64,000 nucleotides of DNA from a virus. Its lineage: Duplodnaviria; Heunggongvirae; Uroviricota; Caudoviricetes. The position numbers and the translations under genes were made by a program. The stretch is taken from positions 29,796 to 93,795 of IMG/VR virus record IMGVR_UViG_3300045988_024527; one strand, written 5' to 3'. The notes beneath the pieces are model-generated. The model ran no database searches and was not told the DNA's origin. It saw only the letters and a list, made by a program, of their open reading frames with translations. Of the stretch, positions 1 to 64,000 are shown piece after piece (the first letter of the stretch is position 1; every line of letters starts with the position of its first letter).

Positions 1-122
1 GTACTTTCTTCAGCAATATGACCGTTGACTATTTCACTTACCTCACCTTGTAAGTCTGTACACCCACAATGTGGACAACGGATAGGTGTTCCATCAGACT
101 CATAGCAGTGTTCAATTTTCAT
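1..122 (-). CDS. hypothetical protein, partial (start codon at 122, continues past window start)
   Basis: ATG at 122-120 on minus strand immediately after stop of upstream ORF; open frame to window edge; Cys-rich N-terminus (CPHCGC). Confidence 0.4.
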   Translation of the reverse strand, partial: MKIEHCYESDGTPIRCPHCGCTDLQGEVSEIVNGHIAEES

Positions 123-638
123 CTATTTAACCTCAAAAACTGGCTCAAGAACCAATATAAAGTCTACACAGTCATCTTCTTCATCCAGAATACCATCAAA
201 GTTCTTAGGAACGAAGTCGAAGAGGCTCATAACAAAACAGTCAGAAGTGACCCTGATAGTTCCTCCCATATTCTCTACAGTCAACACTGTACGACTTTCT
301 TTCACCTCCCTCAGAAGATTACCCACAAAGTCATCTAAGAAGTACTTCATCAATGACTTAAAACCTTTAGGGTAATCTGTACCAGAGTATGTTTCAATCT
401 GAGGTACAAGCTTAACATTTATACTAGTCTTTGTTAAGAACGTTTTAGAGAACATACTATCAGGTAGCTTACAAACAGTCTTTCCAGTACCTTCATGTTC
501 AATCTCAACAAAACCAGCTTCGTCGCCACATGTAACTATTTTAAAAGATGCTTCATTCTCATACTGTGAAGTCATAAACTTTTTAAGCATCTCTTTAAGG
601 AAATCTGCATGAGCATCTTGTAAGTAGATATCAATCAT
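123..638 (-). CDS. hypothetical protein
   Basis: 171 aa ORF in tightly packed minus-strand operon. Confidence 0.55.
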   Translation of the reverse strand: MIDIYLQDAHADFLKEMLKKFMTSQYENEASFKIVTCGDEAGFVEIEHEGTGKTVCKLPDSMFSKTFLTKTSINVKLVPQIETYSGTDYPKGFKSLMKYFLDDFVGNLLREVKESRTVLTVENMGGTIRVTSDCFVMSLFDFVPKNFDGILDEEDDCVDFILVLEPVFEVK

Positions 639-651
639 AGTTAATCACCTA

Positions 652-1011
652 TTATGGGAACAAGCACTTAATGTCATCGTTTTTGAAAACAAAACTTGTG
701 TAGTTGTGACCATCAACATCCAACCAAACAGCCTGAACATCCACACCATCAAGATTCTGGTAAAGCTCTTTGATGAAGTGGTCTTTCACACTCTGACTAC
801 TGGTTGTTTCCAGTTTAATGTTCGAGATTGCTGAACCTACAGCCATGTAGCCCATGACACGTTTCTTCTCAGTATGCTTAATCTTACCATCTTTGTAAGC
901 CATAATGAGATTGGAAAGAATCTTTACACCATAATACTTTTCAAGGTGAGTAGGTACACCATAAAAACCTAATGCGAAGTTTTCAGAGTGGATAATGTTT
1001 TCACGTTTCAT
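652..1011 (-). CDS. hypothetical protein
   Basis: 119 aa ORF, same operon. Confidence 0.5.
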   Translation of the reverse strand: MKRENIIHSENFALGFYGVPTHLEKYYGVKILSNLIMAYKDGKIKHTEKKRVMGYMAVGSAISNIKLETTSSQSVKDHFIKELYQNLDGVDVQAVWLDVDGHNYTSFVFKNDDIKCLFP

Positions 1012-1012
1012 A

Positions 1013-1342
1013 TTAATCTGCCAACCTTAAATTAAAATTAACACCAAATTTTTCACATACTTCCAACATATACTCAAGGGAAACATTCCCAGTGAGGTGG
1101 ATTATGTTGGATACACGAGCCTGAGAGATACCACAAATTTTAGCAACTTGCTCTTGAGAAAGACCTCTGGATTTAATCTCTCTCTTAAAACGATGTGCAA
1201 CGAAGTCTCTCATTTCGTCTACATCCATTGGACAAATATAACTCTCCATTTCAGCCTCTCTGTCAGCCTCCCAATCATCTTGTGGGGCATAAGGGTCAAA
1301 AACCTCATTCATCTTTCTTCTTCCGTTTGCGTGAAGTGTCAA
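1013..1342 (-). CDS. putative HTH DNA-binding protein
   Basis: helix-turn-helix-like segment LSQEQVAKICGISQARVSNI. Confidence 0.45.
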   Translation of the reverse strand: MTLHANGRRKMNEVFDPYAPQDDWEADREAEMESYICPMDVDEMRDFVAHRFKREIKSRGLSQEQVAKICGISQARVSNIIHLTGNVSLEYMLEVCEKFGVNFNLRLAD

Positions 1343-1517
1343 TCAATGAATCTATGTTTGTAGCCCTAACCTTTTCACGTTCATCATTAAGATAATCATC
1401 AAGAGCCTTTTCAATCTGTGAATCATCTTGACAGATGACTGTAAAGACTGTAAAGCCGTCTGTATCATCAATTATCTTACCATAACCGCTTCTGGGATGT
1501 AACTTTTTAAGAGCCAT
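1305..1517 (-). CDS. hypothetical protein
   Basis: 70 aa ORF abutting next gene. Confidence 0.35.
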   Translation of the reverse strand: MALKKLHPRSGYGKIIDDTDGFTVFTVICQDDSQIEKALDDYLNDEREKVRATNIDSLIDTSRKRKKKDE

Positions 1518-1518
1518 A

Positions 1519-1902
1519 TCAAATACCTGTGCAGCTTCTGTTTTCTAAGAAATACTCAACACCATACATAGCTTTTTGCATCAAATCTTCTTTAAACTGG
1601 ATACGGTGGTTGAGCATCGCCTGTACATCAATATCGTCATGGTGTTTCTCTTTAATGTTTGCAGATTGCAGGAAATACTCTGCAAGAACACGATACTGAT
1701 AGTCAGTTACCTTATCAGTCATCTCTGTCAAAGATTCTTCAGAGATTGGTTTAAGTAACTCGCCTTTAGATAGCGCAACACCTTTTACAATCTGGCAAGT
1801 ATCTTCTGGAACACCTGATAAGTCCACATTTGGGAGTTCTGTTGCATTGACTGGTAAATTCATTGCCATAACCATTGCAGCAGCTAATAAAATCTTTTTC
1901 AT
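1519..1902 (-). CDS. secreted/periplasmic hypothetical protein
   Basis: N-terminal signal peptide MKKILLAAAMVMAMNLPVNA. Confidence 0.55.
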   Translation of the reverse strand: MKKILLAAAMVMAMNLPVNATELPNVDLSGVPEDTCQIVKGVALSKGELLKPISEESLTEMTDKVTDYQYRVLAEYFLQSANIKEKHHDDIDVQAMLNHRIQFKEDLMQKAMYGVEYFLENRSCTGI

Positions 1903-2289
1903 AATGACCTCAAAGTTATATTAAATCTTGTATTACGTTGAGTATAAAAATAAGCTATAACACCTGACTTGTCAACAGATTTTATAGCTTATTTGGCAGA
2001 TTTTTTATAAGGCTACTGCCATCCTTCCATACCAAGCCCTGCCGAACCGAACCATGCTTTGCCATACCGGACAATACCTGACTAGACATCACTTAAAAAT
2101 CCTCTTAGAAGACTCTTAAGTGATGTAATCGAATTTTTATGTAGTTTCGATTAACTACCCATACCAAGCCTAACCTGACCGCACCAAACTTTACAACACC
2201 ACACCATACCTGACCATAACAAACCTCATTAAAAGACCCTGTTTAAAGACCTTTTAAAAAGGAGCCTCCGAAGAGGCTACCTAGTCAAC
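1903..2289. repeat. repeat-rich intergenic region (copy 1) with hairpin and A/C-rich short repeats
   Basis: shares hairpin CATCACTTAA-N19-TTAAGTGATG, CTCATTAAAAGACCCT..TTTAAAGACCTTTTAAAAAGG and CCATACCAAGCC-type repeats with 3336-3730. Confidence 0.7.
2087..2125 (-). promoter_or_regulatory. conserved stem-loop (10 bp perfect inverted repeat)
   Basis: catcacttaa...ttaagtgatg; near-identical copy at 3627-3665. Confidence 0.6.
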
Positions 2290-2730
2290 TTAGAAAGGTT
2301 TTCTACGTTGCTTGTTAATGTTAGCTTTCATAGCAGCTAAATGGTTTTGCTGTTCAATCAGTCGTGAACGTTCTTGATGACTAAGTGCCATAGTGTTCAC
2401 ATTCTCAATTGCTTGAGTGGCTTGTTTTAAAGCACGACCAATCTTACCAGACATTTTACGTTTTGCAATAGTTGCTTGATGTTTAGGTTCAACCACACGA
2501 TAACCAACACCCATTGAAGCAACCAGATAAATCTTCTCTTCTTTAAGAAGTTTCTCAATAAACTTCTCAAGTCGGTTTAGACGTGTAAGTGCATAAGCCT
2601 TCATTTCATCTTCGTACTTAACAATGTCACCTTGATAAGTTGGCTTCACAATACCTAAGAAGGTGTCCATCTCAGAATGTGATACAGTGTCACCGTAACT
2701 AAACTTTGCTGCTAATGCTTTTGTATTCAT
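2290..2730 (-). CDS. hypothetical protein
   Basis: 146 aa ORF. Confidence 0.5.
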   Translation of the reverse strand: MNTKALAAKFSYGDTVSHSEMDTFLGIVKPTYQGDIVKYEDEMKAYALTRLNRLEKFIEKLLKEEKIYLVASMGVGYRVVEPKHQATIAKRKMSGKIGRALKQATQAIENVNTMALSHQERSRLIEQQNHLAAMKANINKQRRKPF

Positions 2731-2732
2731 AA

Positions 2733-3730
<998 letters not shown>

Positions 3731-4831
3731 TTATTCGTAATCCCTAATAACTAGTCCAACAGGAAACTGTAAAGAACCCTTACGAGTCATCTTCTGGAAC
3801 TGAACAGTTAGAGGTTTCCCGATAAACTCTTCAGGATGTTCAGCAAGATACTGTTTCTTCTCATGAGTGGTCTTCCATGAGACATCTACAAAGACGTTAG
3901 GAAGAGTCTCTACAACGAACTTGCCATGACCACGTTTATCGGTCTTTACACCAGTAACTTTAAACTCTTCAGTGTGCATCTTCTTATGCTTAATCAAGAA
4001 GTATGAACGGTGACCACACTCGTAGAAAGATTCTTCAGAGATTGAGCGGTACATTGCACCTTCAAACTTAGCTTCAACCCACTTATCATGGGCTTCATCA
4101 AATTCTTCCCAAGAATTTACACGGATAGTCTGTACAGGAACCACTCGACAGGTATCCCCAAGCTCAACAATAGGTGAACTATCAATAACTTCACGACGCT
4201 CAGGCCAAGATTTTGAATTGTCACAGATATCATACCAGTAGAATTTAAGAAGGTGACGGTCTGGATTGTCAGCATTCTTAATCATAGATACAATATCTTC
4301 TAAGTCCCAACCATGAGCATAAATCTCGCCATCAAAGTCTTCAACTTGCGGGTGTAATTTAAGCAACAAAAGCAAATCTGGGATTAGTTCTGCTGGAACG
4401 TTGTAAACAGTATTCTCACGAGAATAAGCCGTAAAACTAACTGAATCAACATCTCTTGAAATTCTACAACGTACACCATCCAGTTTTGGTTGAGCATCAG
4501 CAGGAAATATCAAATACTTTGCATGACTAACCTTTGCAGCATCATGAGCAAGCTGTACACCTACCTTCTCAGTATTCTGTGCAGACTCTTTTGTGTAAGC
4601 ATAACCTTTACGGTCAACTTGCTTTTTATACTTAGCAGCAACTTCAAAGAGAGCTTGCTGTTCAGCATTACGCTCATTCTTTTTACCGATGTTTTTAGGT
4701 TCTGCTGTATACTCTTCAAACATCATCTTGCCATTTTCTTTACCGTAGGTTGTAATAACTTTGTTACCTATAGCACCACATGACCAGATGTTGAAGGAAC
4801 CGTCTTTATTTTGTTTGTACAGTGTTGTCAT
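3731..4831 (-). CDS. ATP-dependent DNA ligase
   Basis: nucleotidyltransferase motif I KLDGVR (lysine adenylation site); size and layout like T7-type ligases; start probably at MTTLYKQ. Confidence 0.75.
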   Translation of the reverse strand: MTTLYKQNKDGSFNIWSCGAIGNKVITTYGKENGKMMFEEYTAEPKNIGKKNERNAEQQALFEVAAKYKKQVDRKGYAYTKESAQNTEKVGVQLAHDAAKVSHAKYLIFPADAQPKLDGVRCRISRDVDSVSFTAYSRENTVYNVPAELIPDLLLLLKLHPQVEDFDGEIYAHGWDLEDIVSMIKNADNPDRHLLKFYWYDICDNSKSWPERREVIDSSPIVELGDTCRVVPVQTIRVNSWEEFDEAHDKWVEAKFEGAMYRSISEESFYECGHRSYFLIKHKKMHTEEFKVTGVKTDKRGHGKFVVETLPNVFVDVSWKTTHEKKQYLAEHPEEFIGKPLTVQFQKMTRKGSLQFPVGLVIRDYE

Positions 4832-5024
4832 TTTTAACCTCTGAGTGATACCAAGTATTGCAAGCATTACATGCGTAAAGCTCTAAGTCATTTTTATCTG
4901 GTTTGTGGAAACAGTTTGACCCACAACGACACCGGAATAACTTACCATCAACACGAAGAATGAATGTTTCAAGCTCACCATCTTCTGTAAGAACTGCGTT
5001 CTTAAATTTATCTTCTACAGTCAT
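4806..5024 (-). CDS. small zinc-ribbon protein
   Basis: CRCGSNC...CNACN cysteine pairs. Confidence 0.4.
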   Translation of the reverse strand: MTVEDKFKNAVLTEDGELETFILRVDGKLFRCRCGSNCFHKPDKNDLELYACNACNTWYHSEVKNDNTVQTK

Positions 5025-5227
5025 TTTCTCTTACCACCAATCTCTACGTCAATAACTTGAACATCGCCAGCAACATCAAACTTATGAATGATGCTTTCAA
5101 CAGTGTAAGTCCAACCATCAATACGAACCAACTCACCTTCTCGTGGGACGATTGGGTTACGTTGGGCTACCGTTGTAGTGGAGTGAACAGTATCATAACA
5201 GTAGATGTAGTTTACTAGAACTTGCAT
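5021..5227 (-). CDS. hypothetical protein
   Basis: 68 aa ORF, overlapping stop/start. Confidence 0.4.
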   Translation of the reverse strand: MQVLVNYIYCYDTVHSTTTVAQRNPIVPREGELVRIDGWTYTVESIIHKFDVAGDVQVIDVEIGGKRK

Positions 5228-5236
5228 ATCTTCACC

Positions 5237-5491
5237 TTAAAAGAATAAGTCAGATGCTTTTGGGTTGGTTAAACTAATGCAGTTTTGAAGCATAGCTTCA
5301 TTGTATCCCTCTTGGCAAACTGCGTAGAGTTTATCGAAAGTTTCTTTTGATACTGGGGAGGCTGATAACTCTTGGCATACACTAAGATACCATTCGTAAT
5401 CTAAGCCTCTGCTCCAAGCGTCAGCGATTAGTACTGTAGCTTTGTCTTTGCTTCTGATAACTTCATCAGACTTTTCAATTTTACTGTTCAC
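5237..5491 (-). CDS. hypothetical protein
   Basis: 84 aa ORF. Confidence 0.4.
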   Translation of the reverse strand: MNSKIEKSDEVIRSKDKATVLIADAWSRGLDYEWYLSVCQELSASPVSKETFDKLYAVCQEGYNEAMLQNCISLTNPKASDLFF

Positions 5492-5653
5492 GATGCTCTA
5501 CCTCTCTGTACGTTCGTCGATAGTCTATAATAAGTTGTGCTAATTCGTTGCTTTTAACATTCGAACGTAGCAGTTGCCAATCAAAACCTTTACCGACTCT
5601 TCCATATAAACTAAATAATTTTACTTTGCGTTTCATTTTGGTATCCCCAATAC

Positions 5654-5881
5654 TCAGAGGTCAATGCTAATACGTTCACCCTTAAGGACTCCAGTACGGT
5701 CTCTTGCAATCTTACCGTCAACAATAAGGATGTGTGCAGACCTTAAAGAGTCACCATTAAAAGTTTTTACGAACTTACTAGGCATCACTACAATGGACAT
5801 CTCCTGAATCAACTCTGGAGTATAGCAATTGTCGTGAAGTTGCTGAATAACGTCTGCAAGTGTCATTTTTGATGTCTCCAA
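5654..5881 (-). CDS. hypothetical protein
   Basis: 75 aa ORF. Confidence 0.4.
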   Translation of the reverse strand: METSKMTLADVIQQLHDNCYTPELIQEMSIVVMPSKFVKTFNGDSLRSAHILIVDGKIARDRTGVLKGERISIDL

Positions 5882-6072
5882 TACTCAATGTCAATAAGTT
5901 CTTGTGCAATGCTTTTTAGATTACCTTTCAAGAAAACCTTCTCAGAACCTGAAAGAGATGAATTGTCAATTAACCTGCTCATCCTCTCAAACAACTTCTG
6001 TTTACGGTTCTTGATAGTTTCCTTTGAAGCACCTTTCATCATCGCTGCATGGGTTCTTCCACGGTGGCTCAT
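5863..6072 (-). CDS. hypothetical protein
   Basis: 69 aa basic ORF. Confidence 0.35.
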   Translation of the reverse strand: MSHRGRTHAAMMKGASKETIKNRKQKLFERMSRLIDNSSLSGSEKVFLKGNLKSIAQELIDIEYWRHQK

Positions 6073-6123
6073 AAGCCCTCCTATACAAGATATAGTATAA
6101 GGTACTCTTCCCTGAGCACCTTG

Positions 6124-6657
6124 TCAACTTAGTTTTGCAAACTCTCCGTGGAGTTTAATAGCAGCTTCACAGTAAGCTTTATAGGCTTCTTCAGGTGTGT
6201 CATGGTGACCTAAAAACATCTTCTTACCTTTATAACTTATCTGTGCGACCCACTTACCGGACTTCTTCTTAAGACTTACACCCTTGTACCCAGATTTATT
6301 GGTGACTGGTTTACCTTTATTCCAAGCACTTTGAAAATCATCTGCTTCCCTTAAGTTTACAATCCTGTTGTCAAGCGAGTCTCCGTTGATATGGTCAATG
6401 ATACCTTTTGGCATCTTGCCATACACGTAAAGCCATGCGAGTCTGTGTGCTTTATGTGCTTTCTTGTCAAAATAGATACTAATCTGTTTATGACCACTTG
6501 AATCAGTCTGGATATTACCTGCCACCTTTCCTGCATAATTACTGTTAAAAACACTAACAGCTCTTGATTTACCTTCTCTACGAAGCCAAGTAAAGACCCC
6601 TGTTTCGGGGTCATAGTGCAGCAGCTCCTTTAAACGTTTTTGTAAAATTAAATCCAT
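6124..6657 (-). CDS. HNH homing endonuclease with AP2 DNA-binding domain
   Basis: YDPETGVFTW N-terminus, HNH core AHRLAWLY..IDHINGDSLDNRIVNLRE, AP2-like GYKGVS..KWVAQI; paralogs at 16217 and 29784. Confidence 0.8.
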   Translation of the reverse strand: MDLILQKRLKELLHYDPETGVFTWLRREGKSRAVSVFNSNYAGKVAGNIQTDSSGHKQISIYFDKKAHKAHRLAWLYVYGKMPKGIIDHINGDSLDNRIVNLREADDFQSAWNKGKPVTNKSGYKGVSLKKKSGKWVAQISYKGKKMFLGHHDTPEEAYKAYCEAAIKLHGEFAKLS

Positions 6658-6660
6658 TAA

Positions 6661-9390
6661 TCAATGTACCTCATACCAGCTCTTACCAACCTTTGCTGTA
6701 CCAGTTACAAGTGTTTCTTTCCTCAAACCTAAGTTTTTTGAAGCTTGTCCATACATCCAGTCAGCAATTGCTTTCATATCCTGTGTCATACCCTCTGGAC
6801 ATTCCCAACTATTTTCATCGTGATATGCCAGAAGTAACCTTGCTCCGATAGCTGGTTTTCGAGCATTCAGTTTTGTCAGGCCATCTTCACAGGCTTTTCT
6901 TGCTGCTAGGTTGATGGCCTCATTCTGAATCTGTGCTTCCGAACTCATCAGGAGGTAGTTCAGTAGTTTATGTGGAGATTTGCACCATATCCATGCTCCA
7001 GCGACCCTGATATAACCACCTTTAGCAATTGAAGAATTCTTCCCAAAAACCTCTTCCAGAGCCTTTTTAGACGCCTTAAAATCGGCTTCTAAGCTATCAA
7101 GTAACTTCTTAATCTTTGGCAGACGCATATAGTAAGTTTGTTTAGTCAATGCACCTTCTTCCGTAGATGATGCCTTGATAGTTTTTGCAAACTTCTCGTC
7201 TCCGGCTCCAAATAACAGGGCGTAGATGCCATTTTTGCTCTTCTTACGGCCTTTTGTAATCTCGTGAAGAAGTTCCTCATCCTGTGTCTCCCTACAACGA
7301 ACAATATCTTCTTCCTTGTTCAGACCAAAGTAAATACTGTTCAGTGTATGCGCATCAGTCCCTGTGTAGACTTCATAGAGGTCGTTCTCAGCATCATAAC
7401 GAAGATACTTGTCAGTTTCTGGATTAAGATACTTATTGAGATGCTTGCAATAGTATCTGCCATCCTCTTGCTTAGTGAACTCTACCGACTCTTTACCCTC
7501 AGTTACTGCTTTAGTGAAGTCTTCATCACCCATAAAGTTACAAAGAAGAACTAGCTGTGCAGAGTTCTGGTCAACTGAAACAATGTTAGTCCCTTCCTCA
7601 CAAATCCAAACCTCCCTCATAGGTGCTCCATAGACAGCAGCACCAGACGGTACGTTTACAATACCATATTGTGTCATACGTCCAGTTGAAGTACCAAACA
7701 CCATTGCACCAGCACTAAGGCGACCATCTGGACGAATCTGGTTCAACCAACCTTTTTCATCATCCTTTGAGTTCTCAATAGTTCTGCGTCTGTGCATCAA
7801 AGTATAGTACTTAGCAATCTTCTGTCCAAGCTCACCTTCAATCGTATCATAAGATGATTCAGTAAGTTTTGGTGAAGTACGGATTAAGCAAGGTTCAAGC
7901 AAATCTGTGTACTTCTTCACAGACCAGTTATGCTCAATGTACTGTACACCTTCATGTTCAACATAACTCAAACCACACCGCTCGACCATTTCCTGCCACT
8001 TAGGATGCTTTGTAATCATCTTTTTATTGTCTTTGAAACGACAAACTTTGACAGGGCGACCATCTGAGTCTTTCTTGTAGTTCCAGTCATCTGGAATCCA
8101 ACCAACTGATTTCAAGTAGTCTTTAACAACTGCTACCTGAGTCATACGAGAAACTTCAAACTCAATTGGTGTATATGGTGCATCAATCAAACCTGTGTAG
8201 CGACTTGACTCAAGTTCAAAGTGGTTAACAACATGGCTGTTATAGTACTTCACAGTTTTGACTGTTTTTACTGGCTTCCAGTCTTTGCATTTCTTACCAA
8301 TCTTTGCATTCAACTCATTGCAAATTGCACGAGCATCCTTCATTGCTACAAAGCCTTCCTTGTACTCTTCACCAGTTACAGAGTTGGTTGGTGTATAGCA
8401 ATTTCTCTTTTCAATGTTAAAAATCTTTGTAGTTGGCTTACCAAATGGTTTGATTTCGTATGTCTGCATCTCGCCATTACGTACCTGCTGACGATACTTT
8501 GTCTTAGGGTACTTGGTAATTCTTTTCAGTCCATCTGCATGACCAAATGTTTCAACATACTCATTCCAAGCTTTTGCAAACTCTTCTCCAGTGACTTTAC
8601 CTTTGGTCTTAATAGTTGGAGGAAGATGTGGTTCAACCTCTGAAGCAAGCTCATTAGTCAATTTGTCAAGTTCCTTCACATGGAACTCCATAAGCTCTTT
8701 ATCAGCTTTCCAGCCATTGATAGCTTGTTGACTCATCCAGAAAGATGTTTCTTTAGCTCGCATATAGGTTTCATAAGTATCTATGCCACACTTCTTAAGC
8801 TTGAGATACTCATTATCAAGTGCCCGTTTAGCTTTGGCGTTAATACGGATGTCTTCTACAACACGAGTGAAGATTTCTGCATTCCATACACCCCAATGCT
8901 CAATCTCTGGTTTACGAACACCAACACGAGCACCCCATGCAGCCAAACCATGAGCACCTTTATAACCCTTCGGAGTTGGTCTATCCATCCACTGAACACG
9001 AGACTGGATAAGAGAATCCTGAAAGAAATTACTCCACGGTTTACACTTTGGATTATCAAAGTTCCATAAATCAGGTGCAATGTGATTGAAAACCCACCAG
9101 TCATAACCGAGGCCGTTATGGATACAAAGTCGTTTTGCCTTTAACGCAAACTCAACACCTTCACGTAAACTACCCTTAATGTACTTGGTATACTTGTGAC
9201 CGAGGATAGGCTCATCTGTAAAGACCCATACAGGTGGCTCTTCATCGTCAGATTTATAGTCTGCGAAAGCCATTACGTGCACTTTAGTGAACTCAAGGAG
9301 TAAACCATCAGTTTCTGTATCACCAACTAAATGTAAGTTTTTAAAATCTACGTTTTCCATTTTTACTCCCTCTAAAATCATTAACCTCAT
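6661..9390 (-). CDS. DNA polymerase, family A, with 3'-5' proofreading exonuclease
   Basis: Exo I motif VGDTETDGLL; Pol motif C YHDE; motif B-like KKSKNGIYALLFGAG; 909 aa. Confidence 0.9.
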   Translation of the reverse strand: MRLMILEGVKMENVDFKNLHLVGDTETDGLLLEFTKVHVMAFADYKSDDEEPPVWVFTDEPILGHKYTKYIKGSLREGVEFALKAKRLCIHNGLGYDWWVFNHIAPDLWNFDNPKCKPWSNFFQDSLIQSRVQWMDRPTPKGYKGAHGLAAWGARVGVRKPEIEHWGVWNAEIFTRVVEDIRINAKAKRALDNEYLKLKKCGIDTYETYMRAKETSFWMSQQAINGWKADKELMEFHVKELDKLTNELASEVEPHLPPTIKTKGKVTGEEFAKAWNEYVETFGHADGLKRITKYPKTKYRQQVRNGEMQTYEIKPFGKPTTKIFNIEKRNCYTPTNSVTGEEYKEGFVAMKDARAICNELNAKIGKKCKDWKPVKTVKTVKYYNSHVVNHFELESSRYTGLIDAPYTPIEFEVSRMTQVAVVKDYLKSVGWIPDDWNYKKDSDGRPVKVCRFKDNKKMITKHPKWQEMVERCGLSYVEHEGVQYIEHNWSVKKYTDLLEPCLIRTSPKLTESSYDTIEGELGQKIAKYYTLMHRRRTIENSKDDEKGWLNQIRPDGRLSAGAMVFGTSTGRMTQYGIVNVPSGAAVYGAPMREVWICEEGTNIVSVDQNSAQLVLLCNFMGDEDFTKAVTEGKESVEFTKQEDGRYYCKHLNKYLNPETDKYLRYDAENDLYEVYTGTDAHTLNSIYFGLNKEEDIVRCRETQDEELLHEITKGRKKSKNGIYALLFGAGDEKFAKTIKASSTEEGALTKQTYYMRLPKIKKLLDSLEADFKASKKALEEVFGKNSSIAKGGYIRVAGAWIWCKSPHKLLNYLLMSSEAQIQNEAINLAARKACEDGLTKLNARKPAIGARLLLAYHDENSWECPEGMTQDMKAIADWMYGQASKNLGLRKETLVTGTAKVGKSWYEVH

Positions 9391-9430
9391 ACATTACTGC
9401 AAAAAATTATAAAAAGCAAGTTGACAATGC

Positions 9431-9443
9431 ACTTGACAAGGTG
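9431..9443 (+). promoter_or_regulatory. conserved 13-mer ACTTGACAAGGTG (promoter-associated motif)
   Basis: same 12-13-mer at 25920-25931 and 55230-55242, each at the start of a plus-strand gene block; tandem TTGACA boxes. Confidence 0.45.
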
Positions 9444-9617
9444 TTAATCTTTGCGAAGTGGGTTTTTACTTAAAAGGTTACTTAACAGTTTAACTATACA
9501 GATACTTTAAAACTCTTAAAAGATTATTTAATAGCTTTTAAAAAGCTTTAAAGTATAACGTATAGAATACGTTAAGATAAAAGATTAAAACTTAATAGTT
9601 ACTTAAAAGAGGCTTAC

Positions 9618-10040
9618 ATGCAGAAAATGTTTGTTCACCCAGACATAGCTGACTTTGTTAGAGCTTTGCAGAAGTTGGAAGAACTTGACATTGCTGCTCA
9701 ACGGGAATATGCTCACCATCACAGGAGGATGGTTGATATACAACATGAAATAGAGTTGTCTGAAAACTATGAAGATGACTTAAAATGCTCTGTATTTGAG
9801 CATATGAAAGATGTTGCTACAGCGAGACGCAAAGCTAAAGACACAGTTGCTTTACTAGATTCTCTTAAAAAGAGGTTGCAAAGTGGTACAGACCTGTGTA
9901 ATCTAGCGTCACTGATTAACGATGTTGAAACTTCTTGGGATAGGCACTATTATCCACGTTCTGAAAAGACACTTGACTTTTCTTCATCCGAAAACTTAAA
10001 ATGTTCTAGAAAGAAACTTAACCAACTGAGAGAGAAATAA
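9618..10040 (+). CDS. hypothetical protein
   Basis: 140 aa ORF with RBS. Confidence 0.5.
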   Translation: MQKMFVHPDIADFVRALQKLEELDIAAQREYAHHHRRMVDIQHEIELSENYEDDLKCSVFEHMKDVATARRKAKDTVALLDSLKKRLQSGTDLCNLASLINDVETSWDRHYYPRSEKTLDFSSSENLKCSRKKLNQLREK

Positions 10041-10041
10041 T

Positions 10042-10842
10042 ATGAATATCGATGTAGAAAAGATGCTTGAAGAGAAAGGTGTTGATGAAGCATTCTTAAT
10101 CAATGCCGTAGAAAGCATGGCTATGATTCTTCGTGGGAACAACTACACAGAACAGTTTATGCCTGCAAGCTACAACTTGCCTGAAGACAAGTCTGATAAC
10201 GGTGCTTTTGCAGAACAGGTTAATATGATGTTGACAGACACTACACTTGCTCTGGCATCTATTGCGGTTGGTGTTGATGCACTTGCTGAGTTCATTTTTT
10301 ATGAAATGCAAAAGAATGACTATATCAGGATGTCAGACGAAGATAAGGAACTGTTGCTGACTAAGGACGCTGATTTCATTATTGATACGCTTATCTCATC
10401 AACGAGTGCTGTAATGGCTGCTCTTGAGAAGCGAATGGAAGAGAAGTTGTCACGATATGAAAAACTTGATTGGGGTGTAGAAGAACTAAGCCCACGAATC
10501 AAAGAGATTATACAGCAAACTAAAGATTCTTTGGAAGAAGCTGTTGAAAATGACTCTGTAGCTGATATAGAACCACTTCAGGTGAAAGTTGCACTGATGA
10601 TTCCAGCTATCTCTACGATGATGAATATCGTTGCACTAATCCAGCTTTCACAGATGATGGGTGTGAGTATGGAGTTCATTGAGGAAATGACTGGTGGTGT
10701 TAGTATGCAAGCAATCAATGATGTTTTGGTGAACATTGGTGCTTCAATCATTGAAGAGAAACTACGCATTAACTTCGGTGATGATTTTGTGAAGCAAATC
10801 TCAGCTATGGCTGAAAAAGAGTATGCTGACCAACTGCACTAA
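10042..10842 (+). CDS. hypothetical protein
   Basis: 266 aa ORF. Confidence 0.5.
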   Translation: MNIDVEKMLEEKGVDEAFLINAVESMAMILRGNNYTEQFMPASYNLPEDKSDNGAFAEQVNMMLTDTTLALASIAVGVDALAEFIFYEMQKNDYIRMSDEDKELLLTKDADFIIDTLISSTSAVMAALEKRMEEKLSRYEKLDWGVEELSPRIKEIIQQTKDSLEEAVENDSVADIEPLQVKVALMIPAISTMMNIVALIQLSQMMGVSMEFIEEMTGGVSMQAINDVLVNIGASIIEEKLRINFGDDFVKQISAMAEKEYADQLH

Positions 10843-10903
10843 GTCTTTATAAATCTTACAAGCCTCCTTAGTTGGGGGCTTTTTAGTAATTAATGGAGAT
10901 AAA

Positions 10904-11647
10904 ATGAGTAATATTATAGCATTTACTGGAAAGGCGCGTTCTGGAAAAGACACCTCATGTTCTATTGTGAAGAACATCTTAGAGGATGAGCACGGCTACA
11001 ATGTTGCAGTAATGGCCTTTGCAGACAACCTTAAACTATCTGCATCAAAGATATTTGACCTAACTTGGAATGACCTGTATGGTGAAACTAAAGAGACTCC
11101 GCAAGTATTTGACTTATCATATCATGAACTGATGTTTAAAGTTACGGAAGCTATGGAGTTCACCTTCAGGGATGAACGTTACCATATGGACTTCAAGCTT
11201 ATGTCAGAGTTAACCGGACGATTAATCATGGAGCTTAAGAAGGTTGCTAAACCGACTCTATTGACACGTCTGGGGTTTAGCAAGAAGTATAAATTCTCAT
11301 CAAGACAAATTCAACAGATTTGGGGTACTGAAGTTATCCGTAAAGTTATGGGTGACAAATTCTGGGCTAAAGACCTTGAAAAAAGAATGGTTAGATTCCA
11401 TGAAATGTGCTCACTTAGAAATCAATATGGTTTTGTCTTAATCAGTGATTTAAGATTTGACTCTGAAGCTGAATGGCTGAGTAGATTTGCACACCAAACT
11501 ATTGAAGTAAAAAGAGACAATGTGGACAAAGTTTCATCACATGTTTCAGAAAATGGGATTTCTACAAAATATGAGCGTGACATTATTCATAATAATGGTA
11601 CTCTTGCAGACCTTGAGAACAAGCTAAGAGCCATCATTAAAGTTTAA
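10904..11647 (+). CDS. deoxynucleoside monophosphate kinase
   Basis: P-loop GKARSGKDT near N-terminus, size about 250 aa as in T4 gp1-type dNMP kinases. Confidence 0.65.
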   Translation: MSNIIAFTGKARSGKDTSCSIVKNILEDEHGYNVAVMAFADNLKLSASKIFDLTWNDLYGETKETPQVFDLSYHELMFKVTEAMEFTFRDERYHMDFKLMSELTGRLIMELKKVAKPTLLTRLGFSKKYKFSSRQIQQIWGTEVIRKVMGDKFWAKDLEKRMVRFHEMCSLRNQYGFVLISDLRFDSEAEWLSRFAHQTIEVKRDNVDKVSSHVSENGISTKYERDIIHNNGTLADLENKLRAIIKV

Positions 11648-11655
11648 AAGAGAGA

Positions 11656-11856
11656 ATGAAGATGAGAGTAAAAGACAATTTTAAAGTTATTGACCACCGT
11701 TTAGTGGAACTCTCATCTCTTTCCAATGAGGTAATGATTGAACGTCTTAAGAGAGTTGAATCACGAAGGAAAGAGATTGCAGATGAAATTCATGAACTGG
11801 ACAAGATTGAAAATGGATTGAAGGCAGAACTACAACGAAGAGGTGCTAATGTCTAA
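11656..11856 (+). CDS. hypothetical protein
   Basis: 66 aa coiled-coil-like ORF. Confidence 0.4.
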   Translation: MKMRVKDNFKVIDHRLVELSSLSNEVMIERLKRVESRRKEIADEIHELDKIENGLKAELQRRGANV

Positions 11857-13834
11857 AGGTCGTAAATTGAAAGAGGCTGGTCAGTTTATTGGTCATTGTG
11901 CATGTCCACGTTGTGGTTCATCAGATGCTGGTTCAATCTATCATCATGACGATGATTCTTATTCGATGACTTGCTTTAGCTGTAACAAAGGTTTCCCAGA
12001 GTGGGATTTTGATAAAGGACAAATCGTGAGCACTTATTATACTGGTTCAGATAATAAAAACCGTACTTTCCGTGGAATGGATTTAGAAGATGTCAAAGAA
12101 AACCTTGAAGCAATGGACTTGAAAGACAGGAAAATTCCTGCAAAAGTCCTTGAACGTTTAGGTATCAAGGTTGACATTGACAGTGACGGTGAAATTGACG
12201 CACATTTCTACCCAACTTACAAACGCAATGAAGATGGCAAGCTAGAACATGTTGGCTACCGTGTTCGTCACCGTTACCCAGAAGACCATCCAAAAGAACA
12301 CCTACGAGGTAAGCTAAAAGACTTCTCAGGTGGTGTTGGAGACATTAAAGGTGAACTGGCAATGTTCGGTTCATGGATTGCTCCAGAAGGTGGTAACCGT
12401 CTATTCATCTGGGAAGGTGAGATGGAATGTGCGACAGCAATCTATATGACTTCTCTTGCGATTAAAGATAAGTCTCGTCGTAAGAATTACTGTCACGTAT
12501 CTGTTCCATCAGGTGCAAACATTAAGTCTATCAAAGACAACTATCAGTACATCACATCATTTGATGAGATTTACTTGTGCTTTGATAACGATGAAGCAGG
12601 TGCTAAAGCTACCAAAGAGGCTGCTGGTATCCTCCCTATTGAGAAGGTTCGTTTATTCCAGTATCCAGAAGGTGTAAAAGACCTTAACGAATGGTGGACA
12701 AAGTTCTATAAAGAGAAAGATACAGTTCTGGAAGGATTTAAGCAGCGTATCTACAATGCACCTCGTTACTGTCCTGCTGGTATCAAGAACTTCGCAGATG
12801 GTTTTGAGGCAATGAAGAATCGTGGTCAGATTCCATTGATACCTTTCCCAGAATCTTTCGGAGATTTGAACAGGCTGACTTATGGCGGTTACGGTTTAGG
12901 TGAGATTACAACTCTGGCAGCACCATCTTCAGTGGGTAAATCAGCATACACTCGTGAAATGATTTACACAGCTTGGAAAGATACCGATTACAATATTGGT
13001 GTAATTCCTGTAGAAGATACTTATGAAGAGTTGATGGAGATGCTCTGTGCAATCCACCTGAGCAAGCAGATTTCTGAGATTCCTTATGACGAACGTGATT
13101 GGGATGAATTGAAGGAAGCACACGCAGAACTGTCTAAAGGTCGTCGTATCCACATCGTAGACCATCAAGGGGCAATTGACCAAGATAACTTGCTGGAATT
13201 TGTTGACTATCTTGTTAACAGCTTGGACTGTAAGATTATTATTCTTGACCCTATTACGTTGGCTCTGTCACGTTCAGATACTGATGAAGAGGAAGTTTTA
13301 TCTGAGCTATTGCGTCGTTGTAAACGCTACCAGTATGCACAAGTGAACGTCTGTCACGTTCGTAAGAGTGCAGGTGGTCAGAAGGCTAACTCTGAAGGTG
13401 GGGATATCTCTGAAGAGGATATTAAAGGCTCTGGTGCGTATTTCCAGATTTCTATGAACAACATTCTGTTAATGCGTAACAAGGTTGACCCAGACCCTGT
13501 TAAGAAAAACTTGACAAAAATCAAGTTAACTAAATGTCGTCGTCACGGTAAGTCAACGGGTATTGCTGGTCATACTTGGTACAATCCAGATACAGGACGC
13601 CTCATCAAAGCATCTGGTTGTGGGGTAGACATTGATGGTGCAGCAGAAAATATTCGCCAACAGTTTGGTATTGGTGAAGCTGAAGACCATTACGATGACT
13701 CTTTGCCACATTATGAGGATGAAGTGTTTGACCGTGAGACTGGTGAAGTCTATACTGAAGAGCAGCGTCAAAGCTCAACGATTCCACCTGTATTAAGTGA
13801 GGATGCAGATGACTGCCCATTCGAAACTGAGTGA
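11843..13834 (+). CDS. bifunctional DNA primase/helicase
   Basis: N-terminal zinc ribbon CPRCGS..CFSC, TOPRIM-like EGEMECA/DNDEAG, Walker A APSSVGKS DnaB-like helicase domain. Confidence 0.85.
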   Translation: MLMSKGRKLKEAGQFIGHCACPRCGSSDAGSIYHHDDDSYSMTCFSCNKGFPEWDFDKGQIVSTYYTGSDNKNRTFRGMDLEDVKENLEAMDLKDRKIPAKVLERLGIKVDIDSDGEIDAHFYPTYKRNEDGKLEHVGYRVRHRYPEDHPKEHLRGKLKDFSGGVGDIKGELAMFGSWIAPEGGNRLFIWEGEMECATAIYMTSLAIKDKSRRKNYCHVSVPSGANIKSIKDNYQYITSFDEIYLCFDNDEAGAKATKEAAGILPIEKVRLFQYPEGVKDLNEWWTKFYKEKDTVLEGFKQRIYNAPRYCPAGIKNFADGFEAMKNRGQIPLIPFPESFGDLNRLTYGGYGLGEITTLAAPSSVGKSAYTREMIYTAWKDTDYNIGVIPVEDTYEELMEMLCAIHLSKQISEIPYDERDWDELKEAHAELSKGRRIHIVDHQGAIDQDNLLEFVDYLVNSLDCKIIILDPITLALSRSDTDEEEVLSELLRRCKRYQYAQVNVCHVRKSAGGQKANSEGGDISEEDIKGSGAYFQISMNNILLMRNKVDPDPVKKNLTKIKLTKCRRHGKSTGIAGHTWYNPDTGRLIKASGCGVDIDGAAENIRQQFGIGEAEDHYDDSLPHYEDEVFDRETGEVYTEEQRQSSTIPPVLSEDADDCPFETE

Positions 13835-14086
13835 TAGTTATAAAAGAGAGGGGTTCACACCCTTCTTTGAAGAAAAAAGTTTAAATAAATTTCAGGAAGA
13901 GTGTTTGACAAAGATTGATAGGTTCTATAGAATGCTCCTCATGAAATGCGATGGGGAAGTTGAGGTAAAAGAAGATTTCCACCAGAGTATGATTACAGTC
14001 ATCATTGCGCTGCCTCAGCATAATATTAGTTGGCTGTTTATAATTAAAGAAAATGTGTTTGAATATCAAGTATATCGGAGAATATC

Positions 14087-14236
14087 ATGAAACACTCTAA
14101 AGCATTTGAAAAAGTTTTTGGGGATTCCTTAAAAGCCACTGCTGGAAAACCAGCAAAATACTATGAAGAAAAACGTGTAAGAACTGGAAAAACTGCACGT
14201 AAAGCAGCTTCTAAAGATAAGCACAACTTCCAGTAA
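14087..14236 (+). CDS. small basic hypothetical protein
   Basis: 49 aa ORF below track cutoff, fills gap. Confidence 0.3.
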   Translation: MKHSKAFEKVFGDSLKATAGKPAKYYEEKRVRTGKTARKAASKDKHNFQ

Positions 14237-14308
14237 TTAGTATTTGACAATAGAGTATCAACAAACTAGAATTGGTACTCTTCATAAATTGAGATAGAGG
14301 TTTAAATA

Positions 14309-15166
14309 ATGTCTAAAGTTGTTAAAATGAAAGCTCCGGTAGAGAAGTACAATGGTACTGAACGTCAAACTCTGCGTTACCTTCTGAAAGATGTATGGTT
14401 TTATTACCTGAACACTTCACCACGTCCGGGGAAAGGTAAATCCATTGACAAGAAATTCCCAGGAAAAGACTGTAACTACAGCGTATCAATTCTGGCAGAA
14501 GACGGTAACAAACTGTTTAAAGAGTTTACTAAGTCTAAGAAAAATCCAGAAGGCTGGGATAAAGTCACTACTGAAGCAGTTGATGCAGACGACTTCGAAG
14601 AGAAGTTTGGTTGTAAACCACCTTTTGAAGCAGACACTTACTACATCTTGAAAGTAAGTCGTGCAGCAGCTTATAAAGATGGTGCTGTATGGACAGCTAA
14701 ACAGTCATTCCCTGTTATGCTTATTGAAGAAGTAAATGGTAAGCGTGTAGCTGTTAAGCAGCCGATGAAGAAAATCAAAGCTCAAGCATCTGATAAACAT
14801 GAAGATGATAAGAACTATGATGTAATTCATCCAGATATTGCAGTTGGCAACGGTTCTTTTGGTAGTGTGATTCTTTCTACTCACTTCTACACTTTTGAGA
14901 ACAATGTTCTGACAAAACCTATTCAGGAACAGTTTATCATTGATACTCTTGTACCTTACACTGGTGGTAACGGTGCTAACGGTGAACCTGAACTGGATGA
15001 AGATGAACTGGCTATGCTTGGTCTTGATGGTGTTGAAGATAACGGTGAAATCACTGAAGAAGACGCAACAGACCACAAACCTTCGAATAATTCTGATGAT
15101 GGTGACGATGAAGACTTGCCAGACCCAGATGACGAAGAAGATGAAGACTTCGATACAGAAGACTAA
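14309..15166 (+). CDS. putative single-stranded DNA-binding protein
   Basis: strongly acidic C-terminal tail DDEDLPDPDDEEDEDFDTED typical of phage SSBs; position within replication module. Confidence 0.5.
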   Translation: MSKVVKMKAPVEKYNGTERQTLRYLLKDVWFYYLNTSPRPGKGKSIDKKFPGKDCNYSVSILAEDGNKLFKEFTKSKKNPEGWDKVTTEAVDADDFEEKFGCKPPFEADTYYILKVSRAAAYKDGAVWTAKQSFPVMLIEEVNGKRVAVKQPMKKIKAQASDKHEDDKNYDVIHPDIAVGNGSFGSVILSTHFYTFENNVLTKPIQEQFIIDTLVPYTGGNGANGEPELDEDELAMLGLDGVEDNGEITEEDATDHKPSNNSDDGDDEDLPDPDDEEDEDFDTED

Positions 15167-15228
15167 TCTCTAAAAGTTACTTTAAAGCCCTGTACTTAGT
15201 ATGGGGCTTTTTCATATGGAGAGCCATA

Positions 15229-16275
15229 ATGGAGAAGTACACATTAACAAAACTTCCCGATTCAGTTACACATGTCTTTATTGACTCTGACAGTATTGCC
15301 TATAAAGGTGCTTGTGTAGTTGAGAAAGCAAAATATAAATACGTCAATAAACTCACAGCAGAAGAATCTGAGCCATTTGATAATGCGAAAGATGCTGCAA
15401 GATGGTTAGCAGACCAGAGAATCCTTGTGGAAGAGCTTGGCCTGACATTTGATGAAGATGAATGGGAAAGACAGACTTGGAAAGAAGCGAAGAGTGAAAA
15501 AGAAGCTATCATGGCTACTCAACAGGTGCTTCAGGAATGGCTTAAGGTTGTTGGTAAAGAGAGAACTTGGGTAGGTTACTTAACAGAGAAAGGTGTGCAT
15601 AAACACAAAGACATTAAAGGTCTTGAGCACCAATATCAAGGTAACCGCAAAGATGCTGTCACACCAACACACTTAGTTGCTTGTCGTGAGTATCTTCTGT
15701 CAAGACCAGAGTTCAAATTAATTCTTGATGGATTTGAAGCTGACTCTATCGTTATTGCTAAAGCTGAAAAGATGGGAAAAAAGGCTGCCTTAATGAGTAT
15801 TGATAAAGACCTTCGCCAAGCTGAAGGGACTTACTGTATTGATATGACCTATGAAAAGTCGCCTTTGATTTTCATTGCTGATAACAATGTTGGTGAAATT
15901 TGGGATTGTCCAATAAAATCGACACCAAAAGCTAAGAAGACAGTTGGGGTAGGTTTTAAATTTCTTTGTTACCAAGCTGTGGCTGGTGATAATGCGGATA
16001 ATTATTTTGGTTTAAAGGGTGTTGGTAAGGTTACTATAATGAAAGCCCTTGAAGGTAAAACCACCTACAAAGAGTGTCTTGATGCAATTTATGAACTTTA
16101 TGCTAAGAAAGAGTCATACACTTATGTCTCGTGGGATGGTCAAACAATTACCAGAACACCTTTAGAGTTAATGCAGCAACACTTTTTCTTAGCTTATCAG
16201 GAAAGAAACAAGAAAGATGATTTCACTTTTGATAAGTATGGATGGACACCAAATGTTAACCCAACAAACTCTTAA
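15229..16275 (+). CDS. 5'-3' exonuclease / flap endonuclease
   Basis: N-terminal VFIDSDSIAYKG nuclease motif and H3TH-like AGDNADNYFGLKGVGKVT. Confidence 0.7.
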   Translation: MEKYTLTKLPDSVTHVFIDSDSIAYKGACVVEKAKYKYVNKLTAEESEPFDNAKDAARWLADQRILVEELGLTFDEDEWERQTWKEAKSEKEAIMATQQVLQEWLKVVGKERTWVGYLTEKGVHKHKDIKGLEHQYQGNRKDAVTPTHLVACREYLLSRPEFKLILDGFEADSIVIAKAEKMGKKAALMSIDKDLRQAEGTYCIDMTYEKSPLIFIADNNVGEIWDCPIKSTPKAKKTVGVGFKFLCYQAVAGDNADNYFGLKGVGKVTIMKALEGKTTYKECLDAIYELYAKKESYTYVSWDGQTITRTPLELMQQHFFLAYQERNKKDDFTFDKYGWTPNVNPTNS

Positions 16276-16744
16276 AGAATACCTACACTATGACCCCGAA
16301 ACAGGGGTCTTTACTTGGATTAAGAAGTCTGCTAGACACACAAAAATTGGCTCTGTTGCAGGTACAAACTTAAGAGGGTACACCAGAATTTATTTGTTTG
16401 GTAAGGGTTATTATGCACATACTCTAGCTGTTCTGTATATGGATGGATACCTACCTGAGTGTGTTGACCATAAAAATCATGTAACACTAGACAATCGATG
16501 GGTAAACCTTAGGGCATGTACATTATCAGAGAACCAATGCAATAGGTTGCTCAATAAGAACAATAAATCAGGTGTTAAAGGTGTGTACTACAAAAAACAG
16601 TATGGTAAGTGGTCTACACAGATAACTTTTAAGAAGAAAGTTTACTTCTTCGGAAACTATGACACTATTGATGAAGCAGCAGAGGTTGTAAATAGGGAAC
16701 GCCAACGTTTACACAAAGAGTTTGCTAATAAAGGTGATGAATGA
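16217..16744 (+). CDS. HNH homing endonuclease with AP2 domain
   Basis: YDPETGVFTW, HNH YAHTLAVLY..VDHKNH..NRWVNLR, AP2-like GVKGVYY..KWSTQI. Confidence 0.8.
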   Translation: MISLLISMDGHQMLTQQTLKEYLHYDPETGVFTWIKKSARHTKIGSVAGTNLRGYTRIYLFGKGYYAHTLAVLYMDGYLPECVDHKNHVTLDNRWVNLRACTLSENQCNRLLNKNNKSGVKGVYYKKQYGKWSTQITFKKKVYFFGNYDTIDEAAEVVNRERQRLHKEFANKGDE

Positions 16745-17241
16745 GAAAAATAAAAGGTTTTGGCAATTGCCCTGAATATGGACATTGGGTTTCACTATGT
16801 GGTGAAGTTGACCCAGCAAAGCACTTTGGTTTTGTCTACCTAGTGTACTGCAAAAAGACTGGACAGTACTACTTGGGTAAAAAACAGCTTAATAGTGTGA
16901 CCAAAAGAAAAGTTGCTGGTAAGACTCGGAAGAAGGTAGTCACTAAGGAAAGTGATTGGATGACTTACGAGACTTCTTCTGAGTATATCAAAAAAGATAT
17001 TGAAAGCTTTGGAAAAGAATCTTTTGACTTTTATATTATTCAAACCTACTACACAAAAGGTGGCCTAGTTTATGGTGAAGCAAACCTTCAACATAAGTTC
17101 GATGTAATGACAAAAAGGATTGACTCGAAGCTCAGACTCTTCTACAATGCCAATATTGCAGCAATTAAGTTTATTACTAAAGAAACTTATGAAGATGCTG
17201 AAAAAAGAATCCATAAGGTAATGAAAGCAAATTGTGCTTGA
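16741..17241 (+). CDS. putative GIY-YIG homing endonuclease
   Basis: FGFVYLVYCKKTGQYYLGK resembles GIY-(x10)-YIG motif. Confidence 0.5.
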   Translation: MRKIKGFGNCPEYGHWVSLCGEVDPAKHFGFVYLVYCKKTGQYYLGKKQLNSVTKRKVAGKTRKKVVTKESDWMTYETSSEYIKKDIESFGKESFDFYIIQTYYTKGGLVYGEANLQHKFDVMTKRIDSKLRLFYNANIAAIKFITKETYEDAEKRIHKVMKANCA

Positions 17242-17247
17242 TAACTA

Positions 17248-17511
17248 TTGAGAGAGAATAAAATGTTTAACAAAAGTAAAGCTGTGAGCCATGTAGCAAA
17301 AGTTGACAGCAAGATTGAAGAACTTGAGCGCATTCTTGCAAATGCTAAAGAGTCAATAATTAAAGAAGTTGAAGCTGTTGAATCTCAAATGCAGCACCTA
17401 ATGCTTAAACGCCAAGAGCTACGTGAGCATCTAGAATATATTGAAACACGAGAGCTAAAAGTTAACAGATATTTTAAGGAGTCCGAATGTTTAACTCAAG
17501 AGAATCAGTAA
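17248..17511 (+). CDS. hypothetical protein
   Basis: 87 aa coiled-coil ORF. Confidence 0.4.
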   Translation: MRENKMFNKSKAVSHVAKVDSKIEELERILANAKESIIKEVEAVESQMQHLMLKRQELREHLEYIETRELKVNRYFKESECLTQENQ

Positions 17512-18242
17512 AAAACTGGAACCTTCGTTGTGGAAACACTCAAAAACAACCTTACAGTAATGAGTATTGGGAATCTTTAAAATCTCAATCTCTGTGTATG
17601 CTTGAAGAAGCAAAAGAGCTTGTAAAAGCAATTGAAGAGAAAGACCCCATTGAGACACTGGATGCTCAGGCAGATTTGCAATATGTTCTTGACGGTTTGA
17701 TTTACCTGTCACAGCATGACCATAACGGTGCTATGAAAGCTGTTTGCCATAATAATGACCTGAAGTACACAGATAACTATGAAGAAGCTTTAAAACGTCT
17801 TGCAGACATTGAAAAGCGTACTGGTCAAGAGTGTATTATCAGAATGTCAGTAGTTGATGGTAAAGAGTGGTATGCAATTGTTCGTGCAGCAGATGGGAAG
17901 ATTATGAAGCAATCGAATCTCCCTAAAGTACAGCTTGGTGAATACATTGTAGAACTTGAAAGCCAAGAACTTTTTGTGGTAGTATCTGAGACATGCGTTA
18001 TCTGCAAAGGTCTTGTAGGTAGCTTAAAGGATTTGGGTGTAGATGGTTTTGTAGAAGTTAATCCAATTACCTCTAAAGCAGATAAAGACTTCTGTAAAGA
18101 GAATGGACTATGGATTGCAGATATTGTCTACTATGATGGTGAGCAGTTCCATGTAACCTCATACCCGAAACTGAATTATGATGCTAATAACCTGAAGTGC
18201 TGGTTAAAAGGGGTTGGTTATAATGGATTCACAGAACATTAA
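17487..18242 (+). CDS. hypothetical protein
   Basis: 251 aa ORF. Confidence 0.5.
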   Translation: MFNSRESVKNWNLRCGNTQKQPYSNEYWESLKSQSLCMLEEAKELVKAIEEKDPIETLDAQADLQYVLDGLIYLSQHDHNGAMKAVCHNNDLKYTDNYEEALKRLADIEKRTGQECIIRMSVVDGKEWYAIVRAADGKIMKQSNLPKVQLGEYIVELESQELFVVVSETCVICKGLVGSLKDLGVDGFVEVNPITSKADKDFCKENGLWIADIVYYDGEQFHVTSYPKLNYDANNLKCWLKGVGYNGFTEH

Positions 18243-18546
18243 TAAAGAGGGTGTGGCTCAGAAGAGCCACTTCTCAAACTACAATATTTCTATGACGGTG
18301 TTTATGAATGACCCGTTACTTGAAAAGTATGGTGAGACTCCAGATACACTTCTGGACAATGAACAAGTTTTAAAAGCAGTCCTGTACAAATACGGGATTG
18401 ATATTGAGAAAGAATATTCTTTTGAAATCTGCCAACACAGAAATACTTTCGGTAAAGTCGTGATGGCTCCCCTCTTTATGGGTGTAGAAAGAACTGACGA
18501 TGGTTGGTGGTATCTAAAAAGAAACTTGGAGAAATACCGTGTCTAA
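18214..18546 (+). CDS. hypothetical protein
   Basis: 110 aa ORF. Confidence 0.4.
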   Translation: MVIMDSQNINKEGVAQKSHFSNYNISMTVFMNDPLLEKYGETPDTLLDNEQVLKAVLYKYGIDIEKEYSFEICQHRNTFGKVVMAPLFMGVERTDDGWWYLKRNLEKYRV

Positions 18547-18877
18547 AGCAAAAAAGCTATCTTATGATGACATTATCTCAGGTGCTAAATTAGGTGTTGA
18601 TAGTATCGGACAAGATGTTAAGCACGGAGACACAGTTATGTACTGTGATGACCAAAGAGGGAGAAGTGCAATCTTGTTTGGAAGAATTGTTTGCAAGATG
18701 CGAGGCAATTACGTTGTTGCAGACATGGATGTGAATGTTACACAAAAACTTGAAACACTTATGGATGATAATACATCATCATGGTTCTCCCTGAATTGTA
18801 TGCACACTTCTTCAGTCACAAAAGTAAGTGATAAGTTTTACGATATGTGGCAGAATGAGCAAATTTTCAAGATTTAA
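18539..18877 (+). CDS. hypothetical protein
   Basis: 112 aa ORF. Confidence 0.45.
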   Translation: MSKAKKLSYDDIISGAKLGVDSIGQDVKHGDTVMYCDDQRGRSAILFGRIVCKMRGNYVVADMDVNVTQKLETLMDDNTSSWFSLNCMHTSSVTKVSDKFYDMWQNEQIFKI

Positions 18878-18881
18878 ACTA

Positions 18882-18908
18882 GGGAGCCTCTTCGGAGGCT
18901 CTTTTCAT
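18882..18908 (+). terminator. intrinsic terminator
   Basis: GGAGCCTC-TTCG-GAGGCTC followed by TTTTC. Confidence 0.7.
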
Positions 18909-18923
18909 CTGTAGGATTCAAAA

Positions 18924-21158
18924 ATGATTAAGACAATTAAAAAATCAAATGGTACAGTAGTAAACTTTGACCCAGAAAGACTGAATAAGTGGGCATCATG
19001 GGCAGATAAGCGTGGAATTATCTGGTCAGAAGTCACTATGGAAGCTATGAAACGTGTCTATGAGGGTTGCACTACAAAAGAGATGCACCAAGCCATGATT
19101 GATGTTTGTGTTGATAAACAAACTCAAGAGTACTCAGATATGGCTGGGCGGCTACTTCTGGGGATTATCTACAAAGAAGCCTTTGGAGGCTTTACTAAGG
19201 TTCCTACGCTGGTTACCTTCGTTAAAAACATGGAGAGAGCAGGACTTTGGGAGAAGATGGATTATTCACAGGAAGAGCTTGAATACCTGCAAGGTTACAT
19301 CGTACACTCAAAAGATATCTCTTACGGTTATGCAGTCTTGAAACAGTTCAGAGACAAGTATGGTATCCGTGATATTAAAACGGGAAGACTGTTTGAGTCA
19401 CCACAATTTATGTTTATGGGTATGGCTATGAAAGCCTTTGAGAAGCAACCAAAGCACCGTAGACTGCAAGATGTTATCAAGCTGTACACTTACCTATCTG
19501 ACCTGAAGATTAACGCTCCTACACCTTATTTAAACGGTTTAAGAGCAACTAAATCAGGCTATGCGTCATGCTGTTTGATTAAGGCAAATGACACTGCCGA
19601 ATCTCTCGGTATTGCTGCAAAGGTTGCTTATGATATGACCACAAAGCAAGCTGGTATTGGTATGCTGATGGAGACACGTACTATTGGTGATGGTATCCGT
19701 CAAAATACGATTGAGCACATGGGTAAGCTACCTTATTACAAGCTTGTACGTTCATCTGTAGAGGCAAACAAACAGAAGAGTCGTGGTGGTTCAGCTAATA
19801 ACTTCTACACTGCTCTAGACCCGCAGATTGAAGATTTACTGCGTTTGAAGCACCCTACAACGGTTCCTTCTAAACGTATTAATGAGATGGACTACTCATT
19901 CGGCACAAACGATTATTTCTGGCAGTGTGTTCAGTATGATACAGATTGGTTGCTATTCTCTTACAAAGATGCACCAAAACTCTATGACATGTTCTACACA
20001 GCATCTGCTGATGAGTTTGCTATGGCAGTTGGTCACGCAGTACATTCAGGAGTTAAGCACAGACGAGTCAAGGCTCGTGAAATTGCTAAGCTGTTTATTC
20101 AACAGCGTTATGCTACAGGTCGTGTGTATCCATTCTTCACTAACAATGCAAACACACATACACCATTTAAAGAACCATTGAAGATGTCAAATCTTTGTAT
20201 GGAAATTGTGTTGCCAGTGTATGGTTTTGAGAAAGAGACAGACCTTTACAGAGATGATGCTGTGAAAGAGGATGGTGAGGTGGCTCTTTGCTTCCTAGCT
20301 AGTTTGGTTGCAGGGAGAATTTCAGAAGATGAATACGCTGACGTTGCTTATTATGCTCTTGCAATGGTTGACTCCGTTATTGACCTTATGGATTATCCGT
20401 ATCCGTCGATGCGTAACCATGTTCAGAAGCGTCGTTCTGTTGGGATTGGCCTTACAAATGTGGCTCATTACCTTGCGAAGAACTACGTGAACTACTCTTC
20501 ACGAGCAGGTAAAACGAAACTTCATGAACTTGCAGAGATGCACTCTTACTATCTGCATGAAGCCTCTCTGAGACTTGCTAAAGAGCGTGGCGTTCCAGAG
20601 TACATGAAGTTCACTAAGTATCCTGAAGGCTGGGTTCCTCCAAAGACAGCTAACAAGAAGATTGATGAAAAGCATGATGCAAAACTACGATATGATTGGG
20701 ATGACTTAGCACAACGTATCAAAGAAAATGGTGGAATCCGAAACTCTGTATTAGAAGCTTACATGCCTAATGAGAGTTCTTCACTAGCAACTAATACGAC
20801 AAATGGCTTGTACCCAATTCGTGACTTTATTTTAACTAAAAAATCTGCAACTGGTAACGTACTGTTTATTGTTCCAGATTATGAAGAGTTGAAGTATGTC
20901 TATGAGATTGCTTGGGATATTGACACCTTTGATATGATTGATTGTTATGCAATTGTTCAAAAGTTCACTGGTCAAGCTATCTCTTCAGACTTCTATGTTG
21001 ACTATGCAAAGTCTAAGAAGGTATCATTGGCTCAAGCTTTGAAGTACATGATTTATGCCAACTTGGTAGGTATGAAAACCATGTACTACCTTAACAGTCG
21101 CATTGGTGTAGGTAAATCTGCACTGCAAGATGCTTATTGCGAGGGTTGTGGTGTTTAG
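18924..21158 (+). CDS. nrdA: ribonucleoside-diphosphate reductase alpha subunit
   Basis: N-terminal ATP-cone, active-site NLCMEIVLP, C-terminal CEGCGV cysteine pair, 744 aa. Confidence 0.9.
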   Translation: MIKTIKKSNGTVVNFDPERLNKWASWADKRGIIWSEVTMEAMKRVYEGCTTKEMHQAMIDVCVDKQTQEYSDMAGRLLLGIIYKEAFGGFTKVPTLVTFVKNMERAGLWEKMDYSQEELEYLQGYIVHSKDISYGYAVLKQFRDKYGIRDIKTGRLFESPQFMFMGMAMKAFEKQPKHRRLQDVIKLYTYLSDLKINAPTPYLNGLRATKSGYASCCLIKANDTAESLGIAAKVAYDMTTKQAGIGMLMETRTIGDGIRQNTIEHMGKLPYYKLVRSSVEANKQKSRGGSANNFYTALDPQIEDLLRLKHPTTVPSKRINEMDYSFGTNDYFWQCVQYDTDWLLFSYKDAPKLYDMFYTASADEFAMAVGHAVHSGVKHRRVKAREIAKLFIQQRYATGRVYPFFTNNANTHTPFKEPLKMSNLCMEIVLPVYGFEKETDLYRDDAVKEDGEVALCFLASLVAGRISEDEYADVAYYALAMVDSVIDLMDYPYPSMRNHVQKRRSVGIGLTNVAHYLAKNYVNYSSRAGKTKLHELAEMHSYYLHEASLRLAKERGVPEYMKFTKYPEGWVPPKTANKKIDEKHDAKLRYDWDDLAQRIKENGGIRNSVLEAYMPNESSSLATNTTNGLYPIRDFILTKKSATGNVLFIVPDYEELKYVYEIAWDIDTFDMIDCYAIVQKFTGQAISSDFYVDYAKSKKVSLAQALKYMIYANLVGMKTMYYLNSRIGVGKSALQDAYCEGCGV

Positions 21159-21471
21159 TTTTAACAACTATGAGGGTCGTAAAAGACCCTCTAAAAATAA
21201 CTTTGGAGAGACCATGAAAGATTTAATAGAAAAACATGAGCGACCTATATACTTGCTCCACAAGCCTCGGAAAACGATGTACTATGTGAGTAGCACAGAC
21301 ATGATGATAAAACAAAATGATGACTCATGGGTTGCTGGTATCTCTTACATCTCTATAGCAGATGGTAAAATCTACGCAAGACCTTATGAGATGTTTAACA
21401 AAGAGAATTGGGAAGTTTTAGACAGAAAACAAGCCTTAGAAATGATAAAGAAAGGAGAAATCACGCTATGA
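21130..21471 (+). CDS. hypothetical protein (start probably internal at MKDLIEK)
   Basis: ORF between nrdA and nrdB. Confidence 0.35.
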   Translation: MLIARVVVFSFNNYEGRKRPSKNNFGETMKDLIEKHERPIYLLHKPRKTMYYVSSTDMMIKQNDDSWVAGISYISIADGKIYARPYEMFNKENWEVLDRKQALEMIKKGEITL

Positions 21472-22541
21472 TTAACCAGCACCCAATCTTTTTAGGTGGT
21501 GAGAGAAAAACTTTTGACTCACTTAATAAGCACTACCCAAAAATCTTCGAACTTTATAAACAACAAAAAGCACAAGACTGGTCAGAAGATGAGTTCCCTT
21601 TTGAACAATCACGTCTTGATTTTGAGAGTGTCCCAGCATCAATGTCAGGGGTAATGCTTGAGATTCTTAAGTGGCAGTGGGAAGCAGATACTCAAGTCGC
21701 TAAAAGTTTAGCGTTTGCCTTTGCACCATTCATCTCCGATGACATCTATGCGACTGCAATTATGAAGCAGTCTGAGATTGAAAACCTACATGCTCTTACT
21801 TACTCAGAGATTGTAAGGCAATGTATTAAAAACCCTGAAACAATCTTAGATGAGATTAACCAGAATGTTGCTGTACAAGACCGATTAAAAACTGTGAATC
21901 GTGTTCTTGAAGAATTACTGGATGAAGGTATAAACTATCGTCTGAGTTATGTGCGTGACTCACTTCTGGACAAAGACCCTTTACACTTCCATAAAGTGAT
22001 TCTAAAAGGTCTATTTGCAGTGACTGCACTTGAAGGTATTTCTTTTATGGCATCTTTTGCATGTACTTTTGCACTTGATGCTCAAGATAAATTTCAAGGT
22101 ATTGCTCAAGCTGTACAGAAAATTATGCTTGACGAAATCCTTCACACTAAAATTGATATTGAAGTTTTAAAAGAAACTTTAAGAGATGATGAGTGGCAAA
22201 AAGCTTTCCAACAAATTCTTCCAGAGATTAAAGTAATCTTAGATGAAGTAGTTGAAAGTGAAGAGAAATGGTCGTATTATATCTTCTCCGAAGGACGTGC
22301 TGTAGTTGGGTTAAATACAAAGCTTCTTCATGAGTGGGTTTACTATAATGCTGCCCCACTGTATGATATGTTTGGCATTCCCAGAGATTTTGTAGCTCCT
22401 AAAGAACCACCTTTGAAGTATATGATTAAGAAGATGGAAATTGATAAAGAGCAGAATGCTAATCAGGAGCAACAGAACGGTGCGTATTTATTGAATACTG
22501 TTGTAGATGATTTGAATAGTGGATTTTTAGAGGTTCCTTAA
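21468..22541 (+). CDS. nrdB: ribonucleoside-diphosphate reductase beta subunit
   Basis: di-iron/tyrosyl radical protein features; start chosen at MINQHPIF (track ORF extends upstream to 21408). Confidence 0.8.
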   Translation: MINQHPIFLGGERKTFDSLNKHYPKIFELYKQQKAQDWSEDEFPFEQSRLDFESVPASMSGVMLEILKWQWEADTQVAKSLAFAFAPFISDDIYATAIMKQSEIENLHALTYSEIVRQCIKNPETILDEINQNVAVQDRLKTVNRVLEELLDEGINYRLSYVRDSLLDKDPLHFHKVILKGLFAVTALEGISFMASFACTFALDAQDKFQGIAQAVQKIMLDEILHTKIDIEVLKETLRDDEWQKAFQQILPEIKVILDEVVESEEKWSYYIFSEGRAVVGLNTKLLHEWVYYNAAPLYDMFGIPRDFVAPKEPPLKYMIKKMEIDKEQNANQEQQNGAYLLNTVVDDLNSGFLEVP

Positions 22542-22783
22542 TGACTTATGTAATTTACTCCAAAACTGGATGCCCTCAGTGTGAGACTGCAAAGAATTTT
22601 GCGAAAGCTCGTGGTATTGACCATGTTGTGAGAATGTTAGGGCAGGATTATGAACTGCCAGACCTGATGGATATTGCACAGATGCCAGTTCGTCAGATGC
22701 CATTCATCATGAAAACTGACGGTCAAAACCTAAAACCTGTTGGAACGCTACAGAATTTTATGGCAGAGGTGAATAATGCTTAA
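22541..22783 (+). CDS. glutaredoxin/NrdH-like redoxin
   Basis: 80 aa, CPQC redox motif, adjacent to RNR genes. Confidence 0.7.
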   Translation: MTYVIYSKTGCPQCETAKNFAKARGIDHVVRMLGQDYELPDLMDIAQMPVRQMPFIMKTDGQNLKPVGTLQNFMAEVNNA

Positions 22784-22982
22784 ACGCATTTTGGAAGGTT
22801 TTGTTGTTGATGCACCAGTGATTGTGATTGGTATGTTGATTGTTAACCTATTTACTGACTTTGAACAAGGTTCATTGTTTGGAGCCATGTTACTATGGGT
22901 TATCTTCGAAATATTAGAGATACAGCTAGGCATCAATGAAAAACTAAGAAAACTCGTTTCAAAGTTTTCTAAAAAGATTTAA
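22776..22982 (+). CDS. small membrane protein
   Basis: hydrophobic segments. Confidence 0.35.
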   Translation: MLKRILEGFVVDAPVIVIGMLIVNLFTDFEQGSLFGAMLLWVIFEILEIQLGINEKLRKLVSKFSKKI

Positions 22983-22988
22983 AATGAA

Positions 22989-23011
22989 AGGGTCTCTTCG
23001 GAGACCTTTTT
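22989..23011 (+). terminator. intrinsic terminator
   Basis: GGGTCTC-TTCG-GAGACC + TTTTT. Confidence 0.7.
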
Positions 23012-23030
23012 AGCATGTAAAGGGGCAATA

Positions 23031-24227
23031 ATGAACAAAGTACAGATTATTAAAAAGAATGGCTCACTTGAAGAACCTGATATCAAAAAAGTTTTAGCAG
23101 CAGTAACTAAGTCAGCTAACAGAGTTGGATATAAAGAACTCCCACCAGATGTTACCCAAGCTCTTGAGTCAGCATTTATGAGGATTCTGGTAAAGTCCAC
23201 TAAGCAGAATAATTTACTCATCTCAGTCAATGATATCCACAGCATTGTTGAGGGTGCTTTGGCAGAAGTCAATCACGAGATTTATGAGTCTTACTCAACA
23301 TATAGAAATTACCGGAAAGAGGTTGCTCAAAATTGGGATGAGCTTTACCAAAAGACTAGAGACACGCTCTTCTTAGGTGACCGTGAAAACGCTAACTTTG
23401 ACAGCAGTTTAATTTCTACAAAAGGTTCAATTATTCGTGGTTATCTGACTAAAGAAATCTTTAAACAGTACCATTTAACACCAGAGGAACTTGAAGCCAT
23501 TGAAAAAGGGTTTATCTATATCCATGATTTAAGAGACCTAATTTTTGGTGGTATCAACTGTTGCCTGTTTGACATTGGTAAAGTACTGAAAGGTGGCTTT
23601 GAAATGTCTGGCATCGAATACTGTGAACCGAAGTCTGTGCTGTCAGCCTTACAGGTTATTGGTGATGTAGTTCTTTCAGCAACTGCACAGCAATTTGGTG
23701 GCTTTACTTTAGCAGAGATTGATAAGGTACTTGTACCGTATGCTAAGAAGTCTCTACGCTATCATGCTGAGAAAGCAGCATCTTACGGTATTCCTAAAGA
23801 ACATTACCACAATTATGTCATGGAGCAGCTACAGATTGAACTGACTCAAGGTTTCCAGTCACTTGAAATGAAACTAAACACTGTACCTTGTAGTCGTGGG
23901 GATTTTGCATTTACAACTTTGACATTTGGGTTACTTGACTCAGATATGTCTAATGAAGATAATCGACTGCAATACATGATTGCAAGTACTCTCCTAGATG
24001 TTCGTATGAATGGACAAGGTAAGAGCAAGAAGCCTGTTGTATTCCCTAAACTGGTTTATATTTATGACCAGAAGAGACACGATGAGAATATCTGTCAAGG
24101 ACACCTGTACAGTAAAGCCATTGAGTGTTGCTCTAAAGCGATGTATCCAGATTTCTTAAGTGTATCTGGTCATGGTGCTGTAGCAGAGGCTTTTGAGCGT
24201 TCTGGTAAGGTTATTTCACCGATGGGT
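23031..24227 (+). CDS. nrdD: anaerobic ribonucleoside-triphosphate reductase, exon 1
   Basis: ends ...SPMG then in-frame TAA; C-terminal half resumes in frame at 24970. Confidence 0.75.
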
Positions 24228-24969
24228 TAACAGGCTCTATAGCTCATCTAAAACGTGCCTAAACAGGGAAACTCTACAGATGTAGACAATCCTGTGCTAA
24301 ATGATGTACGATGTAAGAAACTATACAACATAGGAGTCTTACATGCCAAACTATCACGTCACTGAAGATGGAAAAGTCTTTAGGGAAAATGGTGTAGAAC
24401 TTACGCAGTGGAAATCCAACACTGGGTATATGAAAGTGAGGTTTTACGGTAAGAAGAATCGTGACATGTATGTCCACAGGTTAGTTGCTGAGAAATATGT
24501 ACCTAACCCGAATAATCTTCCAATTGTAAAACATAAGGACGATAACAAACTAAATAACCACGCATCTAACTTAGAATGGGGTACTCATTCTGAGAATGCT
24601 AAAGAGGGTTATGAGAACGGATGTTACAAGTTCCACAAGCGTTCATATGCCGTGAAAGCCACACACAAAGTGACAAAGGAAGTTATTGTTGCTAAGTCAA
24701 TACGAGAGTTATCCAATATACTTGGACACAATCGCAAGACCATCTCTTCAATATTGAAGGGTGTAAAAGAGCATAATAACTTCGAATATGAGTTTGAATA
24801 CATCTAAATGCCGAACGACTAACCGTGATGAATGTAGCGGTGTAGGGTCAAGCGACTCGAAATGGTACGCTACTTAGAAATAAGTAGAAGATATAGTCTG
24901 GACTTACTGGCGACAGTAAGCAGCTTGAATAAAGCGGGGTAAGCTTAGCGAACTTACCTGAACAACAAG
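24228..24969 (+). mobile_element. putative group I self-splicing intron in nrdD
   Basis: 742 bp insert splitting one conserved protein; stop codon at 5' junction after U; ends in G; contains HNH ORF; core-like segments GTAGGGTCAAGCGACTCGAAA and AGATATAGTC. Confidence 0.55.
24343..24807 (+). CDS. HNH homing endonuclease (intron-encoded)
   Basis: VHRLVAEKY..HKDDNKLNNHASNLEWGTHSEN HNH motif. Confidence 0.7.
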   Translation: MPNYHVTEDGKVFRENGVELTQWKSNTGYMKVRFYGKKNRDMYVHRLVAEKYVPNPNNLPIVKHKDDNKLNNHASNLEWGTHSENAKEGYENGCYKFHKRSYAVKATHKVTKEVIVAKSIRELSNILGHNRKTISSILKGVKEHNNFEYEFEYI

Positions 24970-25917
24970 TGTAGAGCGTTTTTATCACCATATCTTAACG
25001 ATAATGGGGAAGAGTTCTATGTAGGTCGTGCTAACATTGGTGCTGTGTCTTTGAACTTACCAATGATTTACCAGTATTCTAAAGAGAATGGTTTAGATTT
25101 CTGGAAAGAGCTTGATAAGTACCTAGAGATGATTCGTAGTTTCCACAAGAAACGCTATGAAATGATTGCCAATATGCCAGCAAGTTCTAACCCTCTTGCA
25201 TTTACACAAGGTGGTCTGTACAAAGGAACTAAGAAGCCTACTGACAAGGTTGGTTGGGATATTGTGAAGTCCTTCACAGCTTCTTTTGGGGTTACTGCGC
25301 TTGATGAGCTATCTGTTCTTGCTGAAGGTAAACGACTTCATGAAGTTGGAAGCTATAGTTTTGCATATGATGTTCTGGCATACATCAATATGAAAACTGA
25401 AGAGTTTAAGAACGAAGATGGCTTCTTGTATGCGGTATATGGCACTCCAGCAGAATCACTTTGTGGAACTCAGTTAAAACAGTTCAGAGATATGTTTGGC
25501 GTTATTAAAGGTGTCTCTGACAAGGAATACTTTACAAACAGTTTCCATATGAATGTTGCAGCAGACATCTCACCATTTGAGAAGCAGGACTTAGAAGAGC
25601 CATTCTTCCATATCTGTAGAGGTGGTAGAATCCAGTATGTAAGGGTAGCTAACCCAGAAAACTTACCAGCACTTAAAAGTTGTATTACAAGAGGGATGTT
25701 GAAGGGTTTTTATCAGGGACTTAACTTTGACTTAGCAATCTGTGAACATTGTGGTAACAGACCAAAAGCTGATGTTGAAGAATGTGAGGTTTGTCATTCA
25801 CATGATATCTCTGTGATTAACAGGGTGTGCGGATACTTATCATTCACAAAAATTAAAGGCCAGTCTCGAATGAATGACGCTAAGATGGCAGAAATTAAGG
25901 ATAGGATTTCTATGTAA
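24970..25917 (+). CDS. nrdD: anaerobic ribonucleoside-triphosphate reductase, exon 2
   Basis: open frame from 24949; GRANIGAVSLNLP matches conserved NrdD region; C-terminal CEHCG..CEVCHSHD cysteine cluster and glycyl-radical region. Confidence 0.7.
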   Translation, partial: CRAFLSPYLNDNGEEFYVGRANIGAVSLNLPMIYQYSKENGLDFWKELDKYLEMIRSFHKKRYEMIANMPASSNPLAFTQGGLYKGTKKPTDKVGWDIVKSFTASFGVTALDELSVLAEGKRLHEVGSYSFAYDVLAYINMKTEEFKNEDGFLYAVYGTPAESLCGTQLKQFRDMFGVIKGVSDKEYFTNSFHMNVAADISPFEKQDLEEPFFHICRGGRIQYVRVANPENLPALKSCITRGMLKGFYQGLNFDLAICEHCGNRPKADVEECEVCHSHDISVINRVCGYLSFTKIKGQSRMNDAKMAEIKDRISM

Positions 25918-26070
25918 AACTTGACAAGGTGATGTGGGTCTTGATAGGCTTACATCACCTTTTTATTGGATGTTATATATGGCAGAGAGTATTATTGGGT
26001 TGTTCATAGGTTCTGTCTTACTAGGGTTCTTTTTAGGACTCTCTTATTGTGAGTTGAGAGGCAAGTTAAA

Positions 26071-26271
26071 ATGTTTAAGATATCAAAAACGATGATATAC
26101 ATACTCCGCACTCTAACCTTCTTCTTTGGGGTTAGTGTTATGGTATGGGGTTTTTCAGACCCACAATGGAGTTTCTCATATCATGGTCAGATGGACTTAT
26201 GGTCATGCTTCAAACCATTTTTAGGGTTAGCTATAGCATTCAGTGCATTACCAACTAAGGTGAAATTATGA
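26071..26271 (+). CDS. small membrane protein
   Basis: 66 aa hydrophobic ORF. Confidence 0.35.
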   Translation: MFKISKTMIYILRTLTFFFGVSVMVWGFSDPQWSFSYHGQMDLWSCFKPFLGLAIAFSALPTKVKL

Positions 26272-26663
26272 TTAAGTTGAGCCAAAAACAGTTAGAGTGG
26301 ATTAAGGATTACACCTCAGAGTGTGGCTCTTGTGAAAAGAATCACGTAAGGTACTCAACATTCCACACGGTCTTCACATTGTACATCAGCGACAACGTTC
26401 TAAGTGATTCTGTAGAAGATGGTGTAACATTACCGAATGAGCTACTTGATAAATTAGCTGTAGTCACTGGAACTTGGTCTGAAGAAGACGGTCATGAACT
26501 ATCTAACGATGTTGTCTTCTACAGTCTTGAAAACATTATGAATCCAGAGTACATTATGCTAATGACTTGTGCACAAGACTGTGTGCCATTACAAAACTTC
26601 ATTAAAGAGCACTGTGAAGAGTTTATTACTAAACAGGTTCCCTGTCAGGTGGTGTTTGAATGA
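26268..26663 (+). CDS. hypothetical protein
   Basis: 131 aa ORF. Confidence 0.45.
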   Translation: MIKLSQKQLEWIKDYTSECGSCEKNHVRYSTFHTVFTLYISDNVLSDSVEDGVTLPNELLDKLAVVTGTWSEEDGHELSNDVVFYSLENIMNPEYIMLMTCAQDCVPLQNFIKEHCEEFITKQVPCQVVFE

Positions 26664-26722
26664 GTAAAACAATTCGAAGAAAAGGTTTAAAGAGCGTTTA
26701 TATGTATTGGTGAGGTAACTAG

Positions 26723-27208
26723 ATGAATTACATGGAGATTAGACCATTTGACACAGCTAATGGTGAAGGGGTTCGTGTAAGCCTCTTCGTAGCTGGCTGT
26801 AAACATCACTGTGAAGGCTGCTTTAACAGGGAGTCTTGGAAGTTTAATGCTGGTAAAGAGTTTACTTATGCAAACCTCTACGGCATCATTAAGTTAATGG
26901 ATGATAAGGCCATTAGTGGGTTGTCAATACTTGGTGGAGAGCCTCTGGATGACAGAAACATTCAAGAGGTCACCAACATATGCAAACGTATTAAAACTGT
27001 TTACCCAGAAAAATCTATATGGCTTTGGACAGGTTTTCAGTTACACGAAAAAATCCACCTAGATGTGATGAAATATGTTGACGTGGTGATTGATGGTAAG
27101 TATGATTCTTCTAAACCAACGAACAAACCATATCGTGGTTCAGACAACCAAAACTTGTGGAGAAAAGAATATGGGTGGCAAGGCGACTGTCAGTGGAGAG
27201 CAGAGTAG
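26723..27208 (+). CDS. nrdG: anaerobic RNR activating enzyme (radical SAM)
   Basis: CKHHCEGC radical-SAM cysteine motif, about 160 aa, downstream of nrdD. Confidence 0.85.
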   Translation: MNYMEIRPFDTANGEGVRVSLFVAGCKHHCEGCFNRESWKFNAGKEFTYANLYGIIKLMDDKAISGLSILGGEPLDDRNIQEVTNICKRIKTVYPEKSIWLWTGFQLHEKIHLDVMKYVDVVIDGKYDSSKPTNKPYRGSDNQNLWRKEYGWQGDCQWRAE

Positions 27209-27449
27209 CTACTCCGGTAAGTGGACTTATAATATTAACTCACTTGATGAGTGGATGGTAAAGACCCATGAGAAGTTTGGGAAAAGTGGGTTAGTAGCTC
27301 TAGCAGAGGTTGTTAAACGTGTTACTTTCCACGTTGATTCAGAAAGCGCATTTAATGATGGACAGACATTTTTCACTGACGTAGCATACGGAGATGTTCA
27401 AGTTGGTATTGAAAAAGAAGAACTAGACCAGTTCTGTATTAAACTTTAA
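27090..27449 (+). CDS. hypothetical protein (start probably internal)
   Basis: ORF overlapping nrdG 3' end. Confidence 0.35.
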   Translation: MMVSMILLNQRTNHIVVQTTKTCGEKNMGGKATVSGEQSSYSGKWTYNINSLDEWMVKTHEKFGKSGLVALAEVVKRVTFHVDSESAFNDGQTFFTDVAYGDVQVGIEKEELDQFCIKL

Positions 27450-27464
27450 TGAGAGAGACTAAAA

Positions 27465-27722
27465 ATGGGAATTTTAGGTAATATGAAAGCTGGCTTCTTG
27501 AAGCCACTGGCAAAAGCAGCAGCAATCATTGCTATGACTGGAAAGCAGGTTGGTGTCGATGCTTCAGCAGTTGCACAAGTTCTTGCAAGCCAAATTGAAC
27601 AGCAGCCTTACATCTACGTAGGACGTGGAAAAGGTGGTAAAAAACAAGCACATCGACCAACTGGTGCAGCAGCAATTAAACGTGCAGCTAAGAAAGCTCG
27701 TAACCGTAAACGCAACAAGTAA
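27465..27722 (+). CDS. hypothetical protein
   Basis: 85 aa, basic C-terminus. Confidence 0.4.
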   Translation: MGILGNMKAGFLKPLAKAAAIIAMTGKQVGVDASAVAQVLASQIEQQPYIYVGRGKGGKKQAHRPTGAAAIKRAAKKARNRKRNK

Positions 27723-27733
27723 GGATAACCAAA

Positions 27734-28045
27734 ATGGAAAAGATTTATAACACTCGTAAAATTCAGATTTCTATTCTGTGTCAGTTTATGGCTGATAAGC
27801 ACAATTCACATTATTGTGGCACAGGTTTCCTTACTCTTGGCGGCGGTTACATTAGCTTCAAAGAGGCTGTAAAGATGTACAATGAGCACCCTGAAGATGA
27901 TAAAGAGCTGAAGCAGCTTAAACTTTCTTATGATAAGAAACGTAAGAAAATAATCTGCTTGAACAACCTTATCAAGCCAACTGAAAAGGTCTATGATGCA
28001 ATTGGTGAAGAAGGTTTCTTCAAAGTATTGAAATTAGTTCAGTAA
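27734..28045 (+). CDS. hypothetical protein
   Basis: 103 aa ORF. Confidence 0.4.
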   Translation: MEKIYNTRKIQISILCQFMADKHNSHYCGTGFLTLGGGYISFKEAVKMYNEHPEDDKELKQLKLSYDKKRKKIICLNNLIKPTEKVYDAIGEEGFFKVLKLVQ

Positions 28046-28058
28046 GAGTCTATGATTA

Positions 28059-28084
28059 GGGAACTGTAAAGGTTCCCTTTTTAT
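28059..28084 (+). terminator. intrinsic terminator
   Basis: GGGAAC-TGTAAAG-GTTCCC + TTTTT. Confidence 0.65.
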
Positions 28085-28096
28085 TTTGGAGATAAT

Positions 28097-28612
28097 ATGT
28101 ACCTGTCAAACCTGAAACGTTCGGCTGCAATGTCAGTGTTAAGGCTCAGCTTTGAGGAACGTCAAGAGTTCATTGACTCCCACCAATATGACCCTTCCAA
28201 CTCCAATCACATGATTCTCTGGAATCGTGAGAGTACTCGTGAAAGAGCACTATTCCGCTATTACCCACATTACACCATAGATAACCTGTATGAATGTTTT
28301 GTTGTGAAGAACACCATTACAGTACTCAATAAGCTTTGCAGATACACAGGTAACCAGTCCTTCACATTAGGCCACCACAAGCCTGTTACAAAAGGTGGTG
28401 AACATCACTGTGCAAACTGGTTTATCCAGACTAAAGCTGATAATCAGAAGCAAGGAGATAGACTTTTAAGCACCTCTAAGATGACCTATGAAGAGCAAGA
28501 GAAATATATCAAAAACAATATGCCAGATGTGCTTGACAACAGCTATACAGATTTGGCAATATCTCTCCTGTTGAAGTTCGAGACAGTTTATAGGGCAACT
28601 TACAATGGCTAA
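28097..28612 (+). CDS. HNH endonuclease
   Basis: GHHKPVTKGGEHHCANWFIQTKADN HNH-like motif. Confidence 0.55.
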   Translation: MYLSNLKRSAAMSVLRLSFEERQEFIDSHQYDPSNSNHMILWNRESTRERALFRYYPHYTIDNLYECFVVKNTITVLNKLCRYTGNQSFTLGHHKPVTKGGEHHCANWFIQTKADNQKQGDRLLSTSKMTYEEQEKYIKNNMPDVLDNSYTDLAISLLLKFETVYRATYNG

Positions 28613-28883
28613 AGCAGATTGGGAAATAAAAGACCTAATAAGTGATGCTGGAAATGGTTGTGAGATGTATATGATTCGTGGCCATATACCAGACCCATTA
28701 GCTCTTGAGATGATTGACCGTCACACAAACGGATTCTACAAAGAACTAGGTGAACCAAATGTTGAACGCACTTGGACAAAACCAGTACCAGATAGCACAG
28801 GCAACTGTTCAGTAATCTATCACATTGTGAATCCACAAAAATGCAAAACAGCTATGGCTGTGACATTCGTAACTTTTGATTGA
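28605..28883 (+). CDS. hypothetical protein
   Basis: 92 aa ORF. Confidence 0.35.
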   Translation: MAKADWEIKDLISDAGNGCEMYMIRGHIPDPLALEMIDRHTNGFYKELGEPNVERTWTKPVPDSTGNCSVIYHIVNPQKCKTAMAVTFVTFD

Positions 28884-29775
28884 GAGTAAAACTATGAAAA
28901 CATCTATCCGTGTTATAATTCATTCACCGACAAAAGGGTCTCATGAAGAAGAGTTTAACCTCATCCAGTTCCCTTCTGGTGAGATTGGTGGACACTTTTC
29001 ACAAGAGCTTGTTGACTTTACTGCTCACGCAGCATCATCCATCAACAATGTGATTATGATTGTAAAAGGTTATGATAAAGACACATTGTTTGCTGTGGCA
29101 CTTGCTAAAGAAGCAATTGATGATTTAGTTCCTCATGAATATGCCTTAAAGACTGTCATTTTTTACTACTTACCAAATGCACGATATGACCGTCACATGT
29201 TTAAAGGTGATGCAGCAGCTTTGAAGGTTTTTGCTAAACAGGTTAATGCAATGGGGTTTGGTGCAGTCTGTGCAGTTGACCCTCACAGTTATGTACCAGA
29301 CAACCTATTTAACTGCTTCCAAAGCATTCCTCAAAAGGAAGTCGCAGTTCACTATGCGAATGACCCTCTGGTTGATTACTTAGTAGCCCCAGATGCAGGT
29401 GCTTCTAAGAAGATTGCAGAGACTGCTAAAGAGGTGGATAAACCATACATCACAATGTCTAAAGTACGTAACCTTAAGACTGGTGAAATTACTGGTATGC
29501 GAATCCTTGATGATGTTGATTTGACCGATAAAACTGTTATGATTCTCGACGATATCTGTGATGGTGGTCGAACATTCATAGAAGCAGCTAAACATCTTCG
29601 TGAAGCAGGTGCAAAACGTGTGGAACTCTATGTAACACATGGTATCTTCTCTAAAGGTGTTGAAAACCTTCTTGACAATGGTATTGACCACATTTACACT
29701 ACAAACTCTTTAGGGGAAGCTAAAGACCGTGGCTTAACACATTATGGTCAAGTTACTGTAGCAAACCTTGATTAG
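28876..29775 (+). CDS. ribose-phosphate pyrophosphokinase family protein (PRPP synthetase-like; possible ADPR-PP synthetase)
   Basis: PRPP-binding motif MILDDICDGGRT, VAPDAGASKK. Confidence 0.75.
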   Translation: MIESKTMKTSIRVIIHSPTKGSHEEEFNLIQFPSGEIGGHFSQELVDFTAHAASSINNVIMIVKGYDKDTLFAVALAKEAIDDLVPHEYALKTVIFYYLPNARYDRHMFKGDAAALKVFAKQVNAMGFGAVCAVDPHSYVPDNLFNCFQSIPQKEVAVHYANDPLVDYLVAPDAGASKKIAETAKEVDKPYITMSKVRNLKTGEITGMRILDDVDLTDKTVMILDDICDGGRTFIEAAKHLREAGAKRVELYVTHGIFSKGVENLLDNGIDHIYTTNSLGEAKDRGLTHYGQVTVANLD

Positions 29776-29783
29776 GTATTAAA

Positions 29784-30275
29784 ATGGATAAGGGTTACTT
29801 CGAAAAATACCTAATATACGAACCGGAGACAGGTTTACTAATTTGGAAAGTAACCCTTTGCAATACCGCTATTGCTGGTAATGTTGCTGGCACAAGGTCT
29901 AAGAAGGGTTATATCCAAGTCCAGATAAATAAGAAGAGGTACTATGCACATAATATTGCATGGATTATGTCTGGAGGTGAGATACCAAGTGGATATGAGA
30001 TAGACCACATAGACCTTGATAAATCTAATAATAAGTTGGAGAATTTAAGACTTAGCACAAAATCACAAAATCAGAGGAATAGGGGTATATACAAGAATAA
30101 TAAAACTGGTGTGAAGGGTGTAAGTTTTTGTAAACAAACAGGTCTTTACAAAGCAAGAGTCATGCTTTACCATAAAGAATACTTTTGTGGAAGATTTAAA
30201 ACGGTAGAAGAAGCAAAAGAAGCTGTAATTAAAAAGCGAATAGAACTTCATGGTGAGTTTGCAAGACATAACTAA
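29784..30275 (+). CDS. HNH homing endonuclease with AP2 domain
   Basis: YEPETGLLIW, YAHNIAWIM..IDHIDLDKSNNKLENLR, GVKGVSF AP2-like. Confidence 0.8.
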   Translation: MDKGYFEKYLIYEPETGLLIWKVTLCNTAIAGNVAGTRSKKGYIQVQINKKRYYAHNIAWIMSGGEIPSGYEIDHIDLDKSNNKLENLRLSTKSQNQRNRGIYKNNKTGVKGVSFCKQTGLYKARVMLYHKEYFCGRFKTVEEAKEAVIKKRIELHGEFARHN

Positions 30276-30293
30276 GAGAGAGAGAGATAAAAT

Positions 30294-32075
30294 ATGAGTA
30301 AGTCACTTTACGCAGTACCAGCAGGTCTTAATGCAGATGCTTACAAGGCATCACATATATATCAGTATCCAGATGCTACGCAATATCTTATGTTGAACCT
30401 GACACCACGTAGTGACAAATGGTTTAACAGCCCCTTAGCAATTGATGGTGTAGTTGCTTTTGGTATTCAACGTTTTGTTAAAGATTACTTGATAGACCAC
30501 TGGAACGCCACTTTCTTTGAACGTGACAAAAAAGAAGCCATTGACGAAATCTTAGAAGTCATGAATGGTGTTCTGGGTAAAGATGCTATCGGTCGAGAGC
30601 ATTGGGAAGCACTTCACGACTTAGGTTATCTACCAGTTGAAGTATACGCTGTAGAAGAAGGCACAGTCGTCCCTATGCGTGTCCCAATGATTGTCTTCCA
30701 GAACACTGTTTCAGGTTTCCATTGGGTAGCAGGTTATCTGGAAGATGCTTTCTCTGCTGAGATTTGGAAGGCTTGCACTATTGCAACTATTGCATTGCAT
30801 TACAAACGTATCTGTAAGAAGTGGGCTGACCTTACTTGTGACAACGACTTGCATTTACCTTATCAGTGCCATGACTTTGCTATGCGTGGTATGTCCGGCT
30901 TTACTGATGACGCATTTAACGCTGTAGGCCACTTAACCAGCTTTAAAGGGACTGATAGCTTCCCTGCTGTATATACAGCTAAACGAATCTATGGACAGTC
31001 CTACCCAATCTCTGATATTGGTAGCTCTGTACCAGCCACTGAGCACTCTGTAATGTGTGCAAACATTGCTTGGGAAGGTGGTAATGAGTTGATTGAAGAA
31101 GAAAGACGCTTTAAAGGTGAGTTACAAACCTTCCGTCGTTTCTTAACAGAAACTTATCCAACTGGTATTGCAAGTGTTGTTTCAGATACTTATAACTTCT
31201 GGAGAACTGTGTCAGAAATCTTACCAGCACTCCGTAAAGAAATTATGGAACGTGATGGCAAACTGGTAATTCGCCCTGACTCTGGAGACCCTGTACATAT
31301 TGTCACAGGTTATAAAGCAATCCACTTAGAGTGTGCTAAGAAGGCTTATTACGAGCACCTAAGCAAGCTAGAGGCAAGTGACACAATGTTGAATGCTATT
31401 CTGAACATGAAGCTTGAAAACATCAACTATGGTATTGCTGGATGGCTACTGTCAGAAGGCTACGAAATGGTTGTTGACAGAGAAGACTTTGAAGTTGCTG
31501 ATACAGTGCTGTTGAAAAATGCTTATATGGTTGGTTCTGCAAACGTTGTAACACGTCCTGTAGCGGAGATTGATGGAGCTATCAAGACACTGTATAACAT
31601 CTTTGGGGGAACTATTAACTCTAAAGGGTTTAAGGTACTGGATGAGCATATCGGCCTTATCTATGGTGACTCTATCACGCTGGAACGTGCAAACGAAATC
31701 CTGAAGCGTCTGTATGAAATGGGTTTTGCAAGCTCTAACGTAGTGTTTGGCGTAGGCTCTTACACTTACCAGTACATGACTCGTGACACCTTTGCATTTG
31801 CTGTCAAAGCAACTCTTGCAAGCATTGGTGGTAAAGAGATTATGCTTGCAAAAGACCCTAAAACAGATAGTGGTGTTAAGAAATCTGCCTTTGGTGGTGT
31901 AGCACCTATGTGGGATGGTGACAAGCTGAAAGCTATAGATGGCTATGGATTCCAGAGTTTTGCAGATGTACTTGACCACCCAGCTTGTGCCTTACGTTTA
32001 GTCTTTAGTGACTCTGAGCAGTTCGGTTACACAACTCTTGGGGATATTCGAAATAATATTGACAAGCAGCTTTAA
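30294..32075 (+). CDS. nicotinamide phosphoribosyltransferase family protein (NadV/Nampt-like; possible Namat)
   Basis: HDFAMRGMSG and GHLTSFKGTDS resemble Nampt active-site regions; 593 aa. Confidence 0.7.
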   Translation: MSKSLYAVPAGLNADAYKASHIYQYPDATQYLMLNLTPRSDKWFNSPLAIDGVVAFGIQRFVKDYLIDHWNATFFERDKKEAIDEILEVMNGVLGKDAIGREHWEALHDLGYLPVEVYAVEEGTVVPMRVPMIVFQNTVSGFHWVAGYLEDAFSAEIWKACTIATIALHYKRICKKWADLTCDNDLHLPYQCHDFAMRGMSGFTDDAFNAVGHLTSFKGTDSFPAVYTAKRIYGQSYPISDIGSSVPATEHSVMCANIAWEGGNELIEEERRFKGELQTFRRFLTETYPTGIASVVSDTYNFWRTVSEILPALRKEIMERDGKLVIRPDSGDPVHIVTGYKAIHLECAKKAYYEHLSKLEASDTMLNAILNMKLENINYGIAGWLLSEGYEMVVDREDFEVADTVLLKNAYMVGSANVVTRPVAEIDGAIKTLYNIFGGTINSKGFKVLDEHIGLIYGDSITLERANEILKRLYEMGFASSNVVFGVGSYTYQYMTRDTFAFAVKATLASIGGKEIMLAKDPKTDSGVKKSAFGGVAPMWDGDKLKAIDGYGFQSFADVLDHPACALRLVFSDSEQFGYTTLGDIRNNIDKQL

Positions 32076-32089
32076 AAGTATATGATAAG

Positions 32090-32111
32090 AGGCTCCTACA
32101 GGAGCCTTTTT
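32090..32111 (+). terminator. intrinsic terminator
   Basis: GAGGCTCC-TACA-GGAGCC + TTTTT. Confidence 0.7.
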
Positions 32112-32128
32112 AATTTCTGGAGAAAACT

Positions 32129-32464
32129 ATGAAAATCAAAGAGATGAACATCAACATTGTCTTAGAAGAACGTTGGGAGAACATCAAGAAGCCTGAAGAT
32201 GGTCATAAGTTCCTTAACAAAATCTTGGTAGCAGCTAAAGAAGAACTGACTGGCAAGGTCGCAGCAGCAATCACAATAAAGGTCTGTGTAAAAGGTCTTC
32301 CGCAACATCACCAATTTGCACTTGACGAGTTTAAAGAAAGCTTCTACAATCCAAACAAACAGATGCTTGAAAGTAACTTTGCAGTGTCTACAAGTATCGT
32401 CCATGACAGAAGCTTTATCCTTTACAAAAATATGAGAGGTGAGTCATGCAAGCATATTGGATAG
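32129..32464 (+). CDS. hypothetical protein
   Basis: 111 aa ORF. Confidence 0.45.
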   Translation: MKIKEMNINIVLEERWENIKKPEDGHKFLNKILVAAKEELTGKVAAAITIKVCVKGLPQHHQFALDEFKESFYNPNKQMLESNFAVSTSIVHDRSFILYKNMRGESCKHIG

Positions 32465-32622
32465 AAATTTTACTGTCACTTGGTAGTGTAGCAATACTTG
32501 TTTGCCTTCTTTGTAAGTACTATGCAGAGCACAAAAAATGTGACTTCTGTAATGGGGAAGGTTATACAAGAGCAGGTTGTTGCCCTATGTGTGGTGGTTC
32601 TGGTAAAATGTTTAATAAGTAA
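32446..32622 (+). CDS. small membrane protein with zinc-ribbon
   Basis: 58 aa, TM helix then CDFCNGEG..CCPMCGGSG. Confidence 0.35.
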   Translation: MQAYWIEILLSLGSVAILVCLLCKYYAEHKKCDFCNGEGYTRAGCCPMCGGSGKMFNK

Positions 32623-32650
32623 TTTAACAGTAAACTAAGAGGAAAGTATT

Positions 32651-35017
32651 ATGCGCATGGTAAATGACCACGCAGAAGTGATTAAGAGTTCAACTTCTTT
32701 GGAGACATCTCAAGCACAGATTACAATGACACCTGAAATGTTCAGCCTTTTGAGTTCTGGTGTATACACGTTTAAAGAAAGGGCAGTGATTCGTGAACTG
32801 TCATGTAATGCAGTAGATGCTCAGAAAGAAGCTGGAAAAGAGAACATCCCGTTCCATGTGCATTTACCTACTCGATTTGAGCCTTACTTTGAAGTCCGTG
32901 ACTTTGGAACTGGTTTAACCCACGACAAAGTAATGAGTTTGTATCTGAACTACGGGGCTTCTACGAAGAATGACTCTAATGATTACATTGGTGCAATGGG
33001 TATCGGCTCAAAATCCCCATTTGCAATTGCTCAGTCCTTCACAGTGTCTAGCTATGTTGATGGTGTTGTTAATAAGTACTCAGTTTACCTTGAGAATGGT
33101 ATCCCTCAAGTAACTAAGCTTACTACTAACCAAACAAATGAACCTAATGGTTTAGCGGTACGTGTGGCAGTTGCTGACCACCGTATTTCAAAGTTCTTTG
33201 AAGAGGCTGGTCACGTATACTCATACTTTGCTGTAAAACCAGAAAGTAATATTGTATATGATGACGTATTAGCAGACATGAATGTCATTGCTCGTGAAGA
33301 AGGTGTTTATGACGCTATGATTCATAAGCAAAGCTGGCGTTCTAGTGGTAACAGGACAGAGTTTAATGTGGTGATGGGTAATATTGCCTATCCAGTTAAT
33401 ATGGAAGCATTACTTGGTGATGATTTCTTCAAAGTCTTGCCAGAGTTTTTCCGTAGGAGCGTAGACCTTGTAAACATCTACATGCCTATTGGTTCAGTGG
33501 CTATTGCAGCTTCTCGTGAAGCATTGCAGATGAATGACACGACAAAAAATGTTATCATTGAGGCTACTAAAAAGATAACTGAAGCCATTACAAAGGATGT
33601 TATCAAGAAAGTTAACAGCCAACCTACACTCATGGATGCTGCACAGGCTTATGCTGAGTTACGTTTGAACTCACGAGAGATGTTTAATGTTGTGTGTCCA
33701 AAGCTAGAGTGGGGAGGCGTTAAGCTTGATTCTCTGGAAGAAGAATTGTTAAACATTCGTCGTGGAATTATCTACGCAGAAGACGGCTCAGTCATCTATG
33801 AACGTGACGGCAAAGGTAATATTAAGGTTGATAGGAACGGAAACAACATCCCTAAAGTAGATTATCTTTATAACCCAGTTGCTTATGTCAAGTTCAACTC
33901 TTTAGAGAGTAAGATTCGTGCAACAGCACTTTCCTACACTCAAGAGGCAAGTATGTTCAATATCTTTGGTGCAATGCGTAAAAGCCAAATTGAACAGTTT
34001 TTGTTCGTGATTAATGACCGTCGCAATAAAAACGGTACTGAGAAGACTGTAGGACGCAATCAAATCTTGCGTGGTGCATGTCGAGACTACGCTAACGAGT
34101 CAGGTCTGTTCCACAGATACAATGGTATTGTGTTTGTATTCTCGACTGAAAAAGAGTTAGATGATTTAATCAATCTACACAAACTTGATAAAAGCTTGTT
34201 AAAGATTGTGAAAATGTCTGATAAGGAACATCACTATCAGCGTAAAGAAGCTGTAAGAGGTGTTGTAAAACTCTGGAAAGCTGTTCCAGCAGAAGGTGTA
34301 GCTTCCTATAAAGAGGTTTCAGAGGACTTTGATACAATTGAAGAACCTCAGTTTTACATCAAGGCAGTTGGTGACACAGTTGATGGCGAATGTTTTTGCT
34401 CATCTCCAGAAGATGTAGCTAAGTCAGTTGCTAATGTTATAGGGAAGACAGTCTATGTTTTCCGAAAAGCAAATTGGAAAAAGATACCAGAAGACTGGAT
34501 TGAAGTAGATGAGAAGCTATTGAACGACAGCTTAACTGATGTTCATTGGATTAATCATAACAGGTATATGACACGCATCTGTATGCGTGGTGTCCTTAAC
34601 CTTACAAGCTGTTGGATTATTACCAGAAACTTTACGTTCAATAACAGGAAGATTTCTGATGGTTATTGCTATTCACGGGACACAAACAAAACTATCTTCC
34701 TAGAAGGTAATGAAGATGCTGTTGAGGCAATGTTCGGTAAAATCCAATACGTTGCTGCACAATTTGCATACACTTACACTATTAGTGTGTTGCAAGATTT
34801 GAAAAGGTGTCTTGATAATGATACAAAGCTTTACAAGAAAATTAAGAAAGCTGGTGACCGTATGTTTATTAAGGTGACAAACTACTTCTCAAAAAGAAAA
34901 CAAGAAAACTTCTTGCTTTCTCATTTAGATTGGAATAAAGTGTCACCCATCGAAGTGAGTAAGTTCTTGGGCTTTGATGTGAAGTGTGTTCCAGAAGGGA
35001 CTACAATTTACGATTAA
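32651..35017 (+). CDS. rIIA: rIIA-like protein (GHKL ATPase-fold N-terminus)
   Basis: Bergerat-fold N-box RELSCNAVDA and G-box DFGTGL; 788 aa; followed by candidate rIIB. Confidence 0.6.
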   Translation: MRMVNDHAEVIKSSTSLETSQAQITMTPEMFSLLSSGVYTFKERAVIRELSCNAVDAQKEAGKENIPFHVHLPTRFEPYFEVRDFGTGLTHDKVMSLYLNYGASTKNDSNDYIGAMGIGSKSPFAIAQSFTVSSYVDGVVNKYSVYLENGIPQVTKLTTNQTNEPNGLAVRVAVADHRISKFFEEAGHVYSYFAVKPESNIVYDDVLADMNVIAREEGVYDAMIHKQSWRSSGNRTEFNVVMGNIAYPVNMEALLGDDFFKVLPEFFRRSVDLVNIYMPIGSVAIAASREALQMNDTTKNVIIEATKKITEAITKDVIKKVNSQPTLMDAAQAYAELRLNSREMFNVVCPKLEWGGVKLDSLEEELLNIRRGIIYAEDGSVIYERDGKGNIKVDRNGNNIPKVDYLYNPVAYVKFNSLESKIRATALSYTQEASMFNIFGAMRKSQIEQFLFVINDRRNKNGTEKTVGRNQILRGACRDYANESGLFHRYNGIVFVFSTEKELDDLINLHKLDKSLLKIVKMSDKEHHYQRKEAVRGVVKLWKAVPAEGVASYKEVSEDFDTIEEPQFYIKAVGDTVDGECFCSSPEDVAKSVANVIGKTVYVFRKANWKKIPEDWIEVDEKLLNDSLTDVHWINHNRYMTRICMRGVLNLTSCWIITRNFTFNNRKISDGYCYSRDTNKTIFLEGNEDAVEAMFGKIQYVAAQFAYTYTISVLQDLKRCLDNDTKLYKKIKKAGDRMFIKVTNYFSKRKQENFLLSHLDWNKVSPIEVSKFLGFDVKCVPEGTTIYD

Positions 35018-35029
35018 AGTGTTTGACAA

Positions 35030-35046
35030 GGGGCTTCAAAGCCCCT
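35030..35046 (+). terminator. stem-loop, weak terminator
   Basis: GGGGCTT-CAA-AGCCCC without strong U tract. Confidence 0.3.
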
Positions 35047-35096
35047 TAGAATATCCTCACAAAATGATTTATTAACTAACAAGAGAGAGTAATAAG

Positions 35097-36206
35097 ATGA
35101 CTACTAAAACTAAATCACAGATTGACGCAGAAATTTACAAACTGGTTAAAGATGGCAAGCTGACTAAAACAGCTATTGCACAGAAATTTAATACTTCAAC
35201 CCGTTCAGTTGGTCGTGCTGTAGAGCGTCATGAAGCAACCTTAAAAGGAAATAAGAAGGTGACTTCTACACCAGCTACGAAGACTTTGAAGCAAGTTGCT
35301 AAGACCTTTAAAAAGAAAGCTGGCAAACCAGTTGAAAAGGTTGTTAAAGATGCTGTACAGAAAGCTCCAGTAAATAAACTGCATGAAGCTATGCAGAAAG
35401 ATGACAAGATTGAGTACATGATTACTGGTGACTCTGTAATTATGACTTACGGTTCAGAGTCTGAAATTGTTGAATCTACTCATCCGAACTATCAAGAGAT
35501 TGTAGTTCATGTTGTGAAAGGTGAGTTTAAGAAAGCCTTTGAACTGATGAACATTCGTAAGTCTATCGAAAACTTCACTCAGGGGGCTATCACAATCAAA
35601 GGTGACAAGCTATTCTACGGTGCTGTTGAGATGCGTTCTACTCTGGTTGACCGTATTCTTCACATGATGAAGACTGGTGATAAAGGTTTTGAACGACTTG
35701 TAATGTTCTTCGAAAAACTGATGGAAAACCCATCTAAAGATTCTGTAGAACAACTTTGGGGCTTCGTATCTCACCTTGATGTTGAAATTGATGAAGAAGG
35801 CTACATCATTGGTTGGAAGAAAGTCTCTACTCGTGAAGGCAAGCTGGTTGACTCCCACACCTACAGAGTACCTAATGATTTAGGTAATATTGTAGAAATG
35901 CCACGTTGGATGGTTGATAATAACCGTAACGTGACTTGCTCTCAGGGTCTTCATGTTGGTGCTTGGGATTATGTTCGTTGCTTCTCAGGTGATACAATTC
36001 TGAAGGTTCGTGTTCATCCACGAGATGTTGTATCTGTTCCAACTGATTACAACGATATGAAGATGCGCTCGTCTCGTTATGAAGTTGCAGCAATCGTTGA
36101 TAATCAACGTAAAGTACTGAAAGCATGGGATGGCAAGACTGAAGCTTTGCATGTCATCGTTGGTACTGCTGGAGAACTTATCTCTCAGCGTAAACGTGAA
36201 ATCTAA
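35097..36206 (+). CDS. rIIB: rIIB-like protein (tentative)
   Basis: 369 aa ORF directly downstream of rIIA-like gene; no motif seen by eye. Confidence 0.35.
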   Translation: MTTKTKSQIDAEIYKLVKDGKLTKTAIAQKFNTSTRSVGRAVERHEATLKGNKKVTSTPATKTLKQVAKTFKKKAGKPVEKVVKDAVQKAPVNKLHEAMQKDDKIEYMITGDSVIMTYGSESEIVESTHPNYQEIVVHVVKGEFKKAFELMNIRKSIENFTQGAITIKGDKLFYGAVEMRSTLVDRILHMMKTGDKGFERLVMFFEKLMENPSKDSVEQLWGFVSHLDVEIDEEGYIIGWKKVSTREGKLVDSHTYRVPNDLGNIVEMPRWMVDNNRNVTCSQGLHVGAWDYVRCFSGDTILKVRVHPRDVVSVPTDYNDMKMRSSRYEVAAIVDNQRKVLKAWDGKTEALHVIVGTAGELISQRKREI

Positions 36207-36221
36207 TAAGTAATTTCTTAA

Positions 36222-36247
36222 AAGGCTGCTTCGGCGGCCTTTTTTAT
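36222..36247 (+). terminator. intrinsic terminator
   Basis: AAGGCTGC-TTCG-GCGGCCT + TTTTTT. Confidence 0.7.
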
Positions 36248-36306
36248 TTGTATTTTGTGCAGAGTGCTGTATAATTGTTGTCACGATAAACTAAACAGGA
36301 GAACCA

Positions 36307-36855
36307 ATGAAGAAATTGATTCTAGGTTTGTGCTTAATGTTTACAGCACACTTATCTTATGCAGTTGACTGCCCAGAGCTATCAATTAGCCAAAGAGTAA
36401 ACATGTTAAAAGCTTACCAGTATGGTGAGAATAACATGGGTAAAGGTTGGGGTATCACTCTAGCTGCTATAGCCTTACAAGAGTCAGAGTTAGGTCTGAA
36501 GGTAGAGAATAAAAAGACACATGATTATGGTATTTTCCAGAATCACTTGAAGACTGTTGTAAAGCGTAACAAAATTAGCCCTAATGTGGCTAAAAAGAAA
36601 CTCTTAAAAGACTTTGACTATGCTGCGAAGGAAACCCACAAAGAGCTTGAGTTTTGGACAAAGGTACATGGTCATCCAAAGTCAAAGAAGACTTTACAAA
36701 AAGTTTTAGCATCTTATAATGCTGGGTATTCGTACAAAATCCCTAAAGCTAAGAAGTATTCTCAAGATGTCTATAACAACATGAAAGTTATTGCTCAATG
36801 TGAATTTGCAACAAACATTTCTAAGGTAAACCATGAAAAAATTAAGAAAGTTTGA
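36307..36855 (+). CDS. secreted lytic transglycosylase-like protein
   Basis: signal peptide MKKLILGLCLMFTAHLSYA; SLT-like ALQESELG, YGIFQ, YNAG. Confidence 0.55.
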   Translation: MKKLILGLCLMFTAHLSYAVDCPELSISQRVNMLKAYQYGENNMGKGWGITLAAIALQESELGLKVENKKTHDYGIFQNHLKTVVKRNKISPNVAKKKLLKDFDYAAKETHKELEFWTKVHGHPKSKKTLQKVLASYNAGYSYKIPKAKKYSQDVYNNMKVIAQCEFATNISKVNHEKIKKV

Positions 36856-37528
36856 TGAAGTACTGTGCCATGCTTATGACTTGCATCCCCATGACTTAGG
36901 TCTTGATTCTGGCATATGGACTCCAGAGCAGTGTAGAGACTTTGAAGATACTGCAAGGGAGGTTGTATGCTCACTTGAAGATTTCCACACACCGGAGCCA
37001 ATTGTGAATGTTGTCGATAAAGAGACTGGGAAAGCTATAGGTGTAAGACGTGATAGTCTAGTCATAGTCAATAAAGACCTTGTAGAGAAAGGAAATCTTA
37101 TCCTAGCAGATATTGGTGGTGTTCTAACATATTTTAATCACGAAGGTTACTCAGCAGAGTTGACTGATGGGTCATTTTCACAGTACACCAACTTACTTGA
37201 TGCTGTAAGAGCAAAACCAACATATGTTTTCCACATCATTGATGCAATTGCAAATCATGCAGCCGTTGGGTTCTTGACAGCAAGAGGTGAGACTCAGAGA
37301 ATACCTACTGAGATGTTTTTAAGACACAATATAGAACATGATTACTTGCTTTTTATGCGTGGCTTTGGAACAAATTCTCTAAGTGCAGAAAGTTTAAAGG
37401 TTAGGATGATTCAGTCTTGCATTCTTCCTTATTTTAATATAGTATGTTTTATAGAAGATACAGAGAAGAATGTGCAGAAGGTGAACAGAATCCTTCCACA
37501 CATCAAAACCATGTTAGTTAAACATTGA
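36833..37528 (+). CDS. hypothetical protein
   Basis: 231 aa ORF. Confidence 0.5.
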   Translation: MKKLRKFDEVLCHAYDLHPHDLGLDSGIWTPEQCRDFEDTAREVVCSLEDFHTPEPIVNVVDKETGKAIGVRRDSLVIVNKDLVEKGNLILADIGGVLTYFNHEGYSAELTDGSFSQYTNLLDAVRAKPTYVFHIIDAIANHAAVGFLTARGETQRIPTEMFLRHNIEHDYLLFMRGFGTNSLSAESLKVRMIQSCILPYFNIVCFIEDTEKNVQKVNRILPHIKTMLVKH

Positions 37529-37538
37529 GAGAAAACTT

Positions 37539-38003
37539 ATGAACAATATCATTACGGTAGCACTGGACGTTACGGCAAACAAATCTGAAGTAGTTCGTAA
37601 CATTATCAAGAGCAACTTTGAGGGTAAAATCTTCCGTGCTGTCAATGTAAAAGCAGACGGCAACATCCGAGAGTATCGTGCTCTTTTGAATGTTAAGAAA
37701 CACGTCAAAGGTTCTGGTTCAACGACTGCACACAAAGAAAACCTGATGACTATCTATGATATGGGGATGGCCTCAGAATTAGGTGCTGAAGGAATCGTTA
37801 AAGAAGGTGCTCCGTATCGCTCTTTCAATCTGGAAACTGCTCTCATGCTTTCCTTTACAAGTGGTTCTAAAACAACTACTTATCTCTTTACTGATGCTGC
37901 AACGGTATCTGCTATCAAGGATAGCACTGTCAAAGCTGGGGTAGCTGCTGCTGCAAAAGCTTCTTCGATGGCTGCAAATGTCCTTGCTAAAGTCCTCGGT
38001 TAA
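37539..38003 (+). CDS. hypothetical protein
   Basis: 154 aa ORF. Confidence 0.5.
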   Translation: MNNIITVALDVTANKSEVVRNIIKSNFEGKIFRAVNVKADGNIREYRALLNVKKHVKGSGSTTAHKENLMTIYDMGMASELGAEGIVKEGAPYRSFNLETALMLSFTSGSKTTTYLFTDAATVSAIKDSTVKAGVAAAAKASSMAANVLAKVLG

Positions 38004-38015
38004 GGTTAAGATACA

Positions 38016-38036
38016 GGCTCCTTCGGGAGCCTTTTT
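38016..38036 (+). terminator. intrinsic terminator
   Basis: GGCTCC-TTCG-GGAGCC + TTTTTC. Confidence 0.7.
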
Positions 38037-38055
38037 CATTTCAGGAGATTGTTAA

Positions 38056-38403
38056 ATGACATTTAAAGAGTTCTGTCAAGCTACTTTCATAATTGTTTTC
38101 TTAGTTGGGGCAGGTGTCTGGGGAGGATACTCTTACAGAGACTATCAAGTTGCTGAAACTGAGCTAAACAATCAAAAGCTCATAAGTGTTGCTAAAGATG
38201 CTTATCAGGAAGGTTTAGTCACACTGAGCACCAATTACAAAAATGATTTGAAAGATGTGCTTGCTAAGAATAAGCATACAAAAGAGGTACTAACATATGA
38301 AAAAACTAAGCCAGAGTTTTATAATGTTTGTGTTACTGATAACTATATCAGGGTGTTCAACGAACAAAGTGAACAGTACATTCAAAAACTCCCAAGTAAG
38401 TGA
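38056..38403 (+). CDS. putative i-spanin (Rz-like) membrane protein
   Basis: N-terminal TM helix FIIVFLVGAGVWGG then coiled-coil; overlapped by lipoprotein ORF in another frame. Confidence 0.4.
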   Translation: MTFKEFCQATFIIVFLVGAGVWGGYSYRDYQVAETELNNQKLISVAKDAYQEGLVTLSTNYKNDLKDVLAKNKHTKEVLTYEKTKPEFYNVCVTDNYIRVFNEQSEQYIQKLPSK

Positions 38404-38566
38404 GAGTGATAAGTACACTCAAGAAGAAACAAGGTATATTATTAAAGGTAACACTGGCAGTGACGTAGCGACAGCCCTTGAGTTCTATCGTGATGGCTTT
38501 TACCAGTGTACAATCAAAGCTAATAACCTTATTGATATGATTTTATTAGGGAATAAGCAGCAATGA
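38297..38566 (+). CDS. putative o-spanin (Rz1-like) lipoprotein
   Basis: lipobox-like LLITISGC signal; ORF embedded/overlapping in +1 frame of 38056-38403. Confidence 0.4.
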   Translation: MKKLSQSFIMFVLLITISGCSTNKVNSTFKNSQVSESDKYTQEETRYIIKGNTGSDVATALEFYRDGFYQCTIKANNLIDMILLGNKQQ

Positions 38567-38832
38567 CAGAGAATGAAGATACTTTTTACGTAGAAGGCTA
38601 CTTACTATTACCACGACCAAAAGAAACCTATATGCGAATTGATTTCTTACCAACCATTATGGATAATGTGATGTGCCATATCTTTATGCAAGGTGTCACA
38701 GCACAGCTTAAGCATGTTGGCAAAGAGTGCAAAATAAGGGTTGACACTCATCCAGAAATCAAAGAGAATCACTACACATGGTTCTTACCAGACTCTAAAG
38801 AAATCTTAGCAGTTCTTAAAACGAGGAAGTAA
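38563..38832 (+). CDS. hypothetical protein
   Basis: 89 aa ORF. Confidence 0.45.
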   Translation: MTENEDTFYVEGYLLLPRPKETYMRIDFLPTIMDNVMCHIFMQGVTAQLKHVGKECKIRVDTHPEIKENHYTWFLPDSKEILAVLKTRK

Positions 38833-38834
38833 CT

Positions 38835-39164
38835 ATGCAGATTAATGGAAGAGACTTTGTAGCCGTTTACTACGACGAGAAAGATAAAGAAGTTGGTGTA
38901 GCACAAGTAACCTATGGCAATGGTAAGTGGCTATATGGAACAATCGCAGTAGTAGGGACAAGAAGTGATACAAAAACTTTTAAAGATTGTGTTGACCTTC
39001 TTGAAGAATCCATCCACAATCATTGGTGTCTGATATGGATGACTGACAACGAAGTGATAGAACGTTTCAAAAAGATTGATATCAACATTGATAGCATTGA
39101 GCATGTTGACTTGTATGAGCTAACTGAGAAGGTAAACTATGAGAGTAATACTAGCCAGAGATAA
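38835..39164 (+). CDS. hypothetical protein
   Basis: 109 aa ORF. Confidence 0.45.
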   Translation: MQINGRDFVAVYYDEKDKEVGVAQVTYGNGKWLYGTIAVVGTRSDTKTFKDCVDLLEESIHNHWCLIWMTDNEVIERFKKIDINIDSIEHVDLYELTEKVNYESNTSQR

Positions 39165-39372
39165 AAAGACACGTAAGATTGTAAGGTCAGCAGTATTCAA
39201 AGGGAGGCATGAAGTCATCCCGTTTGCAGAAGAAGATGTGTTAACTTACAAGAAGGTGATAAAACGTGAGTGCAGTAACCATTTCCGTGACTTCTTCTCT
39301 GAACCATTAGAAGATTTTAAAAGCCGTTGTGGTAAAGGCATCATCATCCAAGAGGCAATTATTCATGGCTGA
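39139..39372 (+). CDS. hypothetical protein
   Basis: 77 aa ORF. Confidence 0.4.
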   Translation: MRVILARDKKTRKIVRSAVFKGRHEVIPFAEEDVLTYKKVIKRECSNHFRDFFSEPLEDFKSRCGKGIIIQEAIIHG

Positions 39373-39565
39373 CTTCTGCAAAGATTGTGCTATCGAAATG
39401 TTCGGACGTGATACAGGTGACTTAAAAGGTCTTATCACTGAAGATGACTTTAAAGCTGGTTATGCAATGCCAGTAATCTGTGAAGGTTGTGGATGTATCT
39501 GGGTAGACCACGAAGGGCAACGTGTAAAGCCTTCAGAAGATAAAGAATCTTGGGAGAGATGTTAA
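39329..39565 (+). CDS. small Cys-rich protein
   Basis: CKDC...CEGCGC. Confidence 0.4.
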   Translation: MVKASSSKRQLFMADFCKDCAIEMFGRDTGDLKGLITEDDFKAGYAMPVICEGCGCIWVDHEGQRVKPSEDKESWERC

Positions 39566-40345
39566 ATGGGTATTGTAAAAGTTGTAAAAGGTAACTTACT
39601 AGCTGCCTTCAAAAACACAGACATTGAATTAATTGCTCATGGTTGCAACTGTCGTAACCTCATGGGTGCTGGAATCGCTCAAAAAATTGCTAAGATTTTC
39701 CCAAAAGCTGAAGAAGCTGACCGGAAATTCCATAAGAAATTTGGCTATAGTGCTCATGATATCGGATACCAGATGATTGGTGAAGTGTCACATGCTCGAA
39801 CGGAGTACGGTTACATTTTTAATCTATACACACAGTTGGATGTTGGGAAGTGCGCATCATACCGATACTTAGTAGAGGCACTGGAAAAACTCCGCAAGTT
39901 TTGCTGGATGAACTCTATCCGTAAAATTGGATTACCTATGATTGGTGCAGGTATTGGGGGTTTAGATGCGGAGGCTGTAAAAAGCATCATTAATAGTGTC
40001 ATGCACAATGTTGATGTGTACCTTTACGTCTATGATAAAGAGATGGCAAGTGTAGTTACCCCTAAGTATGCTACCTCAGCACCACAATTCTATGATGGTG
40101 TCGTGCTAAGTGACGGGAAGACCAATCAAGTTACCCTCTATCAACTTGTTGAAGGTAAGGTCGAGGTTAGTTACCCTCTGGTTAGTGAGATGGGTATGTG
40201 CAACAGTGAAATGTTCCCAGTTGACCCGTTTGGAAGATATGAAGGTGTATTCTTTGATAACTACCCAGCAGCGTACATCTACACAACAAATCAGGATGAA
40301 GTTCACTACTTGCTGTATTCTAAAAAGTTCAAATTCATAAGCTGA
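39566..40345 (+). CDS. macro domain protein (ADP-ribose binding/hydrolase fold)
   Basis: macro signatures AHGCNCRNLMGAGIAQKIAKIFP and GLPMIGAGIGGLD; extra C-terminal domain. Confidence 0.7.
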   Translation: MGIVKVVKGNLLAAFKNTDIELIAHGCNCRNLMGAGIAQKIAKIFPKAEEADRKFHKKFGYSAHDIGYQMIGEVSHARTEYGYIFNLYTQLDVGKCASYRYLVEALEKLRKFCWMNSIRKIGLPMIGAGIGGLDAEAVKSIINSVMHNVDVYLYVYDKEMASVVTPKYATSAPQFYDGVVLSDGKTNQVTLYQLVEGKVEVSYPLVSEMGMCNSEMFPVDPFGRYEGVFFDNYPAAYIYTTNQDEVHYLLYSKKFKFIS

Positions 40346-40378
40346 TTAGTACTTCACAGTATCTACAAATCATCTAAG

Positions 40379-40426
40379 AAGGCTGCCTAACCCATTGAGA
40401 AATTTAAGGTAAGGCGGCCTTTTTCA
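40379..40426 (+). terminator. stem-loop with U-tract, probable terminator
   Basis: AGGCTGCC...GGCGGCCT + TTTTC. Confidence 0.4.
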
Positions 40427-40429
40427 TTT

Positions 40430-40675
40430 TCAATTTGTGCAGGTATCTGTAGGGGTCTGCACAGATATCCCAAAAAATCTCATCGCCGGATAGAAAAATC
40501 ATTTTCAAAACGTGCAGACCCCGCTCAGGTCGGGCAAGAAAAATCATTTTAGAATCGTGCAGGTAGGTTTTTATAGAGAGCCAGACCAGCCCCTCTCCCC
40601 CTCTTACTCCCCCTCTCCCCAAAAGTCAAGAGAAAAATTTGTAGCGGATTGAAAAATAATTCTTGATTTGTGTTC
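40430..40675 (+). promoter_or_regulatory. operator/iteron-like direct repeats (4 copies of TCATTTTNNAANNGTGCAG) with inverted repeat and C-rich tract
   Basis: copies near 40433, 40498, 40544, 40655; inverted TGTGCAG..CTGCACA at 40436-40463; CCCCTCTCCCCCTCTTACTCCCCCTCTCCCC at 40589-40620. Confidence 0.6.
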
Positions 40676-40741
40676 TGTTTTGTGGTAGTCGTGCGCGCCC
40701 GTTCCTCTCCCAACCTTACAAAAAATATTTAATAAAAACTG

Positions 40742-40770
40742 TTGACACACAAAACAGGTTTACGTAATAT
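40742..40770 (+). promoter_or_regulatory. consensus sigma70 promoter
   Basis: TTGACA-17 bp-TAATAT about 50 bp upstream of first cassette gene. Confidence 0.65.
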
Positions 40771-40819
40771 TTGCATCAGACGGGCAAGCAAGCCCACTTC
40801 CTAAACTGGAGATTCTAAA

Positions 40820-41026
40820 ATGTTATATCAACGCCAATTGATGATTGTAGACAATAACAAGACTAAAAAGCGCCGCTTCTTTATGCTTATTTGTGATGTA
40901 TGGCAACGTATCTCAGAAAAGGATTTTGATAAATATGTTGATACATCAATCAGGTCTGATTGTTACTTGACAAATCGCACAAGACAATTTACAAGACATA
41001 CGGCAATTTACTATTACGATAAATAA
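40820..41026 (+). CDS. small hypothetical protein (cassette array gene 1)
   Basis: preceded by CCTAAACTGGAGATTCTAAAATG leader. Confidence 0.5.
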   Translation: MLYQRQLMIVDNNKTKKRRFFMLICDVWQRISEKDFDKYVDTSIRSDCYLTNRTRQFTRHTAIYYYDK

Positions 41027-41037
41027 AAGTACTTTAC

Positions 41038-41112
41038 AAGGGGCTTAAAAGTTGATATCTTAAGCCCCAGATAAAGAGCTTTACTACTAAGTCCTAAACT
41101 GGAGATTCTAAA
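41038..41112 (+). repeat. cassette boundary type B (stem-loop + conserved RBS leader)
   Basis: GGGGCTTA..TAAGCCCC hairpin + AGATAAAGAGCTTTAC + CTAAACTGGAGATTCTAAAATG; copies at 42889 and 43681; variant at 41640. Confidence 0.75.
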
Positions 41113-41625
41113 ATGAAAACTGTAGACGCTACCTTTGAAGTTGTAAAAGAAAAATTCACTATTATTTATGAAGCTGTGAATTGCTTTGAAGCAAGCCATA
41201 ATCTTGATAATTGGGAGTTTACAGACACCCATCAGGGCGGCGTGACTATTAAAAACCCCAACTATCAGCGTAATGATTTTAAATATGCAATCCCTTTGCA
41301 TTACAGCCTTAAACAGCTTTCAAGTGACTATGCAAAACAGGGCCGGGAAAATCCATCAAAAGAGGCTTACATTAGCTTACAGAAAGAATTGGAAAGAGAT
41401 TTAGAGGCTTCAGAATACAACCTTGCCGCGAAAGTTGTCGATGCAAATGGTCAAACAATTTTAGACAGTTTTTATATTGGTTACGCTTTTGATTGGTGCT
41501 ATAGTGACGGCGATGATTTAGAGGATAGACTAAAAGAAGAGGTGAGCAATTCAGACGCAGAAACTGAAGTATTAGAACGTTTGGAATCATTAAAAGACTC
41601 AGTGATGAATATCTTTAAGAACTAA
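41113..41625 (+). CDS. acidic hypothetical protein (cassette array gene 2)
   Basis: 170 aa, Asp/Glu-rich C-terminal half. Confidence 0.55.
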   Translation: MKTVDATFEVVKEKFTIIYEAVNCFEASHNLDNWEFTDTHQGGVTIKNPNYQRNDFKYAIPLHYSLKQLSSDYAKQGRENPSKEAYISLQKELERDLEASEYNLAAKVVDANGQTILDSFYIGYAFDWCYSDGDDLEDRLKEEVSNSDAETEVLERLESLKDSVMNIFKN

Positions 41626-41639
41626 ATAGATTTCTTTAC

Positions 41640-41717
41640 ACGGGGTTATCAAGCTGATAAGATAGCCCCAGATAAAGAGCTTTATTCAAATCAACCCTTA
41701 AACTAGGAGACTCTAAA
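41640..41717 (+). repeat. cassette boundary type B variant
   Basis: GGGG..CCCC hairpin + AGATAAAGAGCTTTA + CCTTAAACTAGGAGACTCTAAAATG. Confidence 0.65.
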
Positions 41718-42014
41718 ATGAAATTATCAAATAAAGTCCGTGAAAATCTAAGCAAGTTACTCAATAAAATTGATTTCATTGAAACATCAAGGAATAGTCA
41801 TGATGTTATGGAATGGTTACACGGAAAAATCAAAGGCCGTCGTGTAGTGATTTGCTTATGGAATAGTTGTAGGGAATATAAAAAACCTGTATTGCAAGTC
41901 AATATCTACGATGATACTTTTAAAAGCCCTGTAAAGTCTAAAAGCGATTTATTAGAATCTTATGAGATAACTGTAAATGGCAAGGTATCACGTAAAGAGG
42001 AAACACCATGTTAA
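41718..42014 (+). CDS. small hypothetical protein (cassette array gene 3)
   Basis: 98 aa ORF. Confidence 0.5.
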   Translation: MKLSNKVRENLSKLLNKIDFIETSRNSHDVMEWLHGKIKGRRVVICLWNSCREYKKPVLQVNIYDDTFKSPVKSKSDLLESYEITVNGKVSRKEETPC

Positions 42015-42340
42015 TGACTGGTATCACTGCAATCATTGCCATTTTCGCGCTCTATAAGGCGTATAAGGCCTATAATCTAGCAAATAAGGCAATCACACAG
42101 CAGGTTAGCAATAACTTGGTAGAGAGCTTTCTAGGACGCCTCAGTGATGAGCAAATAAAGCGGCTAGATATGAGCTTCAGATATAAAGCGAAAACCTATC
42201 AGATAAGTGACATCTTCAAAGATGATTTTCAGTTAGTCGATGATTATAATTCACTGATAAATGCTTTGAATATCAGTGACTTAAAAGACTACTACGCTGT
42301 AATTGTTCAAGAGTTGAGCAAACGAAAACAAAATTCTTGA
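42008..42340 (+). CDS. small membrane-anchored hypothetical protein (cassette array gene 4)
   Basis: N-terminal hydrophobic helix GITAIIAIFALY; overlaps previous stop. Confidence 0.5.
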   Translation: MLMTGITAIIAIFALYKAYKAYNLANKAITQQVSNNLVESFLGRLSDEQIKRLDMSFRYKAKTYQISDIFKDDFQLVDDYNSLINALNISDLKDYYAVIVQELSKRKQNS

Positions 42341-42344
42341 CACT

Positions 42345-42430
42345 GATTTTTAGATAGGCTAAATTACACATCAACGGGGAGGGAATGACCTTCCCCACTA
42401 AATAAAGTCCTAAACTGGAGATTCAAAAAA
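42345..42430 (+). repeat. cassette boundary type A (promoter + stem-loop + conserved RBS leader)
   Basis: TTGACA-17-TAAATT then GGGGAGG-GAATGAC-CTTCCCC hairpin then ACTAAATAAAGTCCTAAACTGGAGATTC..ATG; copies at 43385, 44636, 45397, 45990. Confidence 0.75.
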
Positions 42431-42589
42431 ATGTTTTGTGCAGGTGATAAAGTTGTCTGGAATGATATAGATGACGGTTTATGTACGAAAGTTGTTGTTA
42501 TCTTAGAAATTGATTATATCACTGGTGTTGCAACTGTAGCAGATAATGATATAATCTTTGATGTCTTAATTAGTGAACTGTCAAAATAA
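42431..42589 (+). CDS. small hypothetical protein (cassette array gene 5)
   Basis: 52 aa ORF below track cutoff, directly after type A leader. Confidence 0.45.
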   Translation: MFCAGDKVVWNDIDDGLCTKVVVILEIDYITGVATVADNDIIFDVLISELSK

Positions 42590-42614
42590 AATCCTTAAAC
42601 TAGGAGCTTTTAAA

Positions 42615-42887
42615 ATGTATACTACCAACAACGGTCGCACCTTAAACGTAACCCTTCGTCACTATGTGAACGGTGTAATGCACTTCGAGGATTTACAAGC
42701 CGAACAACATATCTTAGATTGGCAACTTGCAGGACTACAAAAAACTGCTACAGGATACGGTAAAAAGATTCCAACCAGTTGGAAAGTACACTACGAAGGA
42801 CGTTTGCGCAGAATTTATCAGGATGTATGTAGCAATAGTGCATCGAGTTACATCATAGTAAAAGGTAAAAAACTGCATTTAGTGTAA
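42615..42887 (+). CDS. small hypothetical protein (cassette array gene 6)
   Basis: start placed at ATG after CCTTAAACTAGGAGCTTTTAAAATG leader (track ORF 42573 starts upstream). Confidence 0.5.
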   Translation: MYTTNNGRTLNVTLRHYVNGVMHFEDLQAEQHILDWQLAGLQKTATGYGKKIPTSWKVHYEGRLRRIYQDVCSNSASSYIIVKGKKLHLV

Positions 42888-42888
42888 A

Positions 42889-42972
42889 GTACTTTACAGG
42901 GGGCTTATAGTTCGATAAAGTAAGCCCCAGATAAAGAGCTTTACCACTAAGTCCTAAATTGGAGATTCTAAA
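42889..42972 (+). repeat. cassette boundary type B
   Basis: near-identical to 41038-41112. Confidence 0.75.
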
Positions 42973-43377
42973 ATGGCTATTAACAACCGTGAGTTATCAA
43001 TCTTAAAAGCGCGTTTGACCGTTAACCGGATTAATGTTATCACGTCATCAGCACCGGACGAAACATTACACAACATTATCGGGAAGATTCAAAGCGTTAT
43101 CTTAGACGTTGAAAATGTAAAAAGCTCATTGGCTGACGTTGCAGCAGGTATCACGCTAGACGGCGCACAATATGAAATGGCTGACATGTTAGGCAAATCA
43201 AAGATAATGAATAAAGAATTAGACTTGAAAATATTTCGATTTGCTGTCAAAGTGTGGCTATCTGTCGAGTATGACGCTAATTTTGCAATCGCTGATTTCT
43301 TTGCCACTTGGTTACAACGTAATTTGACAAATCACGATTTTCGTGATGTCTGTGATGTAATTTATGCAGAACTCTAA
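42973..43377 (+). CDS. hypothetical protein (cassette array gene 7)
   Basis: 134 aa ORF. Confidence 0.5.
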   Translation: MAINNRELSILKARLTVNRINVITSSAPDETLHNIIGKIQSVILDVENVKSSLADVAAGITLDGAQYEMADMLGKSKIMNKELDLKIFRFAVKVWLSVEYDANFAIADFFATWLQRNLTNHDFRDVCDVIYAEL

Positions 43378-43384
43378 AAATTTT

Positions 43385-43478
43385 GTTGACACTGGTTTTT
43401 AGATAGATTAAATTACACATCAACGGGGAGGGAATGACCTTCCCCACTAAATAAAGTCCTAAACTGGAGATTCTAAAA
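43385..43478 (+). repeat. cassette boundary type A (promoter + stem-loop + RBS)
   Basis: near-identical to 42345-42430. Confidence 0.75.
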
Positions 43479-43682
43479 ATGGCTATTATTAACGGCTTAA
43501 CCATTGAAACTACACACATCAAAGATATTAAAGTTGGTGATATAGTCCTTTCCCACGGCGTAGAAAAAACTGTCACTGCAAAGGATATCAAAGAGGATTC
43601 TTTCATGGGTAGGACTCTTTTCGGTGATTCTTATTGTTTAGGTTACCTTGCAGTTTTAAAAGTTGTCAAAAATAACAAATAA
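43479..43682 (+). CDS. small hypothetical protein (cassette array gene 8)
   Basis: 67 aa ORF. Confidence 0.5.
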   Translation: MAIINGLTIETTHIKDIKVGDIVLSHGVEKTVTAKDIKEDSFMGRTLFGDSYCLGYLAVLKVVKNNK

Positions 43683-43769
43683 AGTACTTTACAAGGGGCT
43701 TATAGTTCGATAAAGTAAGCCCCAGATAAAGAGCTTTACCACTAAATCCTTAAACTAGGAGATTCAAAA
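43681..43769 (+). repeat. cassette boundary type B
   Basis: near-identical to 42889-42972. Confidence 0.75.
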
Positions 43770-44336
43770 ATGAAATGCTATCACGGCACTACTCTGAAAA
43801 ACTTTGTAAACCTGCTTAAAGGTGGCGACAAGCCGGAAGGTATCTGGAACTGCTCTTACATGGATGATTGTTTTTACGTTTACCCGATGGATAAGATTAT
43901 CAAGACGGAATGCCTGGAAGATGAAGAAGCCTCTTACATCCGTGAACGCTGCATTCAAAACGCTTTAGAGTCGGGGCTTATTACGGCAGCTTTCCAAATG
44001 GAAACGCAGGAAGTGATTGTAATTGAGATGGATATCCCAGAGGAAGAACTTGAGGACGATTATTCTTGTGACAACATGAGCGAAATCGCCAGCTTTACCG
44101 GTTACTTTGATAAAGATTGGATTATCGGTATTCACTCGACGAAATTTAGTGCAATGTATGCGCCATTCTTTGTACCTGATACAACTAACCACAATTTGGG
44201 CTATATTGACGATGATTTGTTGAGTATTGCAAAAATTGTACAGAATAGCGGGGATACTTCTTCTGTGTTTTGTGACCTGTTGGATAAAATTACCGAGAAT
44301 CTCACAGAGCGCAATCTAAGCGACTTTTTAGTCTAA
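43770..44336 (+). CDS. acidic hypothetical protein (cassette array gene 9)
   Basis: 188 aa, strongly acidic (IPEEELEDDYSCDNMSE). Confidence 0.55.
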   Translation: MKCYHGTTLKNFVNLLKGGDKPEGIWNCSYMDDCFYVYPMDKIIKTECLEDEEASYIRERCIQNALESGLITAAFQMETQEVIVIEMDIPEEELEDDYSCDNMSEIASFTGYFDKDWIIGIHSTKFSAMYAPFFVPDTTNHNLGYIDDDLLSIAKIVQNSGDTSSVFCDLLDKITENLTERNLSDFLV

Positions 44337-44399
44337 GCAGTACAAAGACACTAATTTCCAACTTAAGGCCCATACAGGGCCATTTAGAGGGCCTAAATC

Positions 44400-44633
44400 A
44401 TGCTTACAACCGTTTATCTCATCCTTTCTATTTGTAATGGTCATTCATGTGATTTTAAAGGGCTTGAGGAGTTTACAGGAAGTAAAGAAAATGCTATTCA
44501 AGTTTGTCAGATAGCAAGACAAGACTATCCCGCAAGTGATGATATTCAGTGTTACTTTAAGACAGAAGATGGCGACGGAATCTATTTCGACAGTGTTGAT
44601 GGTCAATATGAAATTATCATTGAAAAAGACTAG
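44400..44633 (+). CDS. small Cys-containing hypothetical protein (cassette array gene 10)
   Basis: 77 aa; different upstream leader. Confidence 0.45.
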   Translation: MLTTVYLILSICNGHSCDFKGLEEFTGSKENAIQVCQIARQDYPASDDIQCYFKTEDGDGIYFDSVDGQYEIIIEKD

Positions 44634-44635
44634 AC

Positions 44636-44727
44636 AAGCCTGATAAAAACCTGTAAATTGTCAATCAACGGGGAGGCGATAACACCCCCCCCCACTAAAT
44701 AAATTCCTAAACTGGAGATTCAAAAAG
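44636..44727 (+). repeat. cassette boundary type A variant
   Basis: -10 TAAATT, hairpin GGGGAGGCGATAACACCCCCCCCC, leader ACTAAATAAATTCCTAAACTGGAGATTC. Confidence 0.65.
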
Positions 44728-44874
44728 ATGACGCATACTATTGAGACAGTTTTTAACAACCCTGTATTCTCAGAGATGATTTTCTCATTTGTCATAATGT
44801 TACTAGTAAAAACCATGAAAAAAGCAGAAAAACTTCATTTAAAGAAAAAATCTATTGTAAACCGTTTTAAGTAA
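44728..44874 (+). CDS. small hydrophobic protein (cassette array gene 11)
   Basis: 48 aa ORF below track cutoff with hydrophobic core. Confidence 0.4.
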   Translation: MTHTIETVFNNPVFSEMIFSFVIMLLVKTMKKAEKLHLKKKSIVNRFK

Positions 44875-44921
44875 AGATAAAGTATCTAGCAATCTCACTT
44901 CCTAAACTGGAGAATCTAAAA

Positions 44922-45263
44922 ATGGCTTATGTAACCGTAATTACCGATAAAGCTGGCTCATCTTGGTCAACTCAAGTAAGTGATAAGATGTCACCTATGC
45001 AGTGCCTAAAATACTTTGAGCAGTGGAATAAAGGCGAGGATGTAAACCCATTTCAAGTGATGCAGGTTATCCATGTAGATAACGAAGGGAATAAAACGAC
45101 TCTGAATAGTGAGTACTACGCAAGCCGTTTTGAAACGAGAAGTAAGACAATGAAGCTTTTACGTGAATCCGGTTATGCCCATATCGCCGCGTTAATCTGG
45201 GATGACCTTCTAAAAAGTCAGCGTATCAGCTATGTAAAACCTGAAAAAATATTCATCAGTTAA
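44922..45263 (+). CDS. hypothetical protein (cassette array gene 12)
   Basis: 113 aa; leader TTCCTAAACTGGAGAATCTAAAAATG. Confidence 0.5.
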   Translation: MAYVTVITDKAGSSWSTQVSDKMSPMQCLKYFEQWNKGEDVNPFQVMQVIHVDNEGNKTTLNSEYYASRFETRSKTMKLLRESGYAHIAALIWDDLLKSQRISYVKPEKIFIS

Positions 45264-45396
45264 TCAATAACTTACAAAAAACTTTTAAAAAAGTATTGAC
45301 AATACCCCTTGACATTGGTAACTTTGTTCGAGGGGGTTTATCTAAAAGGGATTCACTTAAAAGATTCTTTATAGATAAGCTTAAAAAATTGCTTGC

Positions 45397-45483
45397 AATC
45401 AGCTATCAAAACAAGTAAATTACTAATCAACGGGGAGGCAATAACATCCCCACTAAATAAATTCCTAAACTGGAGATTCTAAA
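45397..45483 (+). repeat. cassette boundary type A variant
   Basis: TTGCAA-17-TAAATT, hairpin GGGGAGGCAATAACATCCCC, conserved leader. Confidence 0.65.
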
Positions 45484-46014
45484 ATGAACAAATTTCAAGC
45501 TATCAACTTCATTCGTTCAAATGCTGTAATGTCTAAGCCTGTTAAAGATACCTATGAATTTCGCTGCAATGGGGTACACTTTGCAACCATCACTAAATCA
45601 GAAAACGGGGCTTATTACGTTCATCGTCGTAATGTTTATACCGTTGTAGTCTCTCACTTTATGCAAGCTGTAGCAGAGTTATTACCGTTATTCTTAGAGA
45701 TTTACTTAGATGAGTGTAAAAACGTTCACAACCACGTTAAAAACCTTTTAAACGGTTATAAAATGGCTTATGAGCGTTCTATCAAGTCCTTAAACAAGTT
45801 CTATAAAGCCCCTGCAAATACTGTATCAATAGCTTATGATGTAAGCGGTGAAATGGTCAACCTCTCCAATGTAGAACAAATTGGCCTTTATGACTTACGT
45901 CCTAGCGGTTACTCTAAGACACTGGGAGAGGGCTTATCTTTCAATATCAAGAACTTAGAGAAAACTTTAAAAGATATTGAAAAAGATATTGACGAGACAA
46001 TCAAAAATCTGTAA
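45484..46014 (+). CDS. hypothetical protein (cassette array gene 13)
   Basis: 176 aa ORF. Confidence 0.5.
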   Translation: MNKFQAINFIRSNAVMSKPVKDTYEFRCNGVHFATITKSENGAYYVHRRNVYTVVVSHFMQAVAELLPLFLEIYLDECKNVHNHVKNLLNGYKMAYERSIKSLNKFYKAPANTVSIAYDVSGEMVNLSNVEQIGLYDLRPSGYSKTLGEGLSFNIKNLEKTLKDIEKDIDETIKNL

Positions 46015-46081
46015 ATTGTCAATCAACGGGGAGGGAATGACCTTCCCCACTAAATAAAGCCCTAAACTGGAGAATCTAAAA
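45990..46081 (+). repeat. cassette boundary type A
   Basis: TTGACG-17-TAAATT overlapping stop of previous gene; GGGGAGGGAATGACCTTCCCC hairpin. Confidence 0.7.
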
Positions 46082-46330
46082 ATGGCAACTATCCGCGCTA
46101 CTGTTAACGAGTTCGGTTTTTCCTCTCTGGATGTTAAATTTGACATTGCAGGCACTGATAATGCCTTTGAAATGGTGAAAGGTCTTATCAGTCAGACCAT
46201 CAAAGATTATAATCCTTCGGATGAGTTCTGGGAGGAAACAAAACAAGAAGTTCTCAAGGATGGTTATACTTATCACTATTGGGGAGAAAAAATCGTCTCC
46301 CTGTACTACAACAAACAAGATTATAACTAA
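46082..46330 (+). CDS. small hypothetical protein (cassette array gene 14)
   Basis: 82 aa ORF. Confidence 0.5.
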   Translation: MATIRATVNEFGFSSLDVKFDIAGTDNAFEMVKGLISQTIKDYNPSDEFWEETKQEVLKDGYTYHYWGEKIVSLYYNKQDYN

Positions 46331-48115
46331 TCGACGCAGCGGGGCTAAATAGCCCCAGATACCTTTATACAGCCCCTCATAGGGGCTTTTTTACGTCTAT
46401 CGAATCCTTATACAATCTCTTTCCATCACCTTTCCAGAATCTTATCAGACCTTAAAAGCAATAACTCTATAGTCTACTCTATAACCTCTTATCAAATCAA
46501 CTTAAATAAAAGCCAATAACCCCAGAAAGGGGATGGCCCATTTAAACGCTCTATAACGCTCTATAACAGCCTTATTAACCTAACTTAAGGGATTGCATTA
46601 ACCTATCTTAAAAAGCTCTTTACAGGGCTTTATAGAGACTTAAAAGAATCTTATAAGGGTGTAAGCTTATAGGCTGGTTAGTATCTTGTGAATGGTTAAA
46701 CAACCCCCTTGCTAGTCACTAAAAAGCATGTTATAGGGGCTATAAAGTTACTTCAAAGTTACGTAAAAGTAGCTTAAAAGTTACGTAAATGCTAGCCCCC
46801 TTAACATTTTCTTAACATTTTCTTAACAAACCCTACACAGTTATACTTTTAAGACACTTGTTAGCAACTTGTTAGCCCCTTGTTAAATCTCTGTTAAGAC
46901 CACGTAAAAGCCTTGTAAGAGTCTTTGACATAGCCTTAAAAGCTTCTGTAAAGCCCTATAAAGAGGTGTCTGTACAGTTGGGGGGTAGATACTAGGAAGA
47001 GGCTTAAAAGAGCTTATAAAGAGCTATAGAGAGCTTTTAAGAGGGCTATTTAGAGAATCACTAAGAAGGGAAAGGGAACGATAAGAAAAAGAGAGTTATG
47101 TTTGTAAACAACCACTGTGACCATGTTAATAGCTTGTTAAAAAGATTAAACACTTGTTAGAAACTTGTTAATTATCTTAATTGGTATTGTTACCAATCCC
47201 TACAAAATAACTCTTAAAAATTAACTAATTAGTTCTTGTTAGTCATCTGTTAAGCCTCTGTAAAGCCTATTCAGCACTTGTTAATTGGTATTGTTACCAA
47301 TCCCTAGAAAACTGTTACATCCTTGTTAGTTCTGTTAAGAATCTGTTAAGACCTTTGAAGAGATGTTAAGAAGATGTGAGAACTGTTAAGAGATTGTTAA
47401 GGATATTTTAAAATTTTGCAAAGTACTTGTAAGGGAGCTGTTAAGGGCTACCAAGCAGATATACATCATGAGGTAGATTCTACCGAATCAACTAGACAGA
47501 TATTTTTCAGTTCCTTCAAAGACCCTAAAAAATGACTTGATAGTCCTATTTTATAAAAATTTTAAAATTCTGAATAATTACCTATACAGTCTTTTAAAAA
47601 TACAGGTAGAAACAGGCTTATAAGATACCTTGTTAGTACCGTGTTAGACCTTGTGAGATAAGGTCTGTAAAGATATTCCTGTTAAGTTTGTTAAAACAGT
47701 CTATATAGAGGCTTAGTAATACCTAGTGAACACCTATAGAGGGTATCATAGGTAACCTAGAGATTAAGAGATGTATAGGAGCTTCTAAGAGGGTGTAGAG
47801 GGATGGTTAAGGTGATTGTATAGGTTGTTAAGAAGGTTTGTTAGAAGAGTGTTTAGAAGGCTTGTTAGAGGGCTAGTTAGAAGGGTTATACAGAGGGGCT
47901 ATTAAGACCACTAGATAGTTACTAAGATACTATATAGTACTATATAACTATATATAGAGAGTAAGATTAAGAAGGTTGTTAAGAAGGATAGATATTTTGT
48001 TCACATATGATGGTGACCCAGAGGTTGGGACAACCGATAAAATTTTATAAAAAATATAAATTTCGTAAATTTTACTCAATAAAAAGCCCCCAATTAAGGA
48101 GGCTCTTAAGATATT
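46331..48115. repeat. 1.8 kb ORF-free region dense in short degenerate direct and inverted repeats
   Basis: no ORF of 60 aa or more; families CTTGTTAG/CTGTTAAG/GTTAGAAG, duplicated TTAATTGGTATTGTTACCAATCCCTA (47170, 47280), tandem CGCTCTATAA and CATTTTCTTAAC doublets; between convergent gene blocks. Confidence 0.7.
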
Positions 48116-48796
48116 TTAAATCAGGTTTTCTAAAACTGTTTTCAGTGATGACTTAGTTGTCTGATAAAAATGAGTGAATCCATTGTTGTTATCGAATACT
48201 TGCATCATGATGTCATCCCCCTTGATTGGGTACACTCGGATATCATAGTGAAACCCATTAAAGACACAAGAACCACTACAGAATGCTCTAAAGTCATCCA
48301 CTGAGATATACTCTTCATGACCTGTGATTTTTATACAAACGCCTTTACTCGGTCTCTTAGGGTTGATATCTTCCATCACAGACATACTCTGTCCACCAAG
48401 AGATACCATAGTGACCACTTTACGGTTCTGCTGTTTAACATACATTTCAAGTTTCTGCAAAGTATCTTTATAGAACGGATAAGACTCCTTAACAAAGATA
48501 CCTTTTAGTGGCTCTTTACCATTCTTAACTTCTCTGATATGCCGTACTGATAAGATAAGCTGCTCTAGTCTGTTAAGGCTTTCTTTGGATAATGCTTCTT
48601 GAACATCATTCCAGTCAAGTACCAAGTACTTTCTCTCTAATTCAAACTGTTTTTCCATATCTATCAAATCCTGAAAATACTTCTTAGTGATTTTTGACCA
48701 CTCAACAAAATGAATCTTTTTCTTCTTCCGAAGGAGAACCATATCTTTCAAGTTCATCCAATTCATCCTGCGAAGGTGTCCCGTAAGATTCTTCAT
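48116..48796 (-). CDS. hypothetical protein
   Basis: 226 aa ORF. Confidence 0.5.
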   Translation of the reverse strand: MKNLTGHLRRMNWMNLKDMVLLRKKKKIHFVEWSKITKKYFQDLIDMEKQFELERKYLVLDWNDVQEALSKESLNRLEQLILSVRHIREVKNGKEPLKGIFVKESYPFYKDTLQKLEMYVKQQNRKVVTMVSLGGQSMSVMEDINPKRPSKGVCIKITGHEEYISVDDFRAFCSGSCVFNGFHYDIRVYPIKGDDIMMQVFDNNNGFTHFYQTTKSSLKTVLENLI

Positions 48797-48961
48797 CGTA
48801 CAATTTCATAGTGTGGTATAGAGTAAGTTTTATTTCCAGATGACATAGCTAAATCTTCTTTAGTAGAGTTATCCAGTATTGCTTTACGAACAATTTCTTT
48901 AAGTTTCATTTTCACTACCTTGTTTGGTTAAAAGGGGCTATCAAGTAACCCCTTCAAGATT

Positions 48962-49189
48962 TTACTCAGAATCCTCAGATTTCTTTTCAGTCTTCTTCGT
49001 TTTCTTTTCAGCTTTCTTCTCAACTTCTGGTTTTGATTCTACAGTAGCTTCAATAGCAATGTCCAGAAGTTTTGAAAGGTCAGCTTTAAGAACCGTTACA
49101 GGTTGTTCATTGTAGTAGTTCTTGTCAAGGTGCTCTTTCAGTTCGTTCAGAGAGCTAAAGCCGAATGGCTGGATAGGTGTCTTAATCAT
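48962..49189 (-). CDS. hypothetical protein with Lys/Glu-rich tail
   Basis: 75 aa. Confidence 0.4.
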   Translation of the reverse strand: MIKTPIQPFGFSSLNELKEHLDKNYYNEQPVTVLKADLSKLLDIAIEATVESKPEVEKKAEKKTKKTEKKSEDSE

Positions 49190-49265
49190 TACTTAGTTTC
49201 TCCATAGGCATCTTTTAAGATTGCCTTATTAATCATTTCAGCGATTGCAAAACGAACACATACAG

Positions 49266-49799
49266 CTATAATTGTAGGTTGCATTCTTTACTTACCTCTT
49301 CAAGTTTAACCTCAGAGTCCTTAAGTCGTTTCTTATGAACTCTGAACCTCATTAGTGAGATGATGATACCAGCTAAAGGAACAGCATACAAGTACCAAAC
49401 ATCATGTACCTTTGCAGTAATCTGTGTAATGGTCAAGTCTTGAGCTATACAACTAATTGCTGATACTGCCAGTAACATTGCTAAGAAGAACGCCAGTACC
49501 ATAACAATACTTAGGCAGCCTCTGGCATGGTGTTCATGCTTAATACACTTATTCTTTTCATCAACAACCCTGTTGTAGTCGTTTGCAAAGTCTCTGTAGA
49601 AGGCTTTCAAGTATTCTTGATTGTAGCCTTCAAAGCAACCTGTACCGTACCAATAATCACCACCAAAATGTGCTATGATACCAGTCTCTCCATTTGGTTT
49701 GGTTACTCTTAAAGAAGTATGATGGCAAGTATCCTGAAAATCTATCTTATATCTTTCTTCGTAAATCATTTTCCAATCCCTCTCAATCGTTTGTTCCAC
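49266..49799 (-). CDS. membrane protein
   Basis: two hydrophobic helices (LSIVMVLAFFLAMLLAVSAI, YLYAVPLAGIIISLM). Confidence 0.5.
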   Translation of the reverse strand: MEQTIERDWKMIYEERYKIDFQDTCHHTSLRVTKPNGETGIIAHFGGDYWYGTGCFEGYNQEYLKAFYRDFANDYNRVVDEKNKCIKHEHHARGCLSIVMVLAFFLAMLLAVSAISCIAQDLTITQITAKVHDVWYLYAVPLAGIIISLMRFRVHKKRLKDSEVKLEEVSKECNLQL

Positions 49800-49984
49800 T
49801 CAAGGTCAACAAGTCTTTGCAGGACTTTCCCTCTAGGTGTTACACCCTTTAAATCTGCATCATAGCAACGGTAAAAGTCACCTTCAGCGTGTTTACCATA
49901 GCATTTTCTGATATTCTGGCTTCTACGATACTGTTCTAACAGGGACAGCTTGTAGTAGTCTTCAACTGTAGTTAACTTTTTCAT
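49766..49984 (-). CDS. hypothetical protein
   Basis: 72 aa. Confidence 0.35.
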   Translation of the reverse strand: MKKLTTVEDYYKLSLLEQYRRSQNIRKCYGKHAEGDFYRCYDADLKGVTPRGKVLQRLVDLEWNKRLRGIGK

Positions 49985-50526
49985 CCTTTCACCATAGCGT
50001 TTCTGAACTGGCGTTGTGTTTCTCTTGTAATTTCGTTTGGAGTAAACCCTGCTTTTAGCATATCTCTGAAAAGAACTTCTAAATGGTTCCTCTCAATGAT
50101 GTAAATGGCATTCTGAATAGCTGTTTTACGCTCCTTCAGGTCGCTGCTAATCTCTTCGCACTTGCTTGTAAGTTCTGTGTCAACTTTGTTATAGACTGGC
50201 ATAACATGTGCGTAGCAACCTTTATTAGTCTCCATGAAAAATTTAAAAGATTCTTCAGAGTCCTTTAGAGCAATCCCTATAAAGTTTTTGTAAGCACCTG
50301 TGAAAGATAAGGACTCAATCTCAGCAGTTGAGTATACAGTCCCTGCGCACAGTCTTGCAGAGGTACTAAATGTGTAGCTTTGTGTTATGTCAAAGTCTAA
50401 GTTCTTCAGTGGTCGGAAATAAACAGTACCATTGTGTGAGATGTGTGTTACAACAGCCTCAACACTCTTTGAAGGATTCTGTTTAACATACAAAATAATT
50501 TTATCGTGCTCTTTCACTTTAGTCAT
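49981..50526 (-). CDS. hypothetical protein
   Basis: 181 aa. Confidence 0.5.
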   Translation of the reverse strand: MTKVKEHDKIILYVKQNPSKSVEAVVTHISHNGTVYFRPLKNLDFDITQSYTFSTSARLCAGTVYSTAEIESLSFTGAYKNFIGIALKDSEESFKFFMETNKGCYAHVMPVYNKVDTELTSKCEEISSDLKERKTAIQNAIYIIERNHLEVLFRDMLKAGFTPNEITRETQRQFRNAMVKG

Positions 50527-50598
50527 ATCTACTCTCCAGAAACTAAAAAGGGAACTACCTCTCGATAGCTCCCATCATAATCAGTTTTGTATACTCGG

Positions 50599-51180
50599 TC
50601 AAGAGTATTTTTTAGGCAGCAATGCACTGCGCTTGTTACTCTCTTCACTCAATAGTGCGATAAAATCATCGCTTTTACCTTTCCACGGGCTGAATGAAGG
50701 GATATGCTCGCGGATAGCCTCAATCACTGTCTTAAGTGCTGTGTTCTTCATCCACCAATCAGAGTCTGCTGATGCTACCACGTAGTATCCACCGTCATCA
50801 GTTAAAATTGGCTCTGAAATACATGGTGAAATCAAAGTGGTGATGATTGACCCATTGTTCATGTAGTATGTGCGCTTCATAACCTTTTCAAGAAGCTTGT
50901 GAAGGTCACCAAACAATGTTACAAGTTCTTTGTGGTCAATATCTTTTTCTAGGTTTGCTCGATACTTCAATAGTGCGGCATCAACCTCTCTGTCATTGAA
51001 CTTGAAATATTGAACTTCTTCAATAAGGCAAACACTGATATTGTTGACATTCATAGTCAACTTGCAAACTTTTGCAGGAGAGTTGATACTTGGTTGAAAA
51101 AGTGCAATACACCCTTCAATATTTCCAAAGTGTTGTACTAGTGTCACTTGTGGAGTAATATTCTGTTGCTCTTCGGACAT
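50599..51180 (-). CDS. hypothetical protein
   Basis: 193 aa. Confidence 0.5.
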   Translation of the reverse strand: MSEEQQNITPQVTLVQHFGNIEGCIALFQPSINSPAKVCKLTMNVNNISVCLIEEVQYFKFNDREVDAALLKYRANLEKDIDHKELVTLFGDLHKLLEKVMKRTYYMNNGSIITTLISPCISEPILTDDGGYYVVASADSDWWMKNTALKTVIEAIREHIPSFSPWKGKSDDFIALLSEESNKRSALLPKKYS

Positions 51181-51524
51181 TACAGTTTCCTCATTAAATA
51201 CTTTTTAAGTTGTGTGTTAGGTTTCTCAAAAACTTCTATAGAAGATATCTTGACAGATTCACCACGCATACCAGTATGTTTGAATATGTAGTACTCTAAC
51301 ATCCCTATATACTTTGCTGGTAAGTCATGCTTGACATATACCGTCACAGAATCTTCAAACTCAACAACCTTTGTACCATCTTTGTAGTTAAACTCTTTAG
51401 GATGGTCGTAGTTGTCTATGTCGTACATTAAAAAGAGTCTTTTACGTTGTAAGTCAAGCTTATTTGTTAAAGACTCTTTGATATCTGAGAAGTTTTTGTA
51501 CACTGTGACATGGAGCTTACTCAT
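51180..51524 (-). CDS. hypothetical protein
   Basis: 114 aa. Confidence 0.45.
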   Translation of the reverse strand: MSKLHVTVYKNFSDIKESLTNKLDLQRKRLFLMYDIDNYDHPKEFNYKDGTKVVEFEDSVTVYVKHDLPAKYIGMLEYYIFKHTGMRGESVKISSIEVFEKPNTQLKKYLMRKL

Positions 51525-51810
51525 CGTTAAACTCTCTGACGAAGAAATAGTTGACTTTATTATTACCTACCATAAGGTCAAAGCAGGTATTCTCAAAAGG
51601 TTTGTTGTAGGCATCATATGAAACGTATGGGTCAGATACTTGCTTAGTACTTAACTTTTTACTTGATGGGTTTAAGAGGCCACCATATAGCTTCTTGATA
51701 GCCTCTTCTACAACAGACCAGATAATTTCGTCAGTAATTTCTTCGTACAGGTCAAGTTCACGCTCTAGTGAGAAGTCACAAATAGGGAAAACAACCTGTA
51801 CTTTACTCAT
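51517..51810 (-). CDS. hypothetical protein
   Basis: 97 aa. Confidence 0.45.
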   Translation of the reverse strand: MSKVQVVFPICDFSLERELDLYEEITDEIIWSVVEEAIKKLYGGLLNPSSKKLSTKQVSDPYVSYDAYNKPFENTCFDLMVGNNKVNYFFVREFNDE

Positions 51811-52205
51811 TAATGAATCACCTGTGAGACTTGAATTGCTTCAGTTACTGACAAGTCACCTACTTTCTCTTCTTTGATAAAAGTGAAGGTAAGTTCAACA
51901 GGCTCTTGCTCTTCTTGCTCAACTGGAATGCCATTAAGCTCATCAAAGATTGATTGAGTTGTCCAGTCTTCTCCACCATCTGGATAGTGGATTGCATAAA
52001 GAGGAAACTCTAAATTATACCAAGCAAAAACAGGACAACCATCGGCATCATCTCGGCATCTGTGGAGATATGTGTTTGTACCTTCAAAATGCAAATGAAG
52101 ATTACCATTCTTCTCAAAGAGAAGAGCATCTTTCAGGTCTAGTTCCTCATTTTCGCTGTAACGACTGACATCAACTTTAACGTGGATATGACTATTATTA
52201 TTCAT
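51810..52205 (-). CDS. hypothetical protein
   Basis: 131 aa. Confidence 0.45.
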   Translation of the reverse strand: MNNNSHIHVKVDVSRYSENEELDLKDALLFEKNGNLHLHFEGTNTYLHRCRDDADGCPVFAWYNLEFPLYAIHYPDGGEDWTTQSIFDELNGIPVEQEEQEPVELTFTFIKEEKVGDLSVTEAIQVSQVIH

Positions 52206-52596
52206 AAAAACCTCTCTCTGCTTGTTCGATTTTTGCTCTTAAAACTTCACAACGTTCTATGTGATATCTGGCCTCATTCTCATGTATTGCCAAAGTTCTT
52301 TCAAGAACTGTTTTATAGTAACTCGCAAGCTGCTCTCTTGTCAATGGGTGTTCTGAAATAATATCAAGGCCACTTTCACCTAAAGTGTTAAACTGCCCGT
52401 GTTCATTTACATGGTAAGTCTCAAACTTGAACAGGCCGTTGTTAGCAGATTCAATAGGTGAGAGTTTAACAAGTTCTACAGTAAACCGTGTATACACCTT
52501 GTCACCTCTTGAAACTACATTGCTTCCAACAATGCGTACAAGAGAACCATTACGAGTGTACTTAAAAGTTCCAAAGTCACTAGCCCAAAGTTTCAT
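52198..52596 (-). CDS. hypothetical protein
   Basis: 132 aa. Confidence 0.45.
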   Translation of the reverse strand: MKLWASDFGTFKYTRNGSLVRIVGSNVVSRGDKVYTRFTVELVKLSPIESANNGLFKFETYHVNEHGQFNTLGESGLDIISEHPLTREQLASYYKTVLERTLAIHENEARYHIERCEVLRAKIEQAERGFYE

Positions 52597-52606
52597 AGTT
52601 TTCTCC

Positions 52607-52636
52607 TTAGAAAATAAAAAGGCTCCCGAAGGAGCC
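52607..52636 (-). terminator. intrinsic terminator (minus strand)
   Basis: GGCTCC-TTCG-GGAGCC + TTTTTATTTT on minus strand. Confidence 0.65.
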
Positions 52637-52646
52637 TATGAAGATA

Positions 52647-53111
52647 TTACTTTGGATATACACTGTCAAGATAAATGTCAGCTTCCATTCTACGTCTGTT
52701 TTTCAGTCCGTTTGAAGTGACCTTCTGACCTTTAACTGTAACCTTGTTCCACCACTGCATAGCTTCTGCACAACCGACCTTATTACCATCGTTGTGGCGC
52801 TTGATAAATGTGGAGTCCTGCATAGCCGTGATACCAATGTTGTATGTTTCACTTACAAGTGCATCAAACTCATTCTGAGAAGTTGGAACCTTGATGGCTT
52901 TGTTAACTGCTGCAACGAACTTTTCAACATCTGCAAGAAGATACTGTTCAGCTTGTTCAGCAGTAATTTTCATACCCATCTTAACAGGTTTACCAGCAAT
53001 ACGGATAGTCCCATACCCAATTGTGGGGATTCCAGCAGAATCTTCGTAAGCCTCCAGCTTAAGACCTTCAAAGAACTTAATAGCTTCTAAACCTTTTCTT
53101 GAGAGTTGCAT
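52647..53111 (-). CDS. endolysin, T4-lysozyme-like muramidase (GH24)
   Basis: FEGLKLEAYEDSAGIPTIGYGT catalytic motif (Glu/Asp/Thr triad pattern). Confidence 0.8.
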   Translation of the reverse strand: MQLSRKGLEAIKFFEGLKLEAYEDSAGIPTIGYGTIRIAGKPVKMGMKITAEQAEQYLLADVEKFVAAVNKAIKVPTSQNEFDALVSETYNIGITAMQDSTFIKRHNDGNKVGCAEAMQWWNKVTVKGQKVTSNGLKNRRRMEADIYLDSVYPK

Positions 53112-53743
53112 TATACCCCTCCTACTGGGTTAACTGTAACTGTTGCTGCATTAGATGTTACAGAGCCACCTGCACCTGTTACAACACAAGTGTATGAACC
53201 AGCGTCAGAAGGTGCTACTGACTGTTTTGTGTAAGTTGCAGAATTGGCACTAGGGATGTCCTCACCATCCTTTTTCCACTGATATCCAGTGGCGTTAGTT
53301 GCTAGAATGCTTAGAGTAAGTGTGCCACCCTCATTGACTGTTTGATTGGTTGGTTGCTGAGTGATTGATGGTGGCTTGATAGCATCCTTCAGCTTAGCAT
53401 TCAGCATTGAGAAGGGCTTAACTCTTGCCAACCATTCACAATAAACTGTATCAACATCTTTACCATTGATAATTGCATATTGTAAGTCCATGAAGAAGTC
53501 AGAAGTTCTCATTTGAGCACCGATGCTGTAAAGCAACTCATCACTAAATGGGACTTTATAGTCTGGTTTGTAGTCAAACTTCTCAACTTCTGCAATATCA
53601 GCTTCAGGCCAATATGAACTATAGGTAAGTGGTAAAATAGCTTCTTGATATGTTCTAAAATCATATCTCTTACCAGCCTTTACATTTGCAATGAAGCCCT
53701 TCACAAACTCTTTGAAGTCTGGGTAAGTCCTTGCTTTAATCAT
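53111..53743 (-). CDS. hypothetical protein with C-terminal Ig-like domain
   Basis: Ig-like GSYTCVVTGAGGSVTSNAATVTVN; N-terminal half paralogous to 53740-54111. Confidence 0.5.
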   Translation of the reverse strand: MIKARTYPDFKEFVKGFIANVKAGKRYDFRTYQEAILPLTYSSYWPEADIAEVEKFDYKPDYKVPFSDELLYSIGAQMRTSDFFMDLQYAIINGKDVDTVYCEWLARVKPFSMLNAKLKDAIKPPSITQQPTNQTVNEGGTLTLSILATNATGYQWKKDGEDIPSANSATYTKQSVAPSDAGSYTCVVTGAGGSVTSNAATVTVNPVGGV

Positions 53744-54111
53744 TTCTTTTTAGCCTCTAAATGTGCGTTTAGTCTAAAATAACCTTTGTGATGTGGAGAT
53801 ACATCACCAACAACAATACCTTTAACCTTATAACCTTTACCAATTACATACTGGATATCCATAAGGAATCTTCCAAGACCAACAATATGGAACATTGGAT
53901 ATAATAGATTCTCAGAGTCTGGAATATTGATTTCAGGTTTGTAGGTGCGTTGTTCGCTTGTTGGTGTAATATCTTCTTCAGGCCATTTACTGAGTCTCCA
54001 TGTCAAAGGTGTTGGGATAACATCATTAAGGTTGTACCTTTCACCATTTTGCACGGAATTGATATAGGATTGTAGGAAGCAATAAAAGTCTTTTGCACTC
54101 TTAGCCTTCAT
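53740..54111 (-). CDS. hypothetical protein, paralog of N-terminal domain of 53111-53743
   Basis: shared FLMDIQYVI / FMDLQYAI and flanking similarity. Confidence 0.5.
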   Translation of the reverse strand: MKAKSAKDFYCFLQSYINSVQNGERYNLNDVIPTPLTWRLSKWPEEDITPTSEQRTYKPEINIPDSENLLYPMFHIVGLGRFLMDIQYVIGKGYKVKGIVVGDVSPHHKGYFRLNAHLEAKKK

Positions 54112-54159
54112 TAAATATCCTTATAAATAGTTAAAGGGGCATCAGCCCCATATTCACAC

Positions 54160-54750
54160 TTAAGCTTTGGTCTTAAGTAGGTTCTTAAGTTTTTTAAGAT
54201 TCATACTCTCATCAAACTTAAAACCAAATCCATTGACATAATCAATGAACTCGGATTTCTTACTGAGTGACAATGCGTAACTCATATCAAAGTTCTTACT
54301 TGTTTCTGCGTCTGGACTAGAGTTCACATCAAATGAAATTTCTGTAGGTTCTTGCTTACTTTTTCTCATATTATCAACCAACAAACATGTATAGTTTGCT
54401 GGATAGAAGTTTACACTACCATCAACGTAGCTGTACTTATTATTATGGGTAAGGTTGGAAAATACCTTAAGAAATGTTTCTGGGTCGTGGCAAACAAGTT
54501 TGAATTGGCTGCTCTCTCCAAGCGCAGCTAATGAGTACGGACTTTCACTATCAAAGTCATAATTTGGATTCGATGCCGTCACTGTTACACGCATCAAGTT
54601 ATTAGCAATAGTCTTCTGTTTAAAAGAATTTGGGACATAGTGAAGACCTCTATCACACTGATTAACTAATTCTTTCAATAGGTCATTTGCATATGGTGAG
54701 TTAATTGATACAGAGCCATCACTATTGTAATTAAAACTTACTGTTAACAT
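54160..54750 (-). CDS. hypothetical protein
   Basis: 196 aa. Confidence 0.5.
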   Translation of the reverse strand: MLTVSFNYNSDGSVSINSPYANDLLKELVNQCDRGLHYVPNSFKQKTIANNLMRVTVTASNPNYDFDSESPYSLAALGESSQFKLVCHDPETFLKVFSNLTHNNKYSYVDGSVNFYPANYTCLLVDNMRKSKQEPTEISFDVNSSPDAETSKNFDMSYALSLSKKSEFIDYVNGFGFKFDESMNLKKLKNLLKTKA

Positions 54751-54977
54751 TTTTCAGTTCTCCTGCGGTTTATAATTTTGCTGCAATAGAGAAACGAAGT
54801 AAACTCACTGGAAGAAACCATTAAGTGTTGTTCACTAGATTGAGCCATTGCCCTGAAATACATTCCAGTCAAAGCATCATAGTGACTATTCTTTCCAATT
54901 GAGGTTATATAGCCATGACTCTTTGCAGTTTGATATAAATCTATAATATCTGCGATTTCTAATTGGGAACTACACAT
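54744..54977 (-). CDS. hypothetical protein
   Basis: 77 aa. Confidence 0.35.
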   Translation of the reverse strand: MCSSQLEIADIIDLYQTAKSHGYITSIGKNSHYDALTGMYFRAMAQSSEQHLMVSSSEFTSFLYCSKIINRRRTEKC

Positions 54978-55369
54978 AGATAATCCTCTTGTCTTCTGTA
55001 ATTTTGAAAGAACAGGTACAGACCAATTTCAGAGGATGAATAGTAGATTAACTCTACCCTTTTTGATTCCTTACAGTGATTGGTATTCTTACCTTTCTTC
55101 GGTTTATTTGATTTTCTCATTAAGTCTCCTTTGTAGAACAAGGCAGACCTACAGCTTTAAGTAAGATGGTACAGTAATCCATACAACAAGTCAAGAACTA
55201 TTGCAAGTTAAAAAAGTTGTTGACAAAGTACTTGACAAGGTGTAGGCTTATAAATACTTAGAAGATAACTTAAAAGGTTCCTCTAAAAAGGCTATTTAAA
55301 CAGATATCTTTCTGGATATCTATCTTTTATCTTAAAAGCCTTTTAAGAGGTCTTATAAGAGGCATACCA

Positions 55370-55741
55370 ATGAAAAACAGAACAAACAAAGGCCAGTTTA
55401 AAAAAGGCCAGTCTGGAAACCCATCTGGAAGACCGAAAGGCTCACGTAACAAAAGCTCTCTCGTAAAAGCTCAACTGACCATTGATAATTCTGCTGAGTT
55501 TGCTGCAAAGTTGTTTGAGGCAATTGTTACAAGGGACGCTGCTAAGCTTGCAGAGTTCGGTTTGACGACTGACGATGTAAACCTGAAGTCGATGATGGAA
55601 GCTGGTAAAACTATCATGACTCACTCAGCAGGTGAGATGAAAGCGATTGCAGCAGACACTAAGAAGACCCCTGATAACGGCGGTCAGTCTCAGACAGATA
55701 ACAAACCAACGTTCTCTGCTGTTGCAACGCTTAAAAAATAA
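55370..55741 (+). CDS. hypothetical protein
   Basis: 123 aa; N-terminal GNPSGRPKGSRNK motif. Confidence 0.45.
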   Translation: MKNRTNKGQFKKGQSGNPSGRPKGSRNKSSLVKAQLTIDNSAEFAAKLFEAIVTRDAAKLAEFGLTTDDVNLKSMMEAGKTIMTHSAGEMKAIAADTKKTPDNGGQSQTDNKPTFSAVATLKK

Positions 55742-55822
55742 TTTTAAAAGGTGTTGACAGGCTCTACAAAGTTGCTCTAAAGTCTGTCACATCAAACAAC
55801 AAATGAGAGAAGAGAGTAAAAT

Positions 55823-57238
55823 ATGAGCGAATTATTTAAACATGCGCACCTTCATGCAGGTCGAACTGAAAATGGTGCTGTAAACCATACTTCATCAATG
55901 TCTGCTCTTGTAGACTTTTACAAAGCTGCTGGTTCAAGCCGTAGCAACGTAGAAATCTTACCAGACCTGTTCTACAAAGCTTTGCGTGAGGATGTTGATG
56001 TTGCAGTTCGTATTTTACTGCATATGCGAGATGTACGAGAAGGTATGGGTGAGCGTAAAGCCTTCAGAACTGTTTTGCTTCAAGCGATTGAAGACAAAGT
56101 TTTAGAGCCTGTACAGGTTCTTCGCATTATGGATAAGAATGCAGAACTTGGTCGTTTTGATGACTTCAAAATCTTCGTAGGTACTCGTTTCGAGACAGAT
56201 GCCTTCAAACATTTAGAAGCAGCATTACTAGACCCTGCAACAGCAGGTTTGGCGGCTAAGTGGTTACCACGAGTCAAACCACGTCATAAGCAGTTTGTAA
56301 AACGTTTCTGCAAGTTTGCCAACTTGAGTGAGAAAGAGTACCGCACACTGTTGTCTGCACTATCTGATACAGTTGAGCAAAAAATCTCTGCTAATGAGTT
56401 TGGTAAGATTGACTACAGTAAGATTCCTTCTCTTGCTGCTGCACGTTACCAAAAGCTGTTTAACCGTAAAGATGGAGAACGTTACAAAGCTTACATCGAG
56501 TCCTTATCAAAAGGTGAGACTAAGATTAACGCTGGTGCTGTTTACCCATACGATGTGATTAAATCTGTCAAGCATGGTAATGCAGATGTTGCTAATGAGC
56601 AGTGGAAAGCACTACCAAACTGGATGGCAGAAGGTGAAAACATCTTGTGTATGTCTGATGTGTCAAGTTCAATGTCTTGGGTGAATTTTGGCTCCATTAC
56701 TGCTCTGGATATTGGTGTATCACTTGCCTTGTATGTAGCAGAACGCAATACAGGTTGCTTTAAGAATGAGTTGATGGTTTATTCAACAAACCCTCACTTC
56801 ATCGAACTGAGTGGTGATTTACGAAACCGTCATCGTCAGGTGATGCAACACGTTGAATATGGCTCAACTAACTTACAAGCAGCTTTTGACCGCATTCTTG
56901 AGACAGGCAAAAGAAACAACTTGACTCAGAAAGATATGCCAAGTAAGCTTATCATCTTCTCCGATATGGAGTTCAATCATGTTGATGGGGCTGATGGTCG
57001 TACAAACTTTGAAGCAATTCAGAGTAAGTACAAAAAAGCTGGATATGAGATGCCACAACTGGTATTCTGGTACTTAGCAAACCGTAATGGTACTTGCGAA
57101 GTGTCTGTTAAGGATAACGGTGTAGCAATGGTATCTGGTTTCTCTCCAGCCACTTTAAAAGCTTTGCTTGGTGGTGAGAAGTTTGACCCAATCAGCGTAA
57201 TGCTCAAAGCAGTAATGATTGACCGTTATATCTGGTAA
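55823..57238 (+). CDS. vWA-like domain protein
   Basis: MIDAS-like CMSDVSSSMS; 471 aa. Confidence 0.5.
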   Translation: MSELFKHAHLHAGRTENGAVNHTSSMSALVDFYKAAGSSRSNVEILPDLFYKALREDVDVAVRILLHMRDVREGMGERKAFRTVLLQAIEDKVLEPVQVLRIMDKNAELGRFDDFKIFVGTRFETDAFKHLEAALLDPATAGLAAKWLPRVKPRHKQFVKRFCKFANLSEKEYRTLLSALSDTVEQKISANEFGKIDYSKIPSLAAARYQKLFNRKDGERYKAYIESLSKGETKINAGAVYPYDVIKSVKHGNADVANEQWKALPNWMAEGENILCMSDVSSSMSWVNFGSITALDIGVSLALYVAERNTGCFKNELMVYSTNPHFIELSGDLRNRHRQVMQHVEYGSTNLQAAFDRILETGKRNNLTQKDMPSKLIIFSDMEFNHVDGADGRTNFEAIQSKYKKAGYEMPQLVFWYLANRNGTCEVSVKDNGVAMVSGFSPATLKALLGGEKFDPISVMLKAVMIDRYIW

Positions 57239-57256
57239 AAAGTTTTAAAAAGGGTA

Positions 57257-57285
57257 TTGACAATGTGTTTAATACCCTTTAATAT
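57257..57285 (+). promoter_or_regulatory. consensus sigma70 promoter upstream of tRNA cluster
   Basis: TTGACA-17 bp-TAATAT. Confidence 0.6.
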
Positions 57286-57403
57286 GTTCTACATAGAAAC
57301 GAAATGAGAGCTTTTCTAAGATACTGAAAAATATTTTAAAAAAGTTCTTGACAATCACTAAAAAATAATGTTAAAGTGGTTACATAGAGTTTGAAAAGTT
57401 TAT

Positions 57404-57480
57404 CTCTGTTTAGCTCAGATTGGTAGAGCGTTCCGTTTGGGGCGGTAAGGCCGGAGGTTCAAGTCCTCCAACAGAGACCA
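57404..57480 (+). tRNA. tRNA-Pro (anticodon UGG), hand-folded
   Basis: acceptor CTCTGTT/AACAGAG, T-arm GGAGG-TTCAAGT-CCTCC, loop TTTGGGG, CCA encoded. Confidence 0.55.
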
Positions 57481-57487
57481 AATTAAT

Positions 57488-57565
57488 GTTCCAGTAGACA
57501 AAATGGTATAGTCACCACTCTTTCAAAGTGGATATCTGAGGGTTCAAATCCCTTCTGGAACGCCA
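57488..57565 (+). tRNA. tRNA-Glu (anticodon UUC), hand-folded
   Basis: acceptor GTTCCAG/CTGGAAC, anticodon stem CCACT/AGTGG loop CTTTCAA, CCA encoded. Confidence 0.55.
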
Positions 57566-57650
57566 GTTTTGACAGAAGACCGATTACAGCAAACAACTTT
57601 TACTTTTCGCGCATAGAAAACATAAAAAGCTTGGTCTGGTCATTAAGAAT

Positions 57651-57727
57651 CGCGGGTATAGAGAAAGGGCGTCTCACATGTCTCATTAGCATGGTAACGG
57701 TTGGTTCGACTCCAACACCCGCCTCCA
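57651..57727 (+). tRNA. tRNA-Met/Ile2 (anticodon CAU) with unpaired 1:72
   Basis: anticodon stem CATGT/GCATG loop CTCATTA, T-arm GTTGG-TTCGACT-CCAAC, C1-C72 mismatch. Confidence 0.45.
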
Positions 57728-57812
57728 AATTTACAGAAGACCGTTTACAGCAAAATTTAATGAAATTTTTAGCGGAAAAAATTGAAAGATACGGTCTGGT
57801 AATACTAAACAT

Positions 57813-57889
57813 GGTTAGGAAGCACATAAGGTATGTGCGGTCGCCTGTTAAGCGAATGGCACAGGGTTCGAGTCCCTGACTAACCGCCA
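57813..57889 (+). tRNA. tRNA-Asn (anticodon GUU)
   Basis: D-arm GCAC-ATAAGGTAT-GTGC, loop CTGTTAA, T-arm CAGGG-TTCGAGT-CCCTG, CCA. Confidence 0.6.
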
Positions 57890-57898
57890 AATTTAAAT

Positions 57899-57986
57899 GT
57901 GTCGTTATCCCGTAGATGGTAGCGGTGGGGACTGTAAATCCCTTGTCATTGAGACTCGGTAGGTTCGACTCCTACACGGCACACCA
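57899..57986 (+). tRNA. tRNA-Tyr (anticodon GUA), class II with long variable arm
   Basis: 88 nt; anticodon loop CTGTAAA; T-arm GTAGG-TTCGACT-CCTAC; CCA. Confidence 0.55.
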
Positions 57987-58008
57987 ATACTTAGCGAGAT
58001 ACTTAGTT

Positions 58009-58437
58009 ATGAGAGATGAAGTATACAAATCACAACTTGGTATGAGTTTAGGAACTGCACAAAACAGACTAGTAAAAGATTTGCTATTCGATTTGATATG
58101 TAAAACAAATCAAAATATATGTTTTCAGTGCGGAAAAGAAATGACTAGGGATGATTTCTCCATCGAGCATAAGATTCCGTGGAGACATAGTGAAAATGCA
58201 AAAGAGCTTTTCTTTTCATTAGATAATATTTCTTATAGTCATCTTAAATGTAATATGAAAGCAGCAAGACCAGCACAGGTATATGATAGGAAGCCTAAAC
58301 CAATTAAACACGGCACTGCACACAGCTACTCTAAAGGTTGTAGATGCGAGGAGTGTAGGCTGGCTAAGAATGCTGAGGGCAGGAAGCACTATAACCCAGA
58401 AAGGCGTAGGAAGAAGTATTTAAGAAATGGTACATAG
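58009..58437 (+). CDS. HNH endonuclease
   Basis: CFQCGKEM..FSIEHKIPW..HLKCN HNH motif; start set after tRNA-Tyr (track ORF 57916 overlaps tRNA). Confidence 0.6.
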   Translation: MRDEVYKSQLGMSLGTAQNRLVKDLLFDLICKTNQNICFQCGKEMTRDDFSIEHKIPWRHSENAKELFFSLDNISYSHLKCNMKAARPAQVYDRKPKPIKHGTAHSYSKGCRCEECRLAKNAEGRKHYNPERRRKKYLRNGT

Positions 58438-58443
58438 GGTTTT

Positions 58444-58519
58444 GGGGTGTTAGTTTAGACGGGTAAAATACTGGATTGTCTCTCCTGAGCCGCGAGTTCG
58501 ATTCTCGCACACCTCGCCA
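58444..58519 (+). tRNA. tRNA, anticodon unresolved (non-canonical anticodon arm; GUC/Asp possible)
   Basis: clear acceptor GGGGTGT/ACACCTC, T-arm GCGAG-TTCGATT-CTCGC and CCA; anticodon stem not clean. Confidence 0.4.
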
Positions 58520-58946
58520 ATTTTGAGAGGGCTATTTAGCCCCTCCCTTAAAGGGTTCTTACGAGTATCCTTTAAAGGAGCAGAAGACCAAATACAGCAA
58601 GTTACTTAAAATTTCAAGCCAATTCAATTTTGAAAAATTTAAAACTTGGTCTGGCTCAACAAATTTACAGAAGACCGTTTACAGCAAAACTTAAACAATC
58701 TATTTCTCCGGTAAAGAAAAGGCGAAGGTTCGATTCCTTCACTCGGCAGATGTCGAGTTGGTGTAATGGTAGCACTTAAGATGATAAACAACGGTCTGGT
58801 AATTATCTTTGTAGATAAGTTATTAAGCTTCCCTGTGAGTATGCGACCACAAAGGTGAAGGGTAAATTCTAGATTTAAACCCAAAAAGGCACATCGCTAC
58901 AGACCTTAAGCAAGTCTGGGTAGCTTATCTACAAAGATAATTTAAT

Positions 58947-59022
58947 GGAAGTGTAGCAGAATGGTGATGCGGCAGACTTTTAATCTGACAGGCGATGGGT
59001 TCGAATCCCTCCACTTCTACCA
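58947..59022 (+). tRNA. tRNA-Lys (anticodon UUU)
   Basis: acceptor GGAAGTG/CACTTCT, anticodon loop CTTTTAA, T-loop TTCGAAT, CCA. Confidence 0.5.
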
Positions 59023-59026
59023 ATAT

Positions 59027-59103
59027 GGTTCAGTCGCAGATAAGGTAATGCAAGGGTCTCATAAGCCCTATGAATGTGGGTTCGATTCCCATCTGAACCT
59101 CCA
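59027..59103 (+). tRNA. tRNA-Met (anticodon CAU)
   Basis: acceptor GGTTCAG/CTGAACC, anticodon stem AGGGT/GCCCT loop CTCATAA, T-arm GTGGG-TTCGATT-CCCAT, CCA. Confidence 0.55.
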
Positions 59104-59111
59104 ATTTATAG

Positions 59112-59606
59112 GTGATACTTATGATTTGTGCTAACAAAGATTGCGGAAATGAAGCCGTTAAAGGTGGAAAATTTTGCTCACGCTCTTGTTCTGCAAAAGT
59201 GAACAACAAGAAACACCCAAAGAGAAGTCAGGAAGGCTCTTGCCATTCATGCGGAAAGGTAACGCCAAAAGCGAGAAAATACTGTGACGAATGTATTGCA
59301 GGTGGAGTCATGAAAAAACATAAGACCCATCATGAAAAAAGCAAAGCCAAATCACTGCACGTTAAAAAGTCTCGTGACAGACTGAAGAAGGCTTTAGTTG
59401 ATTACAAGGGTGGTTGTTGTTCAATTTGTGGTTACAATAGGTGCATAAAGGCTCTAGAGTTTCACCACTTAGACCCTAAGACAAAAGACTTCACAGTAAG
59501 TAAAAAACACTACTCACTGGCTACAATGCAGTCTGAAGTTGATAAGTGTGTCTTGCTTTGTGCAAATTGTCACAGAGAAGTACACGAAGGGGTAACAATG
59601 CTGTGA
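59112..59606 (+). CDS. HNH endonuclease
   Basis: EFHHLDP..CVLLCANCHREVH HNH motif plus N-terminal Cys-rich region. Confidence 0.65.
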   Translation: MILMICANKDCGNEAVKGGKFCSRSCSAKVNNKKHPKRSQEGSCHSCGKVTPKARKYCDECIAGGVMKKHKTHHEKSKAKSLHVKKSRDRLKKALVDYKGGCCSICGYNRCIKALEFHHLDPKTKDFTVSKKHYSLATMQSEVDKCVLLCANCHREVHEGVTML

Positions 59607-59675
59607 AAGCACATATGGATGTGCGTTCGGCTGATAACCGAAAGGCAGAAGGTTCGAATCCTTCTCACAGTACCA
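59600..59675 (+). tRNA. tRNA-Ile (anticodon GAU)
   Basis: D-arm GCAC-ATATGGAT-GTGC, anticodon stem TTCGG/CCGAA loop CTGATAA, T-arm GAAGG-TTCGAAT-CCTTC, CCA; 5' end overlaps HNH stop. Confidence 0.6.
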
Positions 59676-59690
59676 ATTTCAAAAAAGTTG

Positions 59691-59719
59691 TTGACATTGA
59701 GATGTGACTACTTTATAGT
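59691..59719 (+). promoter_or_regulatory. consensus sigma70 promoter
   Basis: TTGACA-17 bp-TATAGT. Confidence 0.55.
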
Positions 59720-59923
59720 AACCTTAGTTTTCGTTGCGTAGCGTCTATTTTGCAAATTTAAAATAAATGCAAACGACAATGTTTTTCTGGCAGTAGCTTG
59801 ATAGGCTAAACACCAGTGAGGTCTTCCAATCCCTCATCAAAGAATTTGGCGTACTCGCCCACGGTATGATTAATAAGGTGGGCATCTTTAAGGGCTTTCT
59901 AAGAGAGTCTTTAAAGATAATTA

Positions 59924-60005
59924 CGGGGCGTATCTCAGCTGTCTTCTAAACAGCCGTTAACCGAGTAAGTGGAGTATGCGGGTTCGAGTCCTGCCGCCTC
60001 GACCA
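59924..60005 (+). tRNA. tRNA-like gene, non-canonical (possible anticodon UCU/Arg; no clear D-arm)
   Basis: acceptor CGGGGCG/CGCCTCG, T-arm GCGGG-TTCGAGT-CCTGC, CCA; stem-loop GCTGT-CTTCTAA-ACAGC. Confidence 0.4.
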
Positions 60006-60060
60006 ATTTTGGAGAAATCATGAAAACTTGTATTAGGTGCAAACTTAGCAAGGATGAATA

Positions 60061-60175
60061 GGTAAGGTGTTGAATGTTAAAAAAAAAAAATCCCATTATT
60101 TGACGAGATAGAAAACAACTCAGTAACAAATGGTGACTCTATCGAGCTAATAAAAAAAGTACAAACTCAATCCGC
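60061..60175 (+). repeat. direct repeat copy 1 (start of plasmid unit; repeated at 63889-64000)
   Basis: GGTAAGGTGTTGAATGTTAAAAA..CCCATTATTTGACGAGATAGAAAACAACTC..GCTC near-identical except poly-A length and one substitution. Confidence 0.85.
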
Positions 60176-60995
60176 TCACTTAATACTGAGTGATATTCCT
60201 TACGGAATAGGAGCTGATGATTGGGATGTACTTCATAAAAACTCGAACAATGCCTATCTAGGTTCAAGCCCCGCACAAAAATCAGCTGGTGCCATTTTCA
60301 AAAAAAGAGGAAAGCCTATAAATGGCTGGTCTGATGCAGATAGAAAAATACCTTTAGAGTATCAACAATGGTGTGAAGAGTGGGCGAGGGAATGGTATCG
60401 TGCCTTAAAACCAGGAGCTAGTGCAATCATTTTCGCTGGTAGGAGATTTTCACACAGATGTATTTGCGCAATGGAAAATGCTGGATTTAACCTCAGAGAT
60501 ATAATCGCATGGATGCGAACAAAAGCTCCTCATCGTGCACAAAGGCTAAGCTGCGTATATGAAAGGCGTGGGGACCAATATAACAAAGAAAAATGGGACG
60601 GCTGGAGGGTTGGAAACTTACAGCCAACATTTGAGCCAATACTATGGTTTTCAAAACCCTACAAAATAGGAGGGACTATTGCTGATAACGTTCTATTGCA
60701 TGGTGTTGGAGCATATAACCAAGATGCGTTCACAGCAAGAAATGGAAAACCTGAAAATGTAATACATGCTGGCTTTGAGAGAAATGAAGGTGGATTACAT
60801 CCAACGCAGAAGCCTGTTTCGCTGATGAAAGCGCTAATAGAACTAACTACTCAAGAAGGACAGCTAGTAATAGATCCATTTAGTGGTAGCGGTTCAACTC
60901 TTGTGGCAGCAAAAGAGCTGGGCAGAAACTATATAGGCTTCGAGTTTAACCCAGCATATGTAGAAATAAGCAAAAAAAGATTAGAAGATAAATAA
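60074..60995 (+). CDS. Type II DNA methyltransferase (amino-MTase, motif IV before motif I); frameshifted in A12 tract
   Basis: motif IV SDIPYG, motif I VIDPFSGSGST; ATG at 60074 is out of frame with the body (frame opens at 60081) because of 12-A run at 60079-60090; in-frame in second copy. Confidence 0.75.
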
Positions 60996-61922
60996 CTACT
61001 TAAGTGACAGTATATTATTATCTGTCACTTTATTTATTTGGTCTATCCTACTGTCTATTTTATGCATTTTTATCAACGCACTGACAGCCTCATCCTTGGT
61101 CATCATTAGCATCCTTGTACGTTCAGAAGATAGAAATTCTATAGCCATTTTTTTTGAAACGGCAATACCCTCAGTTGTGGCTGATTTTTCATCACTCCAA
61201 AGCTCAGCTATCCTACTATCATAGCTTAACATTGTTCTATTTATATTCACCCAATATTGCACACTATCTTTGCTAGGGTTGAGTAAAGATACAGATTTAA
61301 ATATTTCACCAAGAAGGTTTTTACTATCTTCAGTTGTTGCTATAGCTGAATATCTTATGAGAACGGCCAGGTGTGTATATGTAAAAACACAAACATTTCG
61401 CAATATAGCTTGCTGATATATTTGACTTGATTTTGTTGGCAACTGATATATTGGACATACAACCATTGCAAAGTCTTTGGTATTTCTCCAACCATCCATA
61501 GCCTGAACTTTAAAGTCTTTTTGATTTTTTGCAGTTCTACTCAAGCGAAATACTTTGGCATCTGCCACAAATGAATAGCTATCGCAAACAACCTCAACAT
61601 CAGCCGCATCTGCCCTTTCAGTCAAAACAATACTATTTAACCCTAAATATTTAAAACATTCTGATATCAGTGCATCTGTATACTTTGAGTACAGTTTTTC
61701 TTCACTTGAATCATGATCATATGACTCAGGTATTGCTGTGCATAACCTAAGGTGGTCTAGTAATGCTTGACTTCCAGATTTCTTAACCTCATCTATTATT
61801 TCATTTTCAACTCTGCTTGAGTCGTTAACAAAGTGACCACTTAGTTTTACTATTTCATCAATCCAGTAACGCCTTCTTATTATTGCATCTTCAGTAATGA
61901 ATTTAAAATTACATAAGTCCAT
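60996..61922 (-). CDS. putative Type II restriction endonuclease
   Basis: 308 aa ORF convergent and abutting the MTase; possible PD-(D/E)xK-like CD..VADAK; no direct motif proof. Confidence 0.45.
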   Translation of the reverse strand: MDLCNFKFITEDAIIRRRYWIDEIVKLSGHFVNDSSRVENEIIDEVKKSGSQALLDHLRLCTAIPESYDHDSSEEKLYSKYTDALISECFKYLGLNSIVLTERADAADVEVVCDSYSFVADAKVFRLSRTAKNQKDFKVQAMDGWRNTKDFAMVVCPIYQLPTKSSQIYQQAILRNVCVFTYTHLAVLIRYSAIATTEDSKNLLGEIFKSVSLLNPSKDSVQYWVNINRTMLSYDSRIAELWSDEKSATTEGIAVSKKMAIEFLSSERTRMLMMTKDEAVSALIKMHKIDSRIDQINKVTDNNILSLK

Positions 61923-62394
61923 TTTTAATACCCGATATAATTAATCAATAACTCAGTATAATCTCGCGATCATAACAGATTTTTTCATCTGCCGAATAAT
62001 AGAACTATCAGTTTATATGGCTAGAGATTCGCTTGTATTTACCATAACATCCGTTGCGTGCACCGCCTGAGAGGCTCTCAGGGCGTTTCTGACGGGAAAC
62101 CGGTAAAACAGGCAACAAACTACCCGAAAACCCGCCAGAAACGCGCAGGCTCTGTTTTTACGGCATGCATGAGTATGCGCGCAAGTGCATAGCGCGGAAA
62201 TTCACGCCATTCAGCCGGGGTAAGTCCTGTTTCCGTCGTTCTTCCCACCCGAAAACGGTGAACGGGGACGCAATTTATTGCGTGGCCGTGAGGCGTTGCC
62301 GGCACAGCCGGAAAACCCGTTTTCAGCACGTTCAGGAAGGGGGCCGATGTACGAATGGTTCAGGGAACGGATCTGAGGTAATCCGGTAGTTACT

Positions 62395-62525
62395 TTGTAG
62401 TTTATCTGTAGTTTTCTTGTAGTCTATTAGTAGTCCGCCACGGTTTTTGTAGTTTTTTTGTAGTCTGCCATCACTAATGCAAAACGTTTTTTGTAGTTTA
62501 TCTGTAGTTTTTGGTTGCTCAGATG
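62395..62525 (+). repeat. iteron-like direct repeats (TTGTAGTYT units)
   Basis: TTTGTAGTTTATCTGTAGTTTT twice plus degenerate TTGTAGTCT copies. Confidence 0.6.
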
Positions 62526-62808
62526 GTCATGCTTGCATGACCATCAAAGAATAGGACGCTTTTTAGCCAAATACCCCTTAACCTACGGAGAGCGCCCTAC
62601 CAAAAAAGATGATTTTTTATCCCTTAAATGGTCATACACCATACGCAACCGCGATTTTCATCGCAATTGCATGAATTAAAAGGTAAAAACTGAATTTCCC
62701 GTTTATTTATGTAATACGCAACGTATTACAACCACCTGTAATCACATGAAAATAAAGAAATAAGATGTAATACCGGCGTATTACACGTACGCTGACCAGC
62801 GAAAAAAG

Positions 62809-62958
62809 TTATAACGCTTCCCTGCCGACAGGCGGGCCAAAATCCACCGGGGCGTGCAGGTTCTCTTCAGTAACCTGCGCCATTAAATCAAAAAGGTCAT
62901 ATTCGCCGGGAAGCTGCGTATCAGTCGCATCCCGTTGTTCATCATATTCAGATGGCAT
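62809..62958 (-). CDS. small acidic hypothetical protein (plasmid)
   Basis: 49 aa ORF with ATG, just upstream of ori region; weak. Confidence 0.25.
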   Translation of the reverse strand: MPSEYDEQRDATDTQLPGEYDLFDLMAQVTEENLHAPVDFGPPVGREAL

Positions 62959-63029
62959 GGGGTGATATCCAGTAGCTGAAAGGTTGTTAGCGGGTTTCGG
63001 GGCGCAGCCCTGAACCAGTCACGTAGCGC

Positions 63030-63860
63030 TAGCGGAGTGTATCCGAGCTTATTATGTTGGCATGAGTGCGATGATCAGGAAAGTGCTTCATGTGGCAGGA
63101 GAAAAATGCAGCAGCGGAGCGTAAGCAGAATATGCGATACAGGAGATATTCCGCTTCCTCGCTCACTGACTCGCTGCGCTCGGTCGTTCGGCTGCGGCGA
63201 GCGGTACAGGCTTACGGGCGGGGCGGAAGTGTCCGGGAAGATGCCAGGGAGAGACGGAAAAGGGAAGCGAGAAGGTCGCGGCGAAGCCGTTTTTCCATAG
63301 GCTCCGCCCCCCTGACAAGCATCGCGAAATCTGACGCTCAAATCAGTGGTGGCGAAACCCGACAGGACTTAAAGATCCCAGGCGTTTCCCCCTGGTAGCT
63401 CCCTCGTGCGCTCTCCTGTTCCTGCCTTTCGGTTTACCGGTGTCATTCCGCTGTTATGGCCGCGTTTGTCTCATTCCACGCCTGACACTCAGTTCCGGGT
63501 AGGCAGTTCGCTCCAAGCTGGACTGTATGCACGAACCCCCCGTTCAGTCCGACTGCTGCGCCTTGTCCGGTAACTATCGTCTTGAGTCCAACCCGGAAAG
63601 ACACGATAAAACGCCACTGGCAGCAGCCATTGGTAACTGATTTACGGAGCGAAGCGTTAAGTGTAATAGAGTTCTTGAAGTGAGCGGCTTACTACAGCTA
63701 CACTGGAAGGACAAATTAGGTCACTGCGCTCCGTGAAAGCCAGTTACCACGGTTCAGAAGTTCCCCAACTAACTGAACCCTGAAAAAGCCGCCTCCCCAG
63801 GCGGTTTTTTCTTTTCAAAAGGCTACGACGAAAGGTTATCCTGCGTCAAGATAACTTTGG
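63030..63860. other. ColE1/p15A-family plasmid replication origin region
   Basis: long stretches match remembered p15A/pMB1 ori (TTTTCCATAGGCTCCGCCCCCCTGACAAGCATC..GCGTTTCCCCCTGG..GTTCGCTCCAAGCTGG..CACGAACCCCCCGTTCAG). Confidence 0.85.
63711..63808 (+). ncRNA. RNA I-like antisense replication control RNA
   Basis: position and similarity to ColE1/p15A RNA I; ends in terminator GCCGCCTCCCCAGGCGG + TTTTTTC. Confidence 0.6.
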
Positions 63861-63888
63861 TAGTTATAATGAAGTGAATAAACCATTG

Positions 63889-64000
63889 GTAAGGTGTTGA
63901 ATGTTAAAAAAAATCCCATTATTTGACGAGATAGAAAACAACTCCGTAACAAATGGTGACTCTATCGAGCTAATAAAAAAAGTACAAACTCAATCCGCTC
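63889..64000 (+). repeat. direct repeat copy 2 (restart of plasmid unit, MTase 5' end in frame with 8-A tract)
   Basis: matches 60061-60175; ATG at 63899 gives MLKKIPLFDEIENNSVTNGDSIELIKKVQTQSA. Confidence 0.85.

What the first reader, a model, noticed from the sequence alone, without database searches (positions are those of the whole stretch)
46331..48115. 1.8 kb ORF-free tract saturated with short degenerate repeats between convergent gene blocks
No ORF of 60 aa or more on either strand in a gene-dense phage. It contains dozens of related 8-12 bp units (CTTGTTAG, CTGTTAAG, GTTAGAAGRG), a duplicated 26-mer with inverted repeat TTGGTA-TTGT-TACCAA, and tandem doublets. Candidate roles are replication origin, packaging site, or a structured non-coding RNA locus.
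Basis: seen in the sequence. Interest (0 to 1): 0.65.

Follow-up and report, generated by a model that had tools for sequence, protein, structure and literature searches.

The report
Phage genome ends and terminal repeat
The gene-free, repeat-filled 1.8 kb is where this Felix O1-like phage's linear genome begins and ends: a roughly 650-bp terminal repeat plus its flanks, already mapped experimentally in a close relative, so it is real but largely known.

Summary
Window 46331-48115 is the largest ORF-free stretch of this Felixounavirus (1785 nt; next largest 395), and its short words are far more repeated than chance allows. Its identity is also settled: the centre (46795-47452) is the genus' short direct terminal repeat (DTR), present here as one collapsed copy. 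Three relatives' records carry exact 579-613-bp repeats at both ends with these boundaries. Ro111lw's PhageTerm-called 613-bp DTR aligns end to end, and the run-off-sequenced 608-bp DTR of UAB_Phi87 is the same segment within 8 nt. The tract is therefore the concatemer junction: right subterminal DNA, DTR, left subterminal DNA, with a terminator at each edge. I found no published description of three details. TGTTAAGGG occurs only twice in 64 kb, once at each DTR end, inverted. TGTTAAG-like words lie on one strand at 11-bp spacing and are better conserved than their spacers. An Erwinia phage keeps the layout with almost no sequence similarity. T7's junction is built the same way. The packaging-site reading is supported. 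A structured RNA has no support, and an origin has none beyond repeat style and one AT-rich stretch. Side lead: an 11-kb E. coli chromosomal island copies parts of this tract and may be a satellite.

The parts
46340..46395 (+). Two G+C hairpins ending the rightward gene block (GGGGCTAAATAGCCCC, then AGCCCCTCATAGGGGCT followed by a T run). The second is a terminator-like site.
   Evidence: Sequence; terminator scan 46371-46387; conserved in all relatives.
46396..46794 (.). Right-subterminal non-coding DNA, which is the last unique DNA before the repeat at the virion's right end. Its short words are mostly palindromic or reverse-oriented (CTCTATAAC, CTTAAAAG, CTTATAAG). An 11/22-bp tandem AAAGTTACGTA array (46744-46789) abuts the left cut site.
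   Evidence: length is 424-545 nt in 24 genomes.
46795..47452 (+). Direct terminal repeat (DTR), 658 bp, present as one collapsed copy. The virion DNA is inferred to start at 46795 (GCCCCCTTAACA...) and to end at 47452 (...TGTTAAGGGCTACC).
   Evidence: Exact end duplications with these boundaries in ZX4221 (591 bp), CRP22 (579 bp) and SPJ41 (613 bp). Ro111lw record positions 1-613 align to this span, and its paper reports a 613-bp DTR from PhageTerm. The run-off-sequenced DTR of UAB_Phi87 maps to 46803-47454. Boundary words are present in 24 of 24 genomes, giving DTR lengths of 569-658 bp.
46798..46833 (-). Three reverse-oriented units (CTTAACATTTT, the reverse complement of TGTTAAG) at 11-bp spacing, just inside the left DTR end. 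The first forms the inverted copy of TGTTAAGGG. Relatives have 2 to 5 copies.
46857..46965 (+). Forward array of about ten 11-bp-phased words (CTTGTTAG, CTTGTTAG, CTTGTTAA, CTGTTAAG, CGTAAAAG, CTTGTAAG, CTTAAAAG, CTGTAAAG, CTATAAAG).
47177..47311 (+). Two copies of a 31-mer (47177-47207 and 47281-47311) containing the palindrome TTGGTATTGTTACCAA. This is an accessory insertion duplicated in this phage, and part of the reason its DTR is the longest seen.
   Evidence: family D13, 97%; present once in only 3 of the 21 other aligned sequences; low conservation in these bins.
47322..47452 (+). Forward TGTTAAG array running into the right DTR end. It includes the conserved TTTTGCAAAG and ends in TGTTAAGGG (47439-47447) followed by CTACC. 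This is the best-conserved module and the proposed terminase recognition and right cleavage site.
   Evidence: Invariant in all 22 aligned sequences. It is the only segment still recognisable in Erwinia phages and in the E. coli island.
47453..47600 (+). First unique DNA inside the virion's left end. It holds the invariant AAGCAGATATACATC, then a ~30-nt insertion (47471-47500) shared only with one relative and with the E. coli island, then a conserved A+T-rich stretch (47545-47580).
47601..48086 (+). Left-subterminal non-coding DNA with further forward arrays (CTTGTTAG/CGTGTTAG at 47629-47647; a 12-bp-period GTTAGAAGG array at 47822-47886; CTATATAG words).
   Evidence: right-of-DTR length is 587-663 nt in 24 genomes.
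48087..48115 (-). Terminator-like hairpin ending the leftward gene block.

Best explanation
The tract is the genome-end region of a Felix O1-like myovirus, that is, the concatemer junction. Because the assembly was opened elsewhere, the two virion ends are joined here and the direct terminal repeat is collapsed to one copy (46795-47452). On its left lies the last unique DNA of the right end; on its right lies the first unique DNA of the left end.

Shown: homologous segments are exact repeats at both ends of relatives' virion genomes, and the boundaries were mapped both from reads and by run-off sequencing.

From general knowledge of short-DTR phages such as T7, T3 and SP6: replication yields head-to-tail concatemers with one repeat copy between genomes. 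Terminase binds this region, the DNA is cut at the two repeat boundaries, and the repeat is duplicated so that each packaged genome carries a copy at both ends.

Inferred here: TGTTAAGGG, which occurs only at the two boundaries and in inverted orientation, marks the two cleavage positions. This arrangement would place the two cuts on opposite strands about 650 bp apart, as staggered-nick duplication requires. The roughly 40 TGTTAAG-like words, on one strand at 11-bp (one helical turn) spacing, would be a one-face binding array for an oligomeric phage protein, most plausibly the small terminase, which loads or positions the cutting enzyme. Terminators on both sides keep transcription out of the region.
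For: Identity:
- Exact 591, 579 and 613-bp end duplications in ZX4221, CRP22 and SPJ41 share boundaries mapping to 46795 and 47452.
- Ro111lw record positions 1-613 align to 46795-47452, and its paper reports a 613-bp DTR from PhageTerm (PMC6454146). Pr103Blw has 581 bp (PMC8303462).
- UAB_Phi87: Bal31 shows unique ends, and the published 608-bp DTR sequence is this segment within 8 nt on the left and 2 nt on the right (PMC4837284 Fig. S1).
- The record of Erwinia phage Prophecy starts within 1 nt of the homologous left boundary.

Constraint:
- The tract is 90-95% identical within the genus and about 77% to a second group, and its three-part layout is kept in 24 of 24 genomes.
- Both boundaries are invariant.
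- Word positions are better conserved than spacers: 0.81 against 0.67 in the distant group, with 0 of about 240 circular shifts reaching this.

Cut-site word: TGTTAAGGG occurs twice in 128 kb of both strands, forward at 47439 and reverse at 46798.

Arrays: 38 forward and 7 reverse words; spacing of 11 bp occurs 13 times.

Analogy tested: T7's 160-bp DTR junction has 13 CCTAAAG copies, all on one strand, inside and flanking the repeat.

Insulation: a terminator at each edge and no excess of promoter-like sites.
Against: - No reads exist for this phage, so its own ends and the expected twofold coverage of the repeat are untested. The 658-bp length is inferred by homology.
- The run-off-sequenced left end of UAB_Phi87 lies 8 nt inside the read-based one. 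If that position is the true end, the symmetry of the two cut sites is weaker.
- Predicted terminal SpeI fragments of UAB_Phi87 (4435 and 2747 bp) differ by 70-110 bp from the published 4322 and 2819 bp. This is unexplained, but the GenBank record and the paper also give different genome lengths.
- No protein has been shown to bind the words, and the terminase genes lie outside the window.
- About 1.1 kb of the tract lies outside the repeat, and its role rests only on conservation and analogy.
Confidence: 0.85

Rival explanations
1. The repeats are iterons of a replication origin. A phage or host initiator would bind the 11-bp-phased words and open the nearby A+T-rich stretch. The terminal repeat would merely be located in the same region.
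For: The style is iteron-like: short words, one orientation, helical phasing. A conserved A+T-rich stretch lies at 47545-47580. In the E. coli island, the homologous segment sits just upstream of a weakly replication-initiator-like gene (phrog_270/678/428, E about 1e-6 to 1e-7).
Against: There are no DnaA-box or IHF consensus sites. The flanking phage genes belong to families of unknown function, none annotated as an initiator. GC skew tracks gene orientation only. The best-conserved module straddles the right cut site exactly. T7 has the same kind of arrays at its junction, and to my knowledge its primary origin lies elsewhere in the genome.
Confidence: 0.08
2. Only the terminal repeat and its two cut sites are functional. 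The surrounding arrays are slippage-prone, non-essential filler tolerated because nothing is transcribed there.
For: Unit copy number varies (2 to 5 copies at the left end). Indels of 11 and 22-25 nt are common. The accessory palindrome comes and goes. DTR length ranges from 569 to 658 bp.
Against: Word positions are significantly better conserved than spacers. Word orientation and total count are kept in all relatives (33-41 forward in the genus, 24-28 in the distant group). The architecture survives in an Erwinia phage with almost no sequence similarity. Lengths of all three segments are kept within narrow limits.
Confidence: 0.1
3. The arrays act at DNA entry or against the host rather than in packaging, for example as a pause signal for ejection, as in the T5 first-step-transfer region, or as a binding platform for a host nucleoid protein.
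For: The arrays lie at the DNA ends, one of which enters the cell first. The DNA is A+T-rich and phased, which is typical of curved DNA.
Against: No stepwise entry has been reported for Felix O1-like phages in the papers read. Genes at both ends are transcribed toward the ends, so no early gene block lies next to either end. Nothing here tests this explanation directly.
Confidence: 0.05
4. The tract encodes one or more structured non-coding RNAs.
For: It is a long conserved non-coding region.
Against: No Rfam match. Folding z-scores average -0.70, against -0.77 in coding controls. Promoter-like sites are at the chance level and terminators face inward. Indels come in units of the DNA repeat.
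Confidence: 0.02

Closest known systems
Direct terminal repeat of Felixounavirus UAB_Phi87 (Bardina et al. 2016, PMC4837284), with PhageTerm-called DTRs of Ro111lw (613 bp) and Pr103Blw (581 bp)
   Same: Homologous sequence with the same boundaries within a few nucleotides, the same position between the FelixO1p049 and p050 homologs, and the same size class.
   Different: This phage's copy is the longest seen (658 bp), because of a duplicated accessory 31-mer and other small insertions. The papers report length and sequence only. They do not mention the flanking 1.1 kb, the phased arrays or the inverted boundary word.
Bacteriophage T7 concatemer junction (160-bp terminal repeat with CCTAAAG arrays)
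   Same: Short exact DTR in an ORF-free junction. One short word is repeated on one strand only, inside and on both sides of the repeat (13 copies, often 13 bp apart). This is the class of 'short, several hundred bp exact DTR' ends (Casjens and Gilcrease 2009, as cited in PMC4837284).
   Different: The word differs (CCTAAAG against TGTTAAG-like), as do the spacing (13 against 11 bp), the repeat length (160 against about 600 bp) and the junction size. T7 has phage promoters (phiOR, phiOL) and host promoters next to the repeat, whereas this tract is bracketed by terminators and shows no promoter excess. The phages are unrelated (podovirus and myovirus). To my knowledge, the role of the T7 arrays is itself not fully settled.
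pac recognition sites built of phased short boxes bound by small terminase (SPP1 pacL/pacR; lambda cosB R sites), cited from general knowledge
   Same: Multiple short repeats at helical spacing next to the cleavage position, thought to wrap around or align an oligomeric small terminase.
   Different: Those phages make cohesive or permuted headful ends, whereas here the ends are fixed and terminally repeated. No small terminase has been identified or tested for this phage.

Membership tests
Short exact direct terminal repeat genome ends (T7/SP6-type class) | The same sequence is present, exactly, at both ends of virion DNA | tested here: met
   Met in homologous records: ZX4221 591 bp, CRP22 579 bp, SPJ41 613 bp, all 100% identical between the two ends. 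The window itself holds one collapsed copy; its own virion ends cannot be read without reads.
Short exact direct terminal repeat genome ends (T7/SP6-type class) | Homology of the candidate segment to an experimentally sequenced DTR | tested here: met
   The UAB_Phi87 Fig. S1 sequence (AACATTTTCTTAACA...GATGTTAAGGGCTACCAA) corresponds to window 46803-47454. The same boundary words delimit 614 bp in JN225449.
Short exact direct terminal repeat genome ends (T7/SP6-type class) | Unique, non-permuted ends | not testable with these tools
   Published Bal31 digestion of UAB_Phi87 removes two specific SpeI fragments (PMC4837284). My in-silico fragments flanking the tract are 4435 and 2747 bp, against the published 4322 and 2819 bp.
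Short exact direct terminal repeat genome ends (T7/SP6-type class) | Twofold read coverage and sharp read-start peaks at the boundaries | not testable with these tools
   No reads are available. PhageTerm calls are reported in papers for Ro111lw and Pr103Blw.
Short exact direct terminal repeat genome ends (T7/SP6-type class) | Large terminase belongs to a DTR-type clade | not tested
   The terminase gene lies outside the phage part of the window. Bardina et al. place the UAB_Phi87 terminase in a Felix O1-like DTR cluster.
T7-type concatemer junction architecture | ORF-free junction with a short word repeated on one strand, inside and flanking the repeat | tested here: met
   38 forward and 7 reverse words across all three segments. 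T7 has 13 CCTAAAG and 0 CTTTAGG.
T7-type concatemer junction architecture | Sequence relatedness to the T7 junction (same word and spacing) | tested here: not met
   The word and period differ: CCTAAAG at about 13 bp against TGTTAAG-like at 11 bp. It works like the T7 junction but is not a homolog.
T7-type concatemer junction architecture | Promoters directing transcription into or across the junction | tested here: not met
   T7 is annotated with phiOR, phiOL and the A0-A3 promoters next to the repeat. Here there are 7 promoter-like sites against 7.9 expected, and terminators at both edges. This is a consensus scan only.
Iteron-type replication origin | Iterons next to an initiator gene, with an A+T-rich unwinding element and host-factor boxes | tested here: inconclusive
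   Phased repeats and an A+T-rich stretch are present. There are no DnaA or IHF consensus sites. The neighbouring genes match only PHROG families of unknown function.
Structured non-coding RNA | Match to a known family, or unusual folding stability together with a promoter | tested here: not met
Headful pac site (P22/SPP1 type) | Circularly permuted ends generated from one initiation site | tested here: not met
   Independent records and methods give the same two fixed ends.

The most novel reading that the evidence does not exclude
Two linked readings are not excluded.

(1) The inverted TGTTAAGGG pair and the 11-bp-phased one-strand arrays could be the recognition and cleavage code of the Felix O1-type terminase. 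That would be an undescribed cis-acting system, conserved as far as Erwinia phages.

(2) An ~11-kb element inserted between yciI and tonB in 21 of 5426 complete E. coli genomes could be a satellite of these strictly lytic myoviruses. It carries copies of the right-end and mid-repeat modules of this tract, a 92%-identical copy of a helper tail gene (Dit-like), a diverged tape-measure gene, a replication-initiator-like gene and a large serine integrase. On this reading it uses the copied end signal to be replicated or packaged by the phage.
Probability: 0.3. Interest if true: 0.75.

Novelty: already known. Interest (0 to 1): 0.3.

Why it matters
Knowing that this tract is the genome end matters in several practical ways.

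- The sequence should be opened at 46795 and the repeat written at both ends. The true genome is about 0.66 kb longer than a collapsed assembly suggests.
- The small ORFs that some depositors annotate here are almost certainly spurious.
- Fixed ends with a short DTR are generally taken to mean little generalized transduction, which is relevant because Felix O1-like phages are used for Salmonella and E. coli biocontrol.

Beyond that, the fine structure gives directly testable candidates for the still-unknown packaging signal of this widely used phage group: an inverted boundary word, phased one-strand arrays, and one ~200-bp module conserved across genera.

The E. coli island that copies this module, if it proves to be a satellite, would be one exploiting a virulent Felix O1-type helper. 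It would also supply a natural minimal version of the signal.

Tried and rejected
- Literature: the Felix O1 genome paper, a comparative Felixounavirus paper, the PAK_P1/KPP10 paper and the PhageMaP essentiality study of Bas63 say nothing about this tract. A search for pacB mostly returned PacBio papers.
- EM motif discovery collapsed to a low-information YYTT-WW-AARR template instead of a sharp matrix. Long-range Fourier periodicity is only modestly above controls, because the arrays are short blocks with phase slips. Spacing between successive words was the informative measure.
- GC skew follows gene orientation and does not discriminate between roles.
- Rfam gave nothing in the tract, and folding z-scores were ordinary.
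- The UAB_Phi87 GenBank record is not opened at its ends. The SpeI digest identified the right fragments but the sizes are 70-110 bp off.
- NJ12's 127-bp end overlap was rejected as an assembler artefact.
- This phage is not present in the complete E. coli assemblies.
- Island follow-up: the island-specific boundary is absent from viral contigs. The shared 32-mer found only a relative of the phage and a predicted prophage region, so there is no evidence of independent packaging. There are no PADLOC defence hits and no clear iterons in its non-coding stretch.

Full report
**What is there**

The window is from a Felixounavirus, a Felix O1-like myovirus. The flagged tract matches 256 phage records, of which 184 cover at least 80% of it, mostly at 80-90% identity.

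The description holds at the stated coordinates. Window 46331-48115 has no ORF of 60 aa or more on either strand, and it is the largest such stretch in the phage part of the window (1785 nt; next largest 395 nt). It lies between a rightward gene block ending at 46330 and a leftward block starting at 48116. A terminator-like hairpin sits at each edge.

Repeat saturation is far beyond chance. There are 29 distinct 8-mers seen three or more times, against 3.0 +/- 1.9 in dinucleotide shuffles and at most 11 in any other equal-sized window. CTTGTTAG occurs 7 times in the tract and nowhere else in the window.

The duplicated element with TTGGTA-TTGT-TACCAA is real, as two 31-mers 97% identical. It is an accessory insertion that most relatives lack.

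**What it is**

Several independent GenBank records of relatives begin or end inside the tract.

- ZX4221, CRP22 and SPJ41 carry exact repeats of 591, 579 and 613 bp at both record ends. All start at GCCCCCTTAACA and end at GTTAAGGGCTACC. These boundaries map to window 46795 and 47452.
- Record positions 1-613 of Ro111lw align end to end with 46795-47452. Its paper reports a 613-bp direct terminal repeat called by PhageTerm from reads (PMC6454146).
- Pr103Blw has a 581-bp repeat (PMC8303462).
- For UAB_Phi87, Bal31 digestion showed unique ends, and run-off sequencing gave a 608-bp repeat (PMC4837284). The published sequence in Fig. S1 is this same segment, within 8 nt on the left and 2 nt on the right.

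The tract is therefore the concatemer junction of a short-DTR phage. It consists of the right-subterminal DNA (46331-46794), one collapsed copy of the terminal repeat (46795-47452, 658 bp) and the left-subterminal DNA (47453-48115). The source contig was simply opened elsewhere.

All 24 genomes I tested have both boundary words. Their predicted repeats are 569-658 bp, flanked by 424-545 and 587-663 nt. In the Felix O1 type record the 1622-bp tract is unannotated. Other depositors annotate nothing, 'terminator', 'repeat_region' or tiny hypothetical ORFs.

**Fine structure**

TGTTAAG-like words (NGT[T/A]AR) occur 38 times forward and 7 times in reverse. Thirteen successive spacings are exactly 11 bp, with further peaks at 22, 33 and 44.

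Three of the reverse copies form an 11-bp array just inside the left repeat end. The motif therefore points outward at both ends.

TGTTAAGGG occurs exactly twice in the 64-kb window counting both strands. It is forward at 47439, 5 nt before the right end, and reverse at 46798, 3 nt inside the left end.

Both boundary sequences are invariant in 22 aligned sequences, including a second group only about 77% identical overall. The unit next to the left end varies from 2 to 5 copies.

Word positions are better conserved than spacers. In the distant group the values are 0.81 and 0.67, and no circular shift reaches that difference. Within the genus they are 0.92 and 0.84, reached by about 2% of shifts.

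Erwinia phage Prophecy shares almost no nucleotide similarity with the tract. Even so, its record starts within 1 nt of the homologous left boundary. It also has the reverse units at that end, forward TGTTAAG arrays, and a recognisable right-end module.

**How it most likely works**

From general knowledge of T7-type phages, concatemers carry one repeat copy per junction. Terminase recognises the junction, cuts are made at both repeat boundaries, and the repeat is duplicated.

My inference is that the inverted TGTTAAGGG pair marks the two cuts. Inversion would put them on opposite strands, as staggered-nick duplication needs. The phased one-strand arrays would then be a one-face binding platform for an oligomeric phage protein, most plausibly the small terminase. 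The module around 47380-47600 is the core signal, because it is what survives in the most distant relatives. None of these steps is shown experimentally.

As a tested comparison, T7's 160-bp repeat sits in an ORF-free junction with 13 CCTAAAG copies. All are on one strand, inside and on both sides of the repeat. The principle is the same, but the word, spacing and lineage differ, and T7 has promoters there. This tract shows no promoter excess and is closed off by terminators.

**Rivals**

- Structured RNA: no Rfam match, ordinary folding z-scores, and indels in units of the DNA repeat rather than of 3.
- Hidden coding: 44-55 stops per frame, and only 13% of indels are multiples of 3.
- Replication origin: no DnaA or IHF consensus sites, neighbours of unknown function with none annotated as an initiator, and skew that follows transcription. 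This is not excluded as a second role.
- Filler DNA: argued against by word-specific conservation and by the conserved architecture.

**Weak points**

- No reads exist for this phage.
- There is an 8-nt disagreement at the left end between run-off and read-based calls.
- The predicted SpeI terminal fragments of UAB_Phi87 are 4435 and 2747 bp, against the published 4322 and 2819 bp.

**Novelty**

The terminal repeat of this genus is published, including its sequence, so the core of the finding is already known. In the searchable literature I found no description of the flanking arrays, their phasing and strand bias, the inverted boundary word, or conservation into Erwinia phages. These are modest additions.

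**Side lead**

A 45-54-nt stretch just outside the right cut (47454-47507) matches 21 of 5426 complete E. coli chromosomes at 96-100%.

In ACN001 and O55:H7 TB182A it lies in an ~11-kb element inserted between yciI and tonB. The element carries:
- a large serine recombinase and a small invertase;
- a weakly replication-initiator-like protein;
- a diverged tape-measure homolog;
- a Dit-like tail gene, 92% identical in protein to the Felixounavirus gene that follows the tape measure.

A profile search shows that the element retains about 85 nt upstream and 130 nt downstream of the right cut (E = 6e-14). One variant also retains a mid-repeat module (E = 6e-10).

This looks like a satellite-type element borrowing the phage's cis-acting end sequences, but a mosaic remnant is not excluded. 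I found no sign of independent packaging in viral contig collections.

Noticed in passing
window 47454-47507; E. coli ACN001 NZ_CP007442.1 1274500-1285750 (L036 2501-13800); O55:H7 TB182A NZ_CP038295.1 (L041 11574-22995): An ~11-kb element inserted between yciI and tonB in 21 of 5426 complete E. coli genomes carries homologs of the phage's right-end module (E = 6e-14), and in one variant also a mid-repeat module. It also has a Dit-like tail gene 92% identical in protein to the Felixounavirus one, a diverged tape-measure gene, a replication-initiator-like gene, an invertase and a large serine integrase. It is possibly a satellite of Felix O1-like phages. The window phage and one relative share a ~30-nt insertion with it, which suggests recent exchange.
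   Followed up: partly
window ~60000-64000 (RNAI at 63712-63813): The last ~3.5-4 kb of the window is not phage. It is 99.7% identical to a 3824-bp ColE1-type E. coli plasmid (NZ_AP027826.1) carrying a HindIII-family restriction-modification pair, and GC rises to 0.49. The window is therefore a composite of separate contigs. Homology to the phage ends near 59.92 kb, in the tRNA cluster.
   Followed up: partly
window 1-59900 (whole phage part); also L031, L032 (UAB_Phi87): GATC is completely absent: 0 observed against about 210 expected in 59.9 kb, and 0 in 69 kb of UAB_Phi87. CGCG, CCGG, CTAG and TCGA are also depleted. This is a striking avoidance of Dam/DpnII-type sites. I did not check whether it has been reported.
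   Followed up: partly
window 9391-9617: The divergent intergenic region next to the DNA polymerase gene (6661-9390, - strand) holds TTGACA-type promoter boxes and a cluster of the same word family (CTTAAAAG, CTTAACAG, CTTTAAAG). The Felix O1 paper's 57-bp intergenic repeats carry CTTAAAAG and CTGTAAAG too. The CTTAAAAG subclass of words may therefore have a regulatory role elsewhere in the genome.
   Followed up: no
window 46082-46330: The 82-aa gene left of the tract exists in two very different allelic forms among relatives (about 67-72% against 89-99% nucleotide identity to the window), while the adjacent non-coding tract stays 90-95% identical. This is a mosaic boundary right at the start of the tract.
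   Followed up: no
window 47177-47207 and 47281-47311: The 31-mer with the perfect palindrome TTGGTATTGTTACCAA is present in only a minority of relatives (single copy) and is duplicated here. It behaves like a small sporadic insertion inside the terminal repeat.
   Followed up: partly
JN225449 (UAB_Phi87), L032: The terminal SpeI fragments predicted from the GenBank record (4435 and 2747 bp) do not equal the published 4322 and 2819 bp. The record length (87,603) also differs from the paper's (87,669). The record appears not to be the version analysed in the paper.
   Followed up: partly
window 57404-60002: A cluster of at least 9 tRNA genes (Pro, Glu, Met, Asn, Tyr, Asp, Lys, Met, Ile), typical of the genus. 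The phage contig appears to break within this cluster.
   Followed up: no

What the first reader, a model, noticed from the sequence alone, without database searches (positions are those of the whole stretch)
57404..60005. tRNA cluster with conserved spacer motifs and two non-canonical tRNA-like genes
Ten tRNA-like genes were hand-folded (Pro, Glu, Met x2, Asn, Tyr, Lys, Ile plus two unresolved). Spacers reuse ACAGAAGACCGTTTACAGCAAA (57570, 57733, 58575, 58668) and GGTCTGGT (57631, 57792, 58636, 58794). The genes at 58444 and 59924 have perfect acceptor and T-arms but no clean anticodon or D-arm.
Basis: seen in the sequence. Interest (0 to 1): 0.5.

Follow-up and report, generated by a model that had tools for sequence, protein, structure and literature searches.

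The report
Ro-partner small RNAs between phage tRNAs
The repeated "spacer motifs" in this FelixO1-type phage tRNA cluster are the ends of four small non-coding RNA genes, one with a tRNA-shaped module, from a widespread undescribed family that sits beside a Ro60-like RNA-binding protein gene and closely resembles the orphan Class I RNAs of Dictyostelium.

Summary
The window is a Felixounavirus contig up to about 60058, followed by a small ColE1 plasmid. Ten tRNA-like genes are real. 58444 is a canonical tRNA-Asp. 59924 is truly non-canonical. The spacer motifs are real (4 copies against 0.6 expected). They are not just processing hairpins. Each pair of motifs bounds a small RNA: A(A)G, a 6-8 bp terminal stem, UUACAGCAA, a variable loop, the returning stem strand, then CUG(G)U. 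E1-E3 are 67-75 nt. E4 (about 130 nt) carries a circularly ordered tRNA-like module (V arm, T arm, closed acceptor stem, D arm), which is the YrlA/Y-RNA layout. The gene directly upstream (DUF2828+DUF7788) has a Ro60 fold; its eight best PDB fold matches are all Ro60. A covariance model built from phage elements hit 99 sites beside DUF2828 genes in 85 viral loci. It hit 85 more in 80 bacterial loci that were not in the seed. All 184 hits lie on the gene strand. The architecture matches Dictyostelium Class I RNAs feature by feature, and models trained on Dictyostelium preferentially hit the phage elements. 59924 is an alanine-type, tmRNA-like tRNA domain that follows a conserved SsrA-like tag ORF (ANDNVFLAVA). 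Binding of the RNAs to the protein, and their function, are inferred.

The parts
55823..57238 (+). Gene for a 471-aa Ro60-fold protein (Pfam DUF2828 + DUF7788; PHROG 850 'RNA-binding protein'). It is the presumed protein partner of the small RNAs.
   Evidence: Pfam hits at 1.5e-29 and 5.4e-43. PHROG 850 at 1.8e-182. AlphaFold2 model with a 60-sequence alignment, pLDDT 89.2. The eight best Foldseek PDB matches are all Ro60/TROVE structures aligned over the full length, E 2.7e-8 to 2.8e-6, TM 0.54-0.66. Mycobacteriophage homologs (33-35% identity) are annotated 'Ro-like RNA binding protein'. The Bas63 ortholog gp130 is reported as Ro60-like and as a counter to the Ppl defence (PMC11482910).
57257..57377 (+). 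Two sigma70-like promoters (57257-57285 and 57348-57377) that drive the tRNA/small-RNA cluster.
   Evidence: TTGACA-17-TAATAT and TTGACA-18-TAAAGT, each matching 10 of 12 positions. No + strand terminator-like site lies inside the cluster.
57404..57565 (+). tRNA-Pro(TGG) 57404-57480 and tRNA-Glu(TTC) 57488-57565. Both are canonical.
   Evidence: ARAGORN. Rfam 57.5 and 56.8 bits.
57574..57641 (+). E1, a short Y-like / Class I-like RNA. 5' AAGACCGA (57576-57583), motif UUACAGCAA (57584-57592), variable loop, 3' UUGGUCUGGU (57631-57640).
   Evidence: Motif search. R1 covariance model 38.2 bits. Rfam Dicty_Class_I_RNA 19.7 bits. Relatives keep the stem and motif while the loop is replaced.
57651..57727 (+). 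Atypical tRNA-Met-like gene (CAT) with a C1:C72 mismatch and U37.
   Evidence: Found by ARAGORN only. Rfam's tRNA model does not score it. The T stem shows compensatory variants in relatives: GTTGG/CCAAC, GCAGG/CCTGC, GTAGG/CCTAC.
57735..57801 (+). E2, a short Y-like / Class I-like RNA. 5' AAGACCGU, UUACAGCAA (57745-57753), loop, ACGGUCUGGU (57791-57800).
   Evidence: R1 46.6 bits. Rfam Dicty_Class_I_RNA 16.9 bits. The Dictyostelium-only model R2 scores 13.7 bits here.
57813..57986 (+). tRNA-Asn(GTT) 57813-57889 and tRNA-Tyr(GTA) 57899-57986.
   Evidence: ARAGORN. Rfam.
58009..58437 (+). HNH homing-endonuclease ORF inserted in the cluster.
   Evidence: ORF list. Pfam HNH, weak at 20 bits. Relatives annotate an HNH endonuclease here.
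58444..58519 (+). Canonical tRNA-Asp(GTC).
   Evidence: ARAGORN. Rfam 52.8 bits.
58582..58656 (+). E3, a short Y-like RNA. AAGACCAA, AUACAGCAA (58592-58600), loop, UUGGUCUGGC (58646-58655).
   Evidence: R1 42.4 bits. The sixth stem pair is A-U here, G-C in E2 and E4, and G-U in E1.
58669..58802 (+). E4, a long Y-like RNA with a tRNA-like module in YrlA order. P1 5' strand 58672-58679. Motif 58679-58687. 'Anticodon-stem' strand CUUAA 58690-58694. V arm 58703-58719. T arm 58724-58740. Acceptor-like stem ACUCGGC-AGAU-GUCGAGU 58741-58758, closed by a loop. D arm 58761-58775. UUAAG 58776-58780. P1 3' strand 58790-58797.
   Evidence: The MFE fold reproduces every helix. There are 13 sequence variants in relatives, with compensatory changes in the acceptor-like and V stems. 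On alignment A3, 82% of cells are paired against 42-50% in slid controls, and 22 of 34 pairs change on both sides. Rfam gives a partial tRNA hit of 22 bits. Homologous elements elsewhere hit Rfam YrlA at 25-39 bits.
58801..58942 (+). Long hairpin with a 19-22 bp stem enclosing about 100 nt, between E4 and tRNA-Lys. Role unknown; it could be an RNase III-type processing stem or a further RNA.
   Evidence: Inverted repeat I1. Folding z-score -5.7. The stem covaries in Moogle, GTAGATAAG/CTTATCTAC changing to GCAGTGAC/GTTACTGC, while the interior differs.
58947..59103 (+). tRNA-Lys(TTT) 58947-59022 and tRNA-Met(CAT) 59027-59103.
   Evidence: ARAGORN. Rfam 54.4 and 55.6 bits.
59121..59606 (+). Second HNH-type endonuclease ORF.
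   Evidence: ORF list. The garuso ortholog is annotated as an HNH endonuclease.
59600..59675 (+). tRNA-Ile(GAT).
   Evidence: ARAGORN. Rfam 59.7 bits.
59691..59923 (+). Promoter (59691-59719) and a roughly 200-nt conserved structured leader. The leader holds a tmRNA-like resume region and the tag ORF 59769-59801: GCA AAC GAC AAT GTT TTT CTG GCA GTA GCT TGA, which reads ANDNVFLAVA*.
   Evidence: The promoter matches 11 of 12 positions. Rfam tmRNA 16 bits, E 1.2e-4, with high posterior probability over AAAAUAAAUGCAAACGACAA. ARAGORN reports the identical tag in Moogle. Substitutions in relatives are synonymous (GAC to GAT), stop-to-stop (TGA to TAA) or conservative (V to A).
59924..60005 (+). Non-canonical tRNA-like gene resembling a tmRNA tRNA-like domain. 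Acceptor stem with G3:U70, A73 and CCA. No D arm. Anticodon-like hairpin GCUGU-CUUCUAA-ACAGC (59938-59954). A 23-nt tmRNA-like segment before the T arm (59955-59977). T arm 59978-59994.
   Evidence: Rfam tRNA 31.2 bits. ARAGORN is silent. The hairpin shows a compensatory U-A to G-C change in 11 related loci. The 3' half aligns to the E. coli ssrA 3' end with score 39, against 14-28 for the other phage tRNAs, and 0 of 500 shuffles reach it. The Moogle ortholog is a canonical tRNA-Arg(TCT) with the same anticodon arm.

Best explanation
The four motif-bounded spacers E1-E4 are genes for small non-coding RNAs. They are the RNA partners of the Ro60-fold protein encoded directly upstream (55823-57238), so together they form a phage Ro/Y-RNA-type ribonucleoprotein system embedded in the tRNA cluster.

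Each RNA has a protein-binding module. This module is the terminal stem formed by the 5' and 3' ends, the adjacent single-stranded UUACAGCAA, and the conserved 5' A(A)G and 3' CUG(G)U ends. Each RNA also has a variable effector module, which is an AU-rich loop in E1-E3 and a tRNA mimic in E4.

The RNAs are transcribed with the tRNAs from the two early sigma70-type promoters. They are freed by the same processing that releases the flanking tRNAs (RNase P and 3' trimming).

By analogy with Rsr/Y RNA/PNPase complexes, the RNP most likely tethers or blocks host RNA-handling enzymes. E4 would offer a tRNA-shaped handle or decoy. This would help the phage against host defence, since the Bas63 ortholog of the protein counters the Ppl system.

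Shown here: the RNA family, its structure, its strand-specific linkage to DUF2828 genes, and the Ro60 fold of the protein. Inferred: binding, processing and function.

59924 is a separate item. It is an alanine-identity, tmRNA-derived tRNA-like domain that follows an SsrA-like tag region.
For: Motif and stem. There are four exact motif copies against 0.6 expected. The motif pairs with the 3' element, and the sixth pair differs between copies: G-U, G-C, A-U, G-C. The Moogle orthologs change A-U to G-U and C-G to U-G, which is tolerated in RNA only.

Protein. It carries DUF2828+DUF7788. The AlphaFold2 model has pLDDT 89. The eight best PDB fold matches are all Ro60/TROVE over the full length.

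Same architecture in unrelated phages. The layout (A(A)G, stem, CAGCAA, loop, stem, CUGU) lies next to DUF2828 genes in Aeromonas (8 tandem copies, with no tRNA genes between them), Vibrio, Mycobacterium, Campylobacter, Listeria, Staphylococcus and Yersinia phages.

Enrichment. Stem-plus-CAGCAA sites number 88 on the gene strand, 24 on the opposite strand and about 21 in shuffles. They cluster within about 500 nt of the gene ends.

Covariance model R1. It gave 99 hits at E<=1 in 85 viral loci, all on the gene strand, in 56 of 85 loci. An independent replicate on 80 bacterial/MAG loci not used in the seed gave 85 hits at E<=0.1, all on the gene strand, in 53 of 80 loci, nearly all upstream of the gene and more than half within about 400 nt of its start.

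Conserved ends. G7, C87 and G89 are conserved in at least 90% of sequences, although the selection script did not require them.

E4. The MFE fold, the covariation and the order V-T-AS-D match the published YrlA description. Rfam YrlA hits the homologous elements in Lolly9 (37.7 bits), L098 (39.2), L149 (28.7, full length) and BUCT194 (25.6).

Literature. Bas63 gp130 is Ro60-like, counters Ppl, and its authors suspected 'Y RNAs among the tRNAs'. In Listeria phage CKA15 the homolog is detected in purified virion preparations (listed among proteins from non-structural genes), and three very highly transcribed unannotated regions lie less than 2 kb upstream.
Against: There are no expression or binding data for this phage.

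E1-E3 do not fold more stably than shuffled sequence (z -0.4 to -1.5), so their support is comparative only.

The stems in seed alignment A2 were selected for pairing, so the covariation numbers are partly circular. The strand bias, the positions, the conserved ends and the replicate are not circular.

The conserved motif differs from the GNCGAAN0-1G / GGUCCGA Ro-binding motif of known Y RNAs.

Rfam YrlA does not hit E4 itself, even at E<=10.

The relation of the protein to Ro60 rests on fold. The profile search against PDB sequences gives only E=0.91 for Ro60.

About one third of DUF2828 loci gave no model hit.
Confidence: 0.75

Rival explanations
1. The motifs are only cis-acting processing signals. 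They would be hairpins recognised by RNase III, RNase E or RNase P that separate the tRNAs of the polycistronic precursor, and the excised pieces would have no function of their own.
For: The elements lie 8-13 nt from tRNA ends. They are closed by a stem. A long hairpin typical of RNase III sites lies next to E4.
Against: The same elements occur in tandem arrays without intervening tRNAs, in Aeromonas phage 4_4572, Listeria, Staphylococcus and Lolly9. They track the DUF2828 gene rather than tRNA genes. A 9-nt single-stranded motif and defined 5' and 3' ends are conserved across phyla. Most tRNA junctions in this cluster lack them. E4 carries a complete tRNA-like fold with covariation.
Confidence: 0.1
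2. E4 is the acceptor piece of a permuted, two-piece tmRNA whose coding piece is the tag region at 59769-59801. ARAGORN annotates the Moogle ortholog this way.
For: ARAGORN calls 'tmRNA* tag ANDNVFLAVA' over L157:6882-7630, joining the E4 ortholog to the tag. Published Moogle and Mushroom announcements report an ssrA gene. E4 has the permuted order T arm, 3' acceptor strand, linker, 5' acceptor strand. Some variants encode G-CCA after the 3' acceptor strand.
Against: E4 lacks the G3:U70 alanine identity pair in all three variant classes. About 0.6 to 1.0 kb separates E4 from the tag. That stretch holds three canonical tRNA genes, an HNH gene in this phage, and a dedicated promoter. E4 shares its termini and motif with E1-E3. 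E4 also has close architectural relatives in loci where no tag region was seen, though tags were not systematically searched for. A better candidate tRNA-like domain, with G3:U70, A73 and CCA, lies directly after the tag at 59924.
Confidence: 0.05
3. The repeats act at the DNA level, as homing-endonuclease target sites, recombination sites for tRNA-gene shuffling, or phage promoter/operator sites.
For: Two HNH genes interrupt the cluster. TTTACA within the motif resembles a -35 hexamer. The cluster is mosaic among relatives.
Against: Strand bias is absolute, with 184 of 184 model hits on the gene strand. The paired positions covary with G-U intermediates. No conserved -10 element lies at a fixed distance. 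The elements occur in loci where no HNH gene is annotated.
Confidence: 0.03
4. The elements are decaying remnants of tRNA genes or duplicated spacers, with no present function. The Class I resemblance would be chance.
For: E4 contains tRNA-like halves. Rfam scores stay below the gathering thresholds: RF01414 16.9-31.2 bits against 41.5, and RF02553 at most 39 bits against 69.
Against: Architecture, motif and ends are conserved across phages of Proteobacteria, Firmicutes, Actinobacteria and Campylobacterota and across bacterial MAGs, with compensatory changes. Models trained only on Dictyostelium RNAs preferentially hit these elements: 12 of the 15 best R2 hits fall in about 0.5% of the search space.
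Confidence: 0.05

Closest known systems
Bacterial and phage Y RNAs (YrlA/YrlB, Rfam RF02553) with Ro60/Rsr (Chen et al. 2014, PMC4201824; Thermus phage phiRo60 with Yrl1/2, PMC12135203)
   Same: The RNAs are encoded within a few kb of a ring-shaped Ro60-fold protein, on the same strand. There are several RNAs per locus. The 5' and 3' ends pair into a stem next to a conserved motif. One RNA per locus carries a tRNA-like domain in the order V, T, closed acceptor stem, D. Some acceptor loops contain CCA, which is consistent with RNase P cleavage as shown for M. smegmatis YrlA.
   Different: The protein belongs to Pfam DUF2828/DUF7788, not TROVE. The conserved RNA motif is (U)UACAGCAA with A(A)G...CUGU ends, not GNCGAAN0-1G. 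Rfam YrlA does not detect E4. The short members are about 60 nt with an unstructured loop. Here the RNAs are interleaved with genuine tRNA genes.
Dictyostelium Class I RNAs (Rfam RF01414; Kjellin et al. 2021, PMC7919456)
   Same: Length is about 60 nt. The 5' end is (AA)G. The terminal stem is 6-8 bp, with structure rather than sequence conserved. An 11-nt motif CCUUACAGCAA lies directly 3' of the 5' stem strand. The rest is variable. The 3' end is CUGU, and its C pairs with the conserved 5' G. Genes occur in multiple copies. Rare longer members carry inserted domains.
   Different: These are eukaryotic, with Pol III-type genes and a DUSE promoter, and are reported as unique to Dictyostelia. 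The known direct binder is the RRM protein Rnp1A/CIBP. No Ro-like partner is known. Window copies end in CUGGU and score only 17-20 bits, and relatives reach 31 bits, against a gathering score of 41.5.
tmRNA (SsrA; Rfam RF00023), including permuted two-piece forms
   Same: For 59691-60005: an A-rich region followed by the resume codon GCA, a 10-residue tag ANDNVFLAVA that resembles ANDENYALAA, a G3:U70 acceptor stem with A73 and CCA, a T arm, and a segment before the T arm like the E. coli ssrA 3' end.
   Different: Both acceptor strands lie 3' of the tag region, so RNase P would separate the tag RNA from the tRNA-like domain. The usual P2/pseudoknot connection is replaced by a 17-nt tRNA-Arg-type anticodon hairpin. 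Rfam gives 16 bits against a gathering score of 47. ARAGORN does not call a tmRNA in this window.
Circularly permuted tRNA genes (Cyanidioschyzon merolae and others)
   Same: In E4 the 3' half (T arm and 3' acceptor strand) precedes the 5' half (5' acceptor strand and D arm).
   Different: There is no anticodon arm and no BHB motif. The ends are joined by the motif-bearing P1 stem. Bacteria have no splicing endonuclease pathway (from established knowledge). The layout is that of a Y-RNA tRNA mimic, not of a decoding tRNA.

Membership tests
Y RNA / YrlA (RF02553) | Encoded near a Ro60 ortholog (within about 4 kb) and on the same strand | tested here: met
   E1-E4 start 336-1431 nt downstream of the Ro60-fold gene, on the same strand. 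The caveat is that the protein is a DUF2828 member, not a Pfam TROVE member.
Y RNA / YrlA (RF02553) | The 5' and 3' ends pair into a terminal stem | tested here: met
   Stems of 7-8 bp are present in E1-E4. In the family, 90% of cells are paired against 33-45% in slid controls.
Y RNA / YrlA (RF02553) | Ro-binding motif GNCGAAN0-1G (bacteria) or GGUCCGA bulged helix (animals) near the 5' end | tested here: not met
   The conserved motif is AGACC(G/A)nnUACAGCAA, and no GNCGAA is present.
Y RNA / YrlA (RF02553) | tRNA-like domain with V arm, T arm, closed acceptor-like stem and D arm | tested here: met
   E4 only. E1-E3 lack it, as YrlB-type RNAs do.
Y RNA / YrlA (RF02553) | Reaches the Rfam gathering score (69 bits) | tested here: not met
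   There is no YrlA hit in the window at E<=10. Related loci give 25.6-39.2 bits.
Y RNA / YrlA (RF02553) | Physically bound by the Ro60 protein | not testable with these tools
   This needs EMSA or co-immunoprecipitation.
Dictyostelium Class I RNA (RF01414) | Short terminal stem of about 6 bp with a conserved closing G-C pair, where structure rather than sequence is conserved | tested here: met
   G7-C87 is conserved in at least 90% of sequences, and the inner pairs vary freely.
Dictyostelium Class I RNA (RF01414) | 11-nt motif CCUUACAGCAA directly after the 5' stem strand | tested here: met
   UUACAGCAA (9 of 11) is present in E1, E2 and E4, and AUACAGCAA in E3. The near-invariant Dictyostelium positions U3, C6, C9, A10 and A11 are all matched.
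Dictyostelium Class I RNA (RF01414) | 5' (AA)G start, 3' CUGU end, length about 42-65 nt | tested here: inconclusive
   The sequence context fits: AAG...CUGGU in the window and AAG...CUGU in most relatives, with lengths of 47-80 nt. The mature ends are unknown.
Dictyostelium Class I RNA (RF01414) | Reaches the Rfam gathering score (41.5 bits) | tested here: not met
   19.7 and 16.9 bits in the window. 28-31.2 bits in L070, L075 and L121.
Dictyostelium Class I RNA (RF01414) | Upstream DUSE promoter element and dictyostelid origin | tested here: not met
   This is a phage of enterobacteria with sigma70-type promoters.
Canonical tRNA (RF00005) | Cloverleaf with acceptor, D, anticodon and T arms. 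Tested on 58444. | tested here: met
   ARAGORN calls tRNA-Asp(GTC). Rfam scores 52.8 bits.
Canonical tRNA (RF00005) | Cloverleaf with acceptor, D, anticodon and T arms. Tested on 59924. | tested here: not met
   The D arm is absent, with 4 nt in place of 15, and there is a 20-nt insertion before the T arm. ARAGORN is silent. Rfam gives 31.2 bits, just above its gathering score of 29.
tmRNA (RF00023) | Alanine identity: G3:U70, A73, CCA, T arm | tested here: met
   The pairs are C1-G72, G2-C71, G3:U70 and so on, read from the sequence. The similarity to the ssrA 3' end beats 500 of 500 shuffles.
tmRNA (RF00023) | Tag reading frame with a GCA resume codon after an A-rich stretch, ending in hydrophobic residues and a stop | tested here: met
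   ANDNVFLAVA* at 59769-59801. Substitutions in relatives are synonymous or stop-to-stop.
tmRNA (RF00023) | Tag region enclosed between the 5' and 3' acceptor strands (or the known permuted order) and linked by P2 and pseudoknots; gathering score 47 | tested here: not met
   Both acceptor strands lie 3' of the tag. Rfam gives 16 bits. ARAGORN makes no tmRNA call in the window.

The most novel reading that the evidence does not exclude
Dictyostelium Class I RNAs, an abundant and developmentally important RNA class with no known mechanism, described as unique to dictyostelids, may be members of the same RNA family as these phage and bacterial elements. Their unidentified core partner would then be a DUF2828-type Ro60-like protein. 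DUF2828 exists in eukaryotes. One of the four proteins pulled down with Class I RNA DdR-21, DDB_G0281243, has no assigned function. Class I RNAs would then be a second, Y-RNA-like branch of Ro RNPs shared between viruses, bacteria and eukaryotes.
Probability: 0.35. Interest if true: 0.9.

Novelty: new variant of a known kind. Interest (0 to 1): 0.78.

Why it matters
It identifies the previously unlocated RNA partners of a Ro60-like phage protein. That protein family is present in at least 710 phage records, and in a close relative (Bas63 gp130) the protein counters the Ppl anti-phage defence system.

It defines a large, easily searchable RNA family (terminal stem plus CAGCAA motif) with modular inserts such as tRNA mimics. 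That gives a direct route to biochemistry: binding assays, structures and partners.

It shows that annotation pipelines mislabel these loci, for example as 'permuted tmRNA', 'tRNA-OTHER' or small hypothetical ORFs.

It offers a testable hypothesis for the function of Dictyostelium Class I RNAs, which has been an open question for about 20 years.

Tried and rejected
- Folding energy alone does not support E1-E3 (z -0.4 to -1.5).
- GGTCTGGT alone is not informative, with 54 matches against 34 expected at up to 1 mismatch.
- The sequence search of the protein against the PDB found nothing significant, either with the single sequence or with a profile (Ro60 E=0.91). The single-sequence AlphaFold model was unusable (pLDDT 43).
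- The viral contigs pattern scan returned many single chance matches in unrelated contigs. I ignored these.
- A fuzzy-regex search timed out and I replaced it with BLAST.
- The AFDB fold libraries were unavailable, so I could not look for a Dictyostelium DUF2828 structure. Searching the Kjellin supplements for DDB_G0281243 or DUF2828 signature peptides found nothing, because those files are truncated.
- Base pairing between the 59924 domain and its leader (CGAGUA with UACUCG) is rejected. Many relatives carry UACUAG with no compensating change.
- The similarity of the 59924 5' end to ssrA is not significant (278 of 500 shuffles reach it).
- The R1 hit at 10500-10561 lies inside a 266-aa ORF and is treated as chance.
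- The Dictyostelium-only model R2 is too species-specific to give strong scores (best 24.4 bits). Only the placement of its hits is informative.

Full report
**Context.** The window matches FelixO1-like phages (Felixounavirus) at 93-97% identity across the finding. Phage DNA ends at about 60058. The remainder, 60059-64000, is a small ColE1-type E. coli plasmid with a HindIII-family restriction-modification pair and an RNAI gene. The tRNA cluster is therefore cut off at a contig end. In relatives it continues with about 14 more tRNA genes.

**Checking the observation.** ARAGORN finds nine tRNAs. Rfam adds 59924-60002 at 31.2 bits against a gathering score of 29. 57651 (Met-like, CAT) is atypical: it has a C1:C72 mismatch and U37, and Rfam's tRNA model does not score it. 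Its T stem nevertheless covaries in relatives. The motif AGAAGACCnnnTACAGCAA occurs four times, only in the cluster and only on the + strand, against 0.6 expected. Each copy is followed 45-115 nt later by (C/U)GGUCUGG(U/C). The two motifs pair as AGACCGxx with xxCGGUCU. Among the four copies the sixth pair is G-U, G-C, A-U and G-C.

**What lies between the motifs.** E1 (57574-57641), E2 (57735-57801) and E3 (58582-58656) have AU-rich loops.

E4 (58669-58802) contains, in order:
- a short helix strand (CUUAA)
- a stem-loop (UUUCU-CCGGUAA-AGAAA)
- a perfect T arm (GAAGG-UUCGAUU-CCUUC)
- a 7-bp acceptor-like stem closed by a 4-nt loop (ACUCGGC-AGAU-GUCGAGU)
- a D arm (GUGU-AAUGGUA-GCAC)
- the partner strand UUAAG

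The MFE fold reproduces all of these helices.

Thirteen variants in related contigs show compensatory replacement. The acceptor-like stem appears as ACUCGGC/GUCGAGU, ACACG/CGUGU, and ACCCUUC-G-CCA-AACA-GAAGGGU. The V stem appears as UUUCU/AGAAA and CUUUC/GAGAG. On a MAFFT alignment of 20 long elements from Felixounaviruses, a mycobacteriophage and metagenomic phages, 82% of cells pair against 42-50% in slid controls. In that alignment 22 of 34 pairs change on both sides. This order, V then T then closed acceptor stem then D, inside a stem formed by the RNA ends, is the published description of YrlA, the tRNA-mimicking bacterial Y RNA (PMC4201824).

**The neighbouring protein.** The ORF 55823-57238 ends 166 nt before tRNA-Pro. 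It carries Pfam DUF2828+DUF7788 and belongs to PHROG 850, 'RNA-binding protein'. Sequence searches against the PDB are silent. An AlphaFold2 model built with 60 homologs has pLDDT 89.2. Its eight best Foldseek matches are all Ro60/TROVE structures aligned over the full length, with E 2.7e-8 to 2.8e-6 and TM 0.54-0.66. The next matches are isolated vWA domains. Homologs occur in 710 phage records. The mycobacteriophage homologs are annotated 'Ro-like RNA binding protein'.

Two papers touch this protein. In Bas63, a Felixounavirus with a 97% identical protein, gp130 was noted as Ro60-like and shown to counter the Ppl defence. The authors guessed that some of the downstream 'tRNAs' might be Y RNAs, but they did not identify any (PMC11482910). 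In Listeria phage CKA15 the homolog is detected in purified virion preparations (listed among proteins from non-structural genes). Three very highly transcribed unannotated regions lie less than 2 kb upstream of it (PMC12282133).

**The RNA family.** Rfam gave a weak hit of E1 and E2 to Dictyostelium Class I RNA. I therefore looked at distant DUF2828 loci. The same architecture lies beside the gene in:
- Aeromonas phage 4_4572 (eight tandem copies with no tRNA genes between them)
- Vibrio phage BUCT194
- Mycobacterium phage Lolly9 (short, YrlA-like, short)
- Campylobacter CP30A
- a Listeria P100-like phage
- a Staphylococcus phage
- Yersinia phage P778

These are documented.

A simple stem-plus-CAGCAA detector finds 88 sites on the gene strand, 24 on the other strand and about 21 in shuffles. 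The sites are concentrated within about 500 nt of the gene ends. In a MAFFT alignment of 43 elements, both ends align without gaps. G7, C87 and G89 are conserved in at least 90% of sequences, although the detector did not require them. The stem statistics are partly circular, because stems were a selection criterion.

A covariance model (R1) built from this seed gave 99 hits at E<=1 in 85 viral loci, all on the gene strand, in 56 of 85 loci. In an independent set of 80 bacterial and MAG loci, none of which was in the seed, it gave 85 hits at E<=0.1. All were again on the gene strand, in 53 of 80 loci, nearly all upstream of the gene and more than half within about 400 nt of its start. In the window R1 scores E2, E3 and E1 at 46.6, 42.4 and 38.2 bits, and the 5' part of E4 at 18.1 bits.

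Longer members carry other inserted modules. The family is therefore modular, as Y RNAs are.

**Relation to Dictyostelium Class I RNAs.** The published features are a length of 42-65 nt, a 5' (AA)G, a 6-bp stem conserved in structure only, the motif CCUUACAGCAA directly after the 5' stem strand, a variable remainder, and a 3' CUGU whose C pairs with the invariant 5' G (PMC7919456). Every one of these features is found in the phage elements. Rfam RF01414 hits phage elements at 28-31.2 bits, below its gathering score of 41.5. A model I built only from 28 D. discoideum sequences gives weak scores. However, 12 of its 15 best hits in 675 kb coincide with R1 elements, which occupy about 0.5% of the search space. 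No paper in the searchable library links Class I RNAs to Y RNAs, Ro60 or phages. I could not test whether Dictyostelium encodes a DUF2828 protein, nor what DDB_G0281243 is; this is a Class I pull-down protein of unknown function.

**Mechanism.** Shown here:
- a structured RNA family
- its strand-specific linkage to a Ro60-fold gene
- promoters upstream of the cluster and no internal + strand terminator-like site
- a position 8-13 nt from tRNA ends

Inferred by analogy with Rsr/Y RNA/PNPase and phiRo60/Yrl/PNPase:
- the stem-plus-motif module binds the Ro-like protein
- the loops, and E4's tRNA mimic, recruit or decoy host RNA enzymes
- CCA-containing acceptor loops in many relatives suggest RNase P opening into a two-piece tRNA-like molecule
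- the biological role is probably anti-defence or control of RNA turnover, given that gp130 counters Ppl

**The 59924 element.** Its acceptor stem has G3:U70, A73 and CCA, which is the alanine identity set (from established knowledge of AlaRS recognition). It has no D arm. Its hairpin GCUGU-CUUCUAA-ACAGC carries a compensatory U-A to G-C change in 11 related loci. That hairpin is the anticodon arm of the canonical tRNA-Arg(UCU) found at the same place in Moogle. The segment before the T arm, together with the T arm, resembles the 3' end of E. coli ssrA. The alignment scores 39 against 14-28 for the other phage tRNAs, and 0 of 500 shuffles reach it.

The conserved leader upstream is transcribed from its own promoter, which matches 11 of 12 positions. 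The leader contains AAAAUAAAU followed by GCA AAC GAC AAU GUU UUU CUG GCA GUA GCU UGA, which reads ANDNVFLAVA*. Rfam's tmRNA model aligns to it (E 1.2e-4), and ARAGORN reports the identical tag in Moogle. Relatives show a synonymous change, a stop-to-stop change and a V-to-A change. A homologous tag region (ANEEMYLAVA) lies in the late-gene leader of lambdoid prophages.

The order of parts fits neither standard nor known permuted tmRNA. ARAGORN's 'permuted tmRNA' in Moogle, which was published as ssrA, actually joins the E4 ortholog to this tag across three tRNA genes. I regard that annotation as an artefact, and 59691-60005 as a rearranged tmRNA-derived locus of unknown activity.

**Verdict.** The spacer motifs mark a new, widespread variant of Ro/Y-RNA systems. 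They also show an unexpected and testable link to an orphan eukaryotic RNA class.

Noticed in passing
window 60059-64000: Phage sequence stops about 53 nt after the last tRNA-like gene, inside the start of an HNH gene. The rest is a small ColE1-type E. coli plasmid of about 3.8 kb with a DNA methyltransferase, a HindIII-family endonuclease and RNAI (63712-63813). The window therefore joins two replicons or contigs.
   Followed up: yes
window 59691-59923; L158:1500-1730; L157:7430-7690: This is a conserved promoter-driven leader with a tmRNA-like resume region and the tag ORF ANDNVFLAVA. It also has a T-arm-like hairpin at 59818-59840 with compensatory changes in L066. A homolog with the tag ANEEMYLAVA lies between the Q antiterminator and the holin genes of lambdoid E. 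coli prophages, and weaker matches occur on many plasmids.
   Followed up: partly
L157:6882-7630 (Citrobacter phage Moogle): ARAGORN's 'permuted tmRNA', published as the Moogle ssrA gene, fuses the E4-type Y-like RNA with the tag ORF 620 nt downstream, across tRNA-Lys, Met and Ile. This is probably a mis-annotation that recurs in FelixO1-like genomes.
   Followed up: partly
window 58801-58942: A 19-22 bp near-perfect hairpin stem encloses about 100 nt directly after E4 (folding z -5.7). In Moogle the stem covaries while the interior is replaced. There is no Rfam match. It could be an RNase III-type site or a further RNA.
   Followed up: partly
window 57651-57727: The tRNA-Met-like gene has a C1:C72 mismatch and U37. 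ARAGORN calls it, but Rfam's tRNA model does not score it. It is conserved, with T-stem covariation, in relatives including Yersinia phage P778.
   Followed up: partly
L075:2020-2300 (Vibrio phage BUCT194): tRNA-like modules are nested. A YrlA-type element (T arm, CUUCCCC-G-CCA ... GGGGAAG, D arm) appears to carry a second complete tRNA-like unit (GGACAGU...ACUGUCC) inside its acceptor loop. Rfam reads this unit as a 115-nt 'tRNA'.
   Followed up: no
L082, L084, L088, L089, L091; L118, L119, L134, L141, L148: Longer family members (95-165 nt) share the terminal stem and CAGCAA motif but carry other conserved inserts, for example CCUUUCUGGAGGGGAAAGCAAAAACUCGCCAAA. This suggests several effector-module classes.
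   Followed up: no
L073:927-1478 (Listeria phage vB_Liva_VAfA18): A ROOL RNA match (89.8 bits, just under its gathering score of 99.1) lies about 1 kb upstream of the Ro-like gene, beside three CAGCAA-type elements. An RtcB-like 'tRNA splicing ligase' gene is about 1.2 kb downstream.
   Followed up: no
window 58009-58437 and 59121-59606: Two HNH-type homing endonuclease ORFs interrupt the cluster. Their presence varies among relatives, which explains most of the length differences between clusters.
   Followed up: partly
window 10500-10561: Model R1 gives a weak hit here (20.5 bits, E 0.014). It lies inside a 266-aa ORF (10042-10842) and is probably chance.
   Followed up: yes

What the first reader, a model, noticed from the sequence alone, without database searches (positions are those of the whole stretch)
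58700..58946. Apparent tRNA fragments in reversed order plus an 18 bp inverted repeat
A tRNA 3' half (T-arm GAAGG-TTCGATT-CCTTC, acceptor ACTCGGC) is followed 3 nt later by a tRNA 5' half (GTCGAGT-TG-GTG..CAC) with complementary acceptor strands, but no matching partner halves. ATTATCTTTGTAGATAAG (58803-58820) is repeated inverted at 58925-58942, enclosing about 100 bp. This could be a decayed tRNA pair or a non-coding RNA.
Basis: seen in the sequence. Interest (0 to 1): 0.5.

Follow-up and report, generated by a model that had tools for sequence, protein, structure and literature searches.

The report
Phage tRNA-mimic Y-like RNA
The "reversed tRNA halves" are one folded tRNA look-alike inside a small non-coding RNA that Felix O1-type phages, and many unrelated phages, encode next to a Ro60-like RNA-binding protein, so it is probably that protein's previously unidentified RNA partner.

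Summary
The window is a Felixounavirus tRNA cluster. The T arm, the acceptor 3' strand, a 4-nt loop, the acceptor 5' strand and the D arm (58724-58775) form one tRNA-like module. It sits inside a ~135-nt RNA (58669-58803) closed by a terminal stem (AGACCGUU/AACGGUCU) that is followed by a CAGCAA motif. The acceptor pairing covaries among relatives, so this is not a decayed tRNA pair, and no conserved anticodon exists, so it is not a decoding tRNA.

About 1.4 kb upstream lies a 471-aa DUF2828/DUF7788 protein whose predicted structure matches Ro60 over its full length. The same stem-CAGCAA module, with or without the tRNA-like insert, recurs on the gene's strand beside DUF2828 genes in phages of Mycobacterium, Listeria, Campylobacter and Vibrio, and in dozens of uncultured phage contigs. 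The window holds four such units.

The topology T arm, closed acceptor stem, D arm is that of bacterial YrlA Y RNAs, but the motif, the protein family and the Rfam result all differ.

The 18-bp inverted repeat is the 22-24-bp stem of a separate, covarying ~140-nt structured RNA of unknown role.

Verdict: a new variant of Y RNA-like tRNA mimics. Binding to the protein is inferred, not shown.

The parts
55823..57238 (+). Gene for a 471-aa Ro60-like protein (DUF2828 + DUF7788; PHROG 850 'RNA-binding protein'). It is the proposed protein partner.
   Evidence: Pfam hits and PHROG hit. AF2 model with pLDDT 89.7. The top 11 Foldseek PDB hits are all Ro60/TROVE, with E 2e-8 to 3e-6 and TM up to 0.66. 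Bas63 gp130 was reported as Ro60-like.
57257..57377 (+). Two sigma-70-like promoters upstream of the tRNA cluster. No + strand terminator-like site follows before 59691, so a polycistronic tRNA/ncRNA transcript is inferred.
   Evidence: consensus scan only.
57574..57643 (+). Unit A: short Y-like module (AGACCGA-uua-CAGCAA ... UUGGUCU-GG) between tRNA-Glu and tRNA-Met.
   Evidence: CM R1 hit at 23.5 bits, descriptor hit, sequence.
57735..57803 (+). Unit B: short Y-like module (AGACCGU-uua-CAGCAA ... ACGGUCU-GGUAAU) between tRNA-Met and tRNA-Asn.
   Evidence: CM R1 hit at 29.5 bits, E 0.002; descriptor hit.
58525..58580 (+). Two conserved hairpins just after tRNA-Asp. Their role is unknown.
   Evidence: Fold z-score -3.1. 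Nearly invariant in six Ounavirinae, with 98-99% of cells paired.
58582..58658 (+). Unit C: short Y-like module (AGACCAA-aua-CAGCAA ... UUGGUCU-GG) with an AU-rich hairpin insert.
   Evidence: Direct repeat D1 and inverted repeat I5, descriptor hit, Mordin equivalent hit by CM R1.
58669..58803 (+). Unit D: long Y-like RNA carrying the tRNA-like module. This is the finding.
   Evidence: The MFE fold reproduces terminal stem, V hairpin, T arm, acceptor hairpin and D arm. CM R1 gives 53.2 bits, E 2e-9.
58672..58679 (+). Terminal stem, 5' strand AGACCGUU. It pairs with 58790-58797.
   Evidence: Inverted repeat I3. The equivalent stem covaries across phage lineages: 7 of 7 pairs show changes on both sides in alignment A3.
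58682..58687 (+). CAGCAA motif, 2-3 nt after the 5' strand of the terminal stem. It is the family signature C(A/C)GCAA.
   Evidence: C14, G16, C17 and A18 are invariant in 11 sequences although the initial scan did not select for them. The motif is present in the units of Lumos, LP-124, F207 and R11Z.
58703..58719 (+). V hairpin UUUCU-CCGGUAA-AGAAA. It looks like an anticodon arm and is the source of the 'tRNA-Thr-GGT' annotations. It is not conserved.
   Evidence: Only 77% of cells are paired among Ounavirinae, the loop carries an indel and substitutions, and it is different in Mordin.
58724..58740 (+). T arm GAAGG-UUCGAUU-CCUUC.
   Evidence: G53, U54, U55, C56, A58 and C61 are invariant in A3.
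58741..58758 (+). Closed acceptor stem: ACUCGGC, loop AGAU, GUCGAGU (7 bp).
   Evidence: 100% paired with 3 compensatory pairs among six Ounavirinae. 7 of 7 pairs covary across lineages.
58761..58775 (+). D arm GUGU-AAUGGUA-GCAC, preceded by U8 and G9.
   Evidence: U8, G10, A14 and a D-loop G are invariant in A3; A21 is nearly invariant.
58790..58797 (+). Terminal stem, 3' strand AACGGUCU, followed by GGUAAU. The family consensus for the 3' flank is G(A/U/G)UAA.
   Evidence: G99 is invariant in A3.
58801..58942 (+). It has a multi-branch interior and a conserved hairpin CAGAC-CUUAAGCAA-GUCUG at 58900-58918.
   Evidence: MFE -47 kcal/mol with z-score -6.3, and the Mordin homolog z-score -5.1. 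The stem has 24 pairs, 97% paired, 4 with changes on both sides.
58444..58519 (+). tRNA-Asp. It marks the 5' boundary of the spacer that holds units C, D and E.
58947..59022 (+). tRNA-Lys. It starts 4 nt after unit E, so RNase P cleavage here would define the 3' end of the spacer RNA (inference).

Best explanation
Positions 58669-58803 encode a ~130-nt Y RNA-like non-coding RNA on the + strand.

Shown by sequence and comparison:
- Its ends pair into a terminal stem (AGACCGUU/AACGGUCU).
- The stem is flanked by a conserved C(A/C)GCAA motif on the 5' side and G(A/U/G)UAA on the 3' side.
- Its interior folds into a tRNA mimic: T arm, a 7-bp acceptor stem closed by a 4-nt loop, and a D arm.
- A variable hairpin stands where a long variable arm would be, and the terminal-stem module stands where the anticodon arm would be.

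Inferred:
- The stem/CAGCAA module is the binding site of the phage's own Ro60-like ring protein (55823-57238).
- That module also exists without the tRNA insert in units A, B and C.
- The RNAs are released from the polycistronic tRNA-cluster transcript when the flanking tRNAs are processed.
- The tRNA-like module gives nuclease resistance and/or docks tRNA-recognising host factors. [quoted passage not shown]
- In this way the Ro60-like ribonucleoprotein would act in RNA surveillance or counter-defence during infection.

The inverted repeat at 58801-58942 is the stem of a further structured RNA domain in the same spacer. Its role is not known.
For: 1. Anatomy. The MFE fold of 58664-58806 gives exactly this architecture.

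2. tRNA-like nucleotides. U8, G10, A14, a D-loop G, G53, U54, U55, C56, A58 and C61 are invariant, and A21 nearly so, in 11 family members. The scan required only the T-loop TTCRA and a GG in the D loop.

3. Covariation within Ounavirinae. The acceptor helix is 100% paired with 3 double substitutions.

4. Covariation across lineages. 21 of 23 pairs carry double changes. The sequences were chosen by a pairing descriptor, so this count is partly circular. However, the terminal stem and the CAGCAA/GAUAA motifs were found afterwards and were not selected for.

5. Protein partner. The predicted structure matches Ro60 from Xenopus, Deinococcus and Thermus phage phiLo as the top 11 PDB hits. A preprint reports the orthologous Bas63 gp130 as Ro60-like and as a counter to the Ppl defence, and guesses that Y RNAs lie among the tRNAs.

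6. Linkage.
- CM R1 gave 68 hits with E<=1 in 968 kb searched on both strands. All were on the strand of the DUF2828 gene, mostly within a few hundred nt of it or in adjacent tRNA clusters.
- A simple descriptor gave 88 hits on the gene strand against 10 on the other. Hits fell in 52 of 76 loci, and 56 of the 88 lie within 500 nt of the gene.
- In the window it gave 7 hits on + and 0 on -, against 0.94 expected from shuffles. Four of the seven are units A-D.

7. Named phages from distant hosts carry tandem units beside the gene: Mycobacterium phage Lumos (three units, the middle one tRNA-like at 45 bits, followed by a terminator-like hairpin and T run, by eye), Listeria LP-124, Campylobacter F207 and Vibrio R11Z.

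8. G-U pairs fall on the + strand, as expected for an RNA-level structure.
Against: - No expression, end-mapping or binding data exist for any of these RNAs. The link to the protein rests on genomic association and analogy only.
- The conserved motif C(A/C)GCAA is not the GNCGAAN0-1G / CGAA motif of known Ro60-binding Y RNAs.
- No Rfam family matches any unit, even at permissive thresholds.
- The protein is a structural homolog of Ro60 (12-16% identity) and matches DUF2828, not the Pfam TROVE domain.
- The fold z-score of unit D alone is modest at -1.55.
- About a third of DUF2828 loci showed no unit with my tools.
- In the window the units are 0.3-1.5 kb from the gene and always between tRNAs, so a role in tRNA-precursor processing cannot be excluded.
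Confidence: 0.7

Rival explanations
1. The stem-CAGCAA modules and the tRNA-like element are structured spacer elements of polycistronic transcripts. They would act in cis, for example as RNase processing guides, stability elements or translational operators, and would not be stable trans-acting partners of the Ro60-like protein.
For: - In the window all units lie between tRNAs in one apparent operon.
- In Vibrio phage R11Z and in L016 the module overlaps or abuts the ribosome-binding site and start codon of the DUF2828 gene, which looks like an operator.
- Many units sit about 30 nt after the gene's stop codon.
Against: - The association is with the DUF2828 gene, not with tRNAs. The Lumos and LP-124 units adjoin the gene without flanking tRNAs.
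- Multiple tandem copies with different inserts resemble the YrlA/YrlB-type sets of Y RNAs.
- An operator bound by the protein would still be a Ro60-like binding site, so this rival overlaps the best explanation.
Confidence: 0.17
2. It is a circularly permuted tRNA gene (3' part before 5' part) that is processed into a functional tRNA-Thr(GGU), as in Cyanidioschyzon merolae.
For: - The order 3' half then 5' half, with complementary acceptor strands.
- An anticodon-arm-like hairpin with GGU (58703-58719).
- Two GenBank records annotate a 129-131-nt 'tRNA-Thr-GGT' here.
- CCA is encoded right after the discriminator in Mordin and L029.
Against: - The anticodon-like hairpin is not conserved. It has a 1-nt loop deletion in several Felixounaviruses, a different loop in ESh22, and is replaced in Mordin. 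It is only 77% paired.
- Most family members have no such arm at all.
- No mechanism is known in bacteria to join positions 26 and 27, and no bulge-helix-bulge (BHB) motif was noticed by eye at that position.
- Neither the Rfam tRNA model nor ARAGORN calls a tRNA here.
Confidence: 0.03
3. It is a decayed remnant of two tandem tRNA genes, that is, pseudogene debris.
For: It lies inside a tRNA cluster. Tandem tRNAs are known to mimic the T arm / D arm order (the caveat raised).
Against: - The acceptor strands pair with each other and covary.
- The T and D arms are invariant among Ounavirinae, while the flanks carry a conserved stem and motif.
- The arrangement recurs in distant phage lineages and does not overlap called tRNAs.
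Confidence: 0.03
4. The repeats are DNA-level elements, such as a recombination site, a protein-binding palindrome, a homing-endonuclease target or a MITE-like insertion.
For: HNH endonuclease genes are interspersed in the cluster. The interior of the 18-22-bp inverted-repeat domain exists in two versions among close relatives.
Against: - The stems contain G-U pairs that are mismatches on the other strand.
- Compensatory changes keep the pairing.
- All family hits are strand-specific.
- The interior folds into conserved hairpins.
Confidence: 0.03

Closest known systems
YrlA-type bacterial Y RNAs (Salmonella Typhimurium and M. smegmatis YrlA; Chen et al. 2014, PMC4201824)
   Same: - The same topology: a stem formed by the 5' and 3' ends, then an optional V hairpin, T arm, closed 'acceptor' stem-loop and D arm.
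- tRNA tertiary-interaction nucleotides are conserved.
- The RNA is encoded on the same strand as, and close to, a Ro60-type ring protein.
- Several RNAs occur per locus, some lacking the tRNA module, as YrlB does.
- A 7-bp acceptor stem is present, as in M. smegmatis YrlA, which RNase P cleaves.
   Different: - The conserved motif is C(A/C)GCAA plus a 3' G(A/U/G)UAA, not GNCGAAN0-1G.
- The partner protein belongs to DUF2828/DUF7788, not to the Pfam TROVE family.
- No Rfam hit was obtained.
- In this phage the RNAs are embedded between tRNA genes.
- Binding has not been tested.
Yrl1/Yrl2 of Thermus phage phiLo with phage Ro60 (PMC12135203; PDB 9L5Y)
   Same: A phage-encoded Ro60 homolog with adjacent Y RNA-like genes. 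The phiLo protein is the best structural match to the window's protein.
   Different: The phiLo RNAs were defined by a CGAA bulge and no tRNA-like domain is reported for them. The proteins share only about 15% identity.
Permuted tRNA genes (Cyanidioschyzon merolae and some green algae)
   Same: The 3' portion lies upstream of the 5' portion, with the acceptor strands joined by a short linker.
   Different: Those genes yield mature decoding tRNAs through BHB-dependent circularisation. Here there is no conserved anticodon arm, no BHB motif was noticed by eye at the 26/27 junction, and the host is bacterial.
Bas63 gp130 (PhageMaP preprint, 10.1101/2024.10.10.617714)
   Same: It is the orthologous protein of another Felixounavirus. 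It was reported as Ro60-like, located directly upstream of the tRNA genes, and able to counter the Ppl defence. The authors guessed that Y RNAs might hide among the annotated tRNAs.
   Different: That work did not identify the RNAs. The candidates found here are not annotated tRNAs but the spacers between them.

Membership tests
Y RNA / YrlA | Encoded near a Ro60 ortholog and on the same strand. | tested here: met
   Unit D lies 1.4 kb downstream of a Ro60-fold protein on the same strand. Family-wide, all 68 CM hits are on the gene's strand and 56 of 88 descriptor hits lie within 500 nt of the gene. The protein is a structural homolog, not a Pfam TROVE member.
Y RNA / YrlA | Terminal stem formed by the 5' and 3' ends that carries the Ro60-binding motif (GNCGAAN0-1G / CGAA bulge). 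| tested here: not met
   The terminal stem is present and covaries. The conserved motif, however, is C(A/C)GCAA with a 3' G(A/U/G)UAA. No GNCGAA or CGAA motif occurs at that place.
Y RNA / YrlA | tRNA-like domain in the order T arm, closed acceptor-like stem-loop, D arm. | tested here: met
Y RNA / YrlA | Match to a curated covariance model. | tested here: not met
   No Rfam 15 family other than a sub-threshold partial tRNA match, at the gathering score or at E<=10. I did not verify with a positive control that Rfam holds a YrlA model.
Y RNA / YrlA | Physical binding to the Ro60 protein; tRNA-type modifications (Psi55, D). | not testable with these tools
   Needs RIP or EMSA and modification mapping.
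Ro60 / TROVE protein (the neighbour) | HEAT-repeat ring plus a C-terminal vWA domain. | tested here: met
   AF2 model with pLDDT 89.7 and pTM 0.89. Foldseek gives full-length matches to 2i91, 1yvr, 2nvo and 9l5y, with TM 0.5-0.66. vWA-only hits follow for the C-terminal part.
Ro60 / TROVE protein (the neighbour) | Sequence membership of Pfam TROVE. | tested here: not met
   Pfam gives DUF2828 and DUF7788 only. phmmer against PDB sequences finds no Ro60.
tRNA | Full cloverleaf recognised by a covariance or heuristic search, with a 7-nt anticodon loop. | tested here: not met
   ARAGORN finds none. Rfam tRNA scores 22 bits, below the gathering score of 29, and only for model positions 7-64. The anticodon-like loop has C at position 33 and is not conserved.
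Permuted tRNA gene | 3' half upstream of 5' half, with a processing junction (BHB) that restores a complete tRNA. | tested here: not met
   The order is met. No conserved anticodon arm exists, and I noticed no BHB motif by eye, though I ran no BHB search. The junction position is occupied by the terminal-stem module in all family members.
Two-piece (permuted) tmRNA | tRNA-like domain plus a tag reading frame, detected by ARAGORN. | tested here: not met
   ARAGORN reports no tmRNA in the window.

The most novel reading that the evidence does not exclude
The 7-bp acceptor stem would make these RNAs RNase P substrates, as M. smegmatis YrlA is. Cleavage in the acceptor loop, followed by trimming or CCA addition, would create a nicked, CCA-ended tRNA mimic held together by the terminal stem on the Ro60-like ring. 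CCA is already encoded after the discriminator in Mordin/Michonne and in L029.

Such a particle could be aminoacylated. Alternatively it could act as a decoy or sensor for host tRNA-directed defence nucleases, or as a platform for repair of phage tRNAs. An RtcB-like ligase lies 1.3 kb from the gene in Listeria phage LP-124.

That would define a phage counter-defence ribonucleoprotein built on tRNA mimicry, present in several hundred sequenced phages.
Probability: 0.15. Interest if true: 0.85.

Novelty: new variant of a known kind. Interest (0 to 1): 0.66.

Why it matters
Ro60-Y RNA particles are conserved from bacteria to humans, and their functions in bacteria and phages are only partly understood.

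This finding gives concrete, testable RNA candidates for a large and so far RNA-less branch of Ro60-like proteins. DUF2828 (PHROG 850) matched in 710 of about 50,700 phage records. The hosts include Salmonella/E. coli (Felix O1-type phages), Listeria, Staphylococcus, Campylobacter, Vibrio and Mycobacterium.

In one Felixounavirus the protein was reported to counter a host defence system. The RNAs identified here are the obvious missing component of that mechanism.

The work also explains the spurious 'tRNA-Thr' and 'hypothetical protein' annotations in this region of Felix O1-like genomes. It shows that tRNA mimicry by Y-like RNAs extends well beyond the YrlA family.

Tried and rejected
1. Group I 'permuted intron-exon' idea, in which the flanks would be intron halves that circularise a tRNA. 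I dropped it. No G precedes the putative 3' exon, Rfam found no intron there, and the flanks turned out to be a simple conserved stem plus motif.

2. MAFFT alignment of full-length units (A2) misaligned the loops and some 5' ends. I therefore built CM R1 from length-normalised (trimmed) sequences (A3). R1 consequently penalises real linker lengths and truncated some hits, for example the window hit reported as 58693-58788.

3. The longest-stem search for the closing helix picked spurious distal stems in AT-rich loci. I fixed this by anchoring on the 10 nt before the motif.

4. The relaxed descriptor for the tRNA-like module produced many false positives in AT-rich DNA, plus two true tandem-tRNA artefacts (L054 12429, L055 11612). 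CM R1 also hit the tRNA-Met/tRNA-Ile junction in Mordin (L003 1559-1654). These were discounted.

5. Literature look-ups failed for Burroughs & Aravind 2016 and for the 2020 Annual Review on bacterial Ro60, which are not held. The supplements of Chen et al. 2014 are not held either. I therefore could not check whether any DUF2828-type phage was in their tables.

6. I ran no positive control for a YrlA model in Rfam.

Full report
**Context.** The window's tRNA cluster holds nine ARAGORN tRNAs between 57404 and 59675. The spacer 58520-58946 is 95-99% identical to more than 200 Felixounavirus genomes (Felix O1, VpaE1, HY02 and others). It is 80-90% identical to Suspvirus and Mooglevirus phages. 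Most records leave the spacer unannotated. Some place 'hypothetical proteins' there, and two annotate a 129-131-nt intron-containing 'tRNA-Thr-GGT'.

**Observation.**
- T arm at 58724-58740.
- Acceptor 3' strand ACTCGGC at 58741-58747.
- AGAT loop.
- Acceptor 5' strand GTCGAGT at 58752-58758.
- U8 and G9, then the D arm at 58761-58775.

No complete tRNA is found. ARAGORN calls none, and the Rfam tRNA model scores 22 bits, below its gathering score of 29, for model positions 7-64 only. The inverted repeat has arms 58801-58822 and 58921-58942.

**The two 'halves' are one structure.**
- The acceptor pairing changes by compensatory substitutions among close relatives: GTCGAGT/ACTCGGC in the window, GGCGTGT/ACACGTT in phiSUSP1 and ESh22, and GAAGGGT/ACCCTTC in Mordin and Michonne. 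The T and D arms stay invariant. In the six-genome alignment the helix is 100% paired, with 3 pairs changed on both sides.
- The flanks pair as AGACCGTT (58672) with AACGGTCT (58790).
- RNAfold of 58664-58806 returns a multi-branch structure on its own: terminal stem, short CUUA/UAAG helix, V hairpin, T arm, closed acceptor stem and D arm.
- The anticodon-like V hairpin, which explains the tRNA-Thr annotations, is not conserved. It shows a loop indel and substitutions, and it is replaced in Mooglevirus. Only 77% of its cells are paired. This excludes a decoding tRNA.

**The neighbour is a Ro60-like protein.**
- ORF 55823-57238 (471 aa) matches Pfam DUF2828 and DUF7788 and PHROG 850 'RNA-binding protein'.
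- An AlphaFold2 model built from a 35-sequence alignment has pLDDT 89.7.
- Its 11 best Foldseek matches in the PDB are all Ro60 proteins: Thermus phage phiLo, Xenopus and Deinococcus. E-values run from 2e-8 to 3e-6 and TM reaches 0.66 over the full length.
- A 2024 preprint independently calls the Bas63 ortholog gp130 Ro60-like. It shows that gp130 counters the Ppl defence and guesses that Y RNAs may be among the adjacent tRNA genes.

**A family, not a one-off.** I fetched 80 IMG/VR loci that encode DUF2828 homologs.
- A strict scan for T arm, 7-bp acceptor hairpin and D arm found such elements in eight unrelated loci. All lie on the protein's strand and none overlaps a called tRNA.
- All of them share features I had not selected for. 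A 7-8-bp terminal stem begins exactly 10 nt before a C(A/C)GCAA motif, and its 3' strand is followed by G(A/U/G)UAA.
- U8, G10, A14, G53, U54, U55, C56, A58 and C61 are invariant, and A21 nearly so.
- A covariance model (R1) built from 11 length-normalised sequences found 68 hits with E<=1 in 968 kb searched on both strands. Every hit is on the gene's strand. Most lie just upstream or downstream of the gene or in neighbouring tRNA clusters.

**Classes within the family.** The hit sequences show a common core, uAAAG(A/G)AU....C(A/C)GCAA...insert...AU(C/U)CUG(A/U)UAA, with several insert classes:
- a short AU-rich loop, giving 60-70 nt in total;
- the tRNA-like module with a 7-bp, a short or no acceptor stem;
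- a third conserved insert, CCUUUCUGGAGGGGAAAGCAAAAACUCGCC.

**Descriptor control.**
- A transparent descriptor (7-bp stem, N3, C[AC]GCA, 15-139 nt, partner strand, G) gave 88 hits on the gene strand and 10 on the opposite strand in 76 loci. Fifty-two loci had at least one gene-strand hit, and 56 of the 88 lie within 500 nt of the gene.
- In the window it gave seven + strand hits and none on the - strand, against 0.94 expected from shuffles.
- Four of the seven are units A (57574-57643), B (57735-57803), C (58582-58658) and D (58669-58803).

**Named phages confirm the pattern**.
- Mycobacterium phage Lumos has three tandem units between the gene and a terminator-like hairpin with a T run (by eye). 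The middle unit is tRNA-like at 45 bits.
- Listeria phage LP-124 has three tandem short units upstream of the gene.
- Campylobacter phage F207 has units among its tRNAs.
- Vibrio phage R11Z has one unit overlapping the gene's ribosome-binding site.

**Comparison with known systems.**
- The topology and the genomic linkage are those of YrlA-type bacterial Y RNAs. Chen et al. describe T, 'AS' and D stem-loops, an optional V arm and a Ro60-binding stem. They also report that the best matches lie within 4 kb of the Ro60 gene on the same strand, and that RNase P cleaves the M. smegmatis YrlA with its 7-bp acceptor stem.
- The differences are real. The conserved motif is not GNCGAAN0-1G or CGAA. The protein is outside Pfam TROVE.
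- No Rfam family matches, even at E<=10.
- Chen et al. searched only genomes annotated with a TROVE domain. That criterion would probably have excluded DUF2828-type phages, although I could not see their supplementary tables.
- I found no paper in the held library that describes these RNAs.

**The inverted repeat.**
- It closes a separate ~140-nt domain, unit E (58801-58942). Its MFE is -47 kcal/mol with a z-score of -6.3.
- The stem keeps 97% pairing over 24 pairs, with 4 pairs changed on both sides among Ounavirinae.
- An internal hairpin, CAGAC-CUUAAGCAA-GUCUG, covaries with CAAACC...GGUUUG in Mooglevirus.
- The interior exists in two versions among relatives.
- Its loop resembles a miniature of the stem-GCAA module, but this is only a resemblance. 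Its function is unknown.

**Mechanism.**
- Shown: the fold, the covariation, the family signature, the Ro60-like fold of the neighbour, and the strand and position linkage.
- Inferred: transcription from the promoters at 57257 and 57348 as part of the tRNA operon. Release by processing of the flanking tRNAs. Binding of the stem/CAGCAA module by the Ro60-like ring. A role for the tRNA mimic in stability or in recruiting tRNA-recognising factors.

**Rivals.**
- A purely cis-acting or operator role for the modules remains possible. It partly overlaps the main proposal.
- A functional permuted tRNA, tRNA debris and a DNA-level repeat are each contradicted by tested features.

**Verdict.** This is a genuine, previously unannotated tRNA-mimicking Y-like RNA that belongs to a widespread phage family. 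It is best classed as a new variant of a known kind. Confidence is about 0.9 that it is a structured ncRNA with a tRNA-like module, and about 0.7 for the full proposal including partnership with the Ro60-like protein.

Noticed in passing
window 60058-64000: The phage sequence stops near 60058. The rest of the window is a 3.8-kb ColE1-type plasmid carrying a HindIII-family restriction-modification pair and RNAI (63712-63813). It is 99.5% identical to E. coli plasmid NZ_AP027826.1. The window is therefore a concatenation of two replicons or contigs, not a biological junction.
   Followed up: partly
L008 5273-5376; L010 3130-3238; L015 4592-4703; L017 1262-1379; L030 5731-5834; L035 5675-5779: A third class of stem-CAGCAA RNAs carries a conserved insert ...GAACCUUUCUGGAGGGGAAAGCAAAAACUCGCCAAAA.... 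It usually lies immediately upstream of a tRNA-like unit and the DUF2828 gene. It is a distinct, apparently undescribed structured module.
   Followed up: no
L088 (Vibrio phage R11Z) 2461-2512; L016 1761-1801: The stem-CAGCAA module overlaps or abuts the Shine-Dalgarno sequence and start codon of the DUF2828 gene itself. This suggests possible translational autoregulation by the protein.
   Followed up: no
L090 (Listeria phage LP-124) 5315-6458; L089 (Mycobacterium phage Lumos) 238-1170: An RtcB-like tRNA-splicing ligase lies 1.3 kb downstream of the DUF2828 gene in LP-124. A Band-7-like lipoprotein and a tRNA-Tyr lie upstream of the gene in Lumos. This context hints at RNA repair.
   Followed up: no
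L003 (Mordin) ~1244-1258; L029 ~8010-8020: CCA is encoded directly after the discriminator base inside the acceptor loop of the tRNA-like module (G-CCA-AACA and A-CCA-AAAUCU). This is compatible with RNase P and 3' processing producing a CCA end.
   Followed up: partly
window 57916-58437 and 59112-59606: HNH-type endonuclease ORFs are interspersed among the tRNA genes. The first has a weak Pfam HNH hit; the second has Cys-rich motifs and no Pfam hit. Some relatives lack them, which changes the spacing of the cluster.
   Followed up: no
window 59924-60002: Rfam calls a weak tRNA (31.2 bits against a gathering score of 29) that ARAGORN does not report. It sits close to the end of the phage part of the window.
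   Followed up: no
window 58525-58580: Two hairpins directly after tRNA-Asp are almost invariant across Felixounavirus, Suspvirus and Mooglevirus. No match or function was found.
   Followed up: partly
L026 11696-11922; L083 3231-3307: A group I intron (Rfam, 71.5 bits) and a suppressor-type tRNA (anticodon UUA) occur in uncultured phage contigs that carry the DUF2828 locus.
   Followed up: no
L001 700-828 (MZ726792.1); L002 701-831 (OQ174504.1): Public annotations call a 129-131-nt 'tRNA-Thr-GGT' across unit C and the 5' part of unit D. This is most likely a tRNAscan-SE artefact driven by the V hairpin and the T arm.
   Followed up: yes
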